NCBI GenBank assembly: GCA_043751595.1 | Contig: JAYUZR010000030.1 | Coordinates: forward strand, 1 to 48,929 | DNA length: 48,929 nt | Source: Candidatus Berkelbacteria bacterium | GTDB lineage: Bacteria; Patescibacteriota; UBA1384; CAILIB01 | Reading direction: 5' to 3' | Shown here: positions 1 through 48,929 of the stretch, one piece after another | Layout: every line of letters starts with the position of its first letter | How positions within the stretch are numbered: the first letter of the stretch is position 1 | Notes under the pieces: generated by a model | Database searches by the model: none | What the model was told of the DNA's origin: nothing | Seen by the model: the letters and a program-made list of their open reading frames with translations, nothing else | Position numbers and translations under genes: made by a program

Positions 1-2
1 CC

Positions 3-914
3 AACAAAGATGAACAAATAGTAGAATCTAGCGCAACTGAAGAAGTTAGCACTCCCAATTACAACCTCGGAGACGACGCATTTGATGAAAGGGGCATCGT
101 TGCTGATCTATGGAAAACACGACCAGAAGATGCGGCAACAATCCTTATTGAGGGATACAACAAAAGACACGCAAACGCTGTTGAAGCCTATAAGAATTGG
201 TATAACTCGCTTGATAAAGATGGAGAAGAATACCAACTTTTCAACGAAAGAATTAGCTCAAATCTACTAGAAGAATTACGTAGACCAGTTGCAGAAATAC
301 CAAATAAAAAAGTCCAGCTGGCCCTTATAGAAGAGCGCGCAACAGCAATGCGACTCATCATGCGAACCCTCGCCGGAAGTGGGTACAATTCTGCTCGCTA
401 TAGCTTCGATAGTAGCGATCTTCAAAGCGAGTACCCGTACAAGAGAGGTCCTGCAGAAGCAAAATCTAGAATTCCTGGAAAACTCAAATATGCCCGAGCA
501 GAGGAGCTACTTATGCAGTACTACAAAAATAGGATTAACGAGACCCTTGCCGTGGAGTTTTCTGATTCTGGTGATACCTCCAAAAACGCATCCGCAAACG
601 CAAAGTCACTTATGTTGGCGGCCACTAAAATCCATACAGCCAGCGAGGCGCTCATTATTGATGAAAGCAATCAGCAGTACCAGCCATTGGAGCAATACGG
701 CAGACTTACAAGCAATCCCGAAGCAGACTTTTATCCAAACGGGCTCAAGAAGCTTACAGAAGGCATGGTAAACGAAGTGCTTGAGGGGCTTTATGGAAGC
801 ACGAGCCGTCTACCACAAATTACTAACGGCTACCCAGATCACGAACAATTAGGAAAACAGGCCGCGTTCGATGAGCCGCATGAAAAAATGGCAGTGTACG
901 ACGGAGTTAACTAG
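3..914 (+). CDS. Hypothetical protein, 5'-truncated by the window edge
   Basis: The frame of ORF 348..914 stays open back to position 3 (NKDEQIVESSATEEV...). Acidic, no recognisable motif. Confidence 0.7.
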   Translation, partial: NKDEQIVESSATEEVSTPNYNLGDDAFDERGIVADLWKTRPEDAATILIEGYNKRHANAVEAYKNWYNSLDKDGEEYQLFNERISSNLLEELRRPVAEIPNKKVQLALIEERATAMRLIMRTLAGSGYNSARYSFDSSDLQSEYPYKRGPAEAKSRIPGKLKYARAEELLMQYYKNRINETLAVEFSDSGDTSKNASANAKSLMLAATKIHTASEALIIDESNQQYQPLEQYGRLTSNPEADFYPNGLKKLTEGMVNEVLEGLYGSTSRLPQITNGYPDHEQLGKQAAFDEPHEKMAVYDGVN

Positions 915-1492
915 AACAGACTCAGATTCATCGGAGCCTGCTCCTCCTCAAGTTCCTTAGGCAGCGAAAAATCTACCAATACCTCACGGACGCCGGCTAG
1001 ATCGCTGTACGAAAGCTTCCCGTGGTTTTTGCCGTGGTTATAAATATCGCGAGTAATCCGCACATCGTCCAAGCAATAGTCGCGTAGCTCCTCAATCTTC
1101 CCTTCACGGTACAGCTGAATTGCCTTTAAGCCATCCCCACTTTTACCTGTACCAAGGGTGGCGTGGGCCAGGTTATCCAGCTTTACCCTAAAGCCCAGGC
1201 GCTTGTGCACAATCTCAAGAATATCGAAGCTTTTTACCTTACCCATTTCTGGAAAATAGGCCGAGCACACGACATCATCGAATCCCTTATTATTAAAACC
1301 AACCACCATTTTGCACTGCTCGAGGCGGCGCCAAAAAGCGGGAAGCTCGTCTTCGGTAAAGCTGTAAAACTGCTTTTCGTTAGTGGAATACATCCCAATA
1401 AGCGAGATGTGCAGCTTACGCGCATCACGAGTTCCTACCTCCTGGAAGGTTTCTTGGGTCTCGATATCGTAAATGATGATGTCGTTTTCCAT
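911..1492 (-). CDS. YprB-like RNase H-fold / DEDD exonuclease domain protein
   Basis: Exo motifs I-III: YDIET, GFNNKGFD, YCLDDV; also KLDNLAHATLG..KSGDG. Confidence 0.8.
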   Translation of the reverse strand: MENDIIIYDIETQETFQEVGTRDARKLHISLIGMYSTNEKQFYSFTEDELPAFWRRLEQCKMVVGFNNKGFDDVVCSAYFPEMGKVKSFDILEIVHKRLGFRVKLDNLAHATLGTGKSGDGLKAIQLYREGKIEELRDYCLDDVRITRDIYNHGKNHGKLSYSDLAGVREVLVDFSLPKELEEEQAPMNLSLF

Positions 1493-1495
1493 CGA

Positions 1496-2083
1496 TTAGC
1501 GCGCAACAGCCATAAAACGAGCCTCAACCTTGGCCCAGTCTACGTTTTGTAAGAAAGCGGCAATGTAGGATTTGCGATCAGAGCCAAAATCGATGAAATA
1601 GGCGTGCTCGTACACATCGCAAGGAAGAAGGGGAGTTGCACCCCAGATTCCACCCTGGTTTTGAGCATCCGCCGCGAAGATATGTAACTTCTTGTCGCTA
1701 GAATCAAAGGCCAAGATTGCCCATCCACGAGCCGCCATAGCTGTAGCGGTAAACTCTTCAACAAAACGATCCCAGGTGCCCCATTCGGTAACAATTGCCT
1801 CCTGGATAGAGGTTCCAGCAGAATCGCCATTTCCGCCAAGGATAGAGAAGAAGACTTCGTGCAAGATCATACCGTTAGCAGCAAAGGTCTCACCTTCTTT
1901 AAGCCCACGCCAGACTGAATAAATCTGATTAGCCGTGCTTACATCGGTAGTGTGCAGCTGTGCCTCAATCTCGTTACGCTTGGTTACGTAACCTGCGTAC
2001 AGCTTTCCGTGGTGGATTTCGTTGGTTTTAGCAGAGATGCCAGTGAGCTCGCCGAAGGGTAGTGGTTCTTGAGTATGTGACAT
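1496..2083 (-). CDS. sod: Fe/Mn superoxide dismutase
   Basis: Metal-ligand motifs IHHGKLYAGYV, ILHEVFF and CDVYEHAY; GWAIL. Confidence 0.9.
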   Translation of the reverse strand: MSHTQEPLPFGELTGISAKTNEIHHGKLYAGYVTKRNEIEAQLHTTDVSTANQIYSVWRGLKEGETFAANGMILHEVFFSILGGNGDSAGTSIQEAIVTEWGTWDRFVEEFTATAMAARGWAILAFDSSDKKLHIFAADAQNQGGIWGATPLLPCDVYEHAYFIDFGSDRKSYIAAFLQNVDWAKVEARFMAVAR

Positions 2084-2480
2084 GAGAGGGGAATTAGAAC
2101 TCAGATTTGTACATGCATACTAGCAGGGAATTGAGATGAGGGGAGTCTCCCCCTTCAAAAAAGCTGATTTTTTAGCCTGTCGAGTTATAAGCTCGTTGGC
2201 GCAAAAAACGGGTAAAAACCGACAGGTTATAGCAGGAGATTATTAACTAGTTTTTTCCTGCGCATCCCGTCCCTAGCCCTTCATCTTGCACTATTCCCTG
2301 CACATCCCCTTTTCGACCCCCTTCTGAACCCCCTCTTTTTACCCCTACTTTTGAGAGGGGTGGAAAAAGGTTGCATTGCGAGGAGTTGAGCGCGCTATTA
2401 TCGCAACATTACCAGCCCAGCCTAAGACCACTCCCCCGGAATAGGTGAGGGAAGGGTTATTACGAAGCGATTCAGAGATT

Positions 2481-2518
2481 AAAACACCCCCTGCCCTGTT
2501 CGGACCTGGGGGTGTTTT
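2481..2518. terminator. Intrinsic terminator hairpin downstream of the dCMP deaminase gene (could act bidirectionally)
   Basis: AAAACACCCCC...GGGGGTGTTTT inverted repeat. Confidence 0.7.
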
Positions 2519-2525
2519 CTATTTC

Positions 2526-3023
2526 TCAACCAAGACGCCTATGGAGTATTTTTGATCTATCAAGGAGATAACGGGATCTCTCCTTAAGTTCCCCCAGATA
2601 AACAACTTCCACCACACCCGCCCCTATTAGCAGGTGCACACACTTGTCGCATGGCGGCCAGCAAACATAGACAGTAGAACCCTTAAGCGAAACACCTAGG
2701 GACGCGGCACTGGCAACAAGGTTTGCCTCTCCGTGGGTAGTTCTCTCGCACTTACCCTCGATAATCTCACAGCCTTCTTCAAGACAGTGAGGATGACCGG
2801 CTGGAGAGCCATTGTAGCCAGTAGCGATCAGGTGACGCTCTTTAACCGCAACTGCACCTACATGCCTCTTGAGACAAGTAGCGCGCAATGCCGCCAAGCA
2901 GGCCTCCATCATGAATGATTCGTCCCAAGTAGGCCGCTGCCCAACTTGATTCAAGTACTTCTTTTGCACTCCTACATACCACGGCAACCATGGGCGTACC
3001 GTATACGGTTCCACTTTTTCCAT
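2526..3023 (-). CDS. dCMP deaminase (ComEB/CDA zinc-dependent family)
   Basis: RPTWDESFM, ATCLKRHVGA, TGYNG, HGEAN and PCDKC motifs. Start placed at ATG 3023 behind an AGGGG element. Confidence 0.9.
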   Translation of the reverse strand: MEKVEPYTVRPWLPWYVGVQKKYLNQVGQRPTWDESFMMEACLAALRATCLKRHVGAVAVKERHLIATGYNGSPAGHPHCLEEGCEIIEGKCERTTHGEANLVASAASLGVSLKGSTVYVCWPPCDKCVHLLIGAGVVEVVYLGELKERSRYLLDRSKILHRRLG

Positions 3024-3124
3024 TCCAAACCCCCTATTTTTGCCTTCTAATCTAGCAGTAACCTTGCAAAAATCCACTGATCGTCGTATAATAGTCCTGT
3101 CACTAAAAGACAAACAAAAATTAC

Positions 3125-3472
3125 ATGTCCTCTACCCCTTCTTTTTCTTCGTTAAAACGTGTTTTCCTCAACTCCGGTTACGAAGTTCGCAATTTTACCC
3201 GTAATCGCCTCGAGGAACTCGCCCTTGATGCTCCTACAGAAGTAAAACGTCACCAGGATAGCAATATCATGGGACTGATTCTCCCCGACGAAATGATCAT
3301 TGGAATCGCCCGCGATCTTACTGACGAAGAAAAAGCGGTTACCCTCTTGCACGAATTACTCCACCTTTGGGATCCTGAGCTCGACGAAGAATCAGTTGAA
3401 GAACTTACGATTGAGCTCGAGCAACAGCTTTCCCCTGGTCAGTTTGGTTTCTTACAATTCCTAGCCAGCTAA
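3125..3472 (+). CDS. Small HExxH (zincin-like) protein
   Basis: TLLHELLH motif plus a downstream acidic helix; TATAAT at ~3087. Confidence 0.6.
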   Translation: MSSTPSFSSLKRVFLNSGYEVRNFTRNRLEELALDAPTEVKRHQDSNIMGLILPDEMIIGIARDLTDEEKAVTLLHELLHLWDPELDEESVEELTIELEQQLSPGQFGFLQFLAS

Positions 3473-3535
3473 GTACTCGCTTCCAAAAATAAAGCGGCGT
3501 ATAGTAGCGGGGCATTTACCCGATAATTTACCATC

Positions 3536-3907
3536 ATGGCTGATACAGAAGAAAAAGTGCACGCTGCAATCGATATCACAGACGCCACCTTTGAGGAAGA
3601 AATTATAAAGTTCCCTGGTGTGGTAGTACTCGATTTCTGGGCCACCTGGTGCGGACCTTGTCGTGTACAGGGGCCAATCATCGAGCAGCTCGCTGAAGAG
3701 CTTAAGGGTAATGAGATGGTCAAAGTTGCCAAGATCGATGTCGACGCAAACGAGCTCACCTCCAATGCATTCCAGATTCGCTCAATCCCAAGCCTTGTCT
3801 TCTTTGTAAACGGCGAGCCCGTTGGAGTTAAGCCAGGTGTTACTCAGCTTCCCGCTCTTAAGGAGTTTATTGAGAAGTTCTCGGCTCAGATTCCGGCGCA
3901 ACCGTAA
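3536..3907 (+). CDS. trxA: Thioredoxin
   Basis: DFWATWCGPC active site; IRSIP. Confidence 0.95.
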   Translation: MADTEEKVHAAIDITDATFEEEIIKFPGVVVLDFWATWCGPCRVQGPIIEQLAEELKGNEMVKVAKIDVDANELTSNAFQIRSIPSLVFFVNGEPVGVKPGVTQLPALKEFIEKFSAQIPAQP

Positions 3908-3933
3908 TTGAGGTTTCGGTTTTTGTTTGGTAT

Positions 3934-3960
3934 ACCAGGGGTATCTTACCCCTGGTTTTT
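3934..3960 (+). terminator. Intrinsic terminator after trxA
   Basis: ACCAGGGGTA-TCT-TACCCCTGGT followed by a T run. Confidence 0.65.
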
Positions 3961-3968
3961 ATATTCCC

Positions 3969-5243
3969 ATGCACCGTGGCCTAAGCGAGGTTATCAATGC
4001 TCGTGTGTTATACATCGATATGAACTCCTTCTTTGCCAGTGTAGAGCAAGAGTTTAATCCTGCTCTCCGCAGCAAACCAGTTGCCGTGTGCTCGCATACC
4101 ACCAATAAAGGCACCGTTTTAGCGGCTTCCTACGAGGCAAAGGCATTGGGGATAAAAACAGGCATGAAGGTCGGCGATGCTCGCGGAATCTTCCCTAAGC
4201 TGCACGTCTGCGAGCCAACCGCCAACCGGTATAAGCAGGTCCATATCCAAATCATGAATCTTCTCCGGCAGCACTGCGGGCCAGAGGTACAGGTGCGTAG
4301 TATCGATGAAGCCGCTGTCTTTCTCTCCAAGAACTGGCAAGATCCAGCATTTGCACACGCCATGGCGCTACGCCTTAAAGAAGCCATCGCGCGCGAGGTA
4401 GGCAGCTGCATCACCTGCTCCATCGGCATTGCCCCCAATAGCCTCCTCGCGAAGCTCGCCACTGATCTTAAAAAGCCCAACGGCCTGGTGACCATTACCA
4501 AAGAAAATCTGCGCGAAGTACTTGGTAGTATTCAGCTCACCGATCTCCCCGGCATTGCCGGCCGTAATGCTCTGCGATTGGCCGCTAAAAACATCTACAC
4601 CCCGCTCCAGCTGGCAGATACTCCTTTCGCCGAGCTAGTAGCCCTCTTTGGTATCTGGGGCGCTTCTTGGTGGTGGCGCCTGCATGGGTACGAGCCCGAT
4701 GCCTACTGGAATAGCAGCCCCATGAAAACAATGAGTCACGAGCACGTACTCGAAAAGTGGCTCCGTGGGCACGATGCCGTGGTACCAAGCGTGCGCACCA
4801 TGGCTGATCGCCTCGTACATCGGTTACGCAAAAACCAGTTTAACTGTACTGGCGTAGGTATTTCGTTGCGCCTGGTAGATCTCCCCGCCATTTGGCGGGA
4901 GCGCAAGTTTGATGCACCAGTAGCCGATTACCCAACCCTGGTTTCCACCCTCATTCAGCTCACTAATTCTATCCCTCTTCAGGATGATACCGTAGTGCGC
5001 AAAATAAGTGTGCATTGCTGGGGATTACATCAAGCAAGTAGCGGCGTGCAGCTCGATCTTTTTCAAACCGTGGCCCCCAAAGAACAGATTAGCGCCAGTG
5101 TTGAGAAAATTAGAAGTCGCTACGGCTTTGCCAGTATCCAGCCAGCAAGTAACTTGCTCCGAAAAAGAATTGGCGACGAGCAACTTGGCTTTGGCCGCAT
5201 TAAAGATAGGGCCGAAGCCTCGGCATTGTCGGCACGGGCGTAA
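3969..5243 (+). CDS. dinB: Y-family DNA polymerase IV
   Basis: YIDMNSFFASVE, AASYEAK, SIDEA and LAKLATDLKKPNG motifs. Start moved to ATG 3969, after the terminator. Confidence 0.92.
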   Translation: MHRGLSEVINARVLYIDMNSFFASVEQEFNPALRSKPVAVCSHTTNKGTVLAASYEAKALGIKTGMKVGDARGIFPKLHVCEPTANRYKQVHIQIMNLLRQHCGPEVQVRSIDEAAVFLSKNWQDPAFAHAMALRLKEAIAREVGSCITCSIGIAPNSLLAKLATDLKKPNGLVTITKENLREVLGSIQLTDLPGIAGRNALRLAAKNIYTPLQLADTPFAELVALFGIWGASWWWRLHGYEPDAYWNSSPMKTMSHEHVLEKWLRGHDAVVPSVRTMADRLVHRLRKNQFNCTGVGISLRLVDLPAIWRERKFDAPVADYPTLVSTLIQLTNSIPLQDDTVVRKISVHCWGLHQASSGVQLDLFQTVAPKEQISASVEKIRSRYGFASIQPASNLLRKRIGDEQLGFGRIKDRAEASALSARA

Positions 5244-5268
5244 CCTGGTACATTCGGGCACGTATGCG

Positions 5269-5487
5269 AATTCGGATGCGCCCGTTGCTTCGCAACGTGC
5301 TCGTCTCCTCGCTCGCAAGCGTTTCCTCGAGATATCCTGCCTTCGGCAGGATATAACTCTCCTCGCTCGCTCACAACAAAACAAGTAAACTTGTTTCTAC
5401 AATTCGGAGGCGCCCGTTGCTTCGCAACGTGCTCGTCTCCTCGCTCGCAAGTTAGTCATGCCTACGGCATACTAACGTTGCTCACTC
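5269..5487 (+). repeat. Array of three hairpin units upstream of tRNA-Ser, including a 51-bp direct repeat (5269-5319 / 5401-5451, 1 mismatch)
   Basis: Units start at 5274, 5329 and 5406; each ends in TCTCC-TCGCTCG. Confidence 0.85.
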
Positions 5488-5575
5488 GGAGAGATCGCAT
5501 AGTGGTCTAGTGCAGCATCTTGGAAAGGTGCCGTACCGAAAGGTACCGAGGGTCCGAATCCCTCTCTCTCCGCCA
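5488..5575 (+). tRNA. tRNA-Ser(GGA)
   Basis: GGAGAGA/TCTCTCC acceptor stem, GCATC-TTGGAAA-GGTGC anticodon arm, long variable arm GTACC-GAAA-GGTAC, discriminator G, encoded CCA. Confidence 0.95.
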
Positions 5576-5611
5576 AGATAAAGGACACCCCCTGGGGGTG
5601 TCCTTTATCTT
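5575..5611 (+). terminator. Perfect 18-bp inverted repeat directly after tRNA-Ser
   Basis: AAGATAAAGGACACCCCC-T-GGGGGTGTCCTTTATCTT. Confidence 0.7.
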
Positions 5612-5647
5612 TGATGGGGATGGATGGGAAAGGACTCCTGCGAAGCT

Positions 5648-5720
5648 AGGGTTCGCCTGCTCAATTCCCTTTGAACGAAGTGAAGAGCAGTGCAGAGCGA
5701 AGCGAATGCAATCCCTCTCC
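5648..5720 (+). repeat. tRNA-downstream element, copy 1
   Basis: 5648-5690 is 35/43 identical to the reverse complement of 48248-48290. Ends with AATCCCTCTC, a copy of the tRNA-Ser 3' T-stem. Confidence 0.8.
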
Positions 5721-6302
5721 CTAATCCGGATGACTCGCCCGAAACTCCTCAATAATCTTTTGATTCTTCTCAAAATCTTCTCGCTGCTTTTGCTGGACTG
5801 CCTTCGTGCGCTCAGAGCTACTCATTCTATCGTATGGATCGGCAATGTGATGAAGAATATCCTGCCTGCAAAGTAACATCACCAAACAGAGCGCAATCCA
5901 GGCGGAAACATTCATAATGCTTTTCGTAGTCTTTGTCAGAACCGGCTTCACACTGATACCGATACGAATAAAAGACCAGCGATCAATTACATCGTCTGCA
6001 TGAGGGTCATCAGCCGAATCAGTAGTCCAGATGGCTATCAAGATAAACACCAGGTAATACAGCGTGCGATACGAAGGGATTTCGTGATAGAGCCGGTAAA
6101 GAACAGCCAGATATCCAACCACTAAAAGTAGTAGTCCCACCCTCCAGAGCCACTTAAACCGCTGCTTATCAGCAATTTCTAGTTCACGAGCAGCAACCAC
6201 TTCATCGTAGGTTTCCACGCCATCATCAGGACCGCTTGCGGCAGTTAATACTGCTGGAATCCCGGCATCAGTTGCTTTAATTTCGTGTTCGTCTTGCATC
6301 AT
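5721..6302 (-). CDS. Hypothetical membrane protein (~3 TM), last gene of the kinase-dcd-dcd-CYTH operon
   Basis: Hydrophobic segments; ATGA overlap with the CYTH gene. Confidence 0.7.
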   Translation of the reverse strand: MMQDEHEIKATDAGIPAVLTAASGPDDGVETYDEVVAARELEIADKQRFKWLWRVGLLLLVVGYLAVLYRLYHEIPSYRTLYYLVFILIAIWTTDSADDPHADDVIDRWSFIRIGISVKPVLTKTTKSIMNVSAWIALCLVMLLCRQDILHHIADPYDRMSSSERTKAVQQKQREDFEKNQKIIEEFRASHPD

Positions 6303-6847
6303 TGTCCAGATTCTCTCTTGATTCGCATCAGCGTATCATACCCATTCGTTTCTTGATCTTCCTTAGAAATGCCAAACTCTTCAAGAAAAATAAAGAGCTC
6401 TTCTTGCACCTTCTCTGCCTCACCGCCATCTTCGAGTAGGCGTTCGGCCTCAATAAACCAACCCAAGCCCTCAACCTCATCAAGACAAAGTTCAATATCA
6501 TCCACTTTCGCTTTTTGGCGCTTCTTTTTTACCTCGATAAAAGGCTGATACCCCATCAGTACCAGCATGCCATGCATTTCTTTGGGATGAGTAATCGGGG
6601 TTTCGTGCTCGATGCTATGCAGCTCATTTGAACCATTTTTCTTTAGAGTAAGAACTGCTCGACCAGTCTGCTCGCGGATTCTCATAATAATTCGATCAAG
6701 ATCGTTTTTTACCTGCTCCCAAGGCCCTGCAATGTAGATAGTATCGCACTGAAGACTGGGGTCATTAAGATGGATACCCTTGGTAACCAGAATATTCTTT
6801 AGTGTAACCACATCTTGTACACGGGCCTTTACTTCAATTTCATGCAT
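6299..6847 (-). CDS. CYTH / class IV adenylate cyclase-like triphosphate tunnel enzyme
   Basis: EIEVK (ExExK), RIRE, LTLK, EHE, KKRQK, LDEVEGLGWFIEAE and GY motifs. Confidence 0.9.
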   Translation of the reverse strand: MHEIEVKARVQDVVTLKNILVTKGIHLNDPSLQCDTIYIAGPWEQVKNDLDRIIMRIREQTGRAVLTLKKNGSNELHSIEHETPITHPKEMHGMLVLMGYQPFIEVKKKRQKAKVDDIELCLDEVEGLGWFIEAERLLEDGGEAEKVQEELFIFLEEFGISKEDQETNGYDTLMRIKRESGQ

Positions 6848-6856
6848 GGCGTTACT

Positions 6857-7390
6857 CTAACTTTTTTCCGCAAAAAACGCATCCTGCCAACTTTTAGAAG
6901 CCACAGGACCCGAACTTCCCTGATACTTTCCACTGTATAACATTGGGCGCCCATCCACACACCAAAAGGTAATCTGGGCAATTGGCATGCCAGCATAAAT
7001 ACGCATTGGCTGTACCGCGTGTAACTGCAGTGTCCAGTTGCCAAAGGCACCCTGATCAACGAGATCGGCCGTAATCACAATGAAGAGACCAAGCCGTGCC
7101 ACCGAAGATCGACCCTTAATAATCGGCACATAATGATTGCTCCCGATTCGCTCAGCAATCGAACCCAAGTAAAGCTGATCAGGCTGGATAAGAAGGCCCT
7201 CGGACGGGATTTCCTCCTCATACGTCGGGTTAGGGTAAGCGGAATCAAGAACTTTTTCCTTGTAACGTGTAATCGTTGGACCCAAATGCACGTTGTACGA
7301 ATTAGGGTTAATGTTTTGCTCCTCAAAGGGCGAAAGTTCGATTCTTCCCAAACTCACCTGTCGGGCGATTTCGGGTCCCGTTAAAATCAT
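6857..7390 (-). CDS. dcd: dCTP deaminase/dUTPase-fold protein, paralog B
   Basis: MILTGPEI, INPNSYN, GRSSVARLG, LVDQG, WTLQL, IAQITF, YSGKYQ. Confidence 0.85.
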   Translation of the reverse strand: MILTGPEIARQVSLGRIELSPFEEQNINPNSYNVHLGPTITRYKEKVLDSAYPNPTYEEEIPSEGLLIQPDQLYLGSIAERIGSNHYVPIIKGRSSVARLGLFIVITADLVDQGAFGNWTLQLHAVQPMRIYAGMPIAQITFWCVDGRPMLYSGKYQGSSGPVASKSWQDAFFAEKS

Positions 7391-7887
7391 AGTAATCTAC
7401 TCTGCATAACCGACATATCTCCCCGATACTTTCCCACGTAGCGATTGCGCGCGCCACGAACTCGCCAGAAACAAATCTGACCAATAGGCATGCCCGCATA
7501 CACCCTAAGCGGTTGCACCACCTTCATCTCCAGGGTCCAGCGGTGATAGGTTCCGGTGTGACCGAGATCGGCGGTAACCTGTAGCCACAGCCCTAACCGG
7601 CCAAGAGTAGAGCGGCCAATCAAGCTTGAGGCAAATCGCCGGCTTCCGAGCATTTCTTCGGTATGGCCCAGGTAGAGTTTTCCTGGCTGGAGTTCGATTC
7701 CTTCTTGCGGTATTTCCTGGAGATTACCTTCAACGCCAGGTAGTAGCTCTGGGTCAGAGAACGTCATCAACTGGCTCCCTAAATGGTAATTGTATGAGTT
7801 TGGATTCACACACGAGGGTTGGTACGGAGAAATAGCAATATCTCCCCTCTTCATTTGTCGGATAATTTCATGGCCGGTTAGCAACAT
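7387..7887 (-). CDS. dcd: dCTP deaminase-fold protein, paralog A
   Basis: MLLTGHEI, VNPNSYN, GRSTLGRLG, LGHTG, WTLEM, IGQICF, YVGKY. Confidence 0.85.
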   Translation of the reverse strand: MLLTGHEIIRQMKRGDIAISPYQPSCVNPNSYNYHLGSQLMTFSDPELLPGVEGNLQEIPQEGIELQPGKLYLGHTEEMLGSRRFASSLIGRSTLGRLGLWLQVTADLGHTGTYHRWTLEMKVVQPLRVYAGMPIGQICFWRVRGARNRYVGKYRGDMSVMQSRLL

Positions 7888-8375
7888 AGCCGCCGCTTAA
7901 TTTCTGCCATGATACTTTCCAACGCCGCGGGAGTGGCCGAGTTATAGACTAGACATTCTGGATACTCCCCCACCTCGCGCAAGAACTGAGCGTTGGTTTG
8001 ATCAAGCTTTTCTAGTTCTAATTCTTGAGCATAGCTTCGGGCTACATATCTTGCCCGCAACACTTTGGAGGGAGCAGTAGCGACCACTAATAAGGCTTTC
8101 TCAGCGACCACATCATGCAAAATACCTGCTTGGCGTAGGGTAAAGGGATTACTGCGGCCGAATACTTGGCTATAAATCTTTTCCGAAAGATGTGAGCGCT
8201 CCAAGATAGTTTTTTGAGCATTACCGTACAGTTTTAAGTACCGTTCAAACTGATCCCCCTCGCTGTGTGGCAGAGCTAATAAGTCCCACTTAAGGTGGTT
8301 TTTTAGCTCCTTGGTTAGGGTACTTTTTCCCGAGCAATCAACTCCCTCAACGATGATAGTAGTACGCTGGTTCAT
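7878..8375 (-). CDS. Thymidylate/deoxynucleoside-monophosphate kinase-like P-loop protein
   Basis: IIVEGVDCSGKST P-loop; LERSHLSEKIY resembles the TMK DR-motif region. Confidence 0.75.
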   Translation of the reverse strand: MNQRTTIIVEGVDCSGKSTLTKELKNHLKWDLLALPHSEGDQFERYLKLYGNAQKTILERSHLSEKIYSQVFGRSNPFTLRQAGILHDVVAEKALLVVATAPSKVLRARYVARSYAQELELEKLDQTNAQFLREVGEYPECLVYNSATPAALESIMAEIKRRLCC

Positions 8376-8410
8376 GGCCGTATTTTTCTCCCGCAGGGCC
8401 TTCGGGAGCT

Positions 8411-8457
8411 AGTCAACACAAGTTGACTTTGGCATTTTTGAGGTAAGTGTCTAGACT
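8411..8457 (+). promoter_or_regulatory. Palindromic operator candidate plus sigma70 promoter of the Nudix regulator
   Basis: AGTCAAC-ACAA-GTTGACT (8411-8428) abuts TTGGCA-N17-TAGACT (8429-8457), which lies 6 nt before ATG 8464. Confidence 0.55.
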
Positions 8458-8463
8458 CATTTC

Positions 8464-9135
8464 ATGCACTACCTTCAGACCCAGATCTTGCAGCAGTTGG
8501 CACTCAAAAGTCCAGCCAGATATTCTGACCTGAAGCCGCAAACCATTGAAGGTAACTTATTCACCTATCATTTGCGCGCCCTTATTCGGCGTGAGCTTAT
8601 TAGCCATGCAGCGCAGACCTACACGCTTACCCAGAGCGGCCTTTTGTACGTTGAATCACTGAGCCTTACCACCCAGCAGCCACGCATTCAGGCCAAGATT
8701 GTCACCCTAATTGCCTGTCGGCGTGAAGATGGCGCCTGGTTATTGTACCTGCGCGATAGGCAGCCCTTTAAAGGCCGGGCTGGATTTCCATACGGAAAAA
8801 TCCATATGCAAGAAACGGTTATTAACGCCGCTCAGCGGGAGCTTTTTGATAAATCGGGACTCAAAAGTAACCTACAGCACATTGCAGATGTGTACCTGAC
8901 TACCACCCAGCAAGGCGAGCTTATTAGCCAGATGCTGGCTCATATCTGCGTAGGCTCTGCACCCCAAGAAGCCGATGTACACAGCCCCTGTTTTTGGGAA
9001 ATGAACGCAGCATCCCCTAAGCAGGCAACCTTTCCGGGATTTGAAGAGGTTTTGGCCCTGGCTCAGCAGGCACTAGAAACAGCGCCACCGGCAAAGAATA
9101 CGATTACCTTTGCCGAATATACGTTTAACCTTTAG
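8464..9135 (+). CDS. Winged-HTH + Nudix-domain protein (probable transcriptional regulator)
   Basis: N-terminal ILQQL..RYSDL..NLFTYHLRALI..YTLT wHTH; degenerate Nudix box GKIHMQETVINAAQRELFDKSGL. Confidence 0.75.
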   Translation: MHYLQTQILQQLALKSPARYSDLKPQTIEGNLFTYHLRALIRRELISHAAQTYTLTQSGLLYVESLSLTTQQPRIQAKIVTLIACRREDGAWLLYLRDRQPFKGRAGFPYGKIHMQETVINAAQRELFDKSGLKSNLQHIADVYLTTTQQGELISQMLAHICVGSAPQEADVHSPCFWEMNAASPKQATFPGFEEVLALAQQALETAPPAKNTITFAEYTFNL

Positions 9136-10363
9136 AGGCTAGCTTGTACTGCCTCCAGCCGGCAAGGAGGAACCAGAAATAGACAAAGACAATGGTATCG
9201 TCGCTCCACCAGGAATCATCAAGTAAGCCAAAGAGTAGAATAGAGACGCAGTACATGGCAAGTGCCACTCCAATCCAGCCGAAGCCATCAAAATCTTCTT
9301 TACGGGCGATAATTACCCCAGAAATGCCAACGAGAATAATACTAAGCGGGAAGCTGAGCCCCAAGATTCCTGTTTTTACCAGGCTATCGAGCACAAAACT
9401 ATGTGGCTGAGCCGAGCTATCGAGACGCATTGGAGGCGTAGCATACTTGGTGCGAAGATCTAGGTAATGATGTTCCCAGGTTTTGAATCCGATCCCCTTA
9501 AGTGGATTATCTTTAATGACACCCCGTGCCACTTCCCAAAACTGCTCCCTGGTTTGAATACTACTTGTACTTGTAAGATTCCACTTTGGAAGCTTGGAAG
9601 GGAAGCTAATGGCCAGTAGCGCCGCGATTGCGATAAAGACCGTAAAGCCAATTTTTATCTTTTTGTAACGCGATGGCATTAGGTATAAGCCGATAATGCC
9701 AGCAATCGCAGCCGAAACTACAGCGTTATATGATTGCGTGGCTAGCAATACGAGAACAGCCAAGGTAAGAACAATTAACCAGGCCAAGCGCTTCTTTGGC
9801 TGCTGCAACACCCACGGCGCGCAGAACAGAACCGTAATCATGCTCCACCTAGCAAAGGTGGTAGCAAAGGCATAGCCCGCCGTTGCGCGATGCATATCCT
9901 GAAAAGGAACTGCACCGGCAAACTGAAGCAGTACCCAGAGCGTAGGAATGATAGTACTAAGCAAGATTATTTGAGGCAGCTTCTTAAGGTAGTCGGGGTT
10001 CCGATCGAACATTCTTACAGCAAAATATCCCACAATAAGTGGCTGCAAAAAGCGACTTGTCCAGGGGCCAAAGGCATCGGTAAGAGGAGAAGTTTGCGTA
10101 GTACCAACTATAGTTGCCAGAACAATACCCAAGAGAACAAGCCGGTACACTTTGGGAATCTTGATCGGGCGCAGAAGTGTTGTACGAACTCCAAGCAATG
10201 CTTCTGCAGCAATACTCACCATAACAAACAAAAGGGAAAAGATGTTTATCCAACTAATAGCAAAGGGGTACTTGGTGATATATCTCCAACCAAGCGGTAA
10301 GCAGATAACCAGAGCTGCAAAGCTTACAAGTTGCATTATCTGCGCGAGTGAACGTTTTTGCAT
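9125..10363 (-). CDS. O-antigen ligase / Wzy_C family membrane protein
   Basis: About 11-12 TM helices; R-x-x-W...NPLKGIG and QPHSFVLDSLVKTGILG motifs. Confidence 0.75.
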   Translation of the reverse strand: MQKRSLAQIMQLVSFAALVICLPLGWRYITKYPFAISWINIFSLLFVMVSIAAEALLGVRTTLLRPIKIPKVYRLVLLGIVLATIVGTTQTSPLTDAFGPWTSRFLQPLIVGYFAVRMFDRNPDYLKKLPQIILLSTIIPTLWVLLQFAGAVPFQDMHRATAGYAFATTFARWSMITVLFCAPWVLQQPKKRLAWLIVLTLAVLVLLATQSYNAVVSAAIAGIIGLYLMPSRYKKIKIGFTVFIAIAALLAISFPSKLPKWNLTSTSSIQTREQFWEVARGVIKDNPLKGIGFKTWEHHYLDLRTKYATPPMRLDSSAQPHSFVLDSLVKTGILGLSFPLSIILVGISGVIIARKEDFDGFGWIGVALAMYCVSILLFGLLDDSWWSDDTIVFVYFWFLLAGWRQYKLASKG

Positions 10364-10384
10364 ACCTCTAGCGTAACATAGCTT

Positions 10385-11575
10385 TTACCCGATTAAGACT
10401 AGCTCCTCGCGGGCACGGGTGACGGCAGTATACAGCCAGCGACGCCACATAAGGTTATCGTAGGCCTGCATTCGCTCAGCCAGTACTACTACTTTGCGCG
10501 CCTCACTACCCTGCGATTTGTGCACGGTTAAGGCGTAACCATAATCGTATAAATCGTAGAGCTGGCGAGGATCGTCGATAGTTGCCGCGCGGACTTCTTC
10601 GGGCTTAAGGGTGGTTTCTCTCAGGAACTGAGACCTAACAAGCGTGCCCCTGAAGGGACTGCTTAACTCTTCAAAATCTATCTCAGCCTCTAACCAATGC
10701 TCACCAAGAGGCCGCGCACCAAGAACCTGCCCAACCATCCCATTATAAATAGCCTTGGCATGGTTATTGCGTAAACAAATAACACGCTCGCCCTTTACCG
10801 GAAGATTGGATTCGTATTCTCGTGCCTGCCGAGCGCGCTGATTAAGCCGCACCCTAGTTTTATTTCGGCCACATAAGCAAAGGGTATCGGTGGCACTACC
10901 TTGTAATACATCGTCTACTGCTTCGTATAAATCGGGATCGTCGGGTGAGATTCTGCGAACACCTTGGCCGTAGGTGCCAACTGGCGGCATAATACCTTCT
11001 CTAATATCCGCCGAAAGCTGGATGATAGGATTATCTGCCGCTTGGCGGACGATTTGATCGAGCCGGATATGCGGTTTTTCGAGCAAGTTAAACTGGCCAT
11101 CAATCGGTGGTAGCTGTCCGTGATCGCCCACAACTAAAATAGGAATCCTAAAAGAGGTGAGGTCTCGCCAAATAACCTGGTTTACCATAGAGCCCTCATC
11201 CACAATGATAAGGTTATAGGCCAGGTTTGGAGAAAGCTGCCAGCCGACTACCTCTTCACCACTGGTATGCGGGCGATAGATAAGACTATGGATAGTACTA
11301 CAGCTATCTCCTGGTTTTAAAGCGGAGAAATCTTGCAAGCGGCGGCGAAGCACTGAAGCCGCCTTACCGGTATAACTACAAAAAGCTACGGTTTTATTTG
11401 ACCAGCCTTCCTTTGTACTAAGCTCGGCCCTAAGGGCAGCGATAAGGGTAGTTTTACCCGTACCAGCATACCCCCCTAAGGTGAGATAGGGACGATCGTT
11501 ATCAGTGAGCCACTGCACAATAGTGACAAGAGCTTGATGCTGATCAGGAGTAAGGTTGGGTAATGTGTGCGCCAC
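10385..11575 (-). CDS. RecD/Dda-like SF1B DNA helicase
   Basis: GYAGTGKT, VDEGSM, VGDHGQLPP, YALTVHKSQGSE and LYTAVTRA motifs. GTG start chosen 6 nt after TGnTACGGT. Confidence 0.88.
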   Translation of the reverse strand: MAHTLPNLTPDQHQALVTIVQWLTDNDRPYLTLGGYAGTGKTTLIAALRAELSTKEGWSNKTVAFCSYTGKAASVLRRRLQDFSALKPGDSCSTIHSLIYRPHTSGEEVVGWQLSPNLAYNLIIVDEGSMVNQVIWRDLTSFRIPILVVGDHGQLPPIDGQFNLLEKPHIRLDQIVRQAADNPIIQLSADIREGIMPPVGTYGQGVRRISPDDPDLYEAVDDVLQGSATDTLCLCGRNKTRVRLNQRARQAREYESNLPVKGERVICLRNNHAKAIYNGMVGQVLGARPLGEHWLEAEIDFEELSSPFRGTLVRSQFLRETTLKPEEVRAATIDDPRQLYDLYDYGYALTVHKSQGSEARKVVVLAERMQAYDNLMWRRWLYTAVTRAREELVLIG

Positions 11576-11704
11576 GCATGCACCGTACCACACATGCAGC
11601 CGGTGCCAAGTCTATGCAAAATCGGCATTACCTTGCATAGCGTAGGCGCACAAATAAGTTCTGCTACACTTTTGCATGTACCTGCGAAATAACTTTTCTT
11701 TCCC

Positions 11705-12631
11705 ATGTCTACCTTTGTTTTTGGTCATATTAACCCCGATACCGATGCTACTTGCTCAGCTATTGCTGCAGCCTGGTATTTAAACGAGCTCGGCATTACC
11801 GATGCCATTCCTTTTTGCACCGGCAATCTTAATAAAGAAACTCAGTTTGTACTCGATCACTTCAAAGTAGAAACGCCAGAACTCATCACCGAGCTCTCAC
11901 CTGGCCAACCTTACTTTGTAGTTGATACCAATAACCCAGAAGAGCTTATTCCTAGCTTTGTCCAGGGAGAACTTACCGGTATTATCGATCACCACAAGTT
12001 TGCAGGTGGTCTTAGTACTCCTGGCCCTATTTCGGTAAGAATCGAGCCCCTTGCTTGCACTGCTACCGTTCTTACAGGCATGCTCCGCGCGGCCGAGCTC
12101 ACACCCCCACGCGAGATTACTGGCATTATGCTTGCCTGCATCATTTCCGATACGCTCAACTTTGTAAGCCCTACCAGCACCGAAATTGATAAGCGGGCCG
12201 CCCATTACCTTGCCGAGCTCACCGGCGAATCAATCGATGAACTGGCCGATGCCATGTTCAGCGCCAAGTCAGATCTCTCCGGTCTCACCCTTACCGATCT
12301 CCTCACACTAGATAGTAAGGTCTACAACCTAGGCAAGGCCAAGGTTCGCGTTTCTGTATTAGAAACAACCAAGCCCTCTAATGTTCTCGATCAAGTATCC
12401 GGCGTTATCGAGGCCATGCAAGCACTTTCACTCACCGATGGCACGGAAGGTTGCTTCTTCTTTGTGGTTGATATTCTCAAAGATTGCTCCACCCTCATTA
12501 CCTCCACCAGCTTCGAGCAAGAAGTAGCAGCAAAGGCTTTCTCAGTTGAGCCAACCCAGACCATCCTCCTACCTGGAGTTGTTTCTCGCAAAAAACAAAT
12601 GATTCCTAAGCTTGAGACTGCCCTCTCCTAA
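11705..12631 (+). CDS. ppaC: Manganese-dependent inorganic pyrophosphatase (family II)
   Basis: GHINPDTD, DHH, IISDT and PGVVSRKKQ motifs. Confidence 0.93.
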   Translation: MSTFVFGHINPDTDATCSAIAAAWYLNELGITDAIPFCTGNLNKETQFVLDHFKVETPELITELSPGQPYFVVDTNNPEELIPSFVQGELTGIIDHHKFAGGLSTPGPISVRIEPLACTATVLTGMLRAAELTPPREITGIMLACIISDTLNFVSPTSTEIDKRAAHYLAELTGESIDELADAMFSAKSDLSGLTLTDLLTLDSKVYNLGKAKVRVSVLETTKPSNVLDQVSGVIEAMQALSLTDGTEGCFFFVVDILKDCSTLITSTSFEQEVAAKAFSVEPTQTILLPGVVSRKKQMIPKLETALS

Positions 12632-12636
12632 GCACT

Positions 12637-14382
12637 ATGGCCAGCGAGCAAGAGTTAGCCGAAATTAAGCATCGCCTACCTATCGAACAGGTAGTCGGTT
12701 CGTATGTGCCACTCAAGCGCGCCGGCCGCACCCTTAAGGCAAATTGTCCGTTTCATAACGAAAAGTCCCCTTCGTTTAATGTAAATGCCGAGCGTGGCAT
12801 TTACAAATGTTTCGGCTGCGGCGAAGGAGGAGATATCTTCGATTTCGTCATGAAGTACGAAGGCCTCACCTTCCCAGAAACCGTTCGCCTTCTCGCCGAA
12901 AAAGCTGGGGTGGAACTAAGCGAGAGCACCTTTACCAAGCGCGGAGGCGAGCGCCCTGCCGATGAGGTCCCCAGGGATAGGCTATTCAAGGTAAATGATT
13001 TTGTCGCCACTCTTTGGAACCGCATTCTTCTGGAGCACCCCAAAGCAGAAGCTGCCCGTAACTACCTTCTTAAAAGAGGCCTCACCACCAAAACTATTTC
13101 CGAGCTCCAGATTGGCTACGCCCCTCCGGGCACTGCCACCACCCAAGCCTTAGCCAAGGCAGGCTTCACCAATAAAGAACTTCAATCTGCGGGCGATCCC
13201 ACTAAGTTTCAAGATCGCATCGTCTTCCCTATCACCGATCTCACCGGCCGCATCATCGGCTTCACCGGCCGCATTCTTATCTTGCCAGACGATCCCCCGA
13301 GTAAGGCCGAGCGAGGCCCCAAATACTGGAACACCCCAGAAACGCCCATCTTTATTAAAAGCCGAGCGGTTTATAATATTCAGCACGCAAAGCACGCCAT
13401 TCAAACCCACGATGCCGTTCTTTTGGCAGAGGGCCAGATGGATGTCGCTATGCTCTACCAATTTGGCTATCCACAGGCGGTTGCTTCATCGGGCACTGCC
13501 CTCACAGAAGATCAACTCAAGCTCCTTTCTCGCTTCAGTACCAATATTGTCTTCGCCTACGATGGCGATAATGCTGGCATTAACGCAACTAAGCGCGGAC
13601 TCGAGCTTGCTCTTGGGCTTGATCTCACTCCCTGGGTAATCACCATTGCCAACGGCAAAGATCCTGCCGATTGCCTTCTCGCAGATCCAGATCTCTGGGA
13701 ACAATCCTACGCAAAGCGAGTCCCCGCCATGCAGTGGCTGATCGAGCAAATTATCCCAACCGGCAGAGAGCTCACTCCCAGCGAAAAAAAGTCGTACGCA
13801 AAAGAACTGCTTCCTTGGCTTGGCCGCATCACCAACCCGCTCGAGCAAAAAGACTGGCTCCGAAAACTCGCGGGGTATCTGCAAACCGATGAAGCAACCC
13901 TGCAATCTGCCTTTGTGCCGGGCCGATCAGTGCGCCGAGAAGAAAGTCCCGAGCTTGAGCACGCTCAAGAGGTTAGCCTCACCCCGGTACAGCAGTGGTC
14001 GGAAACCGTTTGTGCGCTATTACTCGCATTCCCAGAATTAGTCACTCACCTTACCGGCAAGCTTTCCGTTATCGAGCCTTCCACCCCCTACCTCAAGCTG
14101 GCCGGGGAGGCACTGGCCCAACCCAATCTTAATGGCTACATAGAATCCGAAGCAGCGGCGCCATTAGTACTGCAAACCGAAGAAAAGCTAAACACCTATA
14201 GCCATACCGAACTCACTCCTCCTCAAGCCCTGCAAGAAGTAATGCAGCTCCTGCAACGTATTTCAGAGTCATCTAAAGAGCATATCAAAGATAAGCTCGC
14301 ACGAGATATCCAACAAGCCCAGATGCGGGGCGATACCGAAAAGGTAAAAGAGCTCTTTGAACAGCTTCGGCAAAGCTTGTAA
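12637..14382 (+). CDS. dnaG: DNA primase
   Basis: CHC2 zinc finger CPFH..CFGC; KYWNTPET; TOPRIM motifs EGQMD and YDGDNAG. Confidence 0.96.
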   Translation: MASEQELAEIKHRLPIEQVVGSYVPLKRAGRTLKANCPFHNEKSPSFNVNAERGIYKCFGCGEGGDIFDFVMKYEGLTFPETVRLLAEKAGVELSESTFTKRGGERPADEVPRDRLFKVNDFVATLWNRILLEHPKAEAARNYLLKRGLTTKTISELQIGYAPPGTATTQALAKAGFTNKELQSAGDPTKFQDRIVFPITDLTGRIIGFTGRILILPDDPPSKAERGPKYWNTPETPIFIKSRAVYNIQHAKHAIQTHDAVLLAEGQMDVAMLYQFGYPQAVASSGTALTEDQLKLLSRFSTNIVFAYDGDNAGINATKRGLELALGLDLTPWVITIANGKDPADCLLADPDLWEQSYAKRVPAMQWLIEQIIPTGRELTPSEKKSYAKELLPWLGRITNPLEQKDWLRKLAGYLQTDEATLQSAFVPGRSVRREESPELEHAQEVSLTPVQQWSETVCALLLAFPELVTHLTGKLSVIEPSTPYLKLAGEALAQPNLNGYIESEAAAPLVLQTEEKLNTYSHTELTPPQALQEVMQLLQRISESSKEHIKDKLARDIQQAQMRGDTEKVKELFEQLRQSL

Positions 14383-14536
14383 TTAGGTACTAGCACTGAT
14401 ATAACCATTCCCGATAGGGTGCTCTGCACCCCTTGCCTTATTAGGCCGCGAGCGCAGTATCAATGCTCGCACACCCCCGTCACCCATATTGCGGCACGAC
14501 GAGTCTACCCACCCTCCGTAAGCTCGCCCGTTATTC

Positions 14537-15709
14537 ATGACTAAGCGCCCACCTAAGGCCTATAGAGAAGAAGTTCTCGAGTTCGGCCAAGCACTAATCA
14601 ACCTTATTAAAAAAGGTAAGGTGCATGGTTTTATTACTGCGCGCGAAATCCTGCAGGCTTCTCCAGAAATGGAAGATGCCATTCCAGAGCTCGACGCATT
14701 CTTCGAGTATTGTTTTGCTCACGGAATCGAAATCCAAGAGTCTCCTCAGCGCGTTCTGCAAATGCCAGATCAGCCAGCTGCTCCTGAAGCTAAGAAGAAG
14801 ACTCGCACCCGCCTTGTTCGCTCCCACCTTATCGACGAAGGTCCTACTAAAGAACAGATCGAAGAAGAAGACGTTCCAAACCTTTCCGACGATTCTGTAC
14901 GTATGTATCTCCGAGAAATCGGACGCATCCCACTTCTTAGCACCGAAGAAGAAATCAAGCTGGCTAAGCGTATCGAGCACGGAGATATGCTTGCTAAGAA
15001 AAAGCTTACCGAAGCCAATCTTCGCTTAGTAGTTTCTATCGCTAAAAAGTACATCGGCCGAGGTCTTTCTCTGCTCGATCTTATCCAAGAAGGAAACTCT
15101 GGCCTTATCCGCGCTGTAGAAAAGTTCGATTACAAAAAGGGCTTCAAGTTCTCCACCTATGCTACCTGGTGGGTTCGTCAGGCCATTACTCGCGCTATTG
15201 CCGATCAAGCTCGCACCATCCGCATTCCGGTGCACATGATCGAGACCATCAATAAGCTCATCCGCACTCAGCGCGCACTAGTGCAAGAGCTTGGTCGCGA
15301 GCCTACCCCTGCCGAAATTGCCAAAGAACTTGGCATCGACGAAGACAAGGTGAATCACATCATCAAGATTAGCCAAGAAACCGTCTCACTCGAGGCTCCT
15401 GTAGGTGAAGAAGAAGATTCTCACCTTAAAGACTTCCTTGAAGATAAAGAAAGTCTTTCTCCAGACGAAGCCGCTATCTACGAGCTGATGAAGGGTCATG
15501 TCGATGAGTTCCTCGCGCTTCTTCCTCCTCGCGAGCAGAAGATTCTAAAGATGCGCTTCGGCCTTGAAACCGGTCGTGCGCATACCCTCGAAGAAGTAGG
15601 ACAAGAGTTTGGTGTTACCCGCGAGCGCATTCGCCAAATTGAGGCCAAGGCCTTAAAGAAGCTTGAGCGCAGCGATCTTTCTACCACCCTCAAGGATTAC
15701 CTCCGCTAG
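14537..15709 (+). CDS. rpoD: Primary RNA polymerase sigma factor
   Basis: [35 protein letters not shown] and TRERIRQIE. Confidence 0.97.
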
Positions 15710-15710
15710 G

Positions 15711-15962
15711 ATGCTAAGCCTGTACCGATCACTGTTTGTCCGCTGGATGAGCCTGAGCCTTATCTCGCTCATCGGACAATTAGCTTTGTTTTTCTGGCTC
15801 CTGCCCTACATTCCTACTACACCTGCCGATTACACGCTTTTTGATAGTTTCTTTGCCCCTAAGTTTCTAGCGCTTGCTCTTGCCGTAGGCTTGGTTGGAG
15901 CTCTCCTTTGGACCGTCCACCAGTTGGCCAAGCAGCGCTCTGCCCTTATTGCCGCAGTCTAG
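15711..15962 (+). CDS. Small hypothetical membrane protein (2 TM)
   Basis: ATG 1 nt after the rpoD stop; two hydrophobic helices; followed by a terminator. Confidence 0.55.
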   Translation: MLSLYRSLFVRWMSLSLISLIGQLALFFWLLPYIPTTPADYTLFDSFFAPKFLALALAVGLVGALLWTVHQLAKQRSALIAAV

Positions 15963-15977
15963 TTGCATATCCGCAAC

Positions 15978-16004
15978 AAAAAGCCGCCTCCGGGCGGCTT
16001 TTTT
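15978..16004 (+). terminator. Intrinsic terminator ending the dnaG-rpoD operon
   Basis: AAAAAGCCGCC-TCCG-GGCGGCTTTTTT. Confidence 0.75.
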
Positions 16005-16018
16005 GGTATGCTAGAAAC

Positions 16019-16552
16019 ATGATTGGATCACTCACTGGCACCGCAACACTCACCCACGCCGGAAAAACCTTAATCGAGGTCCAGGGAGTTGGCTATTGGG
16101 TCCATACCGGCACTTGGCTCCCTTTTGGCGAAGTCCGTGCTTTTATTTATCAGCACGTCCGCGAGGATGCACTCGATCTCTACGGCTTCGCCACACTTGA
16201 TCACCTTGGTCTTTTCGAGAAACTCATCAGTATCTCTGGAATTGGTCCTAAAGCTGGCCTCTCGCTGCTAAGTCTCGGCACCGCCAGCGAGCTGCATGCC
16301 GCGATCGAAAGTAGCGATGTAAAGTATCTTAGTAAAGCGCCGGGCATCGGCCAGAAGGCAGCCCAAAAGGTAATCCTAGAGCTTAAAGGCAAGTTAGTAG
16401 AAACCGAACTTGCCGGCACTCCGCAAGGAGACCTGGCCGAAGCACTGGAGCAGCTAGGGTACCGACGGGCTGAGATTCAGCCAATCATTGCCAAAGCTCC
16501 GAAAGAATTATCACTCGAAAAGCAACTTTCTTGGGCATTACGGCAGCTCTAG
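16019..16552 (+). CDS. ruvA: Holliday junction DNA helicase subunit RuvA
   Basis: MIGSLTG, HVREDALDLYGF, ISGIGPK and PGIGQKAAQKVILELK. Confidence 0.93.
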   Translation: MIGSLTGTATLTHAGKTLIEVQGVGYWVHTGTWLPFGEVRAFIYQHVREDALDLYGFATLDHLGLFEKLISISGIGPKAGLSLLSLGTASELHAAIESSDVKYLSKAPGIGQKAAQKVILELKGKLVETELAGTPQGDLAEALEQLGYRRAEIQPIIAKAPKELSLEKQLSWALRQL

Positions 16553-16590
16553 TTTGAGCTTTCAGCACCCTGGAGTATACTTATAGTATT

Positions 16591-17568
16591 ATGGCTTTTG
16601 AATACACACGACACAACGGCGAAGGCTCCTACACCATGGGTGGTGGGGAAGTTACACCAGAAGAAAAGAGAAGGTCTCTTTCTGCTCGCTTAAGGAATCT
16701 TACTTCTGGTGATAGACCGACCAAACTCTCAGAAGAGCAGTCACAGGCTATAAAAGATATCTCGATGGAGTCAGAGGTTGCCCCCACTATTACCTTACAA
16801 AGGATTGGCCTCTTTTTTAAAAAGGCGTTCGTTGGTGCAGGTGAGGCCTATCTTAAAACCTCAATTAGGGCTAATACCGGCAAATCAGTTGCAGAGCTTG
16901 AAGAAGCAACTGAACACTCCGATCCTGCACTAGTCAGATCAAGAAACTTTGTAAGTGCCCAGTTTGAGCACTTAGATAAGCTAAGAAAATATAAAGAAAC
17001 ACTTACAGCCAAAGCCACACAAGAACTCCCTCAGTTAAGAGAGCTCGAGGCACGAGAGCTTATTGCAAAAATTGAAAAGTTGGACAAGCTCGCCACCCAA
17101 GAAGAGGGCCTGCGGCAGAACATTTACAGGAGAGCCCTCACCAACGGCATCCTCACTAGCCCTAAGGCCACTGACCAGCTACAAATGCTACTATCCAGGA
17201 CTGGTAGAAGGCTAGAAATAACAGGAGGAGTAAAATCTCCCGATGGCCTAACATGGGCCACAATTCCAGTACTTAGTACGGATGTAGAGCAGACTATTCA
17301 CCCCCAAGATTTAATCGAGTTCTTTGAACTATTCTATTCAAAATCAACTCACAAATCAGTCACCTCAATTAACCTGCTTCTAGCTACTACCAACCGAGAT
17401 ACTAGGGAGGCAGCTAGCGTAGAGAGATACTACAGCAATGAAAAAAAGTGCCTTCTAGATAGCGCTATTCCAGCGAGTCAGGCGCACCATGGTCCGTCTG
17501 TGCGTACAAACACCCAACAAGATTGGTCACACGTAAGAGAACACTACGATGTTGCAGCACTCTCCTAA
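16591..17568 (+). CDS. Hypothetical protein with a coiled-coil segment
   Basis: 325-aa ORF; TATACT upstream; no known motif. Confidence 0.65.
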   Translation: MAFEYTRHNGEGSYTMGGGEVTPEEKRRSLSARLRNLTSGDRPTKLSEEQSQAIKDISMESEVAPTITLQRIGLFFKKAFVGAGEAYLKTSIRANTGKSVAELEEATEHSDPALVRSRNFVSAQFEHLDKLRKYKETLTAKATQELPQLRELEARELIAKIEKLDKLATQEEGLRQNIYRRALTNGILTSPKATDQLQMLLSRTGRRLEITGGVKSPDGLTWATIPVLSTDVEQTIHPQDLIEFFELFYSKSTHKSVTSINLLLATTNRDTREAASVERYYSNEKKCLLDSAIPASQAHHGPSVRTNTQQDWSHVREHYDVAALS

Positions 17569-17764
17569 TCCAGATCTCTCAAAAGAGATTGATGACTTAA
17601 TTGCTAGTTATCAGGAATTAATTAAGACGTACGAATACGCCATCTCCGAGTTTGACTCCCTCGACCACGAGTACACCGACATCCTAGTGGATCTTGATAA
17701 GCGCCTTGAAAAGATTGAACACGATCTAGCTACTCCGGCCACCGCACAGCTCGCTCCCGCCTAA
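17549..17764 (+). CDS. Small acidic coiled-coil hypothetical protein
   Basis: 71-aa helical-looking ORF filling the gap before the pilin cluster. Confidence 0.45.
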   Translation: MLQHSPNPDLSKEIDDLIASYQELIKTYEYAISEFDSLDHEYTDILVDLDKRLEKIEHDLATPATAQLAPA

Positions 17765-18966
17765 TATTCTTCTTCCCAGTGCGAAATAGCACTGGTATAG
17801 GTTCCGGTTGTTCCGCCAAAGACAGCGGTTGCCCGTGGAGTATCAAGGGTTAAGGTAAGTGCAACTCCAGTATTAAAGTTTACAGCACCGCCGGAAACGA
17901 TTGCTCCGGTAATGGTCATCGTATCGCTATTATTTACACTCATCGATCCCGAGGTATAGATAACACCATTCACCGTATACGTGCCCTTGGTAATATTGGC
18001 ATTTCCATTTACTAAAATACCCGATTTACCCGTACCAGGATCTATTACTTGAATGGTAGAGCCGTTAGCGTTTGAGGTAAACGAGCCATCAACCACTAGT
18101 AAGCCGTTAATCTTCATAGTTTTATTGGCCGCCCAGCTATTAGTGGTTAGGTTTCCCGTAACCAGCGTAATGGGACCAGGTAAGCCCGCACTTGAAGTAA
18201 TTGCATTACGAAAAGCAGTTTGCTGAGCAGAGATAGAAAGATCGTATTTTACCGTATAACCCCCAGAAGCGCGGTAATTAGCAAAGTTAACCCCGGGCGG
18301 CGTTTGCGCAGGAGCAGAAGTAACAATACCACCGGAAGTGATAGCCCCAGCATTGTTAGTACTAAACGAGCCAGAGGTGCGGACATAGCCAGTCCCAAGA
18401 TCTAATCTTCCGCCAGAGTTAAGATTTATCGTTGTACCTCCCCCGGCATAAAAATCACCGCCACGAATAACCATGGTGGTTGAATTGTTCGTGACCGATA
18501 GGGTTCCACCGGTCATAAAGGCATTCGTACCAACTGCACTAGTGGCACCTGTTACCCCCTGAAAAACAGTAGCCTCTACCACCCGCTGAGCCACATACGT
18601 CCCATTATCTGCCTTGCCCGTCACCGTAATGGTGGCATAGCCTGCAGCGGTAGAAAGAATAGAAACGGTAGCTGTTTTAGTGGTATCTCCGCCAATATTC
18701 GCCAAGGTGTAAGTGTTAGGAGTTGGCTGAAACGTATTGGCAGCAATTCCTGAAGAATAGGTGGTGTTATTATTCAGCTTCCAGAGAGCATCTTCTACCC
18801 CTGCCTCGGCCGTGTAGTAAGCGGTGATACCGTCTTTTTGCGATCGACTAATTTTTGATTCCAGTGCCGCCACACTTAAACTTGCGGTAGCACTAAATAA
18901 GGCTACTCCAAGCAGGATGAGCATAGTAGCCAGAGCGTATCCAGGTTTTCTTGGGGAAGTCTTCAT
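17761..18966 (-). CDS. PilX/GspK-like minor pilin with a long beta-rich C-terminal domain
   Basis: KPG|YALATMLILL leader without E5; AYYTAEAGVEDAL PilX signature; Thr/Gly/Asn-rich tail. Confidence 0.8.
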   Translation of the reverse strand: MKTSPRKPGYALATMLILLGVALFSATASLSVAALESKISRSQKDGITAYYTAEAGVEDALWKLNNNTTYSSGIAANTFQPTPNTYTLANIGGDTTKTATVSILSTAAGYATITVTGKADNGTYVAQRVVEATVFQGVTGATSAVGTNAFMTGGTLSVTNNSTTMVIRGGDFYAGGGTTINLNSGGRLDLGTGYVRTSGSFSTNNAGAITSGGIVTSAPAQTPPGVNFANYRASGGYTVKYDLSISAQQTAFRNAITSSAGLPGPITLVTGNLTTNSWAANKTMKINGLLVVDGSFTSNANGSTIQVIDPGTGKSGILVNGNANITKGTYTVNGVIYTSGSMSVNNSDTMTITGAIVSGGAVNFNTGVALTLTLDTPRATAVFGGTTGTYTSAISHWEEEY

Positions 18967-19538
18967 TACAATAAATTGCGTAATTGAATCGTAACACGAA
19001 GCGGGTAATTCTGATTGACGCCATCCGTTGTCGTTACTGTAAGATTCAATACCCCGCCTCCATCGTACCCCACAATTGATGCCACTTGGTCGGCCACATC
19101 TACCGTAGAAAGCACCCTCGACTGCAATCCAGCTGCCACATTAGTAGCAGACCACTGCACCCTAACCGTAGGAGCGGCCGGGAAGTAATACTCCTTTGTT
19201 TCTAACTTTAAGATGGTGCCGGAGATGTAGTAGCGCCTATAACTTAAATCGCCAGCGTGACCATCTTCAAACTCAACCTGATTAGGCTGGGTAACGCTGT
19301 TGTCGGTACTATCGGCCGGGAAGTTAGTCACCAAAACAGGGCTTTGCCGCAGTTCTCTCGAGAGCCTATCAATGACCACCCGCGCATTCTGCGCCAAGCC
19401 GGCCATGTTTTGCTGAACCGTAATATTTTTACGAAACACGTTGTAGATACTGGTTGTCATCCCAACCAAAATAATGGCAACGGTTAAGGCAACCATCACC
19501 TCTACTAAGCTAAAGGCCTTTCTAGTGATTGTACGCAT
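18966..19538 (-). CDS. PilW/GspJ-like minor pilin
   Basis: RKA|FSLVEVMVAL prepilin motif; ARVVIDRLSRELRQ. Confidence 0.85.
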   Translation of the reverse strand: MRTITRKAFSLVEVMVALTVAIILVGMTTSIYNVFRKNITVQQNMAGLAQNARVVIDRLSRELRQSPVLVTNFPADSTDNSVTQPNQVEFEDGHAGDLSYRRYYISGTILKLETKEYYFPAAPTVRVQWSATNVAAGLQSRVLSTVDVADQVASIVGYDGGGVLNLTVTTTDGVNQNYPLRVTIQLRNLL

Positions 19539-19944
19539 AGGTAGTGAGTGTAAATTGAGGCGTCCGCTTACCCTCTACCCAAGAGACGGTTACGACCACC
19601 TTTTTCATGCCTAAATCAGTGGCGCTGGCGGCGTAATTACTAGCCGGATCCACATAACTAATAACCGTGGTGCGGCTAAACTTAGCCAACGGATCTCCCG
19701 AGGCAGTGCTTACCGCCGCCAAGGGCTCGTAGGCAGGGCTTGCCCCCACTGTAAGTGAGGCGTAATCGGTACTTCTAATTTTTTCGATTTCTTCTTGTGC
19801 CAAAAAGCTTGCCTGCGTTGCGTAACCACTTTGCTGAATATAGCGCTGACTGAGCGGCAGCAATCGCAAAATGCCAAGTACGGCAATCGAAAATAAGGTA
19901 AGCGCCACCATTACTTCAAGTAGGGTAAAGGCTTTTTGCTTCAT
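19522..19944 (-). CDS. PilV/GspI-like minor pilin
   Basis: MKQKA|FTLLEVMVAL; ASFLAQEEIEKIR; KVVVTVSW. Confidence 0.85.
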   Translation of the reverse strand: MKQKAFTLLEVMVALTLFSIAVLGILRLLPLSQRYIQQSGYATQASFLAQEEIEKIRSTDYASLTVGASPAYEPLAAVSTASGDPLAKFSRTTVISYVDPASNYAASATDLGMKKVVVTVSWVEGKRTPQFTLTTYAYNH

Positions 19945-19948
19945 ATGG

Positions 19949-20491
19949 TTAGTATTCACGAGAACCAGGAAGAAGTGAACCAGACGGGCGTAAATCGATA
20001 GACCTGCGGCGATTGCGGATGGCGTCGCGCAGCACCAGGGTTCCGCTGGTGCTTGGCGCTCCTGCCGTGGTGAACCGCACATCTACTTGCCCGCCAAAAC
20101 TTGCACTATCTACTAGTACATTTACTGGCAAGGTAGTAAGGGTAACGTCTTTTGTATCACAGTTAGCAGAGCGACAAAGGAAGGTAGCAATCGTAGAGGC
20201 ATCTACCGTGTAGGATTGATTAGTAGTAGTGGTGCACGCAACGTTCGAGCACTTTTTGTAGGTAACAATCGTAGAGGTAGCCGAAGAGCTAAACCCGTAA
20301 ATAACTTGCTCAGCCACGGTACGTTGTTGCTGTAGCCTAAGCAGCTCAACCGCCTGATTAGTAGCCGCACTAAGCTGCGCCTGAGAAAGAATCAGCTGAT
20401 AGGTTGGAATAATAAAGGCAGCAACCAACGCAATAACCGCGGCAGTAATAAGCAACTCAACCAAGGTAAGGGCCGGTGCTCGCCTTCTCAT
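19949..20491 (-). CDS. FimT/GspH-like minor pilin
   Basis: A|LTLVELLI motif; C-terminal VRFTTAGAP..IDLRPSG. Confidence 0.8.
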   Translation of the reverse strand: MRRRAPALTLVELLITAAVIALVAAFIIPTYQLILSQAQLSAATNQAVELLRLQQQRTVAEQVIYGFSSSATSTIVTYKKCSNVACTTTTNQSYTVDASTIATFLCRSANCDTKDVTLTTLPVNVLVDSASFGGQVDVRFTTAGAPSTSGTLVLRDAIRNRRRSIDLRPSGSLLPGSREY

Positions 20492-21015
20492 ACCGGTGGA
20501 TTAATTTCTTTGGGCTTGCAGTTTACACAGTAGCCAGGGTCGGTTGGATAATCTCGGTGCGGCACGCAGGGGCCAGAAATGCAGTAATAAATACTACTAT
20601 TGCGAGTAAAATGCGGAAAAAGCTGAGGATCGCTGCACGATGCAATCGGGTCGCTAATATCACAGAGACGATAACTCATCTGGTAAATCTGCTGGTTACT
20701 GCCATTCACCCAGCTATCCCAGTCGAATACTCCTTCGGGCCACACACTAGTTGGCCATTTTCCGCCCGCTAAGTATTTCTCTAGGCCTGGTGGTACAGAG
20801 CGACTAGTATCGGCCGGATAGGCGTAATTATTATCTTCGGCATACTGCGTTACCGCGGTAGCAATACCATTAAGCTCTTCGGTAATGCGAGTAAGCTTGC
20901 TTCTGGAGCGCAACTTGGTCATTCCGACAATACTAAGCGCGATCAAAATCAAGAAAATCGCCATTGTAATCAATAGCTCCGGCAAGGTGAATCCGCCCCT
21001 TCGACTCTTACGCAT
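20488..21015 (-). CDS. Type IV pilin / GspG-like protein with a Cys-rich C-terminus
   Basis: MRKSRRGG|FTLPELLI; six cysteines. ATG 21015 lies 6 nt after TATAAT. Confidence 0.85.
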   Translation of the reverse strand: MRKSRRGGFTLPELLITMAIFLILIALSIVGMTKLRSRSKLTRITEELNGIATAVTQYAEDNNYAYPADTSRSVPPGLEKYLAGGKWPTSVWPEGVFDWDSWVNGSNQQIYQMSYRLCDISDPIASCSDPQLFPHFTRNSSIYYCISGPCVPHRDYPTDPGYCVNCKPKEINPPV

Positions 21016-21045
21016 ACAGATATTATACGCTACCATTTCACTACC

Positions 21046-22035
21046 ATGAACCCACTTCCCGACCTTAGCACCCCACCCACCCAATACGATCTGGTTATTA
21101 TTGGCGGTGCCTGTGCCGGCCTAGCTGCTGCCCTGTATGCCGCGCGCAGAAATCTTAAAACTTTGGTCCTTACCAAGAATATTGGCGGTCAAATTGCTAC
21201 CACCCCAAGCGTAGAGAACTATCCGGGAATCGATTTTATTACTGGAGTCGATCTCGCCCAAGCCCAGTACGCCCAAGCCCTTAAGTGGGGCGCTGAAGTT
21301 ATTTTTGATGAAGTCTCTAAGATCGAAAAGCGCGGCGAGCAAGATTTTGTAATTACCGCTAACCAGGGCTCGTACCAGGCTAAGGCGCTTATTCTAGCCT
21401 ACGGCAAAACGCCAAAGAGCCTCGATGTCCCGGGTGAGTGGGATTACGCCGGGCGCGGTGTTTCCTACTGCGTTACCTGCGATGCTCCATTGTACCGCCG
21501 CAAAGATGTAGTGGTGGTTGGTGGTGGAAACTCGGCCGTAGAAGGCGCTCTTATTTTGGCCGAAACAAGTAATAAGGTATATCTGGTACACCGCCGCACC
21601 GAGTTTAGGGCTGAGGCCGTCCTGATGGAGCAGCTTAAGGCTCAGGTAGATGCCGGCAAAGTAGAGCTGGTACTCTCCAGCGTCTCTAAAGAAGTTATCG
21701 GCGATGGCCCGGTTGCTACGGGACTAGTAGTTACCAATGTTGATGATGCCTCCGAGCGCACCCTAGCGGTAGATGGCATCTTTGTGGAAATTGGATTCTT
21801 GGTAAATGTTGGCCTAATAAAGGAATTGGTCAACCTTGATAAAATGAACCAGGTTATTACCAACAACCGCCAAGAAACCTCTACCAGTGGCGTCTTCGCC
21901 GCCGGAGATCTTACCGATACCGTCTTTAAGCAAGCCGTCATCTCGGCCAGCGAAGGCGCCAAGGCCGCTCTTACTGCCTATAGCTATATCCACAACGGAG
22001 CCAACCCCGGCGTGGATTGGGGCGGACACTCATAA
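21046..22035 (+). CDS. trxB: Thioredoxin reductase
   Basis: IIGGACAGLAAA, SYCVTCD, VGGGNSA, HRR and FAAGD motifs. Confidence 0.95.
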   Translation: MNPLPDLSTPPTQYDLVIIGGACAGLAAALYAARRNLKTLVLTKNIGGQIATTPSVENYPGIDFITGVDLAQAQYAQALKWGAEVIFDEVSKIEKRGEQDFVITANQGSYQAKALILAYGKTPKSLDVPGEWDYAGRGVSYCVTCDAPLYRRKDVVVVGGGNSAVEGALILAETSNKVYLVHRRTEFRAEAVLMEQLKAQVDAGKVELVLSSVSKEVIGDGPVATGLVVTNVDDASERTLAVDGIFVEIGFLVNVGLIKELVNLDKMNQVITNNRQETSTSGVFAAGDLTDTVFKQAVISASEGAKAALTAYSYIHNGANPGVDWGGHS

Positions 22036-22041
22036 ATCGCC

Positions 22042-22800
22042 ATGGATATCCCCGTCACCCTTTCCGAGCAAGATATTCAGCAGCTAAAAGAAGCGCTTAG
22101 TAAGGGTGCCGATCCAGAGGGTATCGCCGACAAATTGTGGGAAGGTGGCTTGTCCGCCAAAGATACTAATCTGATTATGACTCAGATTACCGGTGTACAG
22201 AAAAACTACATCCCAGAAGGGGTAGATACCATGAATCAAGTTTCGCCAGCCAGCCCCTTGGCCCAAAGGATGGTTGATCAGCTCTTCCGGCAAGATGCGA
22301 TAGGTATGAATATTGCAGGGGTACGAACAAAAACTTACGGCAACCCTTGGGGAATGCTCTTTTTTGGCGTCCTTTGGCTCGCAGCAACCCTTGGCTTTTT
22401 CGTAGTAACAGGTGGTACCAAGCCGTATCTAGGTACCAAAACTGTCGGAACGGTAACCCGCGTAGAAGAAAGTCGCAGCAGTAAGGGGGGAACCAGTTAC
22501 CAGCCGTGGTATACCTACCAGGTAGCCGGAAAAACCTATACCGGTCATCCAGATTATTACAGTAGTCAGTTTAGTGGCTACACTACCGGCTCCAATATTA
22601 ACCTGGCATACCTCGACGATCAGCCACAGTTTGCCGTCCCCCAGGGTGGGATTGGCACAATAGTTTTCTTCGCACTCTTCCTTGTCTGCGGCTTGTTCCT
22701 GTTTGCCGCTGGCGTTACCGGCCTTCTTAAGCCAACCAAAAAGGAGCCGCAAATCATGCAGCCCCCTTCTAACCCGACCATTCCTCCCCCACTGGTTTAA
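22042..22800 (+). CDS. DUF3592-like membrane protein
   Basis: TM - (GTVTRV..YQPWYTYQVAGKTY beta domain) - TM. Confidence 0.6.
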   Translation: MDIPVTLSEQDIQQLKEALSKGADPEGIADKLWEGGLSAKDTNLIMTQITGVQKNYIPEGVDTMNQVSPASPLAQRMVDQLFRQDAIGMNIAGVRTKTYGNPWGMLFFGVLWLAATLGFFVVTGGTKPYLGTKTVGTVTRVEESRSSKGGTSYQPWYTYQVAGKTYTGHPDYYSSQFSGYTTGSNINLAYLDDQPQFAVPQGGIGTIVFFALFLVCGLFLFAAGVTGLLKPTKKEPQIMQPPSNPTIPPPLV

Positions 22801-23351
22801 GTGGGTTTGGCCAGCTCAGCAATTACCATCTCGATTAACGCCTTGGGCGAATCATCCATTACCACCCGGCCGCGGCCGCGATGAGCAATCTCTAGCAGGT
22901 GCGGAATCTCATCAGACATTCCCCCACTATTAAGCAGGACGCCGATTACCTTATGCCGCTCAAAGGCCGAGGTAAACTCGTGCAGCGTACCTAGGCGGCC
23001 ACTTACATGCACCACCGCATCGCTTAAATCAACCATTAAGGTATCGCGGCCAGCGTAATCGTACCCGGTAAAGAAGACCGTATCGTGATGATCGAGCGGG
23101 AGCCGATACTTGCGCTGGTGCTCGAGCATACTGTGCGCAGGCGAGAAGCCGATTACCTGCCCCTGCACCGATTTTGCCCCCTTGGCGGCAATATAGGGAA
23201 TACCGTTAGTGGCTCCCGTAAGGAGGACTCCGCCGTAGATGGCGATTTGCTTACCGGTCTCAAAAGCGGCTGCCTCGCCATCGAGCACTTCTTGACCACC
23301 GGCTGCCCCCGAGACACAGATTTTAGGATCGAATAAAAGGTGGTGCTTCAT
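22797..23351 (-). CDS. LOG/SLOG family protein
   Basis: TGATNGIP, GRDTLMV, SGRLGTLHE and SGGMSD motifs. Confidence 0.8.
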   Translation of the reverse strand: MKHHLLFDPKICVSGAAGGQEVLDGEAAAFETGKQIAIYGGVLLTGATNGIPYIAAKGAKSVQGQVIGFSPAHSMLEHQRKYRLPLDHHDTVFFTGYDYAGRDTLMVDLSDAVVHVSGRLGTLHEFTSAFERHKVIGVLLNSGGMSDEIPHLLEIAHRGRGRVVMDDSPKALIEMVIAELAKPT

Positions 23352-23443
23352 GAAAAATGTTAGTACACCCATTATATGGCCTTTATACCTCTATTTGCGA
23401 GGGCTAATCGGAGGTACAATAAGAGTGCATCATTATTCTACTT

Positions 23444-23791
23444 ATGGCGAACACCCTTACTCCCCCCTATACCGTTGCCCAAGTTGTTGAAGAAAACATC
23501 TTCGACCTTCTTCAACTTACCGATCTCACCGAAGAAAGTCGCCAAGACTTTATGGATGAGCTTATGGAATCCGTTGATGGTGCCGTAATAGATGCCATCG
23601 CTGAGAAGCTAAGCGAAGAAGAACTTACAGTGTTTGAGGCCTTGCTGGATTCTGAGGAAGAAGCTGCCCTTGAGCCGTTTTTTACTGAAAAAAATATTAA
23701 CGTGGAAGAACTGTACGTAGCAAAAAGTATGGAGTACAAGATTGAGCTACTACAGCTCCGCTTTGGTGAAGACGCCGTTACCGAGAAATGA
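23444..23791 (+). CDS. Small acidic helical protein (resembles DUF5663-type CPR proteins)
   Basis: Very acidic 115-aa ORF; TACAAT upstream. Confidence 0.6.
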   Translation: MANTLTPPYTVAQVVEENIFDLLQLTDLTEESRQDFMDELMESVDGAVIDAIAEKLSEEELTVFEALLDSEEEAALEPFFTEKNINVEELYVAKSMEYKIELLQLRFGEDAVTEK

Positions 23792-26040
23792 ACGAAGGCG
23801 GACCGAGTCCTTTTGATATGACCACTCCAGAAAATAGAGGTGATGCCCTAGTACCACTTCAAGCAGAAGGTGAGGACATTTCTAGTGAAGAGCAGTCACC
23901 TCAATCAGATGGTGAGGGTCAGGCGAATCGCGTGGAGACTACGGCAATACCAGAAAGTAGGAAAGAGAAATTAAAAAGAATTTGGACAAAAGCACGAAAG
24001 GGCTTTAAAAAGCACTTTAATACAGATCCAACTAATCCTGAAGATTTAGCGCTTCTATTCAAGGATACGGAACTAGAGAAATTTCCAATTTTTAGAGATT
24101 TTACGCTTGAGCGATTATCTAAAATGGAAGTCATTCAAAAATACGCAAAATTTTACAGCCGTAAAAAAAACAGCCTCTACCGTCACAGCAGCAGGGTTAA
24201 GTTTGATGCAGATCTAGAGGGAATTGGAGTTGATCCAATAAGTGAGGGGGAAACAACTGCAAAGCCTACAAAAGGATACACGCCAGAGTTGCTAGGAAAA
24301 ATAAAGGGTAAGCACGTTTCTGTAAATGAAGATGCACTGAGCCTTATCCAAAAAATTACAAGGGATCGTTACCTAGGAAAACCTGGTCTCATCGAGAGTG
24401 CATACAGGAAAGTAACTAGTCCCTTGGGTCAGAGAGTTGCTGCAACGGCAGTATTTGGCGGGTTTTTAGGATACGAACACGCCGGTGCAGCACTGACACT
24501 GGTCCCCATTGGTGCCAATATCGCTATGGGTGGCTATGAACTACTGGCGGAAAAATTTGGCTGGATCAAAGAAACAGCAGCAGAGAAAAAAACCGGCGTC
24601 TTGGCACCTCCTGCCCATGAGGCCTTTAACGAAGATTTCCGCAGAGAACAATATCGCCTGATGCAGGATGACCTTGCGGAATGCAAGAAACTACTTGGCG
24701 ACGGTATTTTCACCCCATCCGAATATCAACTCCACGCAGCCAACGCAGCTAGGGCATATCAGAATATCCTCCATGAGACAGAAGGGTTAGCGAAAAAAGG
24801 CGGTAAGTCAAAACCACTACTGCGCCAATTTTACGACAAAGAAACTGGTGTACTTGCCACTACCCTGGTTGGCACCAGGATATTAGAAGGTCTCGTGGGA
24901 CAAGACCCTGCAACTATGGCCGCTCATACATCGGCCATGCTTTGGGGATTGGCCTTCTTGGCTGGAAAGCACTACGCTCCCCACCTTAAAGAAAAGTTCC
25001 TGGAGTGGTCTGAGGGGAAATCAACCGTTAAGGATAGTCTTATTTTTAGCGCTGGCACGGCAGCGGCAAGCCTACTTTACGGACTACATCACCAGCAGGC
25101 CCCGATGTCGGTAGAACTAGCACAACACGCCCTGGTGAGTGGAATATTTGCACTTGCTGCAGCAAGTCCTGCTGTATCAAAAACAGTAGAAGAGGCTCGC
25201 ACCCGTCTATCCAAGCTCCTTCCTGGGCTCAAGCCCGGTGGGGCCACACAGGTTCAAGATGCAACTCATAGAATTATTACTGAGACTGGCCTTCTCAAGA
25301 AAGAGGATGGCAATACTAGCGGAACAGCTCAGGGTAGGCTCTACGAAAATAAAGAAAGAAAGAAACCAGCTGAAAGAGCTATCACCGTAGACCTACCAGA
25401 TAGTCTCAATGGGCTTATTACCGAAATTGAAGCTAAGGTAACGACAGACTATCAAGTAGAAATTACAATAAACAGCATCGGAGAGGGTAAGTTGGTTATC
25501 GAGAATGAGGCATCTGGTAAGGTAGCCGCAAAGAAAGAAACGAGAAAGATTAAAAAAGAGGACATAACTAATCACACCTTCAAAAGTGATGCGAAAGCCA
25601 CTATAGAAATGGCTGGTAAAAATATTGTTTTTTACGTTAGACGATATGGTGAAGGGCTTACTTTTAATGAACCCCTTGCAGGTATCAATCCTTCCCATCA
25701 ACCTGCGCCACCCTCTATGGAAAGCAGTCCAGAAGTAGGTGGATCCGAAGAAGATTTTAGAATGTTACGCGAAGCGATTGAATCCGTACATATCGATCCA
25801 ACTCTCGAGGCGTATCTTCACCCGATTGATGTACGATCCCTTATTGTGGTTGAGCCGATTACCATTACATGGAAAGATAAGGATGGAAAAATGCATCGCT
25901 CAAAACTAGCAGCCGAAGAAGTTTTTCAGATAAAAGGCGGATCCTGTACATTTACTATATATGACGCAGGCTCAAATAATGTTGTAGGCATTGGTACATT
26001 CGAAGAAAACCCAGAAAAACTAACCATCCTACAGCCCTAG
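23788..26040 (+). CDS. Large hypothetical membrane-associated protein
   Basis: 750-aa ORF with ATGA overlap; several Gly/Ala-rich hydrophobic stretches. Confidence 0.7.
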   Translation: MNEGGPSPFDMTTPENRGDALVPLQAEGEDISSEEQSPQSDGEGQANRVETTAIPESRKEKLKRIWTKARKGFKKHFNTDPTNPEDLALLFKDTELEKFPIFRDFTLERLSKMEVIQKYAKFYSRKKNSLYRHSSRVKFDADLEGIGVDPISEGETTAKPTKGYTPELLGKIKGKHVSVNEDALSLIQKITRDRYLGKPGLIESAYRKVTSPLGQRVAATAVFGGFLGYEHAGAALTLVPIGANIAMGGYELLAEKFGWIKETAAEKKTGVLAPPAHEAFNEDFRREQYRLMQDDLAECKKLLGDGIFTPSEYQLHAANAARAYQNILHETEGLAKKGGKSKPLLRQFYDKETGVLATTLVGTRILEGLVGQDPATMAAHTSAMLWGLAFLAGKHYAPHLKEKFLEWSEGKSTVKDSLIFSAGTAAASLLYGLHHQQAPMSVELAQHALVSGIFALAAASPAVSKTVEEARTRLSKLLPGLKPGGATQVQDATHRIITETGLLKKEDGNTSGTAQGRLYENKERKKPAERAITVDLPDSLNGLITEIEAKVTTDYQVEITINSIGEGKLVIENEASGKVAAKKETRKIKKEDITNHTFKSDAKATIEMAGKNIVFYVRRYGEGLTFNEPLAGINPSHQPAPPSMESSPEVGGSEEDFRMLREAIESVHIDPTLEAYLHPIDVRSLIVVEPITITWKDKDGKMHRSKLAAEEVFQIKGGSCTFTIYDAGSNNVVGIGTFEENPEKLTILQP

Positions 26041-27119
26041 TAAACTTTGCCAAAGAACGTGAGCAATTTAGAGGCTACTGGCCAATTTACTTCAGGAATC
26101 CTTACTTGCTGGCTCTCAATAAACTCTTCTTTCGTATCTTTATAGGTACGCTTGGAAAGAGAGTCAATAACATACTCTGGTTCGCATTCCCCCAAGATAA
26201 ATCGAATCTCAGAATTATTACTGACAACCTCCTTAAGTGTTTTAGCAAAAAACTTTTTCTGACCAGGGGTTAGCTGTTTAAAATAAGGAAGTAACCTCTT
26301 CTCAATAGAGTCACCCGCAATGGCCTCGTAGGTAAGCTCAAGGGTGAGTGACTCAATAAGCTTCTTTTCTACCTCTGAAACTTGCAGCTCTTCGGTATTA
26401 CGATAACGCTTAATGAGCTCCTTCATATAATTAGCCTTCGATCTTTGCTGTAGGAGCATCCAGGTTCCCCAAAATATATCATCCTTTGTTAACTCCTCCT
26501 TTTTTAGAAGCGCATTAGCAATCGTGGACGCAAATTGAATTGTTTGGAGTTGCGAAATCTTTTCATACGTACATTCACCCGTGCTCAAGTGTGTCCTTAC
26601 TTGCTCGGGCAAGAAGGAGATCTTTTTTAGAAAATCAATAAGCGTAACTCGTAGTGACTCGCTAAGGGTAAAGTTCTCATAGTTATGCATTGCATACTCA
26701 TCAAGAATTGTACCCATAAGCTCGTCTATACCCGTTAGAAGGTGTTCCCTACTAGGCTCCGCAACCACACTCTCCACATATACTCGGATCATTTCCAAAT
26801 CAACAACGGTCACAAAGGCAAAAACCTTATGCCAGAGAACATCGAAAGTCTGCAGCTCAGCACTAAGAGCCGCGCCTTTTTCGCTTTCACTAGTAACCTT
26901 CTCTAGAATCAGAGAAATTGCAGTAGCAGGATCCTGTTCCTGGATTTGCTCAGCCTTCATTGCTAATTTTCGAGCACGCTTTAACTCATCAAATAACGCA
27001 GAAAGAATCTCTGGTTCGTCCCTAACCTCAGAAGGTAAACTACGAACATAGGTATATATTTGTCCATCATCGGTAGCAGGATCCTGAAGCCACGTAAGAA
27101 TTGAATTAGAAAGAGACAT
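26037..27119 (-). CDS. Hypothetical alpha-helical protein
   Basis: 360-aa ORF 5 nt downstream of the 1290-aa gene. Confidence 0.7.
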   Translation of the reverse strand: MSLSNSILTWLQDPATDDGQIYTYVRSLPSEVRDEPEILSALFDELKRARKLAMKAEQIQEQDPATAISLILEKVTSESEKGAALSAELQTFDVLWHKVFAFVTVVDLEMIRVYVESVVAEPSREHLLTGIDELMGTILDEYAMHNYENFTLSESLRVTLIDFLKKISFLPEQVRTHLSTGECTYEKISQLQTIQFASTIANALLKKEELTKDDIFWGTWMLLQQRSKANYMKELIKRYRNTEELQVSEVEKKLIESLTLELTYEAIAGDSIEKRLLPYFKQLTPGQKKFFAKTLKEVVSNNSEIRFILGECEPEYVIDSLSKRTYKDTKEEFIESQQVRIPEVNWPVASKLLTFFGKVY

Positions 27120-27124
27120 GATAG

Positions 27125-30100
27125 CTATTTATTCTTACTTGCTGCTGTTTCACCCATCCCCAAATCATCCCAAGGTGATTTATTTGCTTTGAACCAGGCA
27201 TTTCTGGCCTTTTGAGCATCGGTATTAGTTAAGGCTGCGCCCATTACGTCGAGCAGACTTGAAAGACGCCGCGCCGCTGCAGCGGCTTTAGGGTCAGAAA
27301 TACCTGCGGCGATTTCACGATCAACCATCGACTTTAATGAGCTCGCACTATCCCCATAGTATCCTGGATTTGGGCTCATTAGCTCCTTTTTTAGCAAGCT
27401 ACGCGCTGCATCTGCATCAGTCGAATTCGCAAACGATAGATCCCTCACTTTTCCACTAAGAATACTTTTAAAATGCTTGCCGAGCTCAGTGAAATGCGTA
27501 CCCTGCTCATCAATGTCCTTTGCCCTCTGTGCTACGCGAGCATCATACTCTTTAAGATCAGACTTGACTTTCTCTTTACCACTCTCAACATTAGGCATAT
27601 GCCCACCTGCGGTGTCTGCATACTTTTGAATGTCATCTACACTAGCGCCAGAATTGAGCTTAGACATCAGTCCTTGCAAGTAAGGGCGGTTAGCCGCAAG
27701 CTTACCACTATCCACGTCAGCTAGCGCCTTCCGAACATCTACAATAGCCGTAGACCTATTACCACCCTTTACATTACTAATTACGGATAAAGTTAAGGAG
27801 TGAGAATTAACTTGCTTAAAGTTATACTCTCCCAGTGCCTTATCTTTCATTTTCTCAGTAGCTTTAGAGATAGCTTGAGCAGCCCCGGCGTTTTGCAATA
27901 CTGAAGGATTATTTTGGGCGCGCGAATTCCAGTACCATCGGGTCTTATCTGCTTCAGCACTAGCAGCTGTTAACTGAGCACGCTGCTGGCTATCCATCGC
28001 CTTCTCATACAGGGTATGCATCTCCTGCACATTTGCCTGATTAGCCTTCAAGACATCCTTAAGTACTCCGGCCCATATACCTGCTCGCTCCTCTTCTGCT
28101 GCAACGAGTCCTTCCTTGGCTCGATATCCAAACGCAAGAGGACTAGTGGCCAAGAACTGATCAGCCATACCGGCACCCTCTTTTTCAAAACGATTAATGT
28201 GAGCAAGATTAGCCTTTTGATTCTTTTCCACTACTGAAAAGATTGCTTCCATGAGGGCTGGCTCGCGCGTGACAGCACTTTCAACCATATTGACTGTTTT
28301 CCCACCAAACTTCTTAGTGGCGATCCCCGCCCTTTGCAGTCCACTTTTTGGAAGTCTGTCTTGGTATTCTTTATATTTATCCTCATCAGCATAAGCATTC
28401 TTAAACCCCTGAGAATCGCCAACAAATTCCTTGTCTAGTCTCCCAGCAACAGCGTCGAGCCTGCTCTGCTCAGCAATCTTTAAGGCATCAAGTTCACCAG
28501 CCAGCCTTTTTGTTTCAGAATCAATAAAGGTGGCAGATGCGCCGGAACTGACTAAACCAGCAATATGTCCGTCATTAGCTACTACCTTCCTATCTATCCT
28601 TGCCTGAGAAGCTTGATCAAACGATTCCATAGTCTTCCTAATACCTTCCGTCTCTTTAAAGCGAGCAGTCTTTCTTTTCTTTTCAAGGTCCTCAGATTTC
28701 TTCTTACCCTTGGCGATAGTCCCCGCAGCCAAAGGAGCAAGCCACTGCGCACCAATATCCTGACGTACAGCACCATCGTGAAAATTCTTTTTGGCGTTTG
28801 TCCCGGCCGTGTCTGCCAACTTGCCCGCCTTTCTAACTGACCGGTATAGTCCACCAATTCCTACAGCATTTAACCCAGTCATTCCAATAGTGGATCCTAG
28901 TTGCCCCCACTTATCCATAACCCCCTTAAACTCACCCGCCATTTTAAACGGCTGAGTAAGAGCCATGTGCAGGAAGAAGATACCGATTGCAAAGTTAAAG
29001 AGCGTAGCAGCTCCACCCAACCCACCTGCCGCACCCCCGCTCGCCGTTTTTGTTACGTAATCTTGCGACGATCTAATAAAGATTACAGCGAAGGCAATAA
29101 GGGCAGAAGAGATAACTGGCATGAATAACCACCCCTGTGTCGTCTTCCACCAGCGCTTCCAGGCCACTGCCGCCAACGGAAAGTTCATACCCAAGAACGC
29201 AATTGGTGCGAAAGGAATAAGAACTAGGAAAACAATAAACCGAATTAAGAATAAGAACCCAACACAGATTAAGTATGTCGCCGAAACAAGTACAAGAATG
29301 GTAATGAAGAAGTCAAAAGATAACTTACTCCAGTCAAAAGTAAGGTTTGCACCAGGAACGGTATAAACATTGTCGGAAGCAGGAAGAAGCTTTTGAAAAG
29401 TCGTAACCAGGGTAGTAGTTGCGCTAGCAGTCGTCTTGGGATCAAGCGAAGCGATGATAGAGGTGGTTGCGATACGAGATATCTCGATCAGCGCCCGCAT
29501 AATAAAGTAGCTGAGATTTGCCAGAATAAAGCCAAGTACAAGGCCTGGAACAATCTTTTTTAATTGGTAGGTATTTACCTGAAGCTGCAGAATATTAGCA
29601 AGGGCAATCAGGATAAGAAAAATAACCAAAAAGATATTAATTAAATCGAGCATTCTCGAGTTAATCATTCTAATAGTGTCCGCAAAGGGAGTATCTCCGG
29701 TTAGTTGGTACTGTAGATCTCCCGAAGCAAACTTGGGCACAAGAGTCGCTAACTTAGATCCACTTGTAAGAGCAGAGGCATCAGCATCGGTCATGCCGGT
29801 AGCGGCCGCGAAAAAGCCGCCTGCCTCTTTTACAAAAGAATAGGTGACTTGAATTAAGGTAATTACTCCTCCACAAAGGCCGTTCCCGACAACATCAGAA
29901 ATCTTGGCCGGAATCCCTACGATATTTGATTTAACAATTCCACACTGACCACCTGCTGCGTTATCCAGTGCAACTGCGTTATCACTTGCAGGATCAGAAA
30001 AGTCATCTGTTTCTTTATAGGCTGCACCAAAAGAGTCTTTAGCTACTTGCTCGAGCGTAGAGGTTACCGTGCCAATTTTAATTGGAAGTTTCTTGATTTT

Positions 30101-30997
30101 TACAAACTGCGCTGCCCACCTACTTGCCATGCTATCTGTCGTTTCTCCGGAGGTAACATCTTGGGGAATGACAAAAGTATCAGCCCCTATCTGCGCAGTT
30201 ATTTGCCCTTGGGGTTTTTGAATGTCAGCTCCTACGTGAGCCCCAACATTGTTGTAAGCAACCTCTTCTCGCGTAGCGTATTCATACACAAAGGGGTACA
30301 AATAGCCCGTAACCTCAAGTCGCTTATAGCTATTACTCAATCCCCAAAGACTAGAAGCATCGTAAGTAATGGTGACATAGGCATTAGCACCAGCAACAGA
30401 CGCCTGACCAGGACGATACGTACTCGTACTTTTGACTGCAGTATGCAGTTGATCAAGAACAATTATAGAGGACTCAAATCCCCCTCTTGAGCTAGCAATA
30501 CTACTGACATCATCCTGCCACAGTGGCTTACCTGCCTCGGTAAAGACAATTTTCCCTGCATCTACCTTAAAGAATTGCTGTGCATCGGGCGCTTTAGCTA
30601 GGTCTGTATTAATTGCAGTAACCTTTCTACTAATCGCGCTCAAAAACCTCCCCATTCGAGTAAAGAGCTCGACAATGCCAATTTGATAACACTGCGCATC
30701 TCGGCGAGATCCAATATTTGGAGGAGTATCCTCATCGTCCGCAACTTCTCTAAATAGTTTTTTCGGCGGGAATCCCTGACCATTACAATCTAGATCGGTA
30801 AAGGCATTGTACTTTGGCTTTTGCTCTCCAGTTAGTAGCTGCATCGTTGTCCTGAAAGCCTTTTCTTCACTTGCAGGACGAGATGCAAGTCCGCCTAGCG
30901 CAAAAGCATTCCCTGCAGGAAGTAAGACAAAAAACAAAGACAGGGCAACAATAATACGTGCCCGAATCGTAATTACCAGCTGGTGCCTTGCCCTCAT
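27125..30997 (-). CDS. Large membrane protein with VirB6/TrbL-like architecture
   Basis: Signal peptide (AFA|), ~400-aa extracellular part, ~6-7 TM core (RFIVFLVLIPFAPIAFL..WKRWWK), long charged C-terminal tail. Confidence 0.65.
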   Translation of the reverse strand: MRARHQLVITIRARIIVALSLFFVLLPAGNAFALGGLASRPASEEKAFRTTMQLLTGEQKPKYNAFTDLDCNGQGFPPKKLFREVADDEDTPPNIGSRRDAQCYQIGIVELFTRMGRFLSAISRKVTAINTDLAKAPDAQQFFKVDAGKIVFTEAGKPLWQDDVSSIASSRGGFESSIIVLDQLHTAVKSTSTYRPGQASVAGANAYVTITYDASSLWGLSNSYKRLEVTGYLYPFVYEYATREEVAYNNVGAHVGADIQKPQGQITAQIGADTFVIPQDVTSGETTDSMASRWAAQFVKIKKLPIKIGTVTSTLEQVAKDSFGAAYKETDDFSDPASDNAVALDNAAGGQCGIVKSNIVGIPAKISDVVGNGLCGGVITLIQVTYSFVKEAGGFFAAATGMTDADASALTSGSKLATLVPKFASGDLQYQLTGDTPFADTIRMINSRMLDLINIFLVIFLILIALANILQLQVNTYQLKKIVPGLVLGFILANLSYFIMRALIEISRIATTSIIASLDPKTTASATTTLVTTFQKLLPASDNVYTVPGANLTFDWSKLSFDFFITILVLVSATYLICVGFLFLIRFIVFLVLIPFAPIAFLGMNFPLAAVAWKRWWKTTQGWLFMPVISSALIAFAVIFIRSSQDYVTKTASGGAAGGLGGAATLFNFAIGIFFLHMALTQPFKMAGEFKGVMDKWGQLGSTIGMTGLNAVGIGGLYRSVRKAGKLADTAGTNAKKNFHDGAVRQDIGAQWLAPLAAGTIAKGKKKSEDLEKKRKTARFKETEGIRKTMESFDQASQARIDRKVVANDGHIAGLVSSGASATFIDSETKRLAGELDALKIAEQSRLDAVAGRLDKEFVGDSQGFKNAYADEDKYKEYQDRLPKSGLQRAGIATKKFGGKTVNMVESAVTREPALMEAIFSVVEKNQKANLAHINRFEKEGAGMADQFLATSPLAFGYRAKEGLVAAEEERAGIWAGVLKDVLKANQANVQEMHTLYEKAMDSQQRAQLTAASAEADKTRWYWNSRAQNNPSVLQNAGAAQAISKATEKMKDKALGEYNFKQVNSHSLTLSVISNVKGGNRSTAIVDVRKALADVDSGKLAANRPYLQGLMSKLNSGASVDDIQKYADTAGGHMPNVESGKEKVKSDLKEYDARVAQRAKDIDEQGTHFTELGKHFKSILSGKVRDLSFANSTDADAARSLLKKELMSPNPGYYGDSASSLKSMVDREIAAGISDPKAAAAARRLSSLLDVMGAALTNTDAQKARNAWFKANKSPWDDLGMGETAASKNK

Positions 30998-31032
30998 ATA
31001 CCCCCAGTATACGTCCCCCCTCGCCTACCCGT

Positions 31033-31533
31033 CTACCGCAATTTCTCCAGTATTTGCGCTTGGTACTGCAGGGCCTCCGGATACGTTGGATCCAACGCCA
31101 GTGCCTCGGCCACCGCATACTGCGCATAACTCGGCTGGCCTTCTTGCAAAAGCTGCACTGCAACGGCCAAATGCTGTTTTGGGGTCTCCCCTTCTGCCGC
31201 ACGCGAAAGCAGAGCCAGCTGCTGCGAGGCACCCAAATCGGTAAATACAGTAAGACATGCGCGAGGGCTTTTGGCCGCTTGCTCGGCACAGGCCTTACGC
31301 TCTGCTACCGAAGCGCCGTACGCCTCAGCTCGGGTATATGCATGGCTTGCGTCAGCATAGTTAGCTGCTCGCAGTGCACCATCCCCCTTTTGCACAAAGC
31401 GCGGCGCTAAATATGTGCGCTCTACATAGCCACTTGCAGCGCCAAGCCCTAGCCAGAGTAACCCGCCCGTTATCAGAACCGCCGTAATCACCCGCCGAAC
31501 AGGGAGGCGATCGAGGACTACGCTTTGGGCCAC
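31033..31533 (-). CDS. Membrane-anchored TPR-like protein
   Basis: N-terminal TM; ALALDPTYPEAL TPR-like motif. Confidence 0.6.
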   Translation of the reverse strand: MAQSVVLDRLPVRRVITAVLITGGLLWLGLGAASGYVERTYLAPRFVQKGDGALRAANYADASHAYTRAEAYGASVAERKACAEQAAKSPRACLTVFTDLGASQQLALLSRAAEGETPKQHLAVAVQLLQEGQPSYAQYAVAEALALDPTYPEALQYQAQILEKLR

Positions 31534-33602
31534 GCCGAAGTTGCCAGTAAGGTTTCTGGAGTCTCAGGAAGCAGCTGCCAGATAGCCTCGGTTACAAATG
31601 GCATAAAGGGATGCGCCATTTTGAGCGAGTTAAGCAAGGTCTGCCAAAGCAGGGCGCAGGTAGCGCCGTCTACTTTTCCATCGGCATCCAGCTGTTTTTT
31701 AGCCGCCTCAATGTAGACATCTGCAAACTGGTGCCAGATAAACTCGTGGATTTCTTGTAGGGCTGGCCCGTAGCGATAGGCGGCAATGTGCTGCTCAACG
31801 GTAGCGAGTGCAGCGGAGAACTGCTGAGTAATCAGCTTATCGGCATCAGTAGTGGCCACGGCAGCAGGCAGTTGTGAAGGCATGCGCTCGCCCAAGGTCA
31901 TCAATACAAAGCGGCTAATATTCCAAAGCTTGTTGGCAAAGTTGCGCCCTCCTACCATCTTCTCTTCTGGGAGCGGCATATCTGAACCTGCACTACTACC
32001 AATTACCATACCAAAGCGCAGCGCATCGGTGCCGTACTTTGCGGCAAGCTCCAGCGGAGAAACCACGTTACCCTTAGACTTGCTCATCTTTTTGCCCAGC
32101 TTGTCGTTTACCATGCCGTGGAAGTACACATTCTTAAACGGAACGGCGCCATGTACGTAGAGCCCAAACATAATCATGCGCGGCACCCACAAAAACACCA
32201 GATCGCGCCCGGTTTCCATAACCGTGCTCGGGTAGAAATCTTTGAAGTAGTCTTCGCCGGCAGACTTTAGGACAGCATACGGCCACTGCCCAGATGAGAA
32301 CCAGGTATCAAAGGTATCGGTATCATTGGCTACTTCAGGAACCTCGGGCATGGCACCCGCGATGGGAATACCCCAGGTAATTTGGCGGCTAATATTCCAA
32401 TCGCGTAAGCCCTCCAGCCAATCAATAAGAATCTTTCGGTAGTTTTCTGGATGGATTACGACATCCCCATTTTTAATTGCCTTAATTGCTTCTTGCGCTA
32501 GTGGCTTTACCTTAATAAACCACTGCGGCATCAGCATTGGCTCAATAAGCTGCTTGCTTTTGTAGCACAGGCCAACCGTATGCTTATAGTTGGGCTCGGT
32601 TTTTACAATCATACCAAGATCCTGCATCTTTTCAGCAACCTTAGTGCGGGCCTCAGCTACCTTCATGCCAGCAAACTCACCAGCAATGGGCAGTAAACGA
32701 CCATCCAAGCCTATTACTTTATTAATAGGAAGGTTGTGGCGCTTGGCGATCTCAAAATCGATGGGATCGTGAGCAGGCGTAATCGTCATAGCGCCAGTTC
32801 CAAACTCTGGCTTAATTACATCATCGGCAATAACAGTAAACTCAGCTTCTTCGCCGGTGGCCGTCATCGCCATAAAACTGGTGCCAATATACTGCTGATA
32901 GCGCTCGTCATCAGGATGCACCACAACGGTTTTATCGCCAAACTTAGTCTCTGGGCGAACGGTAGCCACGGTAATTGGCCCATACTTAATGTAATACAGG
33001 GGCTCAACCCGCTCTTCGTGCTCTACTTCAAGATCTGAATACGCAGTTTGATATTTAACGCTGTAGTTTACGATGCGCTCACCACGATAAATAAGGCCGT
33101 CGCCATACATGCGTCGGAAGGTATCGTACACCTGCTCAACCACCTTATTGTCGAGGGTAAAGCGGTTAACCGACCAATCTACCGAACTTCCCAGCGAGCG
33201 AAGTTGATTCTGAATATTGTGCTGGCTCTGCAAAGTAAAGGCCATCGTCTCGTCGTAAAACTGCTCGCGCGTCATCTTAAAACGAGATCTCCCCTCTTTT
33301 TCGAGAACTTTCTCAAATACCACCTGCGTCTCGATGCCGGCGTGGTCAGTTCCGGGAATCCAGAGGGTGCGATCGCCCAGCATGCGGTGGTAGCGAACCA
33401 AGGCATCTACCTGCGCGTGCTCAAGCGCGTGCCCTACGTGGAGGTTGCCATTGGCGTTTGCCGGAGGCATGACGACGCTGAATACTGGCTTACTAGTATC
33501 GGTGGATGGCTTGAAGGCGCCTTGCTCCTCCCAGAGCTGGTAAATGCGCTCTTCATGCTCACCCGCCACGTAGGCTTTGGGTAAGTATTCAGATGTGTTC
33601 AT
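31518..33602 (-). CDS. valS: Valine--tRNA ligase (short form)
   Basis: HVGH, PGTDHAGI, DWNISRQ, DTWFSS and KMSKS motifs. Ends at ATSAWP, with no C-terminal coiled-coil arm. Confidence 0.96.
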   Translation of the reverse strand: MNTSEYLPKAYVAGEHEERIYQLWEEQGAFKPSTDTSKPVFSVVMPPANANGNLHVGHALEHAQVDALVRYHRMLGDRTLWIPGTDHAGIETQVVFEKVLEKEGRSRFKMTREQFYDETMAFTLQSQHNIQNQLRSLGSSVDWSVNRFTLDNKVVEQVYDTFRRMYGDGLIYRGERIVNYSVKYQTAYSDLEVEHEERVEPLYYIKYGPITVATVRPETKFGDKTVVVHPDDERYQQYIGTSFMAMTATGEEAEFTVIADDVIKPEFGTGAMTITPAHDPIDFEIAKRHNLPINKVIGLDGRLLPIAGEFAGMKVAEARTKVAEKMQDLGMIVKTEPNYKHTVGLCYKSKQLIEPMLMPQWFIKVKPLAQEAIKAIKNGDVVIHPENYRKILIDWLEGLRDWNISRQITWGIPIAGAMPEVPEVANDTDTFDTWFSSGQWPYAVLKSAGEDYFKDFYPSTVMETGRDLVFLWVPRMIMFGLYVHGAVPFKNVYFHGMVNDKLGKKMSKSKGNVVSPLELAAKYGTDALRFGMVIGSSAGSDMPLPEEKMVGGRNFANKLWNISRFVLMTLGERMPSQLPAAVATTDADKLITQQFSAALATVEQHIAAYRYGPALQEIHEFIWHQFADVYIEAAKKQLDADGKVDGATCALLWQTLLNSLKMAHPFMPFVTEAIWQLLPETPETLLATSAWPKA

Positions 33603-33749
33603 AGTACAAGCACCTTAGCAAAAGAGTGGAAGCAAGACTATCTCTAGGGAGGCGTGCAAGTGCTGATATAGGATTTTTTCATTTTTCTGGTATTACAGGT
33701 GGTAATCGGACCGCGCCAAGGCGCGGACGGGAATCTCAAGGAGGAAGGT

Positions 33750-33980
33750 ATGAAGACTTTAGTAAGACCAGGGAAGGGCCAGACCCTGACCCCAGTTCAG
33801 AGCACCATTTTAGGGGTGCTAACGACAGCACCCCAGACATGGAAGCAAGTCAGCGACGCGCTCTACAAGGCACATGGGAGCCCGGCGCTTATGGTCAGAG
33901 AAACTGACGCCGCAGAGCTCCCAGCGGGGAAGGTCGTCATTGGTGCGGCCGGTGGCCAGAAAACCTACCGTCTCGCGTAG
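33750..33980 (+). CDS. Small hypothetical protein
   Basis: Strong SD (AAGGAGG) before ATG 33750 and its own terminator. Confidence 0.65.
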   Translation: MKTLVRPGKGQTLTPVQSTILGVLTTAPQTWKQVSDALYKAHGSPALMVRETDAAELPAGKVVIGAAGGQKTYRLA

Positions 33981-33989
33981 GCAAAAAGA

Positions 33990-34032
33990 AAACTCCCCCC
34001 GACACAGTCGCGTCGGGGGGAGTTTCGTTTTT
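33990..34032 (+). terminator. Intrinsic terminator
   Basis: AAACTCCCCCCGAC...GTCGGGGGGAGTTT followed by a T-rich tail. Confidence 0.75.
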
Positions 34033-34123
34033 CAAAAAGCTAAGAAAAGTTGACTACCAAAGTACCAAAATACTGCTACCCTTTTCCTGCCACCGGTCAA
34101 CCAGACCCGGCAAGGAGCACCTT

Positions 34124-35023
34124 ATGACCCAACAACCTCACATCGAGCTAAGCGACCTGGGATTTCCCTACATCCCGTCGCCAGTTCTTCTCACACCAAA
34201 TGGTGTACCGTATCTCAAGCACTCTGGTGTCGCACTCATCTCTAAACCCCAAGTAGACCTCAGCGGGATGAAAGACTACCTGGAGGGGTATGACAAGGAA
34301 CTTGAGTTCCCCCTCTACTTGGAAGATCCAGACGAGCTCCCACCAGCAGAGGAACTCGCGAAAGCTGCGGGACAGCTTTGCTACCAGAGCTTCGGCCCAA
34401 AGCGGACGCACAACAGTGGTGGCGCAGGATACCTTGATCACATCAAGAGTTCAGGTCACGGTTCAGTATTTGAGCATGCCAACTTCAGCCTGCTCTTTTA
34501 TGGGATCGACCGAAGTGTCACCCATGAACTAGTCCGGCACCGTGCCGGGATGGCCTACTCCCAAGTCAGCCAGCGCTACGTCGCTGGCAAAACGCTGCGC
34601 TTTGTTCAGAGGCCAGAGTATCAGAATGATGAGGAACTGGAGGAGCGGTTTATTCGTCGGATTGAGTACGCAGCTCGAGAGTACGATGAAATCGCACAAA
34701 TACTCTTGAGCAGACAAAAGACTGGCACATCCCTCTTAAGTGGCGATGCCAAAACAGAACTAAGAAAGAAGGTAAACCAAGCGGCACGCTCGGTTCTCCC
34801 GAATGAAACCGAAGCTCCAATCATTGTCACCGGTAACGGCCGATCTTGGCGGCACGTACTGGAGATGCGGGCGGCGGCGCCTGCGGAAGTACTCATCCGA
34901 GGCCTGGGCATGCATATCTTCCACTGCTTAGCGCATGCGGCACCTCTTCTTTATCAAGACTATAAGGTAATAACCCTAGAAGACGGCACGCAAGCCGTAG
35001 AAACAAAGTACCGGAAGGTCTGA
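34124..35023 (+). CDS. thyX: FAD-dependent thymidylate synthase
   Basis: GHGSVFEH, ELVRHRAGMAYSQVSQRY (RHR-x7-S ThyX motif), ARSVLPN. Confidence 0.95.
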   Translation: MTQQPHIELSDLGFPYIPSPVLLTPNGVPYLKHSGVALISKPQVDLSGMKDYLEGYDKELEFPLYLEDPDELPPAEELAKAAGQLCYQSFGPKRTHNSGGAGYLDHIKSSGHGSVFEHANFSLLFYGIDRSVTHELVRHRAGMAYSQVSQRYVAGKTLRFVQRPEYQNDEELEERFIRRIEYAAREYDEIAQILLSRQKTGTSLLSGDAKTELRKKVNQAARSVLPNETEAPIIVTGNGRSWRHVLEMRAAAPAEVLIRGLGMHIFHCLAHAAPLLYQDYKVITLEDGTQAVETKYRKV

Positions 35024-35027
35024 AAAT

Positions 35028-35059
35028 AAAGAGCGGCGATCGCAAGGTCGGCGCTCTTT
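35028..35059 (+). terminator. Terminator after thyX
   Basis: AAAGAGCG...GCAA loop...CGCTCTTT hairpin. Confidence 0.55.
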
Positions 35060-35121
35060 GCGTTTAGAGATGTAAACCCCGCCAGAATCCTGCTAATCTG
35101 CACTTGCATAAGCTTACTCCC

Positions 35122-36519
35122 ATGATCTCAACTCTTCGTCGTTTCGTTCGTAAAAAACTACTCCCCCGCCTTTCTCCCGAAACCCTTCGCACACTGCACC
35201 GGGCTGAAAGCGCTCTTACCGCTGCACGACTTGGTTTTCCAGCTCGCGGAATGCTCGTACTGGGTGTAACTGGTACCAAAGGTAAAACAACCACCTCTCA
35301 CTTTGTTTCAGCCATTTTGCGCGAGGCTGGCTATAAAGTTGGCATGATTACCACTGCCACCTTCCAGATTGGCGATGAGGTTACCCTTAACGAGCAGCAC
35401 ATGACGGCTCTTCCTGCCAAAGAGATGAACCTCTTCATTAAGCGCGCAAAAGAAGCAGGCTGCGATGCCCTTATCATTGAAACCAGCTCACACGCGCTGG
35501 ACCAAGAACGGGTATGGGGTGTTCCTTACAAATATGTTGGCCTGACCAACATCACCCACGACCACCTCGATTATCACAAAACTTGGGATGCCTACCAAAA
35601 AGCCAAACTCCGTCTCTTTAAGCGCCGAGGTCTGCGCGCGGCCGTGGTAAATGGGCGCGATAGTTCCGCCGAGCTCTTTTTGGCCGAAACCACTGCTCCC
35701 CGAAAGTGGAGTTACACCCTTGAAGAAGCCGAGCCAACTCCCGGCACTACTGATCACCTTATTGCCCACCACGTTTCTGGAAATGGAAGCCAGGCTAACT
35801 TTATTATTTCTTACAACGGCGAGGAGCAGCGGGTACAGCTTAATTTACCCGGCCGCTTTAGCGTAGAAAACGCCCTGTGTGCCGCCGCTCTCTGTCTTAA
35901 TCTCAACCTAAAACTCGGCACCGTGGTTGCCGGCTTGCAATCAGTTACCACCGTTCCTGGTCGCCTAGAGAAGATTGAGACCCGCAAAGGCTTCTCAGTA
36001 CTGGTAGATTACGCCCACACCCCAGATTCGCTGGAGCAGCTATACAGCACACTTCGCCCTGATGTGCGCGGCCGCATGATTGCTGTATTAGGCTCTACTG
36101 GAGACCGTGACAAAACCAAACGACCAATTATGGGCGCTTTAGCTGCTCGCTTCTGTGATTACGTACTGGTTACCGATGAAGAACCGTATTCTGAAAATCC
36201 TCAAACGATTATTGATGAAGTAGCCGCCGGTGTCCCTCGCGGTCGCCCCCTCTTTAAACCCAATAAGCCAAATCGAGATACCGAGAAACCTCCAGTCCTA
36301 CGCAAGCCTGGCACCGAGCAAGGCGAGGGTGATTGGTGGTGGCGCATAGCTGATCGAAAAGAAGCCATCACTAAGGCAATAGAGATGGCTAAAATGGACG
36401 ATGTCATTTTGGTAACCGGCATGGGCGCCCAGACCACACGATTCACGAATGCCGGCAAAGAACCCTGGAAGGAGCGTGAAATTATCGAAACCATTCTTCG
36501 CGAGAAAAAACTTCTATGA
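35122..36519 (+). CDS. murE: UDP-MurNAc-tripeptide synthetase (MurE)
   Basis: GVTGTKGKTT, ETSSH, TNITHDHLDYH, VDYAHTPD and GDRDKTKRPIMG. Confidence 0.9.
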   Translation: MISTLRRFVRKKLLPRLSPETLRTLHRAESALTAARLGFPARGMLVLGVTGTKGKTTTSHFVSAILREAGYKVGMITTATFQIGDEVTLNEQHMTALPAKEMNLFIKRAKEAGCDALIIETSSHALDQERVWGVPYKYVGLTNITHDHLDYHKTWDAYQKAKLRLFKRRGLRAAVVNGRDSSAELFLAETTAPRKWSYTLEEAEPTPGTTDHLIAHHVSGNGSQANFIISYNGEEQRVQLNLPGRFSVENALCAAALCLNLNLKLGTVVAGLQSVTTVPGRLEKIETRKGFSVLVDYAHTPDSLEQLYSTLRPDVRGRMIAVLGSTGDRDKTKRPIMGALAARFCDYVLVTDEEPYSENPQTIIDEVAAGVPRGRPLFKPNKPNRDTEKPPVLRKPGTEQGEGDWWWRIADRKEAITKAIEMAKMDDVILVTGMGAQTTRFTNAGKEPWKEREIIETILREKKLL

Positions 36520-38681
36520 GCAAAACTCTCCTCTTAGTTGACGGAAACGCCCTTATTTACCGCGCCTACCATGCCTTTCCTAAGGAACTTACCACTAAGG
36601 CTGGCGACCCGATTGGCGCTGTCTACGGTTTTACCCGAATCTTACTTAGTACGATTAGCGACCTCAAGCCCGAGCAAGTAGCGGTCTCGTTTGATATTCG
36701 TGGCGGCACCTTTCGTCATGCCCAGTTTGCCAACTACAAAGCCAATCGTGAATCGATGCCCGAGGATTTGGCTGCCCAAATGGATACCGCCCACAAGGTA
36801 GTGGAGCACCTAGAGCTGCCGATTTACGCAGTGCAGGGCTACGAGGCAGACGATTGCATCGCCACTATTGCTCGCCAAGCGACCGAGTCTGACCCCGAGC
36901 AAAAGGTCATTGTTCTTAGTGGCGATATGGACTTGCTGCAGATGGTAAATGACCGTGTAACTGTTTTGCGACCCGCTTCTCCACCCAAAGTTCCTACCTT
37001 CTTCACTCCGGAAAAAGTACGTGAGCAATATGGTTTTGGCCCCGATATGGTCCCGGATTACAAAGGCCTGCGCGGAGATACCTCCGATAACATTCCCGGC
37101 GTTCCTGGCATTGGTGAAGTTACTGCCACTAAGCTACTCGCCCTCTACCCTGGCCTTGACCTGCTGTACGCCGCACTTGCCAAAGAAGAAACCCCCGAAG
37201 GTATGAGTGCGAGCATTGCCAAAAAGCTGCGTGATAACGAAGCCCTGGCTCGCGAGTGTAAAGACTTGGCCACCGTTTTGTATGATGCCCCCGTGCAGTA
37301 CAAAGCAGAAGATTGCGCCCTAAGTCTGGCCGAACCCGAAAAGCTGGTTAAACTCTTTCACGAGCTTGGCTTTAAGAGCTTAATGCAGTACCTACCCACC
37401 AGCCACAAAGCCCTGGCCTCGGTAACCGATATTTTTGGCGAAAGCGTGGAAGAAGAGAAGAAGGACGAAAAGCCTGCTGAGCTGGTCCCAGAAAGTGAAA
37501 GCGAGAAGAATGATACCCTTCTTGCCCCCATCCTTCGCGACATGGAAGAATACGGCGTATTGATTGATCGCCCGTACCTGCGCGCCCTGCAAGATGAGCT
37601 TGGAGAGGAAATTATAAGTCTTCGCGAGCAACTGCATATTCTTGCCGGCCAAGAGTTTAACCCCGATTCTCCGTCTCAGGTTGGCACCATTTTGTACGAA
37701 GTATTACACCTGCCAACCGAGCATGTGCGCAAGGGCAAAACTGGGTACACCACCGATGCTTCAACCCTCCAAGACTTTGCCCCGAATTACCCGATTGCCG
37801 CCAAGCTTTTGGAGTACCGCGAGCTAACTAAGCTACAAAGCACCTACGTTTTGCCGCTGCAAGAAATTGCTGACCAGAACGACCGTCTGCACACCTCCTA
37901 CTCTCCCGATGCTGCCAGTGGACGTATTTCTTCTCGCAACCCCAATCTGCAAAATATTCCCAGCAAGACCGAGACCGGTCGCCGTATCCGTCAAGCGTTT
38001 ATCGCCCCTCCAGGGACTACACTCGTAGGAGCCGATTATTCTCAAATGGAGCTTCGCGTTGCCGCCCACCTTTCTGGTGATGAAAACCTTTGCCGGGTTT
38101 TTGCCGAAGGCCGAGATGTACATACTGAAACGGCTGAGAAAATGGGAGTTGATCGTCGTGTGGCCAAAATGATCAACTTCTCTATTTTATATGGAAAAGG
38201 TGCCTACGGATTCTCCCAAGATCTGGGCGTAACTATGGCCGAGGCTAAGGCCTATATTGCTCAGTATTTCGCTACCTACCCTAAGCTTAGAGAATACCTT
38301 GATAACGTGGTGCGCATTGGGCGTGAAAAAGGGTATGTAGAAACGATGTTCGGCAAGCGCCGCCCTTTGCCCGATCTTACCTCTAGCAATGCCATGCGCC
38401 GGGCCGCCGCTGAGCGCGAAGCCTTTAATCATCCGATTCAGGGAAGCCAGGCCGATATTCTTAAGCGCGCGATGATTAACCTAAGCGCCGCCCTCCCCAA
38501 GAAGTTTAAGATGATCCTGACCGTACACGACGAACTTATTCTTGAAGTTCCTGAAGGGCGAGAGGAAGAGGCCGGCAAACTAATCAAGCAGTACATGGAA
38601 TCGGCCGTTACCTTGAGCGTGCCGGTGGTGGCTTCCGTGAAACAAGGAAAGAATTGGGCGGGAATGGAAGCCACTAACTAA
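36516..38681 (+). CDS. polA: DNA polymerase I lacking the 3'-5' exonuclease domain
   Basis: 5'-3' exonuclease (DGNA, EADD, GDTSDNIPG) joined by a short acidic linker to the polymerase domain (NLQNIP, ADYSQMELR, VHDEL). Confidence 0.95.
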   Translation: MSKTLLLVDGNALIYRAYHAFPKELTTKAGDPIGAVYGFTRILLSTISDLKPEQVAVSFDIRGGTFRHAQFANYKANRESMPEDLAAQMDTAHKVVEHLELPIYAVQGYEADDCIATIARQATESDPEQKVIVLSGDMDLLQMVNDRVTVLRPASPPKVPTFFTPEKVREQYGFGPDMVPDYKGLRGDTSDNIPGVPGIGEVTATKLLALYPGLDLLYAALAKEETPEGMSASIAKKLRDNEALARECKDLATVLYDAPVQYKAEDCALSLAEPEKLVKLFHELGFKSLMQYLPTSHKALASVTDIFGESVEEEKKDEKPAELVPESESEKNDTLLAPILRDMEEYGVLIDRPYLRALQDELGEEIISLREQLHILAGQEFNPDSPSQVGTILYEVLHLPTEHVRKGKTGYTTDASTLQDFAPNYPIAAKLLEYRELTKLQSTYVLPLQEIADQNDRLHTSYSPDAASGRISSRNPNLQNIPSKTETGRRIRQAFIAPPGTTLVGADYSQMELRVAAHLSGDENLCRVFAEGRDVHTETAEKMGVDRRVAKMINFSILYGKGAYGFSQDLGVTMAEAKAYIAQYFATYPKLREYLDNVVRIGREKGYVETMFGKRRPLPDLTSSNAMRRAAAEREAFNHPIQGSQADILKRAMINLSAALPKKFKMILTVHDELILEVPEGREEEAGKLIKQYMESAVTLSVPVVASVKQGKNWAGMEATN

Positions 38682-39016
38682 TGATCCGGATTAGCGGCCT
38701 TAGAAAAGTTGTACTCATTGTTGGAATTTTGCAGGCACTCGTCACAGCATCGTGGCTAATTACCCTGCAGCCAAATTGGATGCTCTGGGTCTTCCGACAC
38801 AGCATAATGCACGAGATGGTGTGGTCTATTTTTGGACTCTACTACCCAATACTTCTTTTTCTTCCTCTGCTGCTTATTGCCTGGTTTTTCACTGAGAAAG
38901 ACTCACCAAAAAGAAAGGTATTGCTGTACCAAATCTTAGGAATGAACGTGTATGGCGTAGTATTTACCGCCGCCACGGTACTCGAGTTCTTAATCAGTAT
39001 GAGAAACTTCAACTAG
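38681..39016 (+). CDS. Hypothetical membrane protein (3 TM)
   Basis: TAATG overlap with polA; hydrophobic. Confidence 0.6.
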   Translation: MIRISGLRKVVLIVGILQALVTASWLITLQPNWMLWVFRHSIMHEMVWSIFGLYYPILLFLPLLLIAWFFTEKDSPKRKVLLYQILGMNVYGVVFTAATVLEFLISMRNFN

Positions 39017-39020
39017 CAAA

Positions 39021-39977
39021 TTACCAAAACGACTGTCCGCTCAACGTCCCATACACTCGCTGCCACAGCGGCCAGAACTTTCGCACCAGCGCGTACTTAC
39101 TTGCATCAACCTGAATATCAAAGGCTGGCAAATACTCCGTTACCTCCGGGCTAAACATGGATTTAAATTGATAGAGCTTAGCAAAATGGTGATTCGGATT
39201 CTCGAGTTCGCTACGTGGCGGAACCGCAATAAGATCGTAGCTCGTGCAGTCCTGCTCGATCGCCCACTTTACGCATTCAGACTGCAGTAAGTAACTAAAC
39301 ATAGTGTTACTGGCCTTGCCGCGTACACTTCCACCATCACGGAAAAAGGCTTCAGTACCTTCCTTAAGCACAAAGGCTCCTCCCAGTAATTCGCCTTCGA
39401 GTGAAGTAAAAATAAGCTGTCCATCCCCTGATTTGGCATACATACTCCAAACCTCGGCGTAGTAGGAATACGGGCGACCAGCAAATTCTCCTCGCTCGGT
39501 AGTTGCTTTTATCAGCGCGAAAAACTTTTGCATATTTTCCGCATTACACTCAACTCGCTCTACTACCACACCCTTTCGCTCGGCCAAGTTCACGTTATAT
39601 CGGGTTTTTTGCTTAAGCGATGCCAACCATTCAGCATGCGTTGCGGGAAGAGAAAGAATAATGCAGGCCCGAGGGTTTGGATCACTCCAGGTCTGGGAAA
39701 CATTTTCCATAACAGAGATCTTAACCTTGGCATCAAGCAGGGCCTCGAGACGAACAAAGACTAGTCCGAGCTTCTTGCCTTCACCACGCAAAAGCTCGAC
39801 AAGCAACGGCAACTTTTCCGCACTCACAGCAAGCTTTGGCACATAGCCAATCCCACCAAGACCAGGCGCCATGCGGTACATCATCACAAACGAAAGCTCT
39901 TCAAATGTAAGCTCAAGAAAGCGCCATCCGTGATGAGCCTTAAACTCTGCCCAGCGCTTAGTTTGAAGAAAGTGCAT
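39021..39977 (-). CDS. FemAB/FemX-family peptidoglycan bridge peptidyltransferase
   Basis: HFLQTKRWAEFK, KQKTRYNVNLAERKGV, YDL and LYQFKSMF. Confidence 0.88.
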   Translation of the reverse strand: MHFLQTKRWAEFKAHHGWRFLELTFEELSFVMMYRMAPGLGGIGYVPKLAVSAEKLPLLVELLRGEGKKLGLVFVRLEALLDAKVKISVMENVSQTWSDPNPRACIILSLPATHAEWLASLKQKTRYNVNLAERKGVVVERVECNAENMQKFFALIKATTERGEFAGRPYSYYAEVWSMYAKSGDGQLIFTSLEGELLGGAFVLKEGTEAFFRDGGSVRGKASNTMFSYLLQSECVKWAIEQDCTSYDLIAVPPRSELENPNHHFAKLYQFKSMFSPEVTEYLPAFDIQVDASKYALVRKFWPLWQRVYGTLSGQSFW

Positions 39978-40007
39978 GCCGCGATTCTAGCGCAATCTGG
40001 GTCGAGC

Positions 40008-40868
40008 TCAAGCGAGCTCGGTGCGCTGACGCAGCTTTTTAAGGAAATACTCTGGCAACGTGTGTACGGCAAGGGCAGGTTTTTCGGTCCCTACCGCTTG
40101 ATACACCTGTAGCCACCAGCAGAGGTGTGGTGCGTGCGTTGCCATACCAGAGTGCACGCGAACCATCCACTCCGCTTGAGGGAACTCGTGGTGTAAGTGC
40201 GCCATCAAAAGCGCAAGCAACTGCCCCATCCCAGCTCGCTCATCGGCCCCAACTGATTCTACCGAAGGATGGTGGCGATGCGGCAAGAACCACATCTCGT
40301 TTTCGTGGAGCGGTGCTGCAGGCAAAATAAGATGCACTAAGGTGTCGTGATGGAGCTCGAAGAAGCGCTCACGTTCGTGGAGCTTGGTAGCGATTTCGTC
40401 AGTAATAAGGGTAGACATACCTACTAGCTCTTGAGTTGCGGCGACTAGATCGCCTACTCGGTGGTAGCCCTCTACTTGCTTGCGTAGGCCAGTGTTAAAC
40501 TGCACATGCACGTGCTGCAAATGCTCGTTGGTGTGCAATTGGCGCACGCGTTGCTGCACAAGCTCGAGCCAGCCTGTCCATTGAGCGGCGGTCCAGGTAA
40601 AGACATCTTCGGGTCCACGGTAGAGCAGAAGCTCGTACTCGCCCACGGGTGGCTCGCTGGCATACACCTGGCCTTCTTCTACTCCCATGGTAACTTCCAG
40701 GGGATCGAAGACGAGTGGTTGATGCGGCAAATGCGCAGCCACAAATGGTGCGCTCGATTTACCACCATCAAGCAAAGCTGAGGTATTAAGGGTAATTGCG
40801 GTAGGAATTGGCTGAGGACCTACCAAGACCCACTGGTGGAAGACGGGGTTGTAACGAAAGGCGTGCAT
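40008..40868 (-). CDS. Degenerate GalT/HIT-fold protein
   Basis: FRYNPVFHQWVLV N-terminus, EMWFLPHRH, PEYFLKKLR C-terminus; no HPH catalytic motif visible. Confidence 0.6.
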   Translation of the reverse strand: MHAFRYNPVFHQWVLVGPQPIPTAITLNTSALLDGGKSSAPFVAAHLPHQPLVFDPLEVTMGVEEGQVYASEPPVGEYELLLYRGPEDVFTWTAAQWTGWLELVQQRVRQLHTNEHLQHVHVQFNTGLRKQVEGYHRVGDLVAATQELVGMSTLITDEIATKLHERERFFELHHDTLVHLILPAAPLHENEMWFLPHRHHPSVESVGADERAGMGQLLALLMAHLHHEFPQAEWMVRVHSGMATHAPHLCWWLQVYQAVGTEKPALAVHTLPEYFLKKLRQRTELA

Positions 40869-40998
40869 GATATAACCATCCTACACCAGCCTTCACATCT
40901 TGCGCCACTGGCACAGGTATGGTAGGTTCCGTCCAGCTGCCATTTTTGTGTGGCCTCATTGTCATCAACTACCAATTCATTCAGGTAATCATCCCAGT

Positions 40999-41364
40999 AT
41001 GCCAGTAACTAAGTCGGCCAAGCAGGCACAGCGCACTTCCGAGCGTCGCCACCAAGAAAACCTTAAGATTAAGGCAATCTACAAAAACGCTATCAAGGGT
41101 GTTAAAAAGGCTATTGTATCTGGCGCAGAAGATGTTAGTCAGCTTCTTTCTGTAGCTCAGAGCGCGCTCGATACCGCAGCTAAAAGCAAGACCATTCACC
41201 GCAACAAAGCGGCTCGCCTTAAGTCTCGCCTAGCTAAGCGCATTTCCGCTACTCCTGCAGAGGTTGCAGCTTCTACCAAGAAAGCTTCTACTCCTCGCAA
41301 AACCGCTGCTGCTACCAAAAAGGCAACTACTGCTAAAAAGGTTGCTGCTGCCAAGGCTGCCTAA
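40999..41364 (+). CDS. rpsT: 30S ribosomal protein S20 with a Lys/Ala-rich tail
   Basis: MPVTKSAKQA...IHRNKAARLKSRL. Confidence 0.93.
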   Translation: MPVTKSAKQAQRTSERRHQENLKIKAIYKNAIKGVKKAIVSGAEDVSQLLSVAQSALDTAAKSKTIHRNKAARLKSRLAKRISATPAEVAASTKKASTPRKTAAATKKATTAKKVAAAKAA

Positions 41365-41372
41365 CTTTTTCT

Positions 41373-42008
41373 ATGTTCCGGCAACGGGTCACGGTAACGC
41401 TCGATCCTAGCCTCGTAGAAGCGGCCGACATTCTGGTTGATGGTGCCACGGTGAGAAGCCGCTCGCACGCATTCGAGGTCCTCATGCATGAGGGCCTCGG
41501 CTTGTCTAATCTCGATACTCTGGTTGTGATTACCGAAGATTCTTGGGCTGCAGCTGCCCTCACTCAACTTATCGCGCTCTTGCAAGGCATTACCTGGAAA
41601 CAAGCTCATCTGGTTAGTTCTAGCAACCTGCCCGATGCACCGGCCTTACTAAGTTCGCTCGAGCAAGCCCTCCTCCTTACCTGGAATCGCCTCCCAGGCG
41701 AGTTTGGTGATGGCGGAGCTCTCTCGCTCCTAAAGGGTCAAGTTACTAATTCGATGCTCGTCGTTTGGCTAGGAGATACCCTTTCTGTTCCGCAAAGTAT
41801 TCTTCCTGCTTTTGCTTTTCATCGCCAACACCACTCCTCGGTAACCGAGCTTATCGCCACCTCCAAAGAAGGCTATAGCACTACCGGCCTCGCCATTATC
41901 CAGCCCGAAGTCTGCGACAGCATTCCAGCTGGAAAAAGCAGCCTACGAGCCGACATATTCCCTAGTCTCGCCAAGCAAGGTAGAGTACGGGCATATGTCA
42001 CTACATGA
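41373..42008 (+). CDS. Ribbon-helix-helix domain fused to a degenerate nucleotidyltransferase-like domain
   Basis: RVTVTLD..RSRSHAFE RHH; GDGGAL, WLGD, GLAIIQPEV and SLRADIFPSL resemble NTP_transferase, but the GxGxR motif is absent. Confidence 0.65.
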   Translation: MFRQRVTVTLDPSLVEAADILVDGATVRSRSHAFEVLMHEGLGLSNLDTLVVITEDSWAAAALTQLIALLQGITWKQAHLVSSSNLPDAPALLSSLEQALLLTWNRLPGEFGDGGALSLLKGQVTNSMLVVWLGDTLSVPQSILPAFAFHRQHHSSVTELIATSKEGYSTTGLAIIQPEVCDSIPAGKSSLRADIFPSLAKQGRVRAYVTT

Positions 42009-43071
42009 TCACACCTACGTTGTCCTTGTGGCGGGTGGAGTAGGCTCCAGGCTTTGGCCAACTAGCCGCACTAATTTACCTAAGCAGTTCCGTAGTTTTG
42101 TTGGAGAGGAAACTCTCTTTCAATACGCCGCCGCGCTCGTAGAACAACTCGTTCCTATCGAGCGTATTTTTGTAGTTGCCCCCGGAAAGTTTGTTGATAT
42201 TATCCGTGAGCAACTTCCCTCTCTTCCACACGATAACCTCCTCGTGGAGCCCGCTCAGCGCGATACCGGCCCCGCCTGTGCTTTTGCCATGGCCCAGGTG
42301 CTCGCTCGTGATCCAGAGGCGCAGGTGGCGATGCTCTGGTCTGATCACCACGTAACGAAGCCTGAGGCCTTTGTAGAAGTACTCCGCAACGGATTCACCC
42401 TCCTTGAGAAAAACCCAAATCAGTTTGTCTGCGTAGGAGTTAAGCCAACGGCACCAGAAACTGGCTACGGCTATATTCAGATGGGCAAAGAACGTGAGCT
42501 TATTGGCAACCAGTCAGTCTATCGAGTAAAGCGCTTTGTGGAGAAGCCTGATCTCGCTACCGCGAAAGCCTTTGTTAGCTCATGGGAATATCTTTGGAAC
42601 CCTGGGTACAACCTTTGCGGTGCCCGACATTTTATGAACACCCTCTATAAAGTAGCGCCTGAGCTAAAGGAGCAGCTTGAGAAACTAGGGAGCTCCGATC
42701 TTGCCGCTCTTAAAGAAACCTACGAAGCCCTCCCCAAGCAATCAATTGATGTATTACTCATCCAGCAGCTACCCGAACAGTACGTACTGCCGGCCGATCT
42801 TGGCTGGAGCGATGTCGGTTCCTGGAGCTCTATCCACGATGTTCTTTCTGCCGATATTCCAGATGGCATGGTTACTCGCGGCCCAGTCCATGCTCTTTCT
42901 AGTAAGAATAGTCTGGTCTACGCCAAAGACCGGCCAATTATGCTAGTTGGCATGGAAGATGTAGTAGTGGTAGACGAAGGTGATGCCGTACTTATTATGC
43001 GTAAATCAGCTTCGCAGCAGGTAAAAACCCTAGTCGAAGAACTCAAGCAATCTAATCCTGAACTCCTATGA
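41995..43071 (+). CDS. manC: Mannose-1-phosphate guanylyltransferase
   Basis: AGGVGSRLWPTSR..PKQF, SDH, ETGYGYI, FVEKP and WSDVGSW. Confidence 0.93.
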   Translation: MSLHDHTYVVLVAGGVGSRLWPTSRTNLPKQFRSFVGEETLFQYAAALVEQLVPIERIFVVAPGKFVDIIREQLPSLPHDNLLVEPAQRDTGPACAFAMAQVLARDPEAQVAMLWSDHHVTKPEAFVEVLRNGFTLLEKNPNQFVCVGVKPTAPETGYGYIQMGKERELIGNQSVYRVKRFVEKPDLATAKAFVSSWEYLWNPGYNLCGARHFMNTLYKVAPELKEQLEKLGSSDLAALKETYEALPKQSIDVLLIQQLPEQYVLPADLGWSDVGSWSSIHDVLSADIPDGMVTRGPVHALSSKNSLVYAKDRPIMLVGMEDVVVVDEGDAVLIMRKSASQQVKTLVEELKQSNPELL

Positions 43072-44447
43072 TCGCCGATCAATCTATTTTTCGGGCCTAC
43101 GATATGCGTGGCCTCTACCCTAGCCAAATGAACGAGGCAATTGCCTTTGCTGCGGGCCAGGCCTTTGTACAGATTCTTGGCGCTAAAAAAGTAGTGGTAG
43201 GGCGCGATGTTCGCCCGAGTGGTGTTTCACTCGAAGAAGCAATGATCCGTGGTATTACCGAGGCGGGTGCTGATGTTATCCGCGTTGGTGTGATCTCTAC
43301 CGACATGCTCTACTATGCGGCCGGCACGCTGGATTGTGATGGTGGCATGAGCATTACCGCCTCTCACAACCCGCACGGCTGGAACGGTATAAAGTTTATT
43401 GCTAAAGGCGCTAAGCCAATCACCAAAGAAGGTGAGCTTGGCCAGATCTACGATTTTATTAATTCTGGTCAAAAGATTTCTCAGTTTGAGCACGGCACCG
43501 TAACCGATCACGATCTTCTGCCCGATTTTGTCAGCTTCCTTAAAAAGCACATTCCGGCCGATCTTCCAGCTATGAAGCTGGTGCTTAATCCAAACTTTGG
43601 TGCCCTCGGAAAAGTACTGGATGCCACCCTTGAAGGCACTCCGCTCGAGATTGTGCGCCTAAACTGGGTAGAAGATGGCACCTTCCCTAAGGGCACTCCC
43701 GATCCCCTCCTGCCTTCTAACCGCAAAGAAATTAGCGAAACGGTAGTAGCCGAAAAGGCCACGCTTGGCTTCGCTTTTGATGCCGATGCCGACCGCTGCT
43801 TCTGCTTTGATGAACAAGGCCGCTTCTTTCACGGCTATTACCTTACCTGCCTGATCAGCGAAACCTTGCTGGCCGAAAACCCCGGTGCCGCCATTGTGGC
43901 CGAACGCCGACTAGTACGAGGAGTACGTGAAACCGTTGCCAAAAACGGAGGTGAACTTGTCTACAGCAAGACCGGACATGGCTACTTTAAGAACAGCATG
44001 CGCCAGCATAACGCCGTATTTGGCGGCGAAGTAAGTGGTCACTTTTATTACCGCGAGTTCTTTGGCTGCGATAGCGGAATCTTTACCCTTATTACGCTTC
44101 TCAAGCGCTTCTCACAGGCCTTAGCTGCGGGGCAGACCGTCGGCACCCTCTTGGACGCTTACATGGCTCACTACCCTGTCTGGCCACAAGAGCTTAATTT
44201 TATCGTTCCGGATTCTGCCGTGGTACTTGCTGCCGCTAAAGAAAAGTTTAGCGACGCCGAACTGAACGACCAAGAAGGCTATTCCTTCGAGTTCCCAACC
44301 TGGTACTTTAATATGCGCCTTTCCGCCAATGAGCCCGTCATGCGCGTAAACATTGAGGCAGCTACCGCGGAAGAAGTTACCCAGCATCAAGAGGAGCTGA
44401 TGGAGCTGGTTACTTCCCACGGCGGCACCCTGCGTAACGACGAATAA
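43068..44447 (+). CDS. manB: Phosphomannomutase/phosphoglucomutase
   Basis: FRAYDMRG, TASHNP, FDADADR and GEVSGH. Confidence 0.93.
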   Translation: MIADQSIFRAYDMRGLYPSQMNEAIAFAAGQAFVQILGAKKVVVGRDVRPSGVSLEEAMIRGITEAGADVIRVGVISTDMLYYAAGTLDCDGGMSITASHNPHGWNGIKFIAKGAKPITKEGELGQIYDFINSGQKISQFEHGTVTDHDLLPDFVSFLKKHIPADLPAMKLVLNPNFGALGKVLDATLEGTPLEIVRLNWVEDGTFPKGTPDPLLPSNRKEISETVVAEKATLGFAFDADADRCFCFDEQGRFFHGYYLTCLISETLLAENPGAAIVAERRLVRGVRETVAKNGGELVYSKTGHGYFKNSMRQHNAVFGGEVSGHFYYREFFGCDSGIFTLITLLKRFSQALAAGQTVGTLLDAYMAHYPVWPQELNFIVPDSAVVLAAAKEKFSDAELNDQEGYSFEFPTWYFNMRLSANEPVMRVNIEAATAEEVTQHQEELMELVTSHGGTLRNDE

Positions 44448-44456
44448 CACCCAAGT

Positions 44457-45332
44457 ATGAATCACTTTTTAGGCATCGATATTGGTGGCACCAAACTAGC
44501 GTGGGGATTGTTTGACGCCAACCTGCAACTAAGTGAGCACGGCCGAATGCCAACCCCACCCGATTTAGAAGGTCTCTTAGCCGAGATTAAAGATCTGGCC
44601 ACCGCACAAGGCGAAGCCGAAGTAGTGGCCATTGGCTTGGGCATCCCCGGTACCCACACCAAAGACCGCGGCAGCATGCTGATTTCTCCAAATATCCCCT
44701 ACCTAAACGGGGTAAATATTTTGGGCGAACTGAAAGTACTGCTACCCGGAATTGCTATCACCTACGATAACGACGCCCGCTGCGCCCTGGTTGGAGAAGT
44801 GGTAGCCGGAGCGGCTAAAAACCTGCGCAACGCTGTGCTTATTACGATTGGTACTGGCGTTGGCGGGGCCGTACTCCAGCGTGGCCATGTATTGCAACAT
44901 CCAGACGATATCACGCAAGAACTGGGTCATATTCCGGTTGATTCTATGGACGCCTATACCTCTCCCCATTCGGGCCGAGGAACTCTGGAAGCCTTTTTAG
45001 GAGGTAAAAATCTTGAAGAACGCTTGGATATTTCTCTTAAAGAACAAGTCGCCCTTGCCCGTAAGGATGATACTGAATCGCTGGAGATTTGGGCTCAGAT
45101 TCAAGAATATATGGATCGCTGCTTGGGAGCGCTGGAGAATACGTACAACTGCGAGACGATCCTGGTTGGTGGCGTGGCTAGTAATGATCTTGATCTCTAC
45201 TTAGGTGACCACGAGCTACCCTGCAAAGTGATTCCCACCAAACTTGGCGAGCTTTCTGGCCTGTATGGCGCTGCCCAACTTGCGCTTGATGCTTGGCATG
45301 ATGCAAAGACGGGTAATGAGTTGTGGGTGTAA
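44457..45332 (+). CDS. ROK family sugar kinase
   Basis: GIDIGGTK, DNDA, IGTGVGG and ELGH; the Cys-rich zinc motif is absent. Confidence 0.88.
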   Translation: MNHFLGIDIGGTKLAWGLFDANLQLSEHGRMPTPPDLEGLLAEIKDLATAQGEAEVVAIGLGIPGTHTKDRGSMLISPNIPYLNGVNILGELKVLLPGIAITYDNDARCALVGEVVAGAAKNLRNAVLITIGTGVGGAVLQRGHVLQHPDDITQELGHIPVDSMDAYTSPHSGRGTLEAFLGGKNLEERLDISLKEQVALARKDDTESLEIWAQIQEYMDRCLGALENTYNCETILVGGVASNDLDLYLGDHELPCKVIPTKLGELSGLYGAAQLALDAWHDAKTGNELWV

Positions 45333-45357
45333 GCAGTACTAGCATGAAGAAAAAATA

Positions 45358-46398
45358 ATGGATGAGGGCGATCCAAAAGTTGAGACTGCACCAGTAGACG
45401 AAAAGCCAGTCAACCAAGAATCTGGCTACGATCTGGTCGAACGCAAAGCATTGCTCGAAGTATTTGCCAATCAAGGCATTAAGCTTTCTCATGACCTACA
45501 GGCCATGCTCCTAGAGGCACCTGATTACCAGGGAGGGCGAAAGGGTTGCGGCTTTACTACGGCCTCACGCGAGATAAGCCAGATAGTAGATGGTAAAGAA
45601 GGGCGTGCGCGCAGCCGAGTATTTGATGGTAGTTTTACCTCCGAACTTAACCTCGCCTGTTTTAACGCCGCTCAAGATGCCCTTGATGCTGGCAAATTAC
45701 CCGATGAAGTTGCTGCTGACCGCTATGAGCGTGAGTTAGTTGCGGCCAAGCTGGCCGAGATGCGAACTAATCTTGAGCCAAGTATCGAAGCTATCAAGGA
45801 TGAACCCATGCGCATGATGGGAAGGATGATCCTGGACTGCATCTCCCCCTACACCCCCAAGGAATCAGACATTGTTCTTAACGGAGATCAAGACAAGGAC
45901 ACCGCTGGCACCTGCACTACTTCTGAAATATATTTTCTTGATGCAACGGTTGCTCAAGAAAAGCGCCATGGCAGCGGTTATAATGGTGAGACTAAGTATT
46001 TTAATACTATTCAAGGTCCAGACGGTGAGCCTCTAGGTATCGAAAAAATAGGAATGGGTAATGTGAATGTTCTTACCCTTAAAGAAGTGGTCTGGAAGGG
46101 ATTGCGCATGCCTGCAGGCTCACTATTCGCCATGCACCGACCCAAGGATGAGGGTGGAAAATCACAGATTGTTGGCGAGCTTTCAGGTGCTGGATCAACT
46201 CGTATTATTCCAGCTGCTGACTATACCTTTACTCCGCTGCGGTTGAGCACCTTGAGTGTTAATCACGCAGACCGCGCAAGAATCTTTGGAAAGCAGCTAG
46301 AAGACCAGAAAAACTTCGAGTATGCCAATTGCGATACGGCCGAGCTTTCACATGTGCGAGATGCAGCGCTCTTACTTTCTCGCGGCAAAGCGATCTAG
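45358..46398 (+). CDS. Hypothetical protein
   Basis: 346-aa ORF; no family recognised. Confidence 0.7.
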   Translation: MDEGDPKVETAPVDEKPVNQESGYDLVERKALLEVFANQGIKLSHDLQAMLLEAPDYQGGRKGCGFTTASREISQIVDGKEGRARSRVFDGSFTSELNLACFNAAQDALDAGKLPDEVAADRYERELVAAKLAEMRTNLEPSIEAIKDEPMRMMGRMILDCISPYTPKESDIVLNGDQDKDTAGTCTTSEIYFLDATVAQEKRHGSGYNGETKYFNTIQGPDGEPLGIEKIGMGNVNVLTLKEVVWKGLRMPAGSLFAMHRPKDEGGKSQIVGELSGAGSTRIIPAADYTFTPLRLSTLSVNHADRARIFGKQLEDQKNFEYANCDTAELSHVRDAALLLSRGKAI

Positions 46399-47060
46399 CC
46401 GAATAGTACTTCGGTATAATCTGTAATTGCAGCCTCGGCACCAAAACGGAGAAGATCTTCTTCTGTTTCTTCGGTTTGCAACCCAATAACGCGAACCCCT
46501 GCCGCAAGGCCAGCCGCGATACCAGACTCTGAGTCTTCAAAAATAACTGCACGGTTTGGAGTAACACCGAGTGCCTGCAAGGTTCGCAGGTAGATCTCCG
46601 GATCAGGCTTTGGTTTTTCTATCTGGTAGCCATTAATAACAGACTGAAAAACATCGGCAAGACCAAGTGTACTTAGTGCAAAATCAATGTTTTCTGGGGG
46701 CGAAGAGCTGGCTACGGCAAGCTTAATTCCTCTTTCTTTGGCTTGAGCAATACAGGCGGAAAGCCCCGCAACCTCTTTAATGTGCGGCGCGCAAAGACTG
46801 CGATACAGGCTCTCTTTTTCGTGGATAAAGGCAGTAATTTCTTCAGCGCTAAACTCTCTATTGAACAAGGCTGGAAAGATTTCTGAACTGCGCCGAGCGT
46901 GCACTTTTGCTTGGTACTCTTCTGGCGAAACCTTGAGATGATACTTGGCAAAGAATTGCCGAAACGCCTCGCGGTGATACTGGCCATCATTAATCATCGT
47001 CCCGTTGAGATCAAAAAGGATGGCATCTAGTTCGTCCGCTTTGAGGGTGATGATGCTCAT
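46395..47060 (-). CDS. HAD-superfamily phosphatase (beta-PGM-like)
   Basis: FDLNGT, ASSS, KPDPEIY and FEDSESG. ATG 47060 lies 6 nt after TACAAT. Confidence 0.88.
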   Translation of the reverse strand: MSIITLKADELDAILFDLNGTMINDGQYHREAFRQFFAKYHLKVSPEEYQAKVHARRSSEIFPALFNREFSAEEITAFIHEKESLYRSLCAPHIKEVAGLSACIAQAKERGIKLAVASSSPPENIDFALSTLGLADVFQSVINGYQIEKPKPDPEIYLRTLQALGVTPNRAVIFEDSESGIAAGLAAGVRVIGLQTEETEEDLLRFGAEAAITDYTEVLFG

Positions 47061-47157
47061 GGGGCTATTGTAGCGAGATTCATCTTTGGCGCTAGCAGGC
47101 CTAGATCTTGTGAATCTGTTGGAATCTGATAGGTTCGAGCGCAAGGAGTTTGACAAT

Positions 47158-48132
47158 ATGAAACAGGAAGTTGTGATTGCGGTCGACGCACTCACAGAAA
47201 AGAACGGCCCAGAAGCGGTTAACGCCGTACAAAAGTACGCCCGAGAACACCCACTTGTGGGATTCCAGGTGTTTGGACCAACCGCTCTTATCACGAGCGT
47301 ACTATTTCCGGGAAATGTGCAGCTAATCGGCACTAGCGAAGTTGTCACTATGACGGATTCCCCGCGAGAAGGCTGGAAGAAGCAGGAATCACCAACCCTC
47401 AAGGCACTAAAAGCAGTGGCTGGAGGCGGAGCTCATGTCTGTGTAAGTTCCGCAAATACCGGAGCGCTCACCCTCGCGGTAAGCACGCTTCTCAAGCGCA
47501 TCTTTGGGATACTTCCACTGGCAAGCTTGATTCCCAAAGAAGATGATGGATATACAGTGCTACTCGACACGGGTAGTACGACTAACATCACTCCGGATAA
47601 GATGGTTCTTATGGGGTTAATGGCGCAAGTCCTCTTCCCCGAAGAAGCCAACCTTCGGGTAGGAATGCTAACTATCGGTACTGAGATAGGAAAAGGTACA
47701 GAGTTTCAGAAGGCAGCATTCAAGTTGTTGCAAGCGGTTTTCCCAGACATCTTCAATGTCGAGCCAGCTGGAGTTCTCTCAGGCAGCGAGGTGGATATCG
47801 CACTAGCAGACTGCCTCACTGGTAACATGTTTGTGAAAAGTGCCGGCGCCATGCTGGCACTTATTGCAGACATGATCGAAGAAAAGATTCCGAGCGTGAC
47901 CGCAACGGCTGATGAACTGGCAGTAAAGAGGAGAATACAGCGATTGATCGGCAACCGCTTTCAAATCAATAGAATGGGCGGAGCCGTGTTTCTTGGTACA
48001 GAGATTGGTACAGCAGTAAAAACCCACGGGGGATCCACCGAAGCTATGTGGATTGGAGCGCTAAAGACTGCCCACTTCGCGGCTGAGCTAAACTTGCCGA
48101 GTAAATTGGCGGAAATCAAAAAGAAAATCTAG
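47158..48132 (+). CDS. plsX: Divergent phosphate acyltransferase PlsX
   Basis: IAVDA, SANTGA, LLDTG, IGTEIGKG, TGNMFVK, GGAVFLG and VKTHGGS; SD AAGGAG. Confidence 0.8.
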   Translation: MKQEVVIAVDALTEKNGPEAVNAVQKYAREHPLVGFQVFGPTALITSVLFPGNVQLIGTSEVVTMTDSPREGWKKQESPTLKALKAVAGGGAHVCVSSANTGALTLAVSTLLKRIFGILPLASLIPKEDDGYTVLLDTGSTTNITPDKMVLMGLMAQVLFPEEANLRVGMLTIGTEIGKGTEFQKAAFKLLQAVFPDIFNVEPAGVLSGSEVDIALADCLTGNMFVKSAGAMLALIADMIEEKIPSVTATADELAVKRRIQRLIGNRFQINRMGGAVFLGTEIGTAVKTHGGSTEAMWIGALKTAHFAAELNLPSKLAEIKKKI

Positions 48133-48150
48133 ACCAAAGAAAGGAAAAGA

Positions 48151-48181
48151 AGATGGTCCCCGTGAAAGCGGGGCCATTTTT
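48151..48181 (+). terminator. Terminator after plsX
   Basis: ATGGTCCCCG-TGAAAG-CGGGGCCAT followed by a T run. Confidence 0.65.
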
Positions 48182-48196
48182 GATTCTTACGTCTAT

Positions 48197-48300
48197 GCCC
48201 CAGCGGGAAGTCGTCACTTCGCTCCTTAACCGCTCTGAGCTACGCTGCTGTTTTTCGCTTTGCTCAAATGGAATTGAGCAGCTGAACCCTGCGGGTTCAA
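48197..48300 (-). repeat. tRNA-downstream element, copy 2
   Basis: Shares the 43-nt core with 5648-5690. Bounded by an inverted T-arm copy (GCGGGTTCAA, 48291-48300) and TCCCGCTGG (48200-48208). Confidence 0.8.
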
Positions 48301-48306
48301 CCTTGC

Positions 48307-48344
48307 CCAACATAAAAGAGCCTTGAAAGGCTCTTTTATGTTGG
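48307..48344 (-). terminator. Perfect 17-bp inverted repeat overlapping the tRNA-Glu CCA
   Basis: CCAACATAAAAGAGCCT-TGAA-AGGCTCTTTTATGTTGG. Confidence 0.7.
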
Positions 48345-48418
48345 TAGCACCAGCGGGATTTGAACCCGCGATCTCTTGGATGAGAACCAAGTGTCCTAGA
48401 CCACTAGACGATGGCGCC
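48342..48418 (-). tRNA. tRNA-Glu(CTC)
   Basis: GGCGCCA/TGGTGCT acceptor stem, CTTGG-TTCTCAT-CCAAG anticodon arm, GCGGG-TTCAAAT-CCCGC T-arm, CCA. Confidence 0.95.
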
Positions 48419-48823
48419 GAAGTGAGGGAGCGGAAAAGTAAGTTAACTTACTTTTCGCGAACGAACGAGGCGTTATGTCGCAAAGCGACATGGCCGAACA
48501 TTAAGCGAACGAGGTGCCGATACCGCGAAGCGGTAGGGCGCCTATTACCGAGCGAGGCGCTGTATATCGCGTACCGATATGGCGCTTTACTCAAGAAGAA
48601 AATAAGTCTTCTCAGTCACGAATGACGTTTTGGAAACTACCAGACAATCCTCCTTCTGTCCAGACATAGCACCGCATTAACTTCCTATGCGATAATAACT
48701 ACATGTATAAGTGGCTCGCCCACTCCCTTAATCGATGGCGCCGAGTGAGAGAGCAGAGAAGTAAGTTTACTTACTTCTCTGCGAACGATCGAAGCGCCTC
48801 TCTCGCGGCAGCGAGATGGCGCC
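48419..48823 (-). repeat. Array of four hairpin units and a duplicated tRNA 5' end upstream of tRNA-Glu
   Basis: Units at about 48462-48495, 48506-48542, 48549-48585 and 48786-48823; 48409-48472 is repeated imperfectly at 48733-48797. Confidence 0.8.
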
Positions 48824-48846
48824 CTCGGGTAGCTCGTGCTGTAGTA

Positions 48847-48927
48847 CTATGCCTTGTCGTTGCAGGGTTCAGTCTTGGTGCACAAAACTTCGCCAAGGCC
48901 TTCACCATTCCAGATCAAGTCGTCATC
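48847..48927 (-). CDS. C-terminal end of a CDS running off the window
   Basis: Open frame ...DDDLIWNGEGLGEVLCTKTEPCNDKA* ending at TAG 48847. Confidence 0.35.
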   Translation of the reverse strand, partial: DDDLIWNGEGLGEVLCTKTEPCNDKA

Positions 48928-48929
48928 GA

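Follow-up and report, generated by a model that had tools for sequence, protein, structure and literature searches.

Tandem hairpin units carrying copies of the cognate tRNA 5′ end precede tRNA genes in a Candidatus Berkelbacteria lineage

Introduction

Short hairpin units whose 5′ outer arm copies the first 5–15 nt of the cognate tRNA stand in arrays upstream of about 13 of the 37 bona fide tRNA genes in the 0.98-Mb genome of a Candidatus Berkelbacteria bacterium (G000, assembly GCA_043751595.1). The window analyzed here, the whole 48,929-nucleotide stretch of contig JAYUZR010000030.1 read on the forward strand, contains two of these arrays, in front of the genes for tRNA-Ser(GGA) and tRNA-Glu(CTC). 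The leaders of bacterial pre-tRNAs are as a rule short, with no remarkable features. In this lineage, very small genomes spend 100–250 nt before about a dozen tRNA genes on hairpin arrays keyed to the respective tRNA, and the arrays are kept across genera. Full-text searches of article main texts, few of them from subscription journals, returned no description of such arrays. The conserved arrangement is apparently undescribed, and a role in tRNA maturation is our guess. We would guess from the sequences that co-transcribed RNase P substrates or decoys are the leading reading, with fold-back duplication at the DNA level as its main rival.

Results

The tRNA-Ser(GGA) leader

The initial annotation claimed three units, linker hairpins and the motifs TCGCTCG and CTCACTC at positions 5269–5487, and every feature was found in its place. 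Three stem-hairpin-stem units, each followed by TCGCTCG, and two linker hairpins lead on the plus strand to CTCACTC, which adjoins the gene for tRNA-Ser(GGA) (5488–5575, CCA encoded). An extended −10-like motif TGnTAnnnT at 5246–5254, read from the sequence, is the putative promoter of a transcript comprising the leader and tRNA-Ser. Unit 1 corresponds to copy 1 of a 51-nt repeat (5269–5319) and consists of a 5′ arm (5274–5280), an inner hairpin with a 6-bp stem and a TTC loop (5283–5297), a 3′ arm (5302–5308) and the tail motif TCGCTCG (5309–5315). Unit 2, an inverted repeat at 5329–5374, is composed of a 5′ arm (5329–5332), an inner hairpin with a 10-bp stem and a TTC loop (5332–5354), a 3′ arm (5358–5362) and the tail motif TCGCTCG (5363–5369), which continues into CTCAC. 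It is followed by a linker hairpin of the hp2 type with a 7-bp stem and a TAAA loop (5379–5396). Unit 3 is the second copy of the 51-nt repeat (5401–5451) and again comprises a 5′ arm (5406–5412), an inner hairpin (5415–5429), a 3′ arm (5434–5440) and TCGCTCG (5441–5447); the direct repeat of units 1 and 3 is identical at 50 of 51 positions. The last hairpin, with a TAC loop, occupies the hp2 position (5452–5475), and the pyrimidine-rich CTCACTC (5481–5487) immediately precedes the tRNA +1, with A at −4 and C at −1. In the relative G006, the orthologous tRNA-Ser unit has an inner hairpin similar to the core of the hairpin at 5452–5475.

The outer stems had been described as copies of the tRNA-Ser acceptor stem, which holds for 4–5 nt per strand (GGAG.. 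and ..CTCC) and not for all 7 nt. The leader folds better than its shuffled versions, with z = −6.6, and none of 200 shuffles matched it. When leader and tRNA are folded together, the cloverleaf is left intact in the minimum-energy structure, which counts for the pseudo-substrate reading, and units 1 and 3 pair with one another and not locally, which counts against their acting as RNase P pseudo-substrates. tRNA searches called only the two real tRNAs within the window, and none on 5269–5487 at E-values up to 5. Assembled contigs break inside the repeat; a unit on one contig of a co-occurring relative differs in its inner hairpin.

The tRNA-Glu(CTC) leader and an orphan copy

The same grammar had also been claimed for tRNA-Glu with Glu-specific stems, and three units with Glu-type arms are indeed present in the leader at 48419–48585 on the minus strand, upstream of tRNA-Glu(CTC) (48342–48418, minus strand). 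Unit 1, with its arms, inner hairpin and TCGCTCG, lies at 48549–48585, unit 2 at 48506–48542 and unit 3 at 48462–48496; the orthologous leader of G006 has the same inner hairpin as unit 2. The remaining part of the leader (48419–48459) contains an hp2 hairpin (48430–48459) and a pyrimidine-rich motif (48419–48429). Further upstream on the same strand we identified an orphan duplicate (48733–48823), in which a unit, hp2 and CTCACTC are followed by only the first 10 nt of tRNA-Glu. The covariance model R1 matches this duplicate at 48717–48800 with an E-value of 3e-6.

The arms copy the 5′ end of the cognate tRNA

Among 137 tRNAs of the family, exact upstream copies of the 5′ end were counted 31 times for 7-mers against 1.67 expected, and 14 times for 9-mers against 0.10 expected. 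G006 contributed 14 exact 7-mer copies of a tRNA's own 5′ end among its 42 tRNAs, where 0.86 were expected. When tRNA assignments were permuted over 22 candidate units in 12 leaders, which had been called automatically and included false ones, the observed cognate score was reached in 6 of 20000 trials. These results bear out the earlier proposal that the outer stems track the neighbouring tRNA. The copy also follows the tRNA where tRNAs differ between genera, as at position 5 of tRNA-Arg(TCG) and in the Lys and Thr variants. Identity between copy and tRNA is 100% at positions 1–5 by selection, decreases over positions 6–9 (66%, 63%, 46% and 29%), and is at background level after position 9. 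tRNA 5′ fragments of 10, 15 and about 38 nt occur as well, and some units are truncated or present only as half hairpins.

The helix edge coincides with the mature tRNA +1, a point set at the RNA level, and the sequence context ahead of the copies resembles that ahead of real tRNAs. An A at −4 precedes 21 of 41 copies and a pyrimidine at −1 precedes 31 of 41; the corresponding counts for real tRNAs of the family are 54 and 103 of 137.

The 3′ arm complements the 5′ copy in Watson-Crick fashion and does not reproduce the tRNA 3′ strand, in cases read by eye because an automatic test of the two possibilities was too strict and left 4 informative cells. In Ala units, C stands where the tRNA has U70, giving G3-C70 instead of G3:U70 in all three clear cases, and the Val and Glu units likewise obey the complement rule (both read by eye). 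Since the 3′ arm is a complement that ignores wobble pairs, each unit is a hairpin based on the tRNA 5′ end and not a true mimic of the acceptor stem. No NCCA follows the units, and TCGCTCG stands in its place, which counts against pseudo-substrates. The idea that each unit is a minihelix-like mimic of the acceptor stem could not be upheld, as only the 5′ strand is copied, the 3′ arm is a plain complement and NCCA is absent.

Stems, loops and the second hairpin

A unit forms a hairpin of about 13 bp; its 5′ arm measures 13 nt in 18 of 41 units and 12–14 nt in 27 of 41. The stack of acceptor stem and T-stem comprises 12 bp. The stems are near-perfect Watson-Crick palindromes, with one G·T, three A·C and five other internal mismatches in 515 pairs of 69 stems. 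G·U pairs are usually tolerated in functional RNA, and the absence of any G·U excess counts against pseudo-substrates. Of 41 units, 33 have a T-N-C loop closed by C-G and 2 a G-N-A loop. T-N-C is unremarkable as RNA, and the opposite DNA strand then gives G-N-A, the loop of a very stable mini-hairpin DNA (PMC13037366). Loop orientation is constant relative to transcription, though the array genes of G006 lie on both strands with respect to GC skew.

The hp2 hairpin covaries, with all nine pairs changing on both sides and 80.9% of cells paired, a value reached by none of 500 shuffles; the hp2 pairs were given by hand and then counted, and RNAalifold predicted no structure on the same alignment (A1).

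Distribution within the genome and among relatives

In two genomes, 17 of 19 strictly defined units stand no more than 400 nt upstream of a tRNA on the same strand, where about 1% would be expected; the units are tied to tRNAs and are not equally frequent elsewhere. Pattern matches away from tRNAs in G000 at C20:42349, C28:28262, C42:10384 and C47:1200 look like chance, inside apparent coding sequence; another lies at C11:11813. An inverted orphan module is present in G006. A repeat in G025 from the initial pattern search was discarded as a different tandem repeat devoid of the array grammar.

A covariance model places the grammar at 6–14 tRNAs per genome in 8 of 11 family genomes, and R1 matches 10 of the 11. 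In a sample of the class, R1 matched 12 of 151 genomes, namely nine in the family including G000, both genomes of a second family and one of 19 in a third; outside the first two families this amounts to one of about 128 other genomes. Conservation of the flanking motifs and of the hp2 apex spans eight genera or more and extends to the second family. A two-unit leader of tRNA-Pro(TGG) and one unit of tRNA-Glu are common to different genera, and the number of units varies between orthologous leaders. A nearly identical 19-nt hairpin is found at both tRNA-Ala(TGC) and tRNA-Pro(TGG). Arrays accompany about one third of the tRNAs in the genome and its relatives, a share that counts against pseudo-substrates. 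A DinB-like neighbour, used as a synteny probe, has only distant relatives with 26–35% identity over most of the protein, assigned to many phyla.

We found no link between arrays and replication direction, as array-bearing tRNAs lie on both sides of the GC skew of the 949-kb G006 contig; the strand bias of long ORFs in G006 disagrees with GC skew.

The arrays as probable transcribed leaders

The extended −10-like motif is located 14–45 nt before +1 at 24 tRNAs that have no array. At array-bearing tRNAs with the motif, it lies upstream of the array, 95–257 nt before +1, in 24 of 25 cases. This position, between the −10-like motif and the tRNA, makes it probable that the arrays are transcribed as long pre-tRNA leaders, specific to this family and one further family of the class. 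We infer the promoter role of the motif from its sequence and position; a scan for consensus −35/−10 promoters yielded nothing. No terminator was found after the units. The genome contains an RNase P RNA gene (C44:11922–12272). A search for sequencing runs containing this DNA returned four DNA-type runs, all from one study, and no RNA run.

Searches for mobile elements and known families

In the 97%-complete genome we detected no match to Y1/HUH transposases of the RAYT type (PF01797), to TnpB-type proteins (PF07282) or to reverse transcriptases (PF00078), the last of which leaves a retron reading without its enzyme. The sole tyrosine recombinase (PF00589) is encoded on another contig, C34. 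The initial annotation had suggested footprints of a mobile element or decoy att sites; with no HUH/RAYT, TnpB or reverse transcriptase, and the lone recombinase elsewhere, both ideas are left without an agent.

Rfam returned no family but tRNA at gathering score and only chance-level matches at E-values up to 5. Neither Rfam nor the full-text literature searches provided a match to a described REP or MITE family, in agreement with the original suggestion. We rejected REPs or BIMEs with a RAYT (17 of 19 strict units at tRNAs, no PF01797), IS200/IS605-type or other MITEs (no PF01797, no PF07282, no spread away from tRNAs), and integrase att-site fragments (5′ fragments only 30–130 nt apart, PF00589 gene on C34). 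T-boxes and other known leader riboswitches gave no covariance-model match, and the units were not recognised as cloverleaves, which excludes tRNAs or tRNA pseudogenes (RF00005, ARAGORN).

Discussion

We tentatively favour the reading that the units are RNase P-type pseudo-substrate hairpins in long pre-tRNA leaders of one family and one further family, although we would not put it above even chances. As read from the sequence, a leader consists of a −10-type motif, one to three units, hp2, a C/U-rich motif and the tRNA. Each unit is preceded by a short tRNA-like leader with A at −4 and a pyrimidine at −1, and continues into a C/U-rich single strand resembling TCGCTCG. If the region is transcribed, each unit may act as a minihelix-like pseudo-substrate, and RNase P would cleave every unit at its 5′ edge, as it does the tRNA at +1. 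The cuts could chop and clear the structured leader or tune the rate at which the true site is used. The layout of a tRNA-like processing signal is present, with a helix, a single-stranded 5′ leader, a C/U-rich tail and a presumed transcript context. mascRNA is also such a signal. The units would have originated by duplication, at the DNA level, of the leader end together with the tRNA 5′ end and would later have become palindromic; the palindrome may persist because it keeps the extra 5′ strand from competing for the 3′ strand of the tRNA itself. If the units are RNase P pseudo-substrates or regulators, they offer a natural system for studying RNase P site choice and per-tRNA control of maturation in reduced genomes.

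The arrays might instead be by-products of DNA metabolism, which we regard as doubtful but well within reach. Slippage or template switching at hairpins would duplicate tRNA 5′ ends, and quasi-palindromes would be perfected; such perfection by template switching is established. The units would then have no RNA function or at most neutralise a stray copy. The truncated units, the near-identical duplicates such as units 1 and 3, and the 15- and ~38-nt tRNA 5′ fragments are signs of turnover at the DNA level, for which no RNA function is required, and half hairpins, the 10-nt fragment and the variable number of units between orthologous leaders fit the same picture. So do stems with no excess of G·T over A·C, a loop type that suits a stable DNA mini-hairpin on the opposite strand, and 3′ arms that, read by eye, complement the copy and not the real tRNA strand. 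However, nothing at the DNA level calls for a palindrome to stop precisely at the mature tRNA +1, as these do, which argues against an origin in DNA alone. The conservation of flanking motifs and hp2 apex across genera and into a second family, the layout kept by orthologous arrays between genera, and a loop orientation fixed relative to transcription and not to GC skew also speak against it. If they are by-products after all, they reveal an unusually active and precise fold-back duplication at tRNA gene starts, with a bearing on the origin of tRNA fragments and palindromes. Either way, the signature is clean and searchable, and R1 separates this family and one other from nearly all genomes of the class sample.

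Less room is left for other readings. A folding switch or attenuator in cis, in which a closed unit lets the tRNA fold while a 3′ arm freed by opening of the unit or removal of its 5′ arm captures the 5′ strand of the tRNA and prevents maturation, would provide feedback for each tRNA, and the arms are by construction complementary to the first 3–7 nt of the tRNA; the copy also matches the tRNA where genera differ, as base-pairing logic requires. We nevertheless consider it unlikely, as we see neither a ligand nor a sensor, the units lack a terminator behind them, the closed unit is far more stable than its pairing with the tRNA, and the inner hairpin has no tRNA counterpart because identity is at background after position 9. 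A non-autonomous mobile element aimed at tRNA 5′ ends, with the arm as guide or target duplication, would explain the similar inner hairpin at tRNA-Ala(TGC) and tRNA-Pro(TGG), the 5′ arm that looks like a duplicated target, the orphan module with 10 nt of tRNA-Glu and the inverted one in G006. The missing Y1/HUH, TnpB and reverse transcriptase genes, the lone recombinase on another contig, the absence of copies away from tRNAs, and the fact that the units do not share one sequence from tRNA to tRNA and that arrays are orthologous between genera make it highly unlikely. (The repeated 5′ arm could pass for a target duplication; the complementary 3′ arm could not.) Genuine decoys of the acceptor stem, directed at aminoacyl-tRNA synthetases or at toxins that cut acceptor stems, appear the most improbable: the arms are tRNA-specific and the helix length is near that of a minihelix, but the Ala units carry G3-C70 and not the identity pair G3:U70, Val and Glu follow the complement rule, a discriminator with CCA is missing and, at tRNA-Ser, only 4–5 of the 7 acceptor pairs are copied.

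Pseudo-substrates could also give rise to new small RNAs, which we think distinctly unlikely. RNase P, cutting at the 5′ edge, would release stable hairpins of about 30 nt, trimmed at the 3′ motif and carrying the 5′ sequence of one tRNA, that act in trans. If so, they may be tRNA-specific decoys or guides, for instance against nucleases or toxins that recognise the 5′ or acceptor ends of tRNAs, or alternatively sensors that tie the output of individual tRNA genes to the state of the tRNA they produce, and would add regulation or defence at the level of single tRNAs, for which no counterpart is known.

Among known systems, type A RNase P uses the 3′ RCCA of its substrates. Minihelix substrates of RNase P, composed of acceptor and T-arm, share with the units a stacked helix of about 12–13 bp and a 5′ leader; unlike them, the units are natural, genome-encoded and tRNA-specific, lack a 3′ RCCA and have a 3-nt loop. 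REPs are dispersed copies of one family sequence accompanied by a RAYT gene. The units resemble REPs and BIMEs in being short extragenic palindromes, often clustered, but share no stem sequence, lie at tRNAs in 17 of 19 cases and come with no Y1 transposase. The tRNA fragments at att sites are typically 3′ pieces left downstream by integrases, with the element in between. Partial tRNA gene copies beside an intact gene are described for integrative elements (PMC9897764) and occur here too, but the units are 5–15-nt 5′ fragments folded into hairpins, 30–130 nt apart, with no integrase nearby. The t-elements of plant mitochondrial mRNAs, short acceptor-like helices in longer transcripts that RNase P and RNase Z can use as cut marks (PMC1920247), are like the units in having single strands on both sides of a helix, a 5′ leader and a 3′ tail. 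Unlike t-elements, the units copy the 5′ strand of the very tRNA downstream, in tandem in its own leader, have a 3-nt loop and not a T-loop, and carry fixed C/U-rich motifs and a second hairpin; their cleavage is putative. Tandem arrays of trnF pseudogenes in plastid genomes, described as partial copies beside a working gene that arose by duplication at the DNA level (PMC3786074), also place tandem partial copies next to a functional gene; there, one gene is affected and no hairpin grammar is common to the copies, whereas here about a dozen tRNAs share motifs across genera.

The inner hairpins finally recall the mini-hairpin DNA GCGNAGC, reported at priming sites and phage N4 promoters (PMC13037366), as they end on the opposite strand in C-GNA-G, often as the exact heptamer. 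The heptamer is only about 2.6-fold enriched in leaders and is present there in both orientations, and we found no link to replication direction. It occurs 10 times in the leaders of G000 against 3.8 expected and 11 times in those of G006 against 4.2 expected, and eight times in the other orientation in each of the two genomes.

Hairpin arrays precede tRNA-Ser(GGA) and tRNA-Glu(CTC)

The source genome (G000) is represented by an assembly of 976 kb in 62 contigs, 97% complete with a GC content of 0.50, in which the window is contig C30. The stretch from the end of a DinB-like gene (5243) to the start of tRNA-Ser(GGA) (5488-5575) is non-coding and, as RNA, folds far better than shuffled sequences (z = -6.6). 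Reading the sequence confirmed the array that the initial annotation had described here: in each of three units, outer 5' and 3' arms flank a perfect inner hairpin whose loop is TTC, the motif TCGCTCG follows every unit, two additional hairpins are present, and CTCACTC lies immediately 5' of the first base of the mature tRNA (+1). Units 1 and 3 are contained in a 51-nt direct repeat with copies identical at 50 of 51 positions. The same layout, also claimed for tRNA-Glu, was found at tRNA-Glu(CTC) at the opposite window end, where three units with Glu-type arms are accompanied by a second type of hairpin (hp2) and the identical pre-tRNA motif. About 320 nt upstream of the tRNA-Glu(CTC) gene, both the covariance model (R1) and sequence reading identified an orphan module (48733-48823, minus strand) comprising a unit, hp2, CTCACTC and no more than 10 nt of the tRNA-Glu 5' end, which is either a partial duplication or an insertion scar after position 10. 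The T-loop of tRNA-Ser(GGA) (5549-5555) reads TCCGAAT in place of the usual TTCGAAT, with C at position 55.

Units copy the 5' end of the cognate tRNA

The outer stems indeed track the neighboring tRNA, as had been proposed: for 22 automatically called candidate units in the source genome, random reassignment equaled the observed match in 6 of 20,000 trials. The tracking is found mainly in the 5' arm, and exact copies are much clearer in relatives than in the source genome, which has two copies of a tRNA's own first 7 nt upstream versus 0.56 expected. On a 949-kb contig with 42 tRNAs from G006, a genome of the same family but a different genus, we counted 14 such copies within 300 nt upstream versus 0.86 expected from non-cognate pairs. 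Both genomes were pooled with 29 loci from further genomes of the family to give 137 distinct tRNAs, a set enriched for the module because these loci were chosen by it, with non-cognate pairing inside the set as the control. The pooled set contained 31 exact 7-mer copies in 26 tRNAs (1.67 expected) and 14 exact 9-mer copies (0.10 expected). Copies reach 12-15 nt in the Pro and Arg leaders of G006, and the 5' half of a tRNA-Ile is represented by about 38 nt in one leader. Among 41 units picked for an exact copy of tRNA positions 1-5, identity at positions 6-9 was 66%, 63%, 46%, and 29%, with background values beyond.

The 3' arm is the Watson-Crick complement of the 5' copy, even at positions that form wobble pairs in the acceptor stem itself: in all three clear cases, C replaces U70 in the alanine units, while position 68 is A in two valine units and position 72 is C in those for glutamate. 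This rule was read by eye from a listing, the automatic version having yielded too few cells. The term “acceptor-stem mimic” is therefore only half right, since the 5' arm copies the tRNA 5' end but the 3' arm follows the complement of that copy and not the wobble pairs of the tRNA. Judged from their sequences, the units are hairpins built on the 5' end of the tRNA.

Organization of the leaders

The leaders follow a common order of a promoter-like motif, one to three units, hp2, a C/U-rich motif, and the tRNA. The post-unit motif (TCGCTCG or TCGCTCAC) and the pre-tRNA motif (CTCACTC, sometimes TCGCTCACTC) are variants of one C/U-rich word located on both sides of hp2, which combines a variable stem with a conserved apex (consensus AAGCAAGCTT). 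In 21 leaders from six genomes, all nine hp2 pairs changed on both sides and 80.9% of the cells pair, compared with 23-55% in slid registers; none of 500 shuffles equaled this value, although kinship among sequences can beat shuffles even without structure. Counted from the first base of the copy up to the loop, the 5' arm of 41 units is 12-14 nt long in 27 cases and exactly 13 nt in 18 of these. Unit loops are T-N-C in 33 and G-N-A in two of these 41, and a survey of 28 leaders gave T-N-C for 29 of 35 triloops and CAAG (10), TAAA (4), and CTAG (2) for hp2. The bases 5' of the copies resemble those 5' of real tRNAs, with A at -4 in 21/41 versus 54/137 and a pyrimidine at -1 in 31/41 versus 103/137.

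Occurrence within and among genomes

ARAGORN called 63 tRNAs in the source genome, of which 37 were retained as bona fide (contig >10 kb, encoded CCA, 7 acceptor pairs). The 26 excluded, mostly on 2-4 kb contigs, many without an encoded CCA and several adjoining rRNA genes, resemble assembly fragments or DNA of other organisms. The leader grammar is absent from tRNAs on contigs C10, C17, C18, C26, C29, C50, C52, and C59 (2-4 kb each, several with tRNAs by rRNA gene ends), which probably derive from other organisms in the bin and were excluded from every count; C18 has 11 tRNAs downstream of a 16S end. By eye, 13 of the 37 tRNAs have the grammar upstream, namely Ser (GGA, CGA), Glu (CTC, TTC), Pro (GGG, TGG), Ala (TGC, GGC), Arg (TCG, TCT), Asn, Ile TAT, and Tyr. 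Model R1, spanning hp2, the motifs on either side of it, and 25 nt at the 5' end of the tRNA, recovered 11 of these arrays plus the orphan module; the Pro TGG and Ala GGC arrays have variant motifs and were detected by eye only.

Units are not equally common away from tRNAs. With a strict definition (perfect stem of ≥5 pairs, T-N-C loop closed by C-G, TCGCTCG with ≤1 mismatch 2-14 nt downstream), 17 of 19 units have a tRNA on their own strand within 400 nt downstream (10/12 in the source genome, 7/7 in G006 contig C1); positions of this kind account for about 1% of the sequence. Looser rules give near-tRNA fractions of 12/126 and 8/73, as chance hairpins elsewhere swamp the count. No such array lies upstream of the RNase P RNA gene. 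At one locus of the source genome (C11:11780-11960), a TCGCTCG and CCTCACT pair with hairpins has no tRNA downstream and may represent a decayed module or a different small RNA gene.

The motif pair was first seen by pattern search in several genomes of the family, where full arrays occur at further tRNAs, e.g., Thr, Lys, Val, and Arg GCG. At E ≤1e-3, model R1 matched 10 of the 11 family genomes examined, with 6-14 matches in eight, one each in G001 and G002, and none in G007 (88% complete). Among 151 genomes sampled evenly from the class (E ≤1e-5, stricter filters), 12 had matches: nine of the family including the source genome, 2/2 of a second family, and 1/19 of a third, with no match in the rest of the sample (~38 families). 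Second-family loci show the identical layout with 11-12-nt copies. The source genome and G006 both have arrays at seven tRNAs and share the two-unit Pro(TGG) leader, which has its own motif variant, as well as the inner hairpin of one Glu(CTC) unit; because array-bearing tRNAs and leaders are shared, the arrays are older than the split of the two genera.

G006 contig C1 also contains a full module (~252700-252810, plus strand) between tRNA-Glu(TTC) and tRNA-Lys(CTT), in opposite orientation and not followed by a tRNA. A group of four tRNA-like genes lacking CCA, unlike the other tRNAs of this contig, lies right after a 16S 3' end (~800700-801140) and may belong to a foreign or misassembled segment. 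In G025, a genome of another family, contig ends including C5:1-420 carry tandem repeats of ~36-42 nt whose shared end words are TCGTTCG and TTCTCACT; they appear to represent a separate repeat system and, at C5:1-420, are not beside a tRNA.

Possible origin and role of the arrays

In an Rfam search, no family except tRNA matched the array region, and full-text literature searches returned nothing resembling hairpin arrays in tRNA leaders. The pattern is robust and, as far as the literature could be searched, undescribed; the initial observation is confirmed and extended, and its interpretation was partly right.

The evidence on an RNA-level role versus a DNA-level process pulls both ways. Our tentative reading, based on sequence, is that the hairpins would be transcribed together with the downstream tRNA, that the units may serve as RNase P-type pseudo-substrates, and that they would arise via fold-back duplication of the tRNA 5' end. 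The sense orientation is fixed and the arrays lie inside the presumed leader. A putative extended -10-like word, TGnTAnnnT, is located at 5246-5254, upstream of the Ser array. Such a word is found 14-45 nt before +1 at 24 of 93 tRNAs without arrays; among 44 array-bearing tRNAs, 25 have one, and in 24 of these the nearest lies 95-257 nt upstream, beyond the array (background 0.22 per 260 nt). This position argues for putative transcription of the arrays, and a simple -35/-10 scan found no promoter. Moreover, the helix edge coincides with mature +1, a point defined in RNA only, each copy is preceded by an RNase P-like context, helix length is close to the 12-bp acceptor plus T-stem stack, the single-stranded motifs are conserved, and the arrays persist across genera.

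That the arrays are purely a by-product of a DNA-level process is the main rival reading, only somewhat less probable than ours, and several features point that way. The stems are near-perfect palindromes (69 stems, 515 pairs; internal mismatches 1 G·T, 3 A·C, and 5 others), which speaks against an RNA role, and recently duplicated units, truncated ones, and longer fragments of tRNA 5' ends also occur. Template switching at quasi-palindromes would produce compensatory changes without selection, so the covariation is weak proof of RNA function. The T-N-C loop is ordinary as RNA, and the opposite strand presents the G-N-A loop of mini-hairpin DNA, a very stable structure reported from priming sites and from promoters of phage N4 (PMC13037366). 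However, the exact heptamer is only ~2.6-fold enriched, and in both orientations. A folding switch appears improbable, a mobile element still more so, and decoys of tRNA identity would be the least likely explanation. As for the suggested co-occurring mobile-element genes, the 97%-complete source genome contains no Y1/HUH transposase, TnpB-type domain, or reverse transcriptase, and its one tyrosine recombinase is on a contig other than C30.

A second element downstream of tRNAs

Many tRNAs are followed, after their terminator hairpin, by a second conserved element, which has no Rfam match. An iterated nhmmer profile found nine copies in the source genome, eight of them 44-93 nt after the tRNA 3' end on the same strand. 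Two are in the window (5647-5694, plus strand; 48247-48298, minus strand), and the others are at C35:38345-38411, C35:72265-72333, C35:27242-27292, C53:15415-15477, C22:15977-16038, C14:7780-7816, and C44:9973-10039. Its hairpins include one of the GGTTCG type and others with GAA loops, and weaker relatives were seen by eye after several more tRNAs.

Follow-up and report, generated by a model that had tools for sequence, protein, structure and literature searches.

Units resembling tRNA-linked repeats behind tRNA genes of a Candidatus Berkelbacteria bacterium

tRNA-linked repeats (TLRs) have been known in Escherichia coli since 1978. Twenty-two of them are described there at ten loci, and in every one the last 18-19 bases are an exact repeat of the upstream tRNA or rRNA gene's end (PMC8144298). 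In the parts of that paper on which we draw, no function is given for them save the in vitro binding of three rRNA-linked units; rrA, rrB and rrF lie between two terminators, are made when transcription continues past the first, are processed, and bind Hfq and CsrA in vitro, and rtT RNA is described as released from the tyrT transcript (PMC8144298). The same paper mentions 3'ETS-leuZ, a tRNA 3' external transcribed spacer RNA that serves as an sRNA sponge. Beyond this source, whose supplementary figures on TLR conservation may bear on the reach of the repeats outside enterobacteria, our search of the literature returned no TLR account outside E. coli.

Here, we describe units of comparable plan in a Patescibacteria genome. 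Each begins behind the first palindromic hairpin (T1) that follows a tRNA gene and consists of a degenerate antisense arm, a short turn, and a sense arm interrupted by two hairpin modules, P1 and P2. The antisense arm runs directly after T1, from the complement of CCA through the complement of the T-loop. The sense arm comprises the T-stem 5' strand and the first T-loop bases, then the P1/P2 insert, and then the closing T-loop bases together with the 3' strands of T-stem and acceptor, the whole fold-back covering the last 25-30 bases of the tRNA. With moderate confidence, we read each unit as a tRNA-linked repeat, in which a fold-back of the neighbouring tRNA end would be carried on read-through RNA and its closing helix would imitate the acceptor/T-arm helix of the cognate tRNA.

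Two units behind the tRNA genes of the window

The window, that is, the whole stretch of 48,929 nucleotides analysed here, is contig C30 of a 62-contig, 976,403-base assembly with a completeness of 97% (the tool's figure). Its gene content, including RpoD, DnaG, ValRS, MurE and PolA, is that of a bacterium and points to the Patescibacteria (CPR) group, the RpoD being closest to sequences labelled Patescibacteria (83%) and Candidatus Berkelbacteria (about 67%). Only two tRNA genes were found in the window by aragorn and by Rfam at gathering thresholds, tRNA-Ser(GGA) at 5488-5575 on the plus strand (Rfam tRNA score, 48.8 bits) and tRNA-Glu(CTC) at 48342-48418 on the minus strand (64.7 bits), both with an encoded CCA; aragorn counts 63 tRNAs in the whole genome. 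The unit coordinates given below were read by hand on the sequence.

Behind tRNA-Ser and on its strand lies T1 (5576-5610), a palindromic G+C-rich hairpin with one A-rich and one T-rich arm, which we take as a putative intrinsic terminator. The unit proper starts 44 nt after the tRNA 3' end, according to the covariance model described below. The antisense arm (5612-5629), which would form the 5' strand of the closing helix S1, is a degenerate reverse complement of the last 18 bases of tRNA-Ser: over 17 aligned positions, 12 are identical, three are wobble-compatible, one is of the A-C type and one is a transversion. A seven-base mini-hairpin (5640-5646), which is an insertion relative to the other units in the model alignment, stands between this arm and the T-arm half in place of the P0 loop of other copies. 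Then follow the T-arm 5' half (5648-5655), made of the T-stem 5' strand and the first T-loop bases and opening both the sense arm and a shared 43-nt core; the conserved type-A P1 hairpin module (5657-5690), which is common to at least seven other units of the genome; and P2 (5692-5709), whose short hairpin has three purines in its loop and purine-purine pairs in tandem, and whose core is kept across genera and is present in E. coli units too. The 3' part of the sense arm (5710-5721), comprising T-loop 3' bases and the 3' strands of the T-stem and, in part, of the acceptor, matches tRNA-Ser exactly over 10 bases (5710-5719), has two bases fewer than the tRNA and lacks CCA. In the minimum free energy (MFE) fold of this unit, the closing helix forms, the antisense arm pairing with 5711-5720 (z -1.6; 16 of 200 shuffles fold as well). 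The stop codon of an open reading frame on the opposite strand (5721-6302, minus) adjoins the 3' end of the sense arm.

The unit behind tRNA-Glu, all of whose parts lie on the minus strand, starts 36 nt after the tRNA 3' end, with T1 at 48310-48341. Here P0 (48283-48299) is a perfect 7-bp hairpin in the MFE fold and the model alignment; its 3' strand is the T-arm 5' half of tRNA-Glu (48283-48289), with A at loop position 57, and its 5' strand carries the compensating change. It is followed by a type-A P1 module (48244-48282), an extra segment (48230-48243) also present in a nested tRNA-Lys unit on contig C14, and the P2 module (48210-48229). The sense arm 3' part (48197-48209), made up of the 3' strand of the T-stem and some of the acceptor 3' strand, contains a 9-base exact match (48200-48208), after which it is degenerate and without CCA. 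The closing helix is absent from the MFE fold of this unit.

An earlier note, drawn from the letters of the window, had recorded an element shared by the two loci behind the palindrome of each tRNA, and our hand count agrees with it exactly: positions 5648-5690 and 48290-48248 are identical at 35 of 43 bases, in equal orientation relative to their tRNAs. The layout that it gave, a T-arm 5' half, an insert and the 3' end of the unit's own tRNA, was likewise found as described. Its description of a tRNA 3' half interrupted at the T-loop captures the split T-arm, which is real, and misses the antisense arm; with that arm, the unit becomes a folded-back tRNA end instead of a tRNA half that has been interrupted. 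No tRNA cloverleaf was detected in the units by aragorn or Rfam, and nothing tRNA-like appeared at 5590-5740 even at E ≤ 10. Archaeal intron-containing and split tRNA genes, some of which have T-loop introns, share with the units a T-arm interrupted by extra sequence; in contrast, the present host is a bacterium, only the 3' part of the tRNA is involved and this part lies beside an intact gene.

Neither T1 hairpin was called by a consensus promoter/terminator scan, which probably missed that of tRNA-Ser because its A and T runs pair and its loop is very short. The scan also found no sigma-70-like promoter on the unit strand inside the Ser or the Glu unit. A second terminator of their own, present behind other units of the genome, is absent behind both window units. 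The two are eroded members of their family, and their short sense copies, together with the missing CCA and second terminator, suggest that they may be decaying.

Arrays lie upstream of both tRNA genes, at 5244-5487 and from 48419 to about 48620. By eye, each array unit consists of a hairpin, a word of 5-7 bases matching the acceptor 3' strand of the tRNA itself, and a conserved word of 7-8 bases. Such arrays precede about nine tRNA loci in the genome, and their presence does not track the P2 type of the downstream unit. The earlier note had tentatively linked them to the downstream units through the complementarity of GAGCGA and TCGCTC. This link found no support, the duplex energies being no better than those of shuffled sequences (28/100 and 57/100 shuffles were as good).

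A family across the genome and its fit to the cognate tRNAs

A covariance model, trained on seven units outside the window with two helices specified, was run against the 976-kb genome, and matches were taken at E ≤ 1. It returned 19 units, including both window units at 29.4 (Ser) and 23.9 bits (Glu). Fourteen of the 19 begin 36-60 nt 3' of a tRNA gene and on its strand, where about 0.07 would be expected at random, indicating that the element is linked to tRNAs genome-wide; the first outcome that the earlier note had named as refuting, core matches unlinked to tRNAs, did not occur. The remaining matches comprise the second units of two tandem arrays (Val-GAC and Gln-CTG), one unit 75 nt from a contig end, and two orphans (C44:9956-10041 and C22:3939-4004). 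A 12-base heart of the core occurs exactly six times in the genome, five times at 61-82 nt after a tRNA 3' end and once at 1,759 nt. We also inspected 230 nt behind all 63 aragorn tRNAs by eye, and found the same plan with other inserts in many further units; among those missed by the model are a Pro-GGG unit, a second Gly-TCC unit and a larger variant 3' of tRNA-Met.

The hairpins covary. Twenty-five units from six genomes were aligned by fitting to the model; in this alignment, 91% of P0 and 90.8% of P1 is paired, and double changes occur in three of five pairs of P0 and in all six of P1, bearing in mind that fitting to a structure favours that structure. The covariation score is 0.373, compared to 0.145 in shuffles, and none of 500 shuffles reaches it; when the partners are slid against each other, pairing drops to 23-53%. 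RNAalifold recovered only five pairs of P1 from a MAFFT alignment of 17 units, which is due to the alignment being out of register elsewhere. The P0 and P1 cells hold 11 wobble versus 18 A-C combinations, so these two helices give no sign of being read as an RNA strand rather than as DNA. The closing helix is clear in units with complete ends (15-18 pairs in MFE folds) and marginal in the window units, and its statistics are weak overall.

For every unit, the 3' part was compared with the final 24 bases of all 63 tRNAs in turn, and the longest exact word in common was determined. The cognate tRNA gave the longest match in 14 of the 19 units with an upstream tRNA (one tie), came second in two, once behind an isoacceptor with the same acceptor stem and once behind a match that a nested module produced, and fell outside the top three in three. 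In both window units the cognate is best, with the 10 (Ser) and 9 (Glu) identical bases given above. Thus, the earlier observation that the two units end in the 3' sequence of their own tRNAs is borne out, and the second outcome named in the note as refuting, terminal matches no better than chance across copies, did not occur. Seven units keep 16-18 identical terminal bases, five of them with CCA; a terminator-like second hairpin of their own stands behind these five and behind the Ala-TGC unit.

The T-arm 5' half follows the cognate tRNA as well. At T-loop position 57, A is found in both units whose tRNA has A there (Glu-CTC and Pro-GGG) and G in all 17 others (Fisher ~0.006, by hand); at the stem base two before the loop, A is found in two of the three units whose tRNA has A, as against none of 16 others (~0.02, by hand). 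On the opposite strand of P0, the compensating base is present in the Asp, Glu-CTC and Pro units. This tracking supports the description of the unit as holding a split copy of the T-arm.

The antisense arm is weakly but measurably tRNA-specific: its fit to the complement of its own tRNA has a mean rank of 4.9, compared to 7.0 expected (p ~0.02), and is best in 4 of 18 cases. The Ser arm taken alone fits its tRNA no better than non-cognate tails (rank 6 of 14). Transitions in the antisense arms retain a wobble pair in 20 cases and do not in nine (one-sided binomial ~0.03, by hand), a hint of selection at the RNA level. When duplex energies between antisense and sense arms were compared, the own partner was best in only 2 of 19 units.

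The placement of this arm bears on a reading in which the unit acts in cis: in read-through transcripts, the antisense arm would pair with the tRNA 3' end, or the sense arm with the tRNA 5' strand, steering 3' processing, quality control or termination, with no part played by a free small RNA. Consistent with this, the antisense arm starts immediately behind T1, whose palindrome it often prolongs into the CCA end; the eroded sense copy is a poorer fit to the complete 18-base tRNA end than the Ser arm is; and the unit always lies in cis on the strand of the tRNA. Yet the second units of tandem arrays and the displaced orphans are too distant to act on the tRNA, the conserved P1 and P2 loops are unnecessary for such pairing, and tRNAs, once folded, lend themselves poorly to strand invasion. 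We consider a purely cis-acting device improbable.

A stronger rival to the tRNA-linked repeat arises from the inserts. The type-A P1 module is near-identical behind tRNA-Ser(GGA), Glu-CTC, Val-TAC, Ser-CGA, Asp and Gly-TCC and in the Gln-TTG orphan; P1 and P2 types combine freely; and at C14:7731-7858 a complete P1 module is nested in the loop of another unit. Such likeness behind different tRNAs is explained by recent spread no less well than by long-term selection. The P1-P2 insert might be a hairpin cassette of a selfish or mobile kind: as a DNA element that is not autonomous, it would insert into hairpin loops, with the T-loop in a copy of a tRNA end as its foremost target, and it would pass from one tRNA locus to another either with the help of an enzyme, from the host or acting in trans, or when units recombine. 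The two orphan units, the likeness of the Arg-CCT insert here to the Glu-CTC insert of another genus, and the different insert types that follow tRNA-Ala(TGC) in two genera all speak for such movement. REP/REPIN repeats mobilised by RAYT transposases are similarly short intergenic hairpin modules, present in many copies and shared between loci; here, in contrast, both the linkage to tRNA ends and the tRNA specificity of the arms are strict, and a search for a Y1 (IS200/REP-type) transposase (PF01797) gave no match in the 97%-complete genome. The sole tyrosine recombinase of the genome is encoded on the unrelated contig C34, and no target-site duplication or empty site was seen. In the DNA contigs of four public runs, no alternative joint occurred at the Ser locus; one contig spans 5462-6400 with zero differences, and as it may derive from the source sample, it shows only that this stretch is no scaffolding artefact. 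Moreover, an inserted cassette does not explain the covarying stems or the arms fitted to each tRNA, the antisense arm included, and the spacing from the tRNA is fixed at 36-60 nt. We regard the mobile cassette, and with it the suggestion of the earlier note that a non-autonomous element or recombination product targets T-loops, as unlikely; it is the main rival, the cis-acting role and the reading considered next being less likely.

The orphan on C44 raises a further reading. Its last nine bases are found in tRNA-Gln(TTG), the gene of which lies 1.75 kb upstream on the same strand, with two open reading frames between gene and unit. Integration by integrases leaves direct repeats of tRNA 3' ends, and at the attachment sites the tRNA 3' part is repeated directly, beginning at the T-loop and continuing to the end, as it is in the units. 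The downstream copies could then be scars, leftover attachment-site repeats of elements once resident in the tRNA genes, and the displaced Gln-TTG unit would suit such an origin, as would tRNA-Arg(TCT) on C22, which is followed by an uninterrupted partial copy of the tRNA end. Against this stand the equal structured content and spacing of about 19 units, each of about 110 nt and with an inverted copy besides the direct one, and the lack of any integrase nearby or cargo, with only about 135 nt between the copies. A crossover scar does not predict that the repeat is interrupted at the T-loop either. The scar reading is thus very improbable, and the tRNA-linked repeat is the one that we carry forward.

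Comparison with E. coli repeats and other genomes

The TLRs of E. coli (rtT/RttR of tyrT-tyrV, and rrA, rrB and rrF) resemble the present units in several respects. They follow a tRNA or 5S gene immediately, beyond the first terminator and on the strand of the gene, sometimes as tandem units, and their 3' ends repeat the 3' end of the upstream gene. The tyrT locus also shows the fold-back plan: the antisense arm comes first, the T-arm 5' half and its complement then form a hairpin like P0, the insert stands where the T-loop would be, and the sense 3' strand closes with CCA. At the level of words, 11 bases of the antisense arm/P0 region are identical between positions 1466-1476 (minus strand) of the E. 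coli locus L007 and C11:16164-16174 here, and 13 bases of P2 are identical between L007 1387-1399 (minus strand) and both C35:72251-72263 and C21:45108-45120.

When our covariance model was run with filters off on a 2.2-kb E. coli locus, the best match was the unit in the tyrT-tyrV spacer (13.5 bits, with an E-value of 4e-4 that refers to that locus only). On the whole K-12 chromosome, the best match of the model lay inside argS and was judged spurious. In the reverse direction, the only relevant Rfam match at E ≤ 10 was that of the RtT model (RF00391), which along its full length matched the Ser unit with 13.5 bits (E 2.6 on 151 nt), against a gathering threshold of 45 bits; it gave no match in six other loci and none at E ≤ 10 genome-wide. 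An nhmmer profile of the 19 units found nothing in the E. coli tyrT locus. Statistical homology to the E. coli TLRs or to RF00391 is therefore not established, and since much of the shared sequence stems from the universal T-arm, the likeness may reflect common design rather than descent.

There are also plain differences. Hairpins are laid out differently in the inserts; only 10 (Ser) and 9 (Glu) identical bases, not 18-19, are retained in the window units, whereas seven other units of the genome keep 16-18; and the host belongs to the Patescibacteria. A search of the 97%-complete genome found neither CsrA nor Hfq, which are the partners reported for rrn units in E. coli, so those partners are not transferable and no partner can be named here. 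Judged by this precedent, we file the units as built like a TLR and probably working like one, a Patescibacteria counterpart rather than members of RF00391.

Units of this kind are present in other genera. Searching 60 other genomes with the covariance model gave matches at E ≤ 0.01 in nine. Of these 12 matches, six lie 45-54 nt after a tRNA, two are at contig edges, and four are weak and apparently spurious. Five of the six tRNA-linked matches carry a 7-18 base copy of the tRNA 3' end, and for the sixth the stretch examined stopped before the 3' end of the unit. A genome of the same family, in four contigs, has a 14-21 base sense copy of the tRNA's own end at 100-165 nt downstream of 5 of the 32 tRNAs examined; an antisense copy stands in front, the inserts are quite different, and two of the five are precise tandem duplications of T1 plus unit. 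BLAST of T1 plus unit returned no matches in 40 related genomes. A pattern for the start of P0/P1 gave single matches in 5 of 40 other genomes, no more than a reversed-pattern control, and no PlsX relatives, sought for orthologous loci, were found in the genome contigs.

Proposed working and meaning

Taking the E. coli units as a guide to transcription, processing and function, we propose the following working for the tRNA-linked repeats. RNA polymerase would pass T1 and thereby add the unit to the tRNA transcript as its tail. The two arms would pair, and the resulting closing helix, with its identical 3' strand, would imitate the acceptor/T-arm helix of the cognate tRNA. The enzymes that process tRNA ends may then excise a discrete, stable small RNA, the conserved P1 and P2 hairpin loops of which would bind a partner. 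Gene conversion would preserve the fit to the cognate tRNA, or else unequal recombination with the tRNA gene, which lies about 100 bases off, would do so; this process could also yield the tandem arrays. Such a product would be akin to 3'ETS-leuZ, which is released from a tRNA transcript's trailer and works as a functional RNA that tRNA operon transcription yields on the side; to our knowledge, 3'ETS-leuZ is not defined by a tRNA-end copy or a fold-back.

More tentatively, tRNA-linked repeats might form one ancient and widespread class of self-renewing fold-backs that imitate the cognate helix, within which cassettes move between loci and are re-tailored by conversion. This broader proposal is doubtful as it stands. 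If true, about 19 units in less than 1 Mb would represent an undescribed tRNA-coupled RNA layer, or a tRNA-parasitic element, in the tiny genomes of Patescibacteria. Their density of about 19 units per Mb, compared to 22 in 4.6 Mb in E. coli, is roughly four times higher, and in a 1-Mb Patescibacteria genome that has shed most non-essential DNA, accident is a less likely explanation.

The genome offers comparative material beyond E. coli, with several insert types, arms following about 15 different tRNAs, and tandem, nested and eroded forms. With it, two questions become testable, namely whether the unit is an RNA mimic of a tRNA end and how the match to the neighbouring tRNA is kept. For annotation, the units account for many "conserved intergenic" blocks and false small open reading frames beside tRNA genes.

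Acceptor-strand copies upstream of the tRNAs

In the window, arrays were found upstream of tRNA-Ser and tRNA-Glu, at 5244-5487 (+) and from 48419 to about 48620 (-), respectively. Their repeats each comprise a hairpin, a word of 5-7 bases and a conserved word of 7-8 bases, with the 5-7 base word matching the acceptor 3' strand of the array's own tRNA, indicating that tRNA-specific acceptor-strand copies are present on both flanks of these tRNAs. The array hairpins often carry the complement of the mini-hairpin loop found downstream, and about 9 tRNA loci of the Candidatus Berkelbacteria genome (G000) are preceded by similar arrays.

Nesting, alternative folds and duplication within units

Each tRNA-linked unit combines a fold-back copy of the tRNA 3' end with the hairpins P1 and P2. 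In the unit behind tRNA-Lys(TTT) (C14:7731-7858 (+) of G000; 632-759 in locus L005), P1 is nested: the loop of one P1 module contains another, complete module of type A, the type common to several units, and a compensated change was observed in the inner stem. Two mutually exclusive helices are possible for type-A P1 (5657-5690 in the window, with copies elsewhere), namely the long-range stem used in the covariance model versus a local 6-bp hairpin, the latter being favoured by RNAfold in most type-A copies. These predicted alternatives could represent a switch or mere ambiguity.

In another genome of the same family (G003), the palindromic hairpin between tRNA and unit (T1) and the unit start are repeated exactly after the sense copy at two loci (L040 and L051), which lie behind tRNA-Asp and tRNA-Asn. 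This arrangement shows that tandem duplication through the direct repeats occurred recently.

Orphan units

Two of the units that matched the covariance model in G000 are orphans. The 3' end of one of them (C44:9956-10041 (-); about 1157-1242 in locus L006) matches tRNA-Gln(TTG), a gene of the same strand that precedes the unit by 1.75 kb. Between them lie a 278-aa ORF with no Pfam match and a 104-aa ORF with a sub-threshold match to Trypco2 (21.8 bits against a cut-off of 24.2), and the locus has the appearance of a tRNA and its unit parted by the insertion of a gene cassette. The second orphan unit (C22:3939-4004 (-)) has no tRNA in the 1.1 kb upstream, precedes tRNA-Lys(CTT) by about 210 nt and carries an insert similar to that of the Arg-CCT unit.

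ORFs at the window units and probably foreign contigs

A 65-aa ATG ORF (48116-48313 (-)) spans the whole Glu unit on the unit's strand, starting within the T1 hairpin. It is reminiscent of the small tpr ORF annotated within E. coli rttR, and we take it to be spurious. At the Ser unit, the stop codon of a convergent 193-aa ORF (5721-6302 (-)), for which no Pfam family was found, abuts the last base of the unit.

Seven short contigs of 2-4 kb (C10, C17, C18, C29, C50, C52 and C59) are unlike each other and unlike the remaining G000 genome, and are therefore probably DNA of other organisms binned with it. Six of the seven carry Ile/Ala tRNA pairs of the rRNA-spacer kind, and the seventh, C18, carries an array of 11 tRNAs whose genes do not encode CCA.

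Follow-up and report, generated by a model that had tools for sequence, protein, structure and literature searches.

We describe a conserved leader design that occurs across many CPR bacteria and matches no Rfam family; in the Candidatus Berkelbacteria DNA analysed here it fills the 167 nt directly upstream of a tRNA-Glu gene. Its anatomy, the covariation of both of its hairpins, its specificity for the cognate tRNA, the presence of orthologous arrays in five genera and, in this genome, its restriction to tRNA leaders are established. The reading that we favour, with a probability of about 0.4, is that the design is a cis-acting leader cassette of pseudo-5′-ends that RNase P would handle and that would grow by tandem duplication. 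We found no description of cassette-type leaders in Rfam or in the literature searched.

The stretch analysed, hereafter the window, is the whole of contig C30 (48,929 nt) of a 976-kb assembly of 62 contigs with 50% G+C. ARAGORN and Rfam both place two tRNAs in it, Ser(GGA) on the plus strand and Glu(CUC) on the minus strand. Read on the tRNA strand from 48585 to 48419, the Glu leader consists of three hairpin units, each followed directly on its 3′ side by a heptamer with the consensus TCGYTCG (box A), then a linker hairpin (the clamp) and a second box, box B, that touches +1 of the tRNA (Table 1). A sequence-only reading had proposed each of these pieces, and all of them were verified on the minus strand. 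The same reading had the outer ends of the units echo the 5′ strand of the tRNA. That echo is real, but the outer stems are weaker than was implied (4 bp, 5 bp with a mismatch, and 3 bp) and reproduce only 4 to 6 nt, where mimic arms elsewhere are typically 9 nt long. A −10-like motif upstream of the array is the putative promoter of the leader; a generic sigma-70 promoter scan and a terminator scan detected nothing.

Table 1. Positions of the leader arrays, their tRNAs and neighbouring elements in the window. R1 is the covariance model of the unit, and R2 the model of box A, clamp and box B.
Feature	Position	Strand	Basis and remarks
Ser array before tRNA-Ser(GGA)	5274..5487	+	Same grammar; R1 matches; R2 match 5439-5487
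Ser units	5274-5315, 5329-5369, 5406-5447	+	
Ser internal clamp; terminal clamp; box B	5379-5396; 5448-5480; 5481-5487	+	
tRNA-Ser(GGA)	5488..5575	+	ARAGORN, Rfam
13-bp hairpin straight after CCA, terminator-like by eye	48310..48341	-	Sequence; terminator scan negative
tRNA-Glu(CUC), encoded CCA	48342..48418	-	ARAGORN; Rfam RF00005, 64.7 bits; two G.U pairs in acceptor stem
Box B, CTCACTTC, pyrimidine-rich single strand touching +1	48419..48426	-	Sequence and fold; part of R2 match 48420-48470
Clamp (linker) hairpin, 10 bp, 4-nt loop	48433..48456	-	Fold
Unit 3: outer stem 3 bp, inner hairpin 7 bp, then box A TCGTTCG	48462..48495	-	R1 match 48462-48496, E 3.3e-5
Unit 2: 5′ arm = tRNA nt 1-6; outer stem 5 bp including a C.A mismatch; inner hairpin 6 bp; box A TCGTTCG	48506..48542	-	R1, E 2.1e-5
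Unit 1: outer stem 4 bp, inner hairpin 6 bp, then box A TCGCTCG	48549..48585	-	R1, E 2.7e-4
-10-like motif TG[GC]TANNNT, 215 nt before +1 (putative promoter)	48634..48642	-	Motif scan
10-nt copy of the tRNA-Glu 5′ end, straight after upstream box B	48733..48742	-	Read in sequence
Second module: unit, box A-like stretch, clamp hairpin, CTCACTC	48743..48824	-	R2 match 48743-48794, E 5.5e-4

The minimum-energy fold of the 167-nt leader contains exactly the three unit hairpins and the clamp hairpin, at −55.8 kcal/mol against a mean of −42.9 for shuffled sequences (z = −3.63; 1 of 200 shuffles equally stable). That the inner hairpins differ in sequence and yet stay paired, as had been claimed, is borne out by counts across 22 units: 88.3% of the cells of the 7-bp inner helix are paired, compared with 64.4% in shuffles, and 45 cells have changed on both sides when 13.0 were expected, values that none of 500 shuffles reached. 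Sliding the partner by 1 to 3 columns lowers pairing to 24–42%. The clamp behaves similarly over 44 modules from across the phylum (75.6% paired versus 53.4% in shuffles; 137 cells changed on both sides versus 57.3 expected; 0 of 500 shuffles), for which the structure was set by hand and the pairs were counted; RNAalifold returned no structure for the A3 alignment, in which the stems apparently lie out of register. Among 154 stem cells, 135 are Watson–Crick, 1 is G·U and 2 are A·C. With stems almost purely Watson–Crick and the antisense strand of the leaders folding equally well, the acting strand, and whether it acts as RNA or DNA, are not readable from the sequence.

Further upstream in the window lies a second module, at the end of which box B and 10 nt of tRNA-Glu are repeated (48749..48733); ARAGORN calls no tRNA after this 10-nt copy. 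About 150 nt of unrelated sequence, containing the −10-like motif, separates the extra module from the main array. The module (48733–48824) looks like a frozen duplication junction, and since the contig ends at 48929, more modules may exist upstream. A minor form at 48518–48604, in which units 1 and 2 are replaced by 16–40 other letters that would form a different unit-like hairpin, appears weakly (depth of about 3, 30-nt side) in contigs of three of the four runs of one study (X1, X2 and X4), and may be an array polymorphism in the population. Elsewhere in the window, two large open reading frames, at 23788–26040 (plus strand, 750 amino acids) and 27125–30997 (minus strand, 1,290 amino acids), have no Pfam match at E ≤ 0.001.

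The array before tRNA-Ser(GGA) had been said to follow the same grammar, and the unit model agrees: R1, a covariance model built from 22 aligned units (18 from this genome and 4 from a relative, G003), recognises all three Glu units (E values of 2e-5 to 3e-4) and all three Ser units (2e-4 to 2e-3). Across the genome, R1 gives 17 matches at E < 0.06, all 17 in sense orientation and all in the leaders of 10 tRNAs; 1 of the 17 was outside the training set, and two weaker matches (E of 0.2 and 0.6) lie elsewhere. When the 240 nt upstream of the 44 CCA-ending tRNAs were judged by eye, 12 leaders showed the grammar (Tyr, Pro-GGG, Pro-UGG, Ala-UGC, Glu-UUC, Glu-CUC, Arg-UCG, Arg-UCU, Asn, Ile-UAU, Ser-CGA and Ser-GGA), that of Arg-UCU having clamp and boxes only, and Ala-GGC formed a weak thirteenth case. 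The core of box B, CTCACT, has 526 copies in the genome on both strands, of which 9 fall in the 15 nt that precede any of the 63 tRNAs; by our own arithmetic about 0.25 would be expected by chance. The −10-like motif is found upstream of 19 of the 44 CCA-tRNAs (0.17 expected per 300 nt). It lies 145–233 nt away in the five array-bearing tRNAs that have one and 8–36 nt away in most array-less tRNAs, and the arrays sit between motif and tRNA.

Two other features of the genome deserve mention. Beside the 3′ end of the tmRNA on contig C11 (about 11800–12030; L011 150–380, plus strand), a small promoter-to-hairpin interval holds box-A-like and box-B-like motifs; it contains no tRNA and has no Rfam match, and may be an unannotated small RNA. 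At least five different 16S genes or fragments, whose Ile/Ala spacers vary, lie on short contigs of the bin, which also has a contig of 11 tRNAs without encoded CCA (C10, C17, C29, C50, C52, C54, C59 and C18 are concerned). The multiple-16S and CCA-less tRNA contigs are taken to be strays from other organisms, despite a contamination estimate of 1.5%.

The relatives of this organism have genomes of 0.6–1.3 Mb. Of the 10 other genomes in this family, 7 carry R1 matches; neither of two sister-family genomes does. Outside the family, 2 of 138 other genomes of the class gave a match, both marginal and without a downstream tRNA, a sign that the unit model does not reach across the phylum. Of 18 family matches examined, 15 have a called tRNA 11–102 nt downstream, and a sixteenth runs into a tRNA start that is cut by the contig end. 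Two matches in one genome (G004; L047 and L069) show unit, clamp and a doubled box B before the same paralogous non-tRNA sequence; there the cassette would serve another paralogous RNA or gene start. The set of tRNAs that carry arrays varies among genera. The Pro(UGG) leader, however, is shared by five genera, with units, boxes and clamp kept through compensatory changes, and is absent from a sixth. PolA proteins of the Pro(UGG)-array genera are 55–58% identical, and an architecture kept across five genera so divergent is hard to reconcile with neutral DNA. A search for related loci with PolA found no relative.

To survey public genomes we used an exact pattern (box A, 20–45 nt, box B, 7–16 nt, D-arm heptamer) and kept one genome per species. 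It matched 94 stretches, of which 80 loci are listed; among these 80, a tRNA starts 0–8 nt after box B in 51. Patescibacteria-type names account for 42 of the 51 tRNA-abutting loci listed, the names among the matches listed including Saccharibacteria, Berkelbacteria, Magasanikbacteria, Paceibacterota, Parcubacteria, Peribacteria, Gracilibacteria and ‘Patescibacteria group’. Again among the matches listed, the 51 comprise at least 10 isoacceptor types, and 32 have an encoded CCA. The model R2, composed of box A, clamp and box B, has matches in 8 of 150 other sampled genomes of the phylum, from 6 families, indicating a spread that is wide but patchy at this sensitivity. The sequence-only reading had argued for a general mechanism. 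The generality of the grammar holds, in 12 of 44 CCA-tRNAs by the survey by eye, in 7 of 10 family genomes and in many Patescibacteria lineages, but that reading named no mechanism and our analysis establishes none.

Some searches returned elements of other kinds. A first collection pattern was rejected, as it retrieved mostly an unrelated Acidobacteriota repeat and only 1 of its 91 matches adjoins a tRNA. That repeat (L076–L154; Acidobacteriota/Vicinamibacterales) is a high-copy element of about 75 nt that combines a G+C-rich hairpin with three or four CTCGCTCG-like boxes. It is sometimes tandem, with periods of 107–213 nt, does not lie beside tRNAs and resembles the cassette only superficially in its grammar; the two loci scanned (L095 and L153) have no Rfam match. 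Four Prevotella/Prevotellaceae genomes (L219, L220, L242 and L248) share a conserved non-tRNA element made of box A, a hairpin and box B.

The variable part of the cassette corresponds to the gene that follows it. The 5′ arm of a unit repeats the bases with which the downstream tRNA begins, and its 3′ arm is Watson–Crick complementary to the 5′ arm. In a family set of 33 automatically chosen leaders, some false calls included, the prefix match averages 4.3 nt to the cognate tRNA and 2.1 nt to non-cognate tRNAs, and reaches at least 7 nt in 7 of 33 leaders as opposed to 4 of 4,032 non-cognate comparisons. In the phylum set, the tRNA start is copied over at least 7 nt in 30 of the 51 loci among the matches listed, versus 9 of 2,496 mismatched controls. 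The earlier suggestion that the outer arms are specific to the following tRNA is thus supported in both sets. A copy of exactly 9 nt is seen in 21 of the 51 loci among the matches listed, and a complement of tRNA nucleotides 1–9 lies within 22 nt before box A in 21 of 51 (matches listed) versus 193 of 2,496 controls. The start copy begins exactly at +1 in single-module leaders; in arrays, the previous box B precedes it. A box-B-like stretch stands before 10 of the 51 start copies among the matches listed, and 9 of these 10 are copies of at least 7 nt.

The cassette also occurs before protein genes. Of 30 R2 matches read in three cassette-rich genomes (G220, G289 and G279), 3 abut a tRNA, all of them in G289; the G289 matches lie in tRNA leaders, whereas those of G220 and G279 do not. 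G220 has 31 R2 matches at E ≤ 0.05, near-identical in sequence, and at 13 of 18 loci an open reading frame of at least 100 amino acids starts exactly 3 or 9 nt after box B. The upstream unit there repeats the neighbourhood of the start codon, and no ribosome-binding site is visible before these cassette-linked frames. The genes concerned (L318–L345) are diverse, with N termini suggesting likely Der, GluRS, TrmD, MreB, Tmk and secreted proteins. An account based on tRNAs alone is therefore incomplete. The cassette would appear to be a general ‘gene-start’ leader element, one that is apparently confined to tRNAs only in the family of the window, the two G004 matches before a non-tRNA sequence apart. 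Two points go beyond what had been noticed before: the echo is a copy that starts exactly at +1, and the cassette elsewhere precedes protein genes.

In the reading that we favour, the 167 nt would be the transcribed 5′ leader of a tRNA-Glu precursor, and its cassette would comprise, as RNA, a start-mimic hairpin, box A (UCGYUCG), a clamp hairpin of free sequence and box B (CUCACU(U)C) abutting +1. Each mimic hairpin would serve as a pseudo-5′-end, offering RNase P the same arrangement as the tRNA itself does: a pyrimidine box and, after it, a helix opening with the +1 sequence of the tRNA. On this view the enzyme would cleave not only at +1 but also at the foot of the mimics, taking the long leader apart. 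Additional units would come from tandem duplication of the junction between box B and nucleotides +1 to +9. Selection would keep the complementary arm because it locks the spare 5′ strand away from the 3′ acceptor strand of the tRNA, and because it locks the anti-start away from the real 5′ end. Predicted folds of leaders that lack the decoy arm, given below, speak for such locking, though not in the window. As in RNase P hairpin substrates, a single-stranded leader stands before a unit helix of 10–13 bp, bulges included. Against this reading, the units have neither the discriminator and CCA 3′ tail of such substrates nor any CCA-like tail, the tail being box A. The RNase P RNA of this genome is of the ordinary type A (177 bits), and none of the five 6–7-mers complementary to the boxes is present in it.

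More speculatively, Patescibacteria might carry programmable ‘start-addressed’ leaders, in which the anti-start arm would guide RNase P or a box-reading nuclease to the first base, new addresses being acquired by duplication of the first 9 nt of the target; we regard this as improbable. Were such a system real, tRNAs of some lineages would owe it their mature 5′ ends, and in others, G220 for one, it would yield near-leaderless mRNAs.

Of its variable features, the cassette keeps complementarity to the downstream start best, and this would also suit a factor-controlled switch of three RNA strands, which we consider possible but doubtful. The 3′ arm would pair either with the decoy, leaving the start free, or with the real start, thereby preventing a tRNA from maturing or an mRNA from being translated. 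With the start so paired, boxes A and B would lie opposite one another beneath the clamp and form a conserved internal loop, the site at which a protein or ligand would set the balance. The same logic applies in G220, where the start is the AUG region, and the boxes are kept letter for letter across many Patescibacteria groups around a clamp of free sequence, although the search pattern required those letters. With the decoy arm removed, the anti-start is predicted to capture tRNA nucleotides 1–9 in 4 of 11 leaders tested, and it does so in 1 of 11 full-length leaders; the no-decoy fold of that leader keeps its acceptor stem. The unit hairpin, however, is the earlier to form, and its predicted stability is the greater in 8 of 11 full-length folds; in the window, where the arms are short, folding predicts no competition between mimic arm and tRNA. 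Both boxes are moreover pyrimidine-rich, making canonical pairing with each other impossible. A decoy or recruiting site for a protein that reads the acceptor stem, such as the cognate aminoacyl-tRNA synthetase, or an RNase Z processing signal, would account for the resemblance of the outer stem to the top of the cognate acceptor stem, and is scarcely credible: the 3′ arm complements the 5′ arm rather than copying the 3′ strand of the tRNA, and the Ala units read have G3–C where the tRNA has G3·U70, both of which speak against a synthetase as the target of the mimicry. Nor do the units imitate the discriminator or CCA, and the cassette also precedes open reading frames. RNase Z punctuation was rejected because no RNase Z gene was found in the genome; the best match, a ComEC-type metallo-beta-lactamase domain, reaches 31.6 bits where the cut-off is 293.

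Other properties would suit DNA that spreads or persists on its own account, a MITE- or REP-like repeat or a product of slippage and tandem duplication that is tolerated at gene starts, with hairpins that matter, if at all, as DNA. Tandem neighbours can be near-identical (Ser units 1 and 3; Ala in G289), as are the 31 matches of G220; the distribution is patchy (8 of 150 genomes, 6 families); the stems are Watson–Crick only; the start copy resembles a 9-bp target duplication; and variant contigs from the source samples, weak at a depth of about 3, replace units. We nevertheless think this explanation rather unlikely. Cassettes are always in the sense orientation and tightly constrained in position, box B lying 0–8 nt from +1 or 3 or 9 nt from ATG, and orthologous arrays with compensatory changes persist across genera. 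Neither terminal inverted repeats nor a transposase was seen, and we know of no transposon mechanism that makes an inverted target copy next to a direct one. The 17 of 17 sense matches in tRNA leaders and the 13 of 18 phased reading frames in G220 speak against a MITE or REP element proper, which occurs in both orientations and independently of gene starts. With a box next to a hairpin whose sequence is free, and a place close behind a putative promoter in untranslated leaders, the cassette recalls a nut-like site for processive antitermination or for protection of untranslated transcripts from Rho. The boxes are absent, however, from seven Patescibacteria 16S leaders (G024, G028, G011, G015, G220, G289 and G279) and from that of contig C54. 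Elements of the nut type classically occur in rRNA leaders; rRNA leaders without boxes, including those of three cassette-rich genomes, argue against a general antitermination signal, and start mimicry would be left unexplained, making such a role very unlikely. A box-B-like pentamer before the 16S gene of C54 is absent from the seven other 16S leaders and is treated as chance.

Among known systems, T-box leaders combine a specifier codon, a bulge that binds the 3′ end of a tRNA and a terminator or sequestrator, and lie upstream of aminoacyl-tRNA synthetase or amino-acid genes. Like these and other attenuator-type switches (terminator, antiterminator and anti-antiterminator), the cassette has decoy, complementary and real target strands that allow two exclusive folds, but what it targets is an AUG region or the 5′ terminus of a tRNA, not a terminator, and it has no visible specifier, element for binding a tRNA 3′ end, terminator or link to a synthetase gene. 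A T-box leader was rejected, as no Rfam T-box match appears at the gathering score or at E ≤ 1 and the element lies upstream of tRNAs. Plant mitochondrial t-elements and mascRNA use acceptor-like helices as punctuation in precursors and are recognised by tRNA models. The cassette shares acceptor-like helices within a putative precursor; its units have no D, anticodon or T arms, unlike those RNAs, and no tRNA or mascRNA match at E ≤ 1. A tRNA or tRNA-like RNA (RF00005; clan CL00001) was likewise rejected, ARAGORN giving only the two real tRNAs and leaving the leaders unmatched. Rfam at E ≤ 1 reports nothing within 48419–48929 or 5150–5487, nor does it at gathering scores. REP/BIME, BOX, Correia and ERIC elements are dispersed in both orientations and carry no copy of a neighbour’s start. 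The cassette resembles them in its modular hairpin-plus-box make-up, many copies, fast turnover and presumed co-transcription with neighbours; unlike REP-type repeats, cassettes are strictly sense and phased to +1 or ATG.

Further parallels concern RNase P itself, its leaders, hairpin substrates and guides, a literature that includes PMC9433436, PMC7897497 and PMC12439589. With pre-tRNA leaders and hairpin substrates the cassette shares an unpaired leader that runs straight into a helix starting at the putative cleavage site, and with external guide sequences the logic of an RNase P guide, a strand complementary to the first bases of the target RNA. It differs from RNase P guides in holding both guide and target copy inside the leader, in tandem, with a conserved box in place of the CCA tail. 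TIGR arrays (TIGR-Tas), as described in PMC12045711, are known from parasitic bacteria and from phages; a Tas (Nop-domain) gene lies next to them, and they have paired 9-nt variable segments and stem-loop variants. Their spacers A and B show no mutual covariation, have box C/D-like flanks and address adjoining sites on opposite DNA strands (PMC12045711). The two 9-nt segments of the cassette are, in contrast, complements of each other and match the gene directly downstream. We rejected a TIGR array, as the arms are complementary, no box C/D-like flanks were seen and every defining feature tested differs.

If the cassette is a functional RNA, it would be a widespread cis element of CPR bacteria, a leader in which the opening bases of its gene are present both as a copy and as an anti-copy. 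It would then bear on tRNA maturation in reduced bacteria and on translation starts without obvious ribosome-binding sites, and would offer a natural case of guide-like addressing of an RNA 5′ end and a defined substrate for RNase P biochemistry. For annotation, the cassette accounts for long ‘empty’ stretches before tRNA genes and for assembly breaks in CPR genomes.
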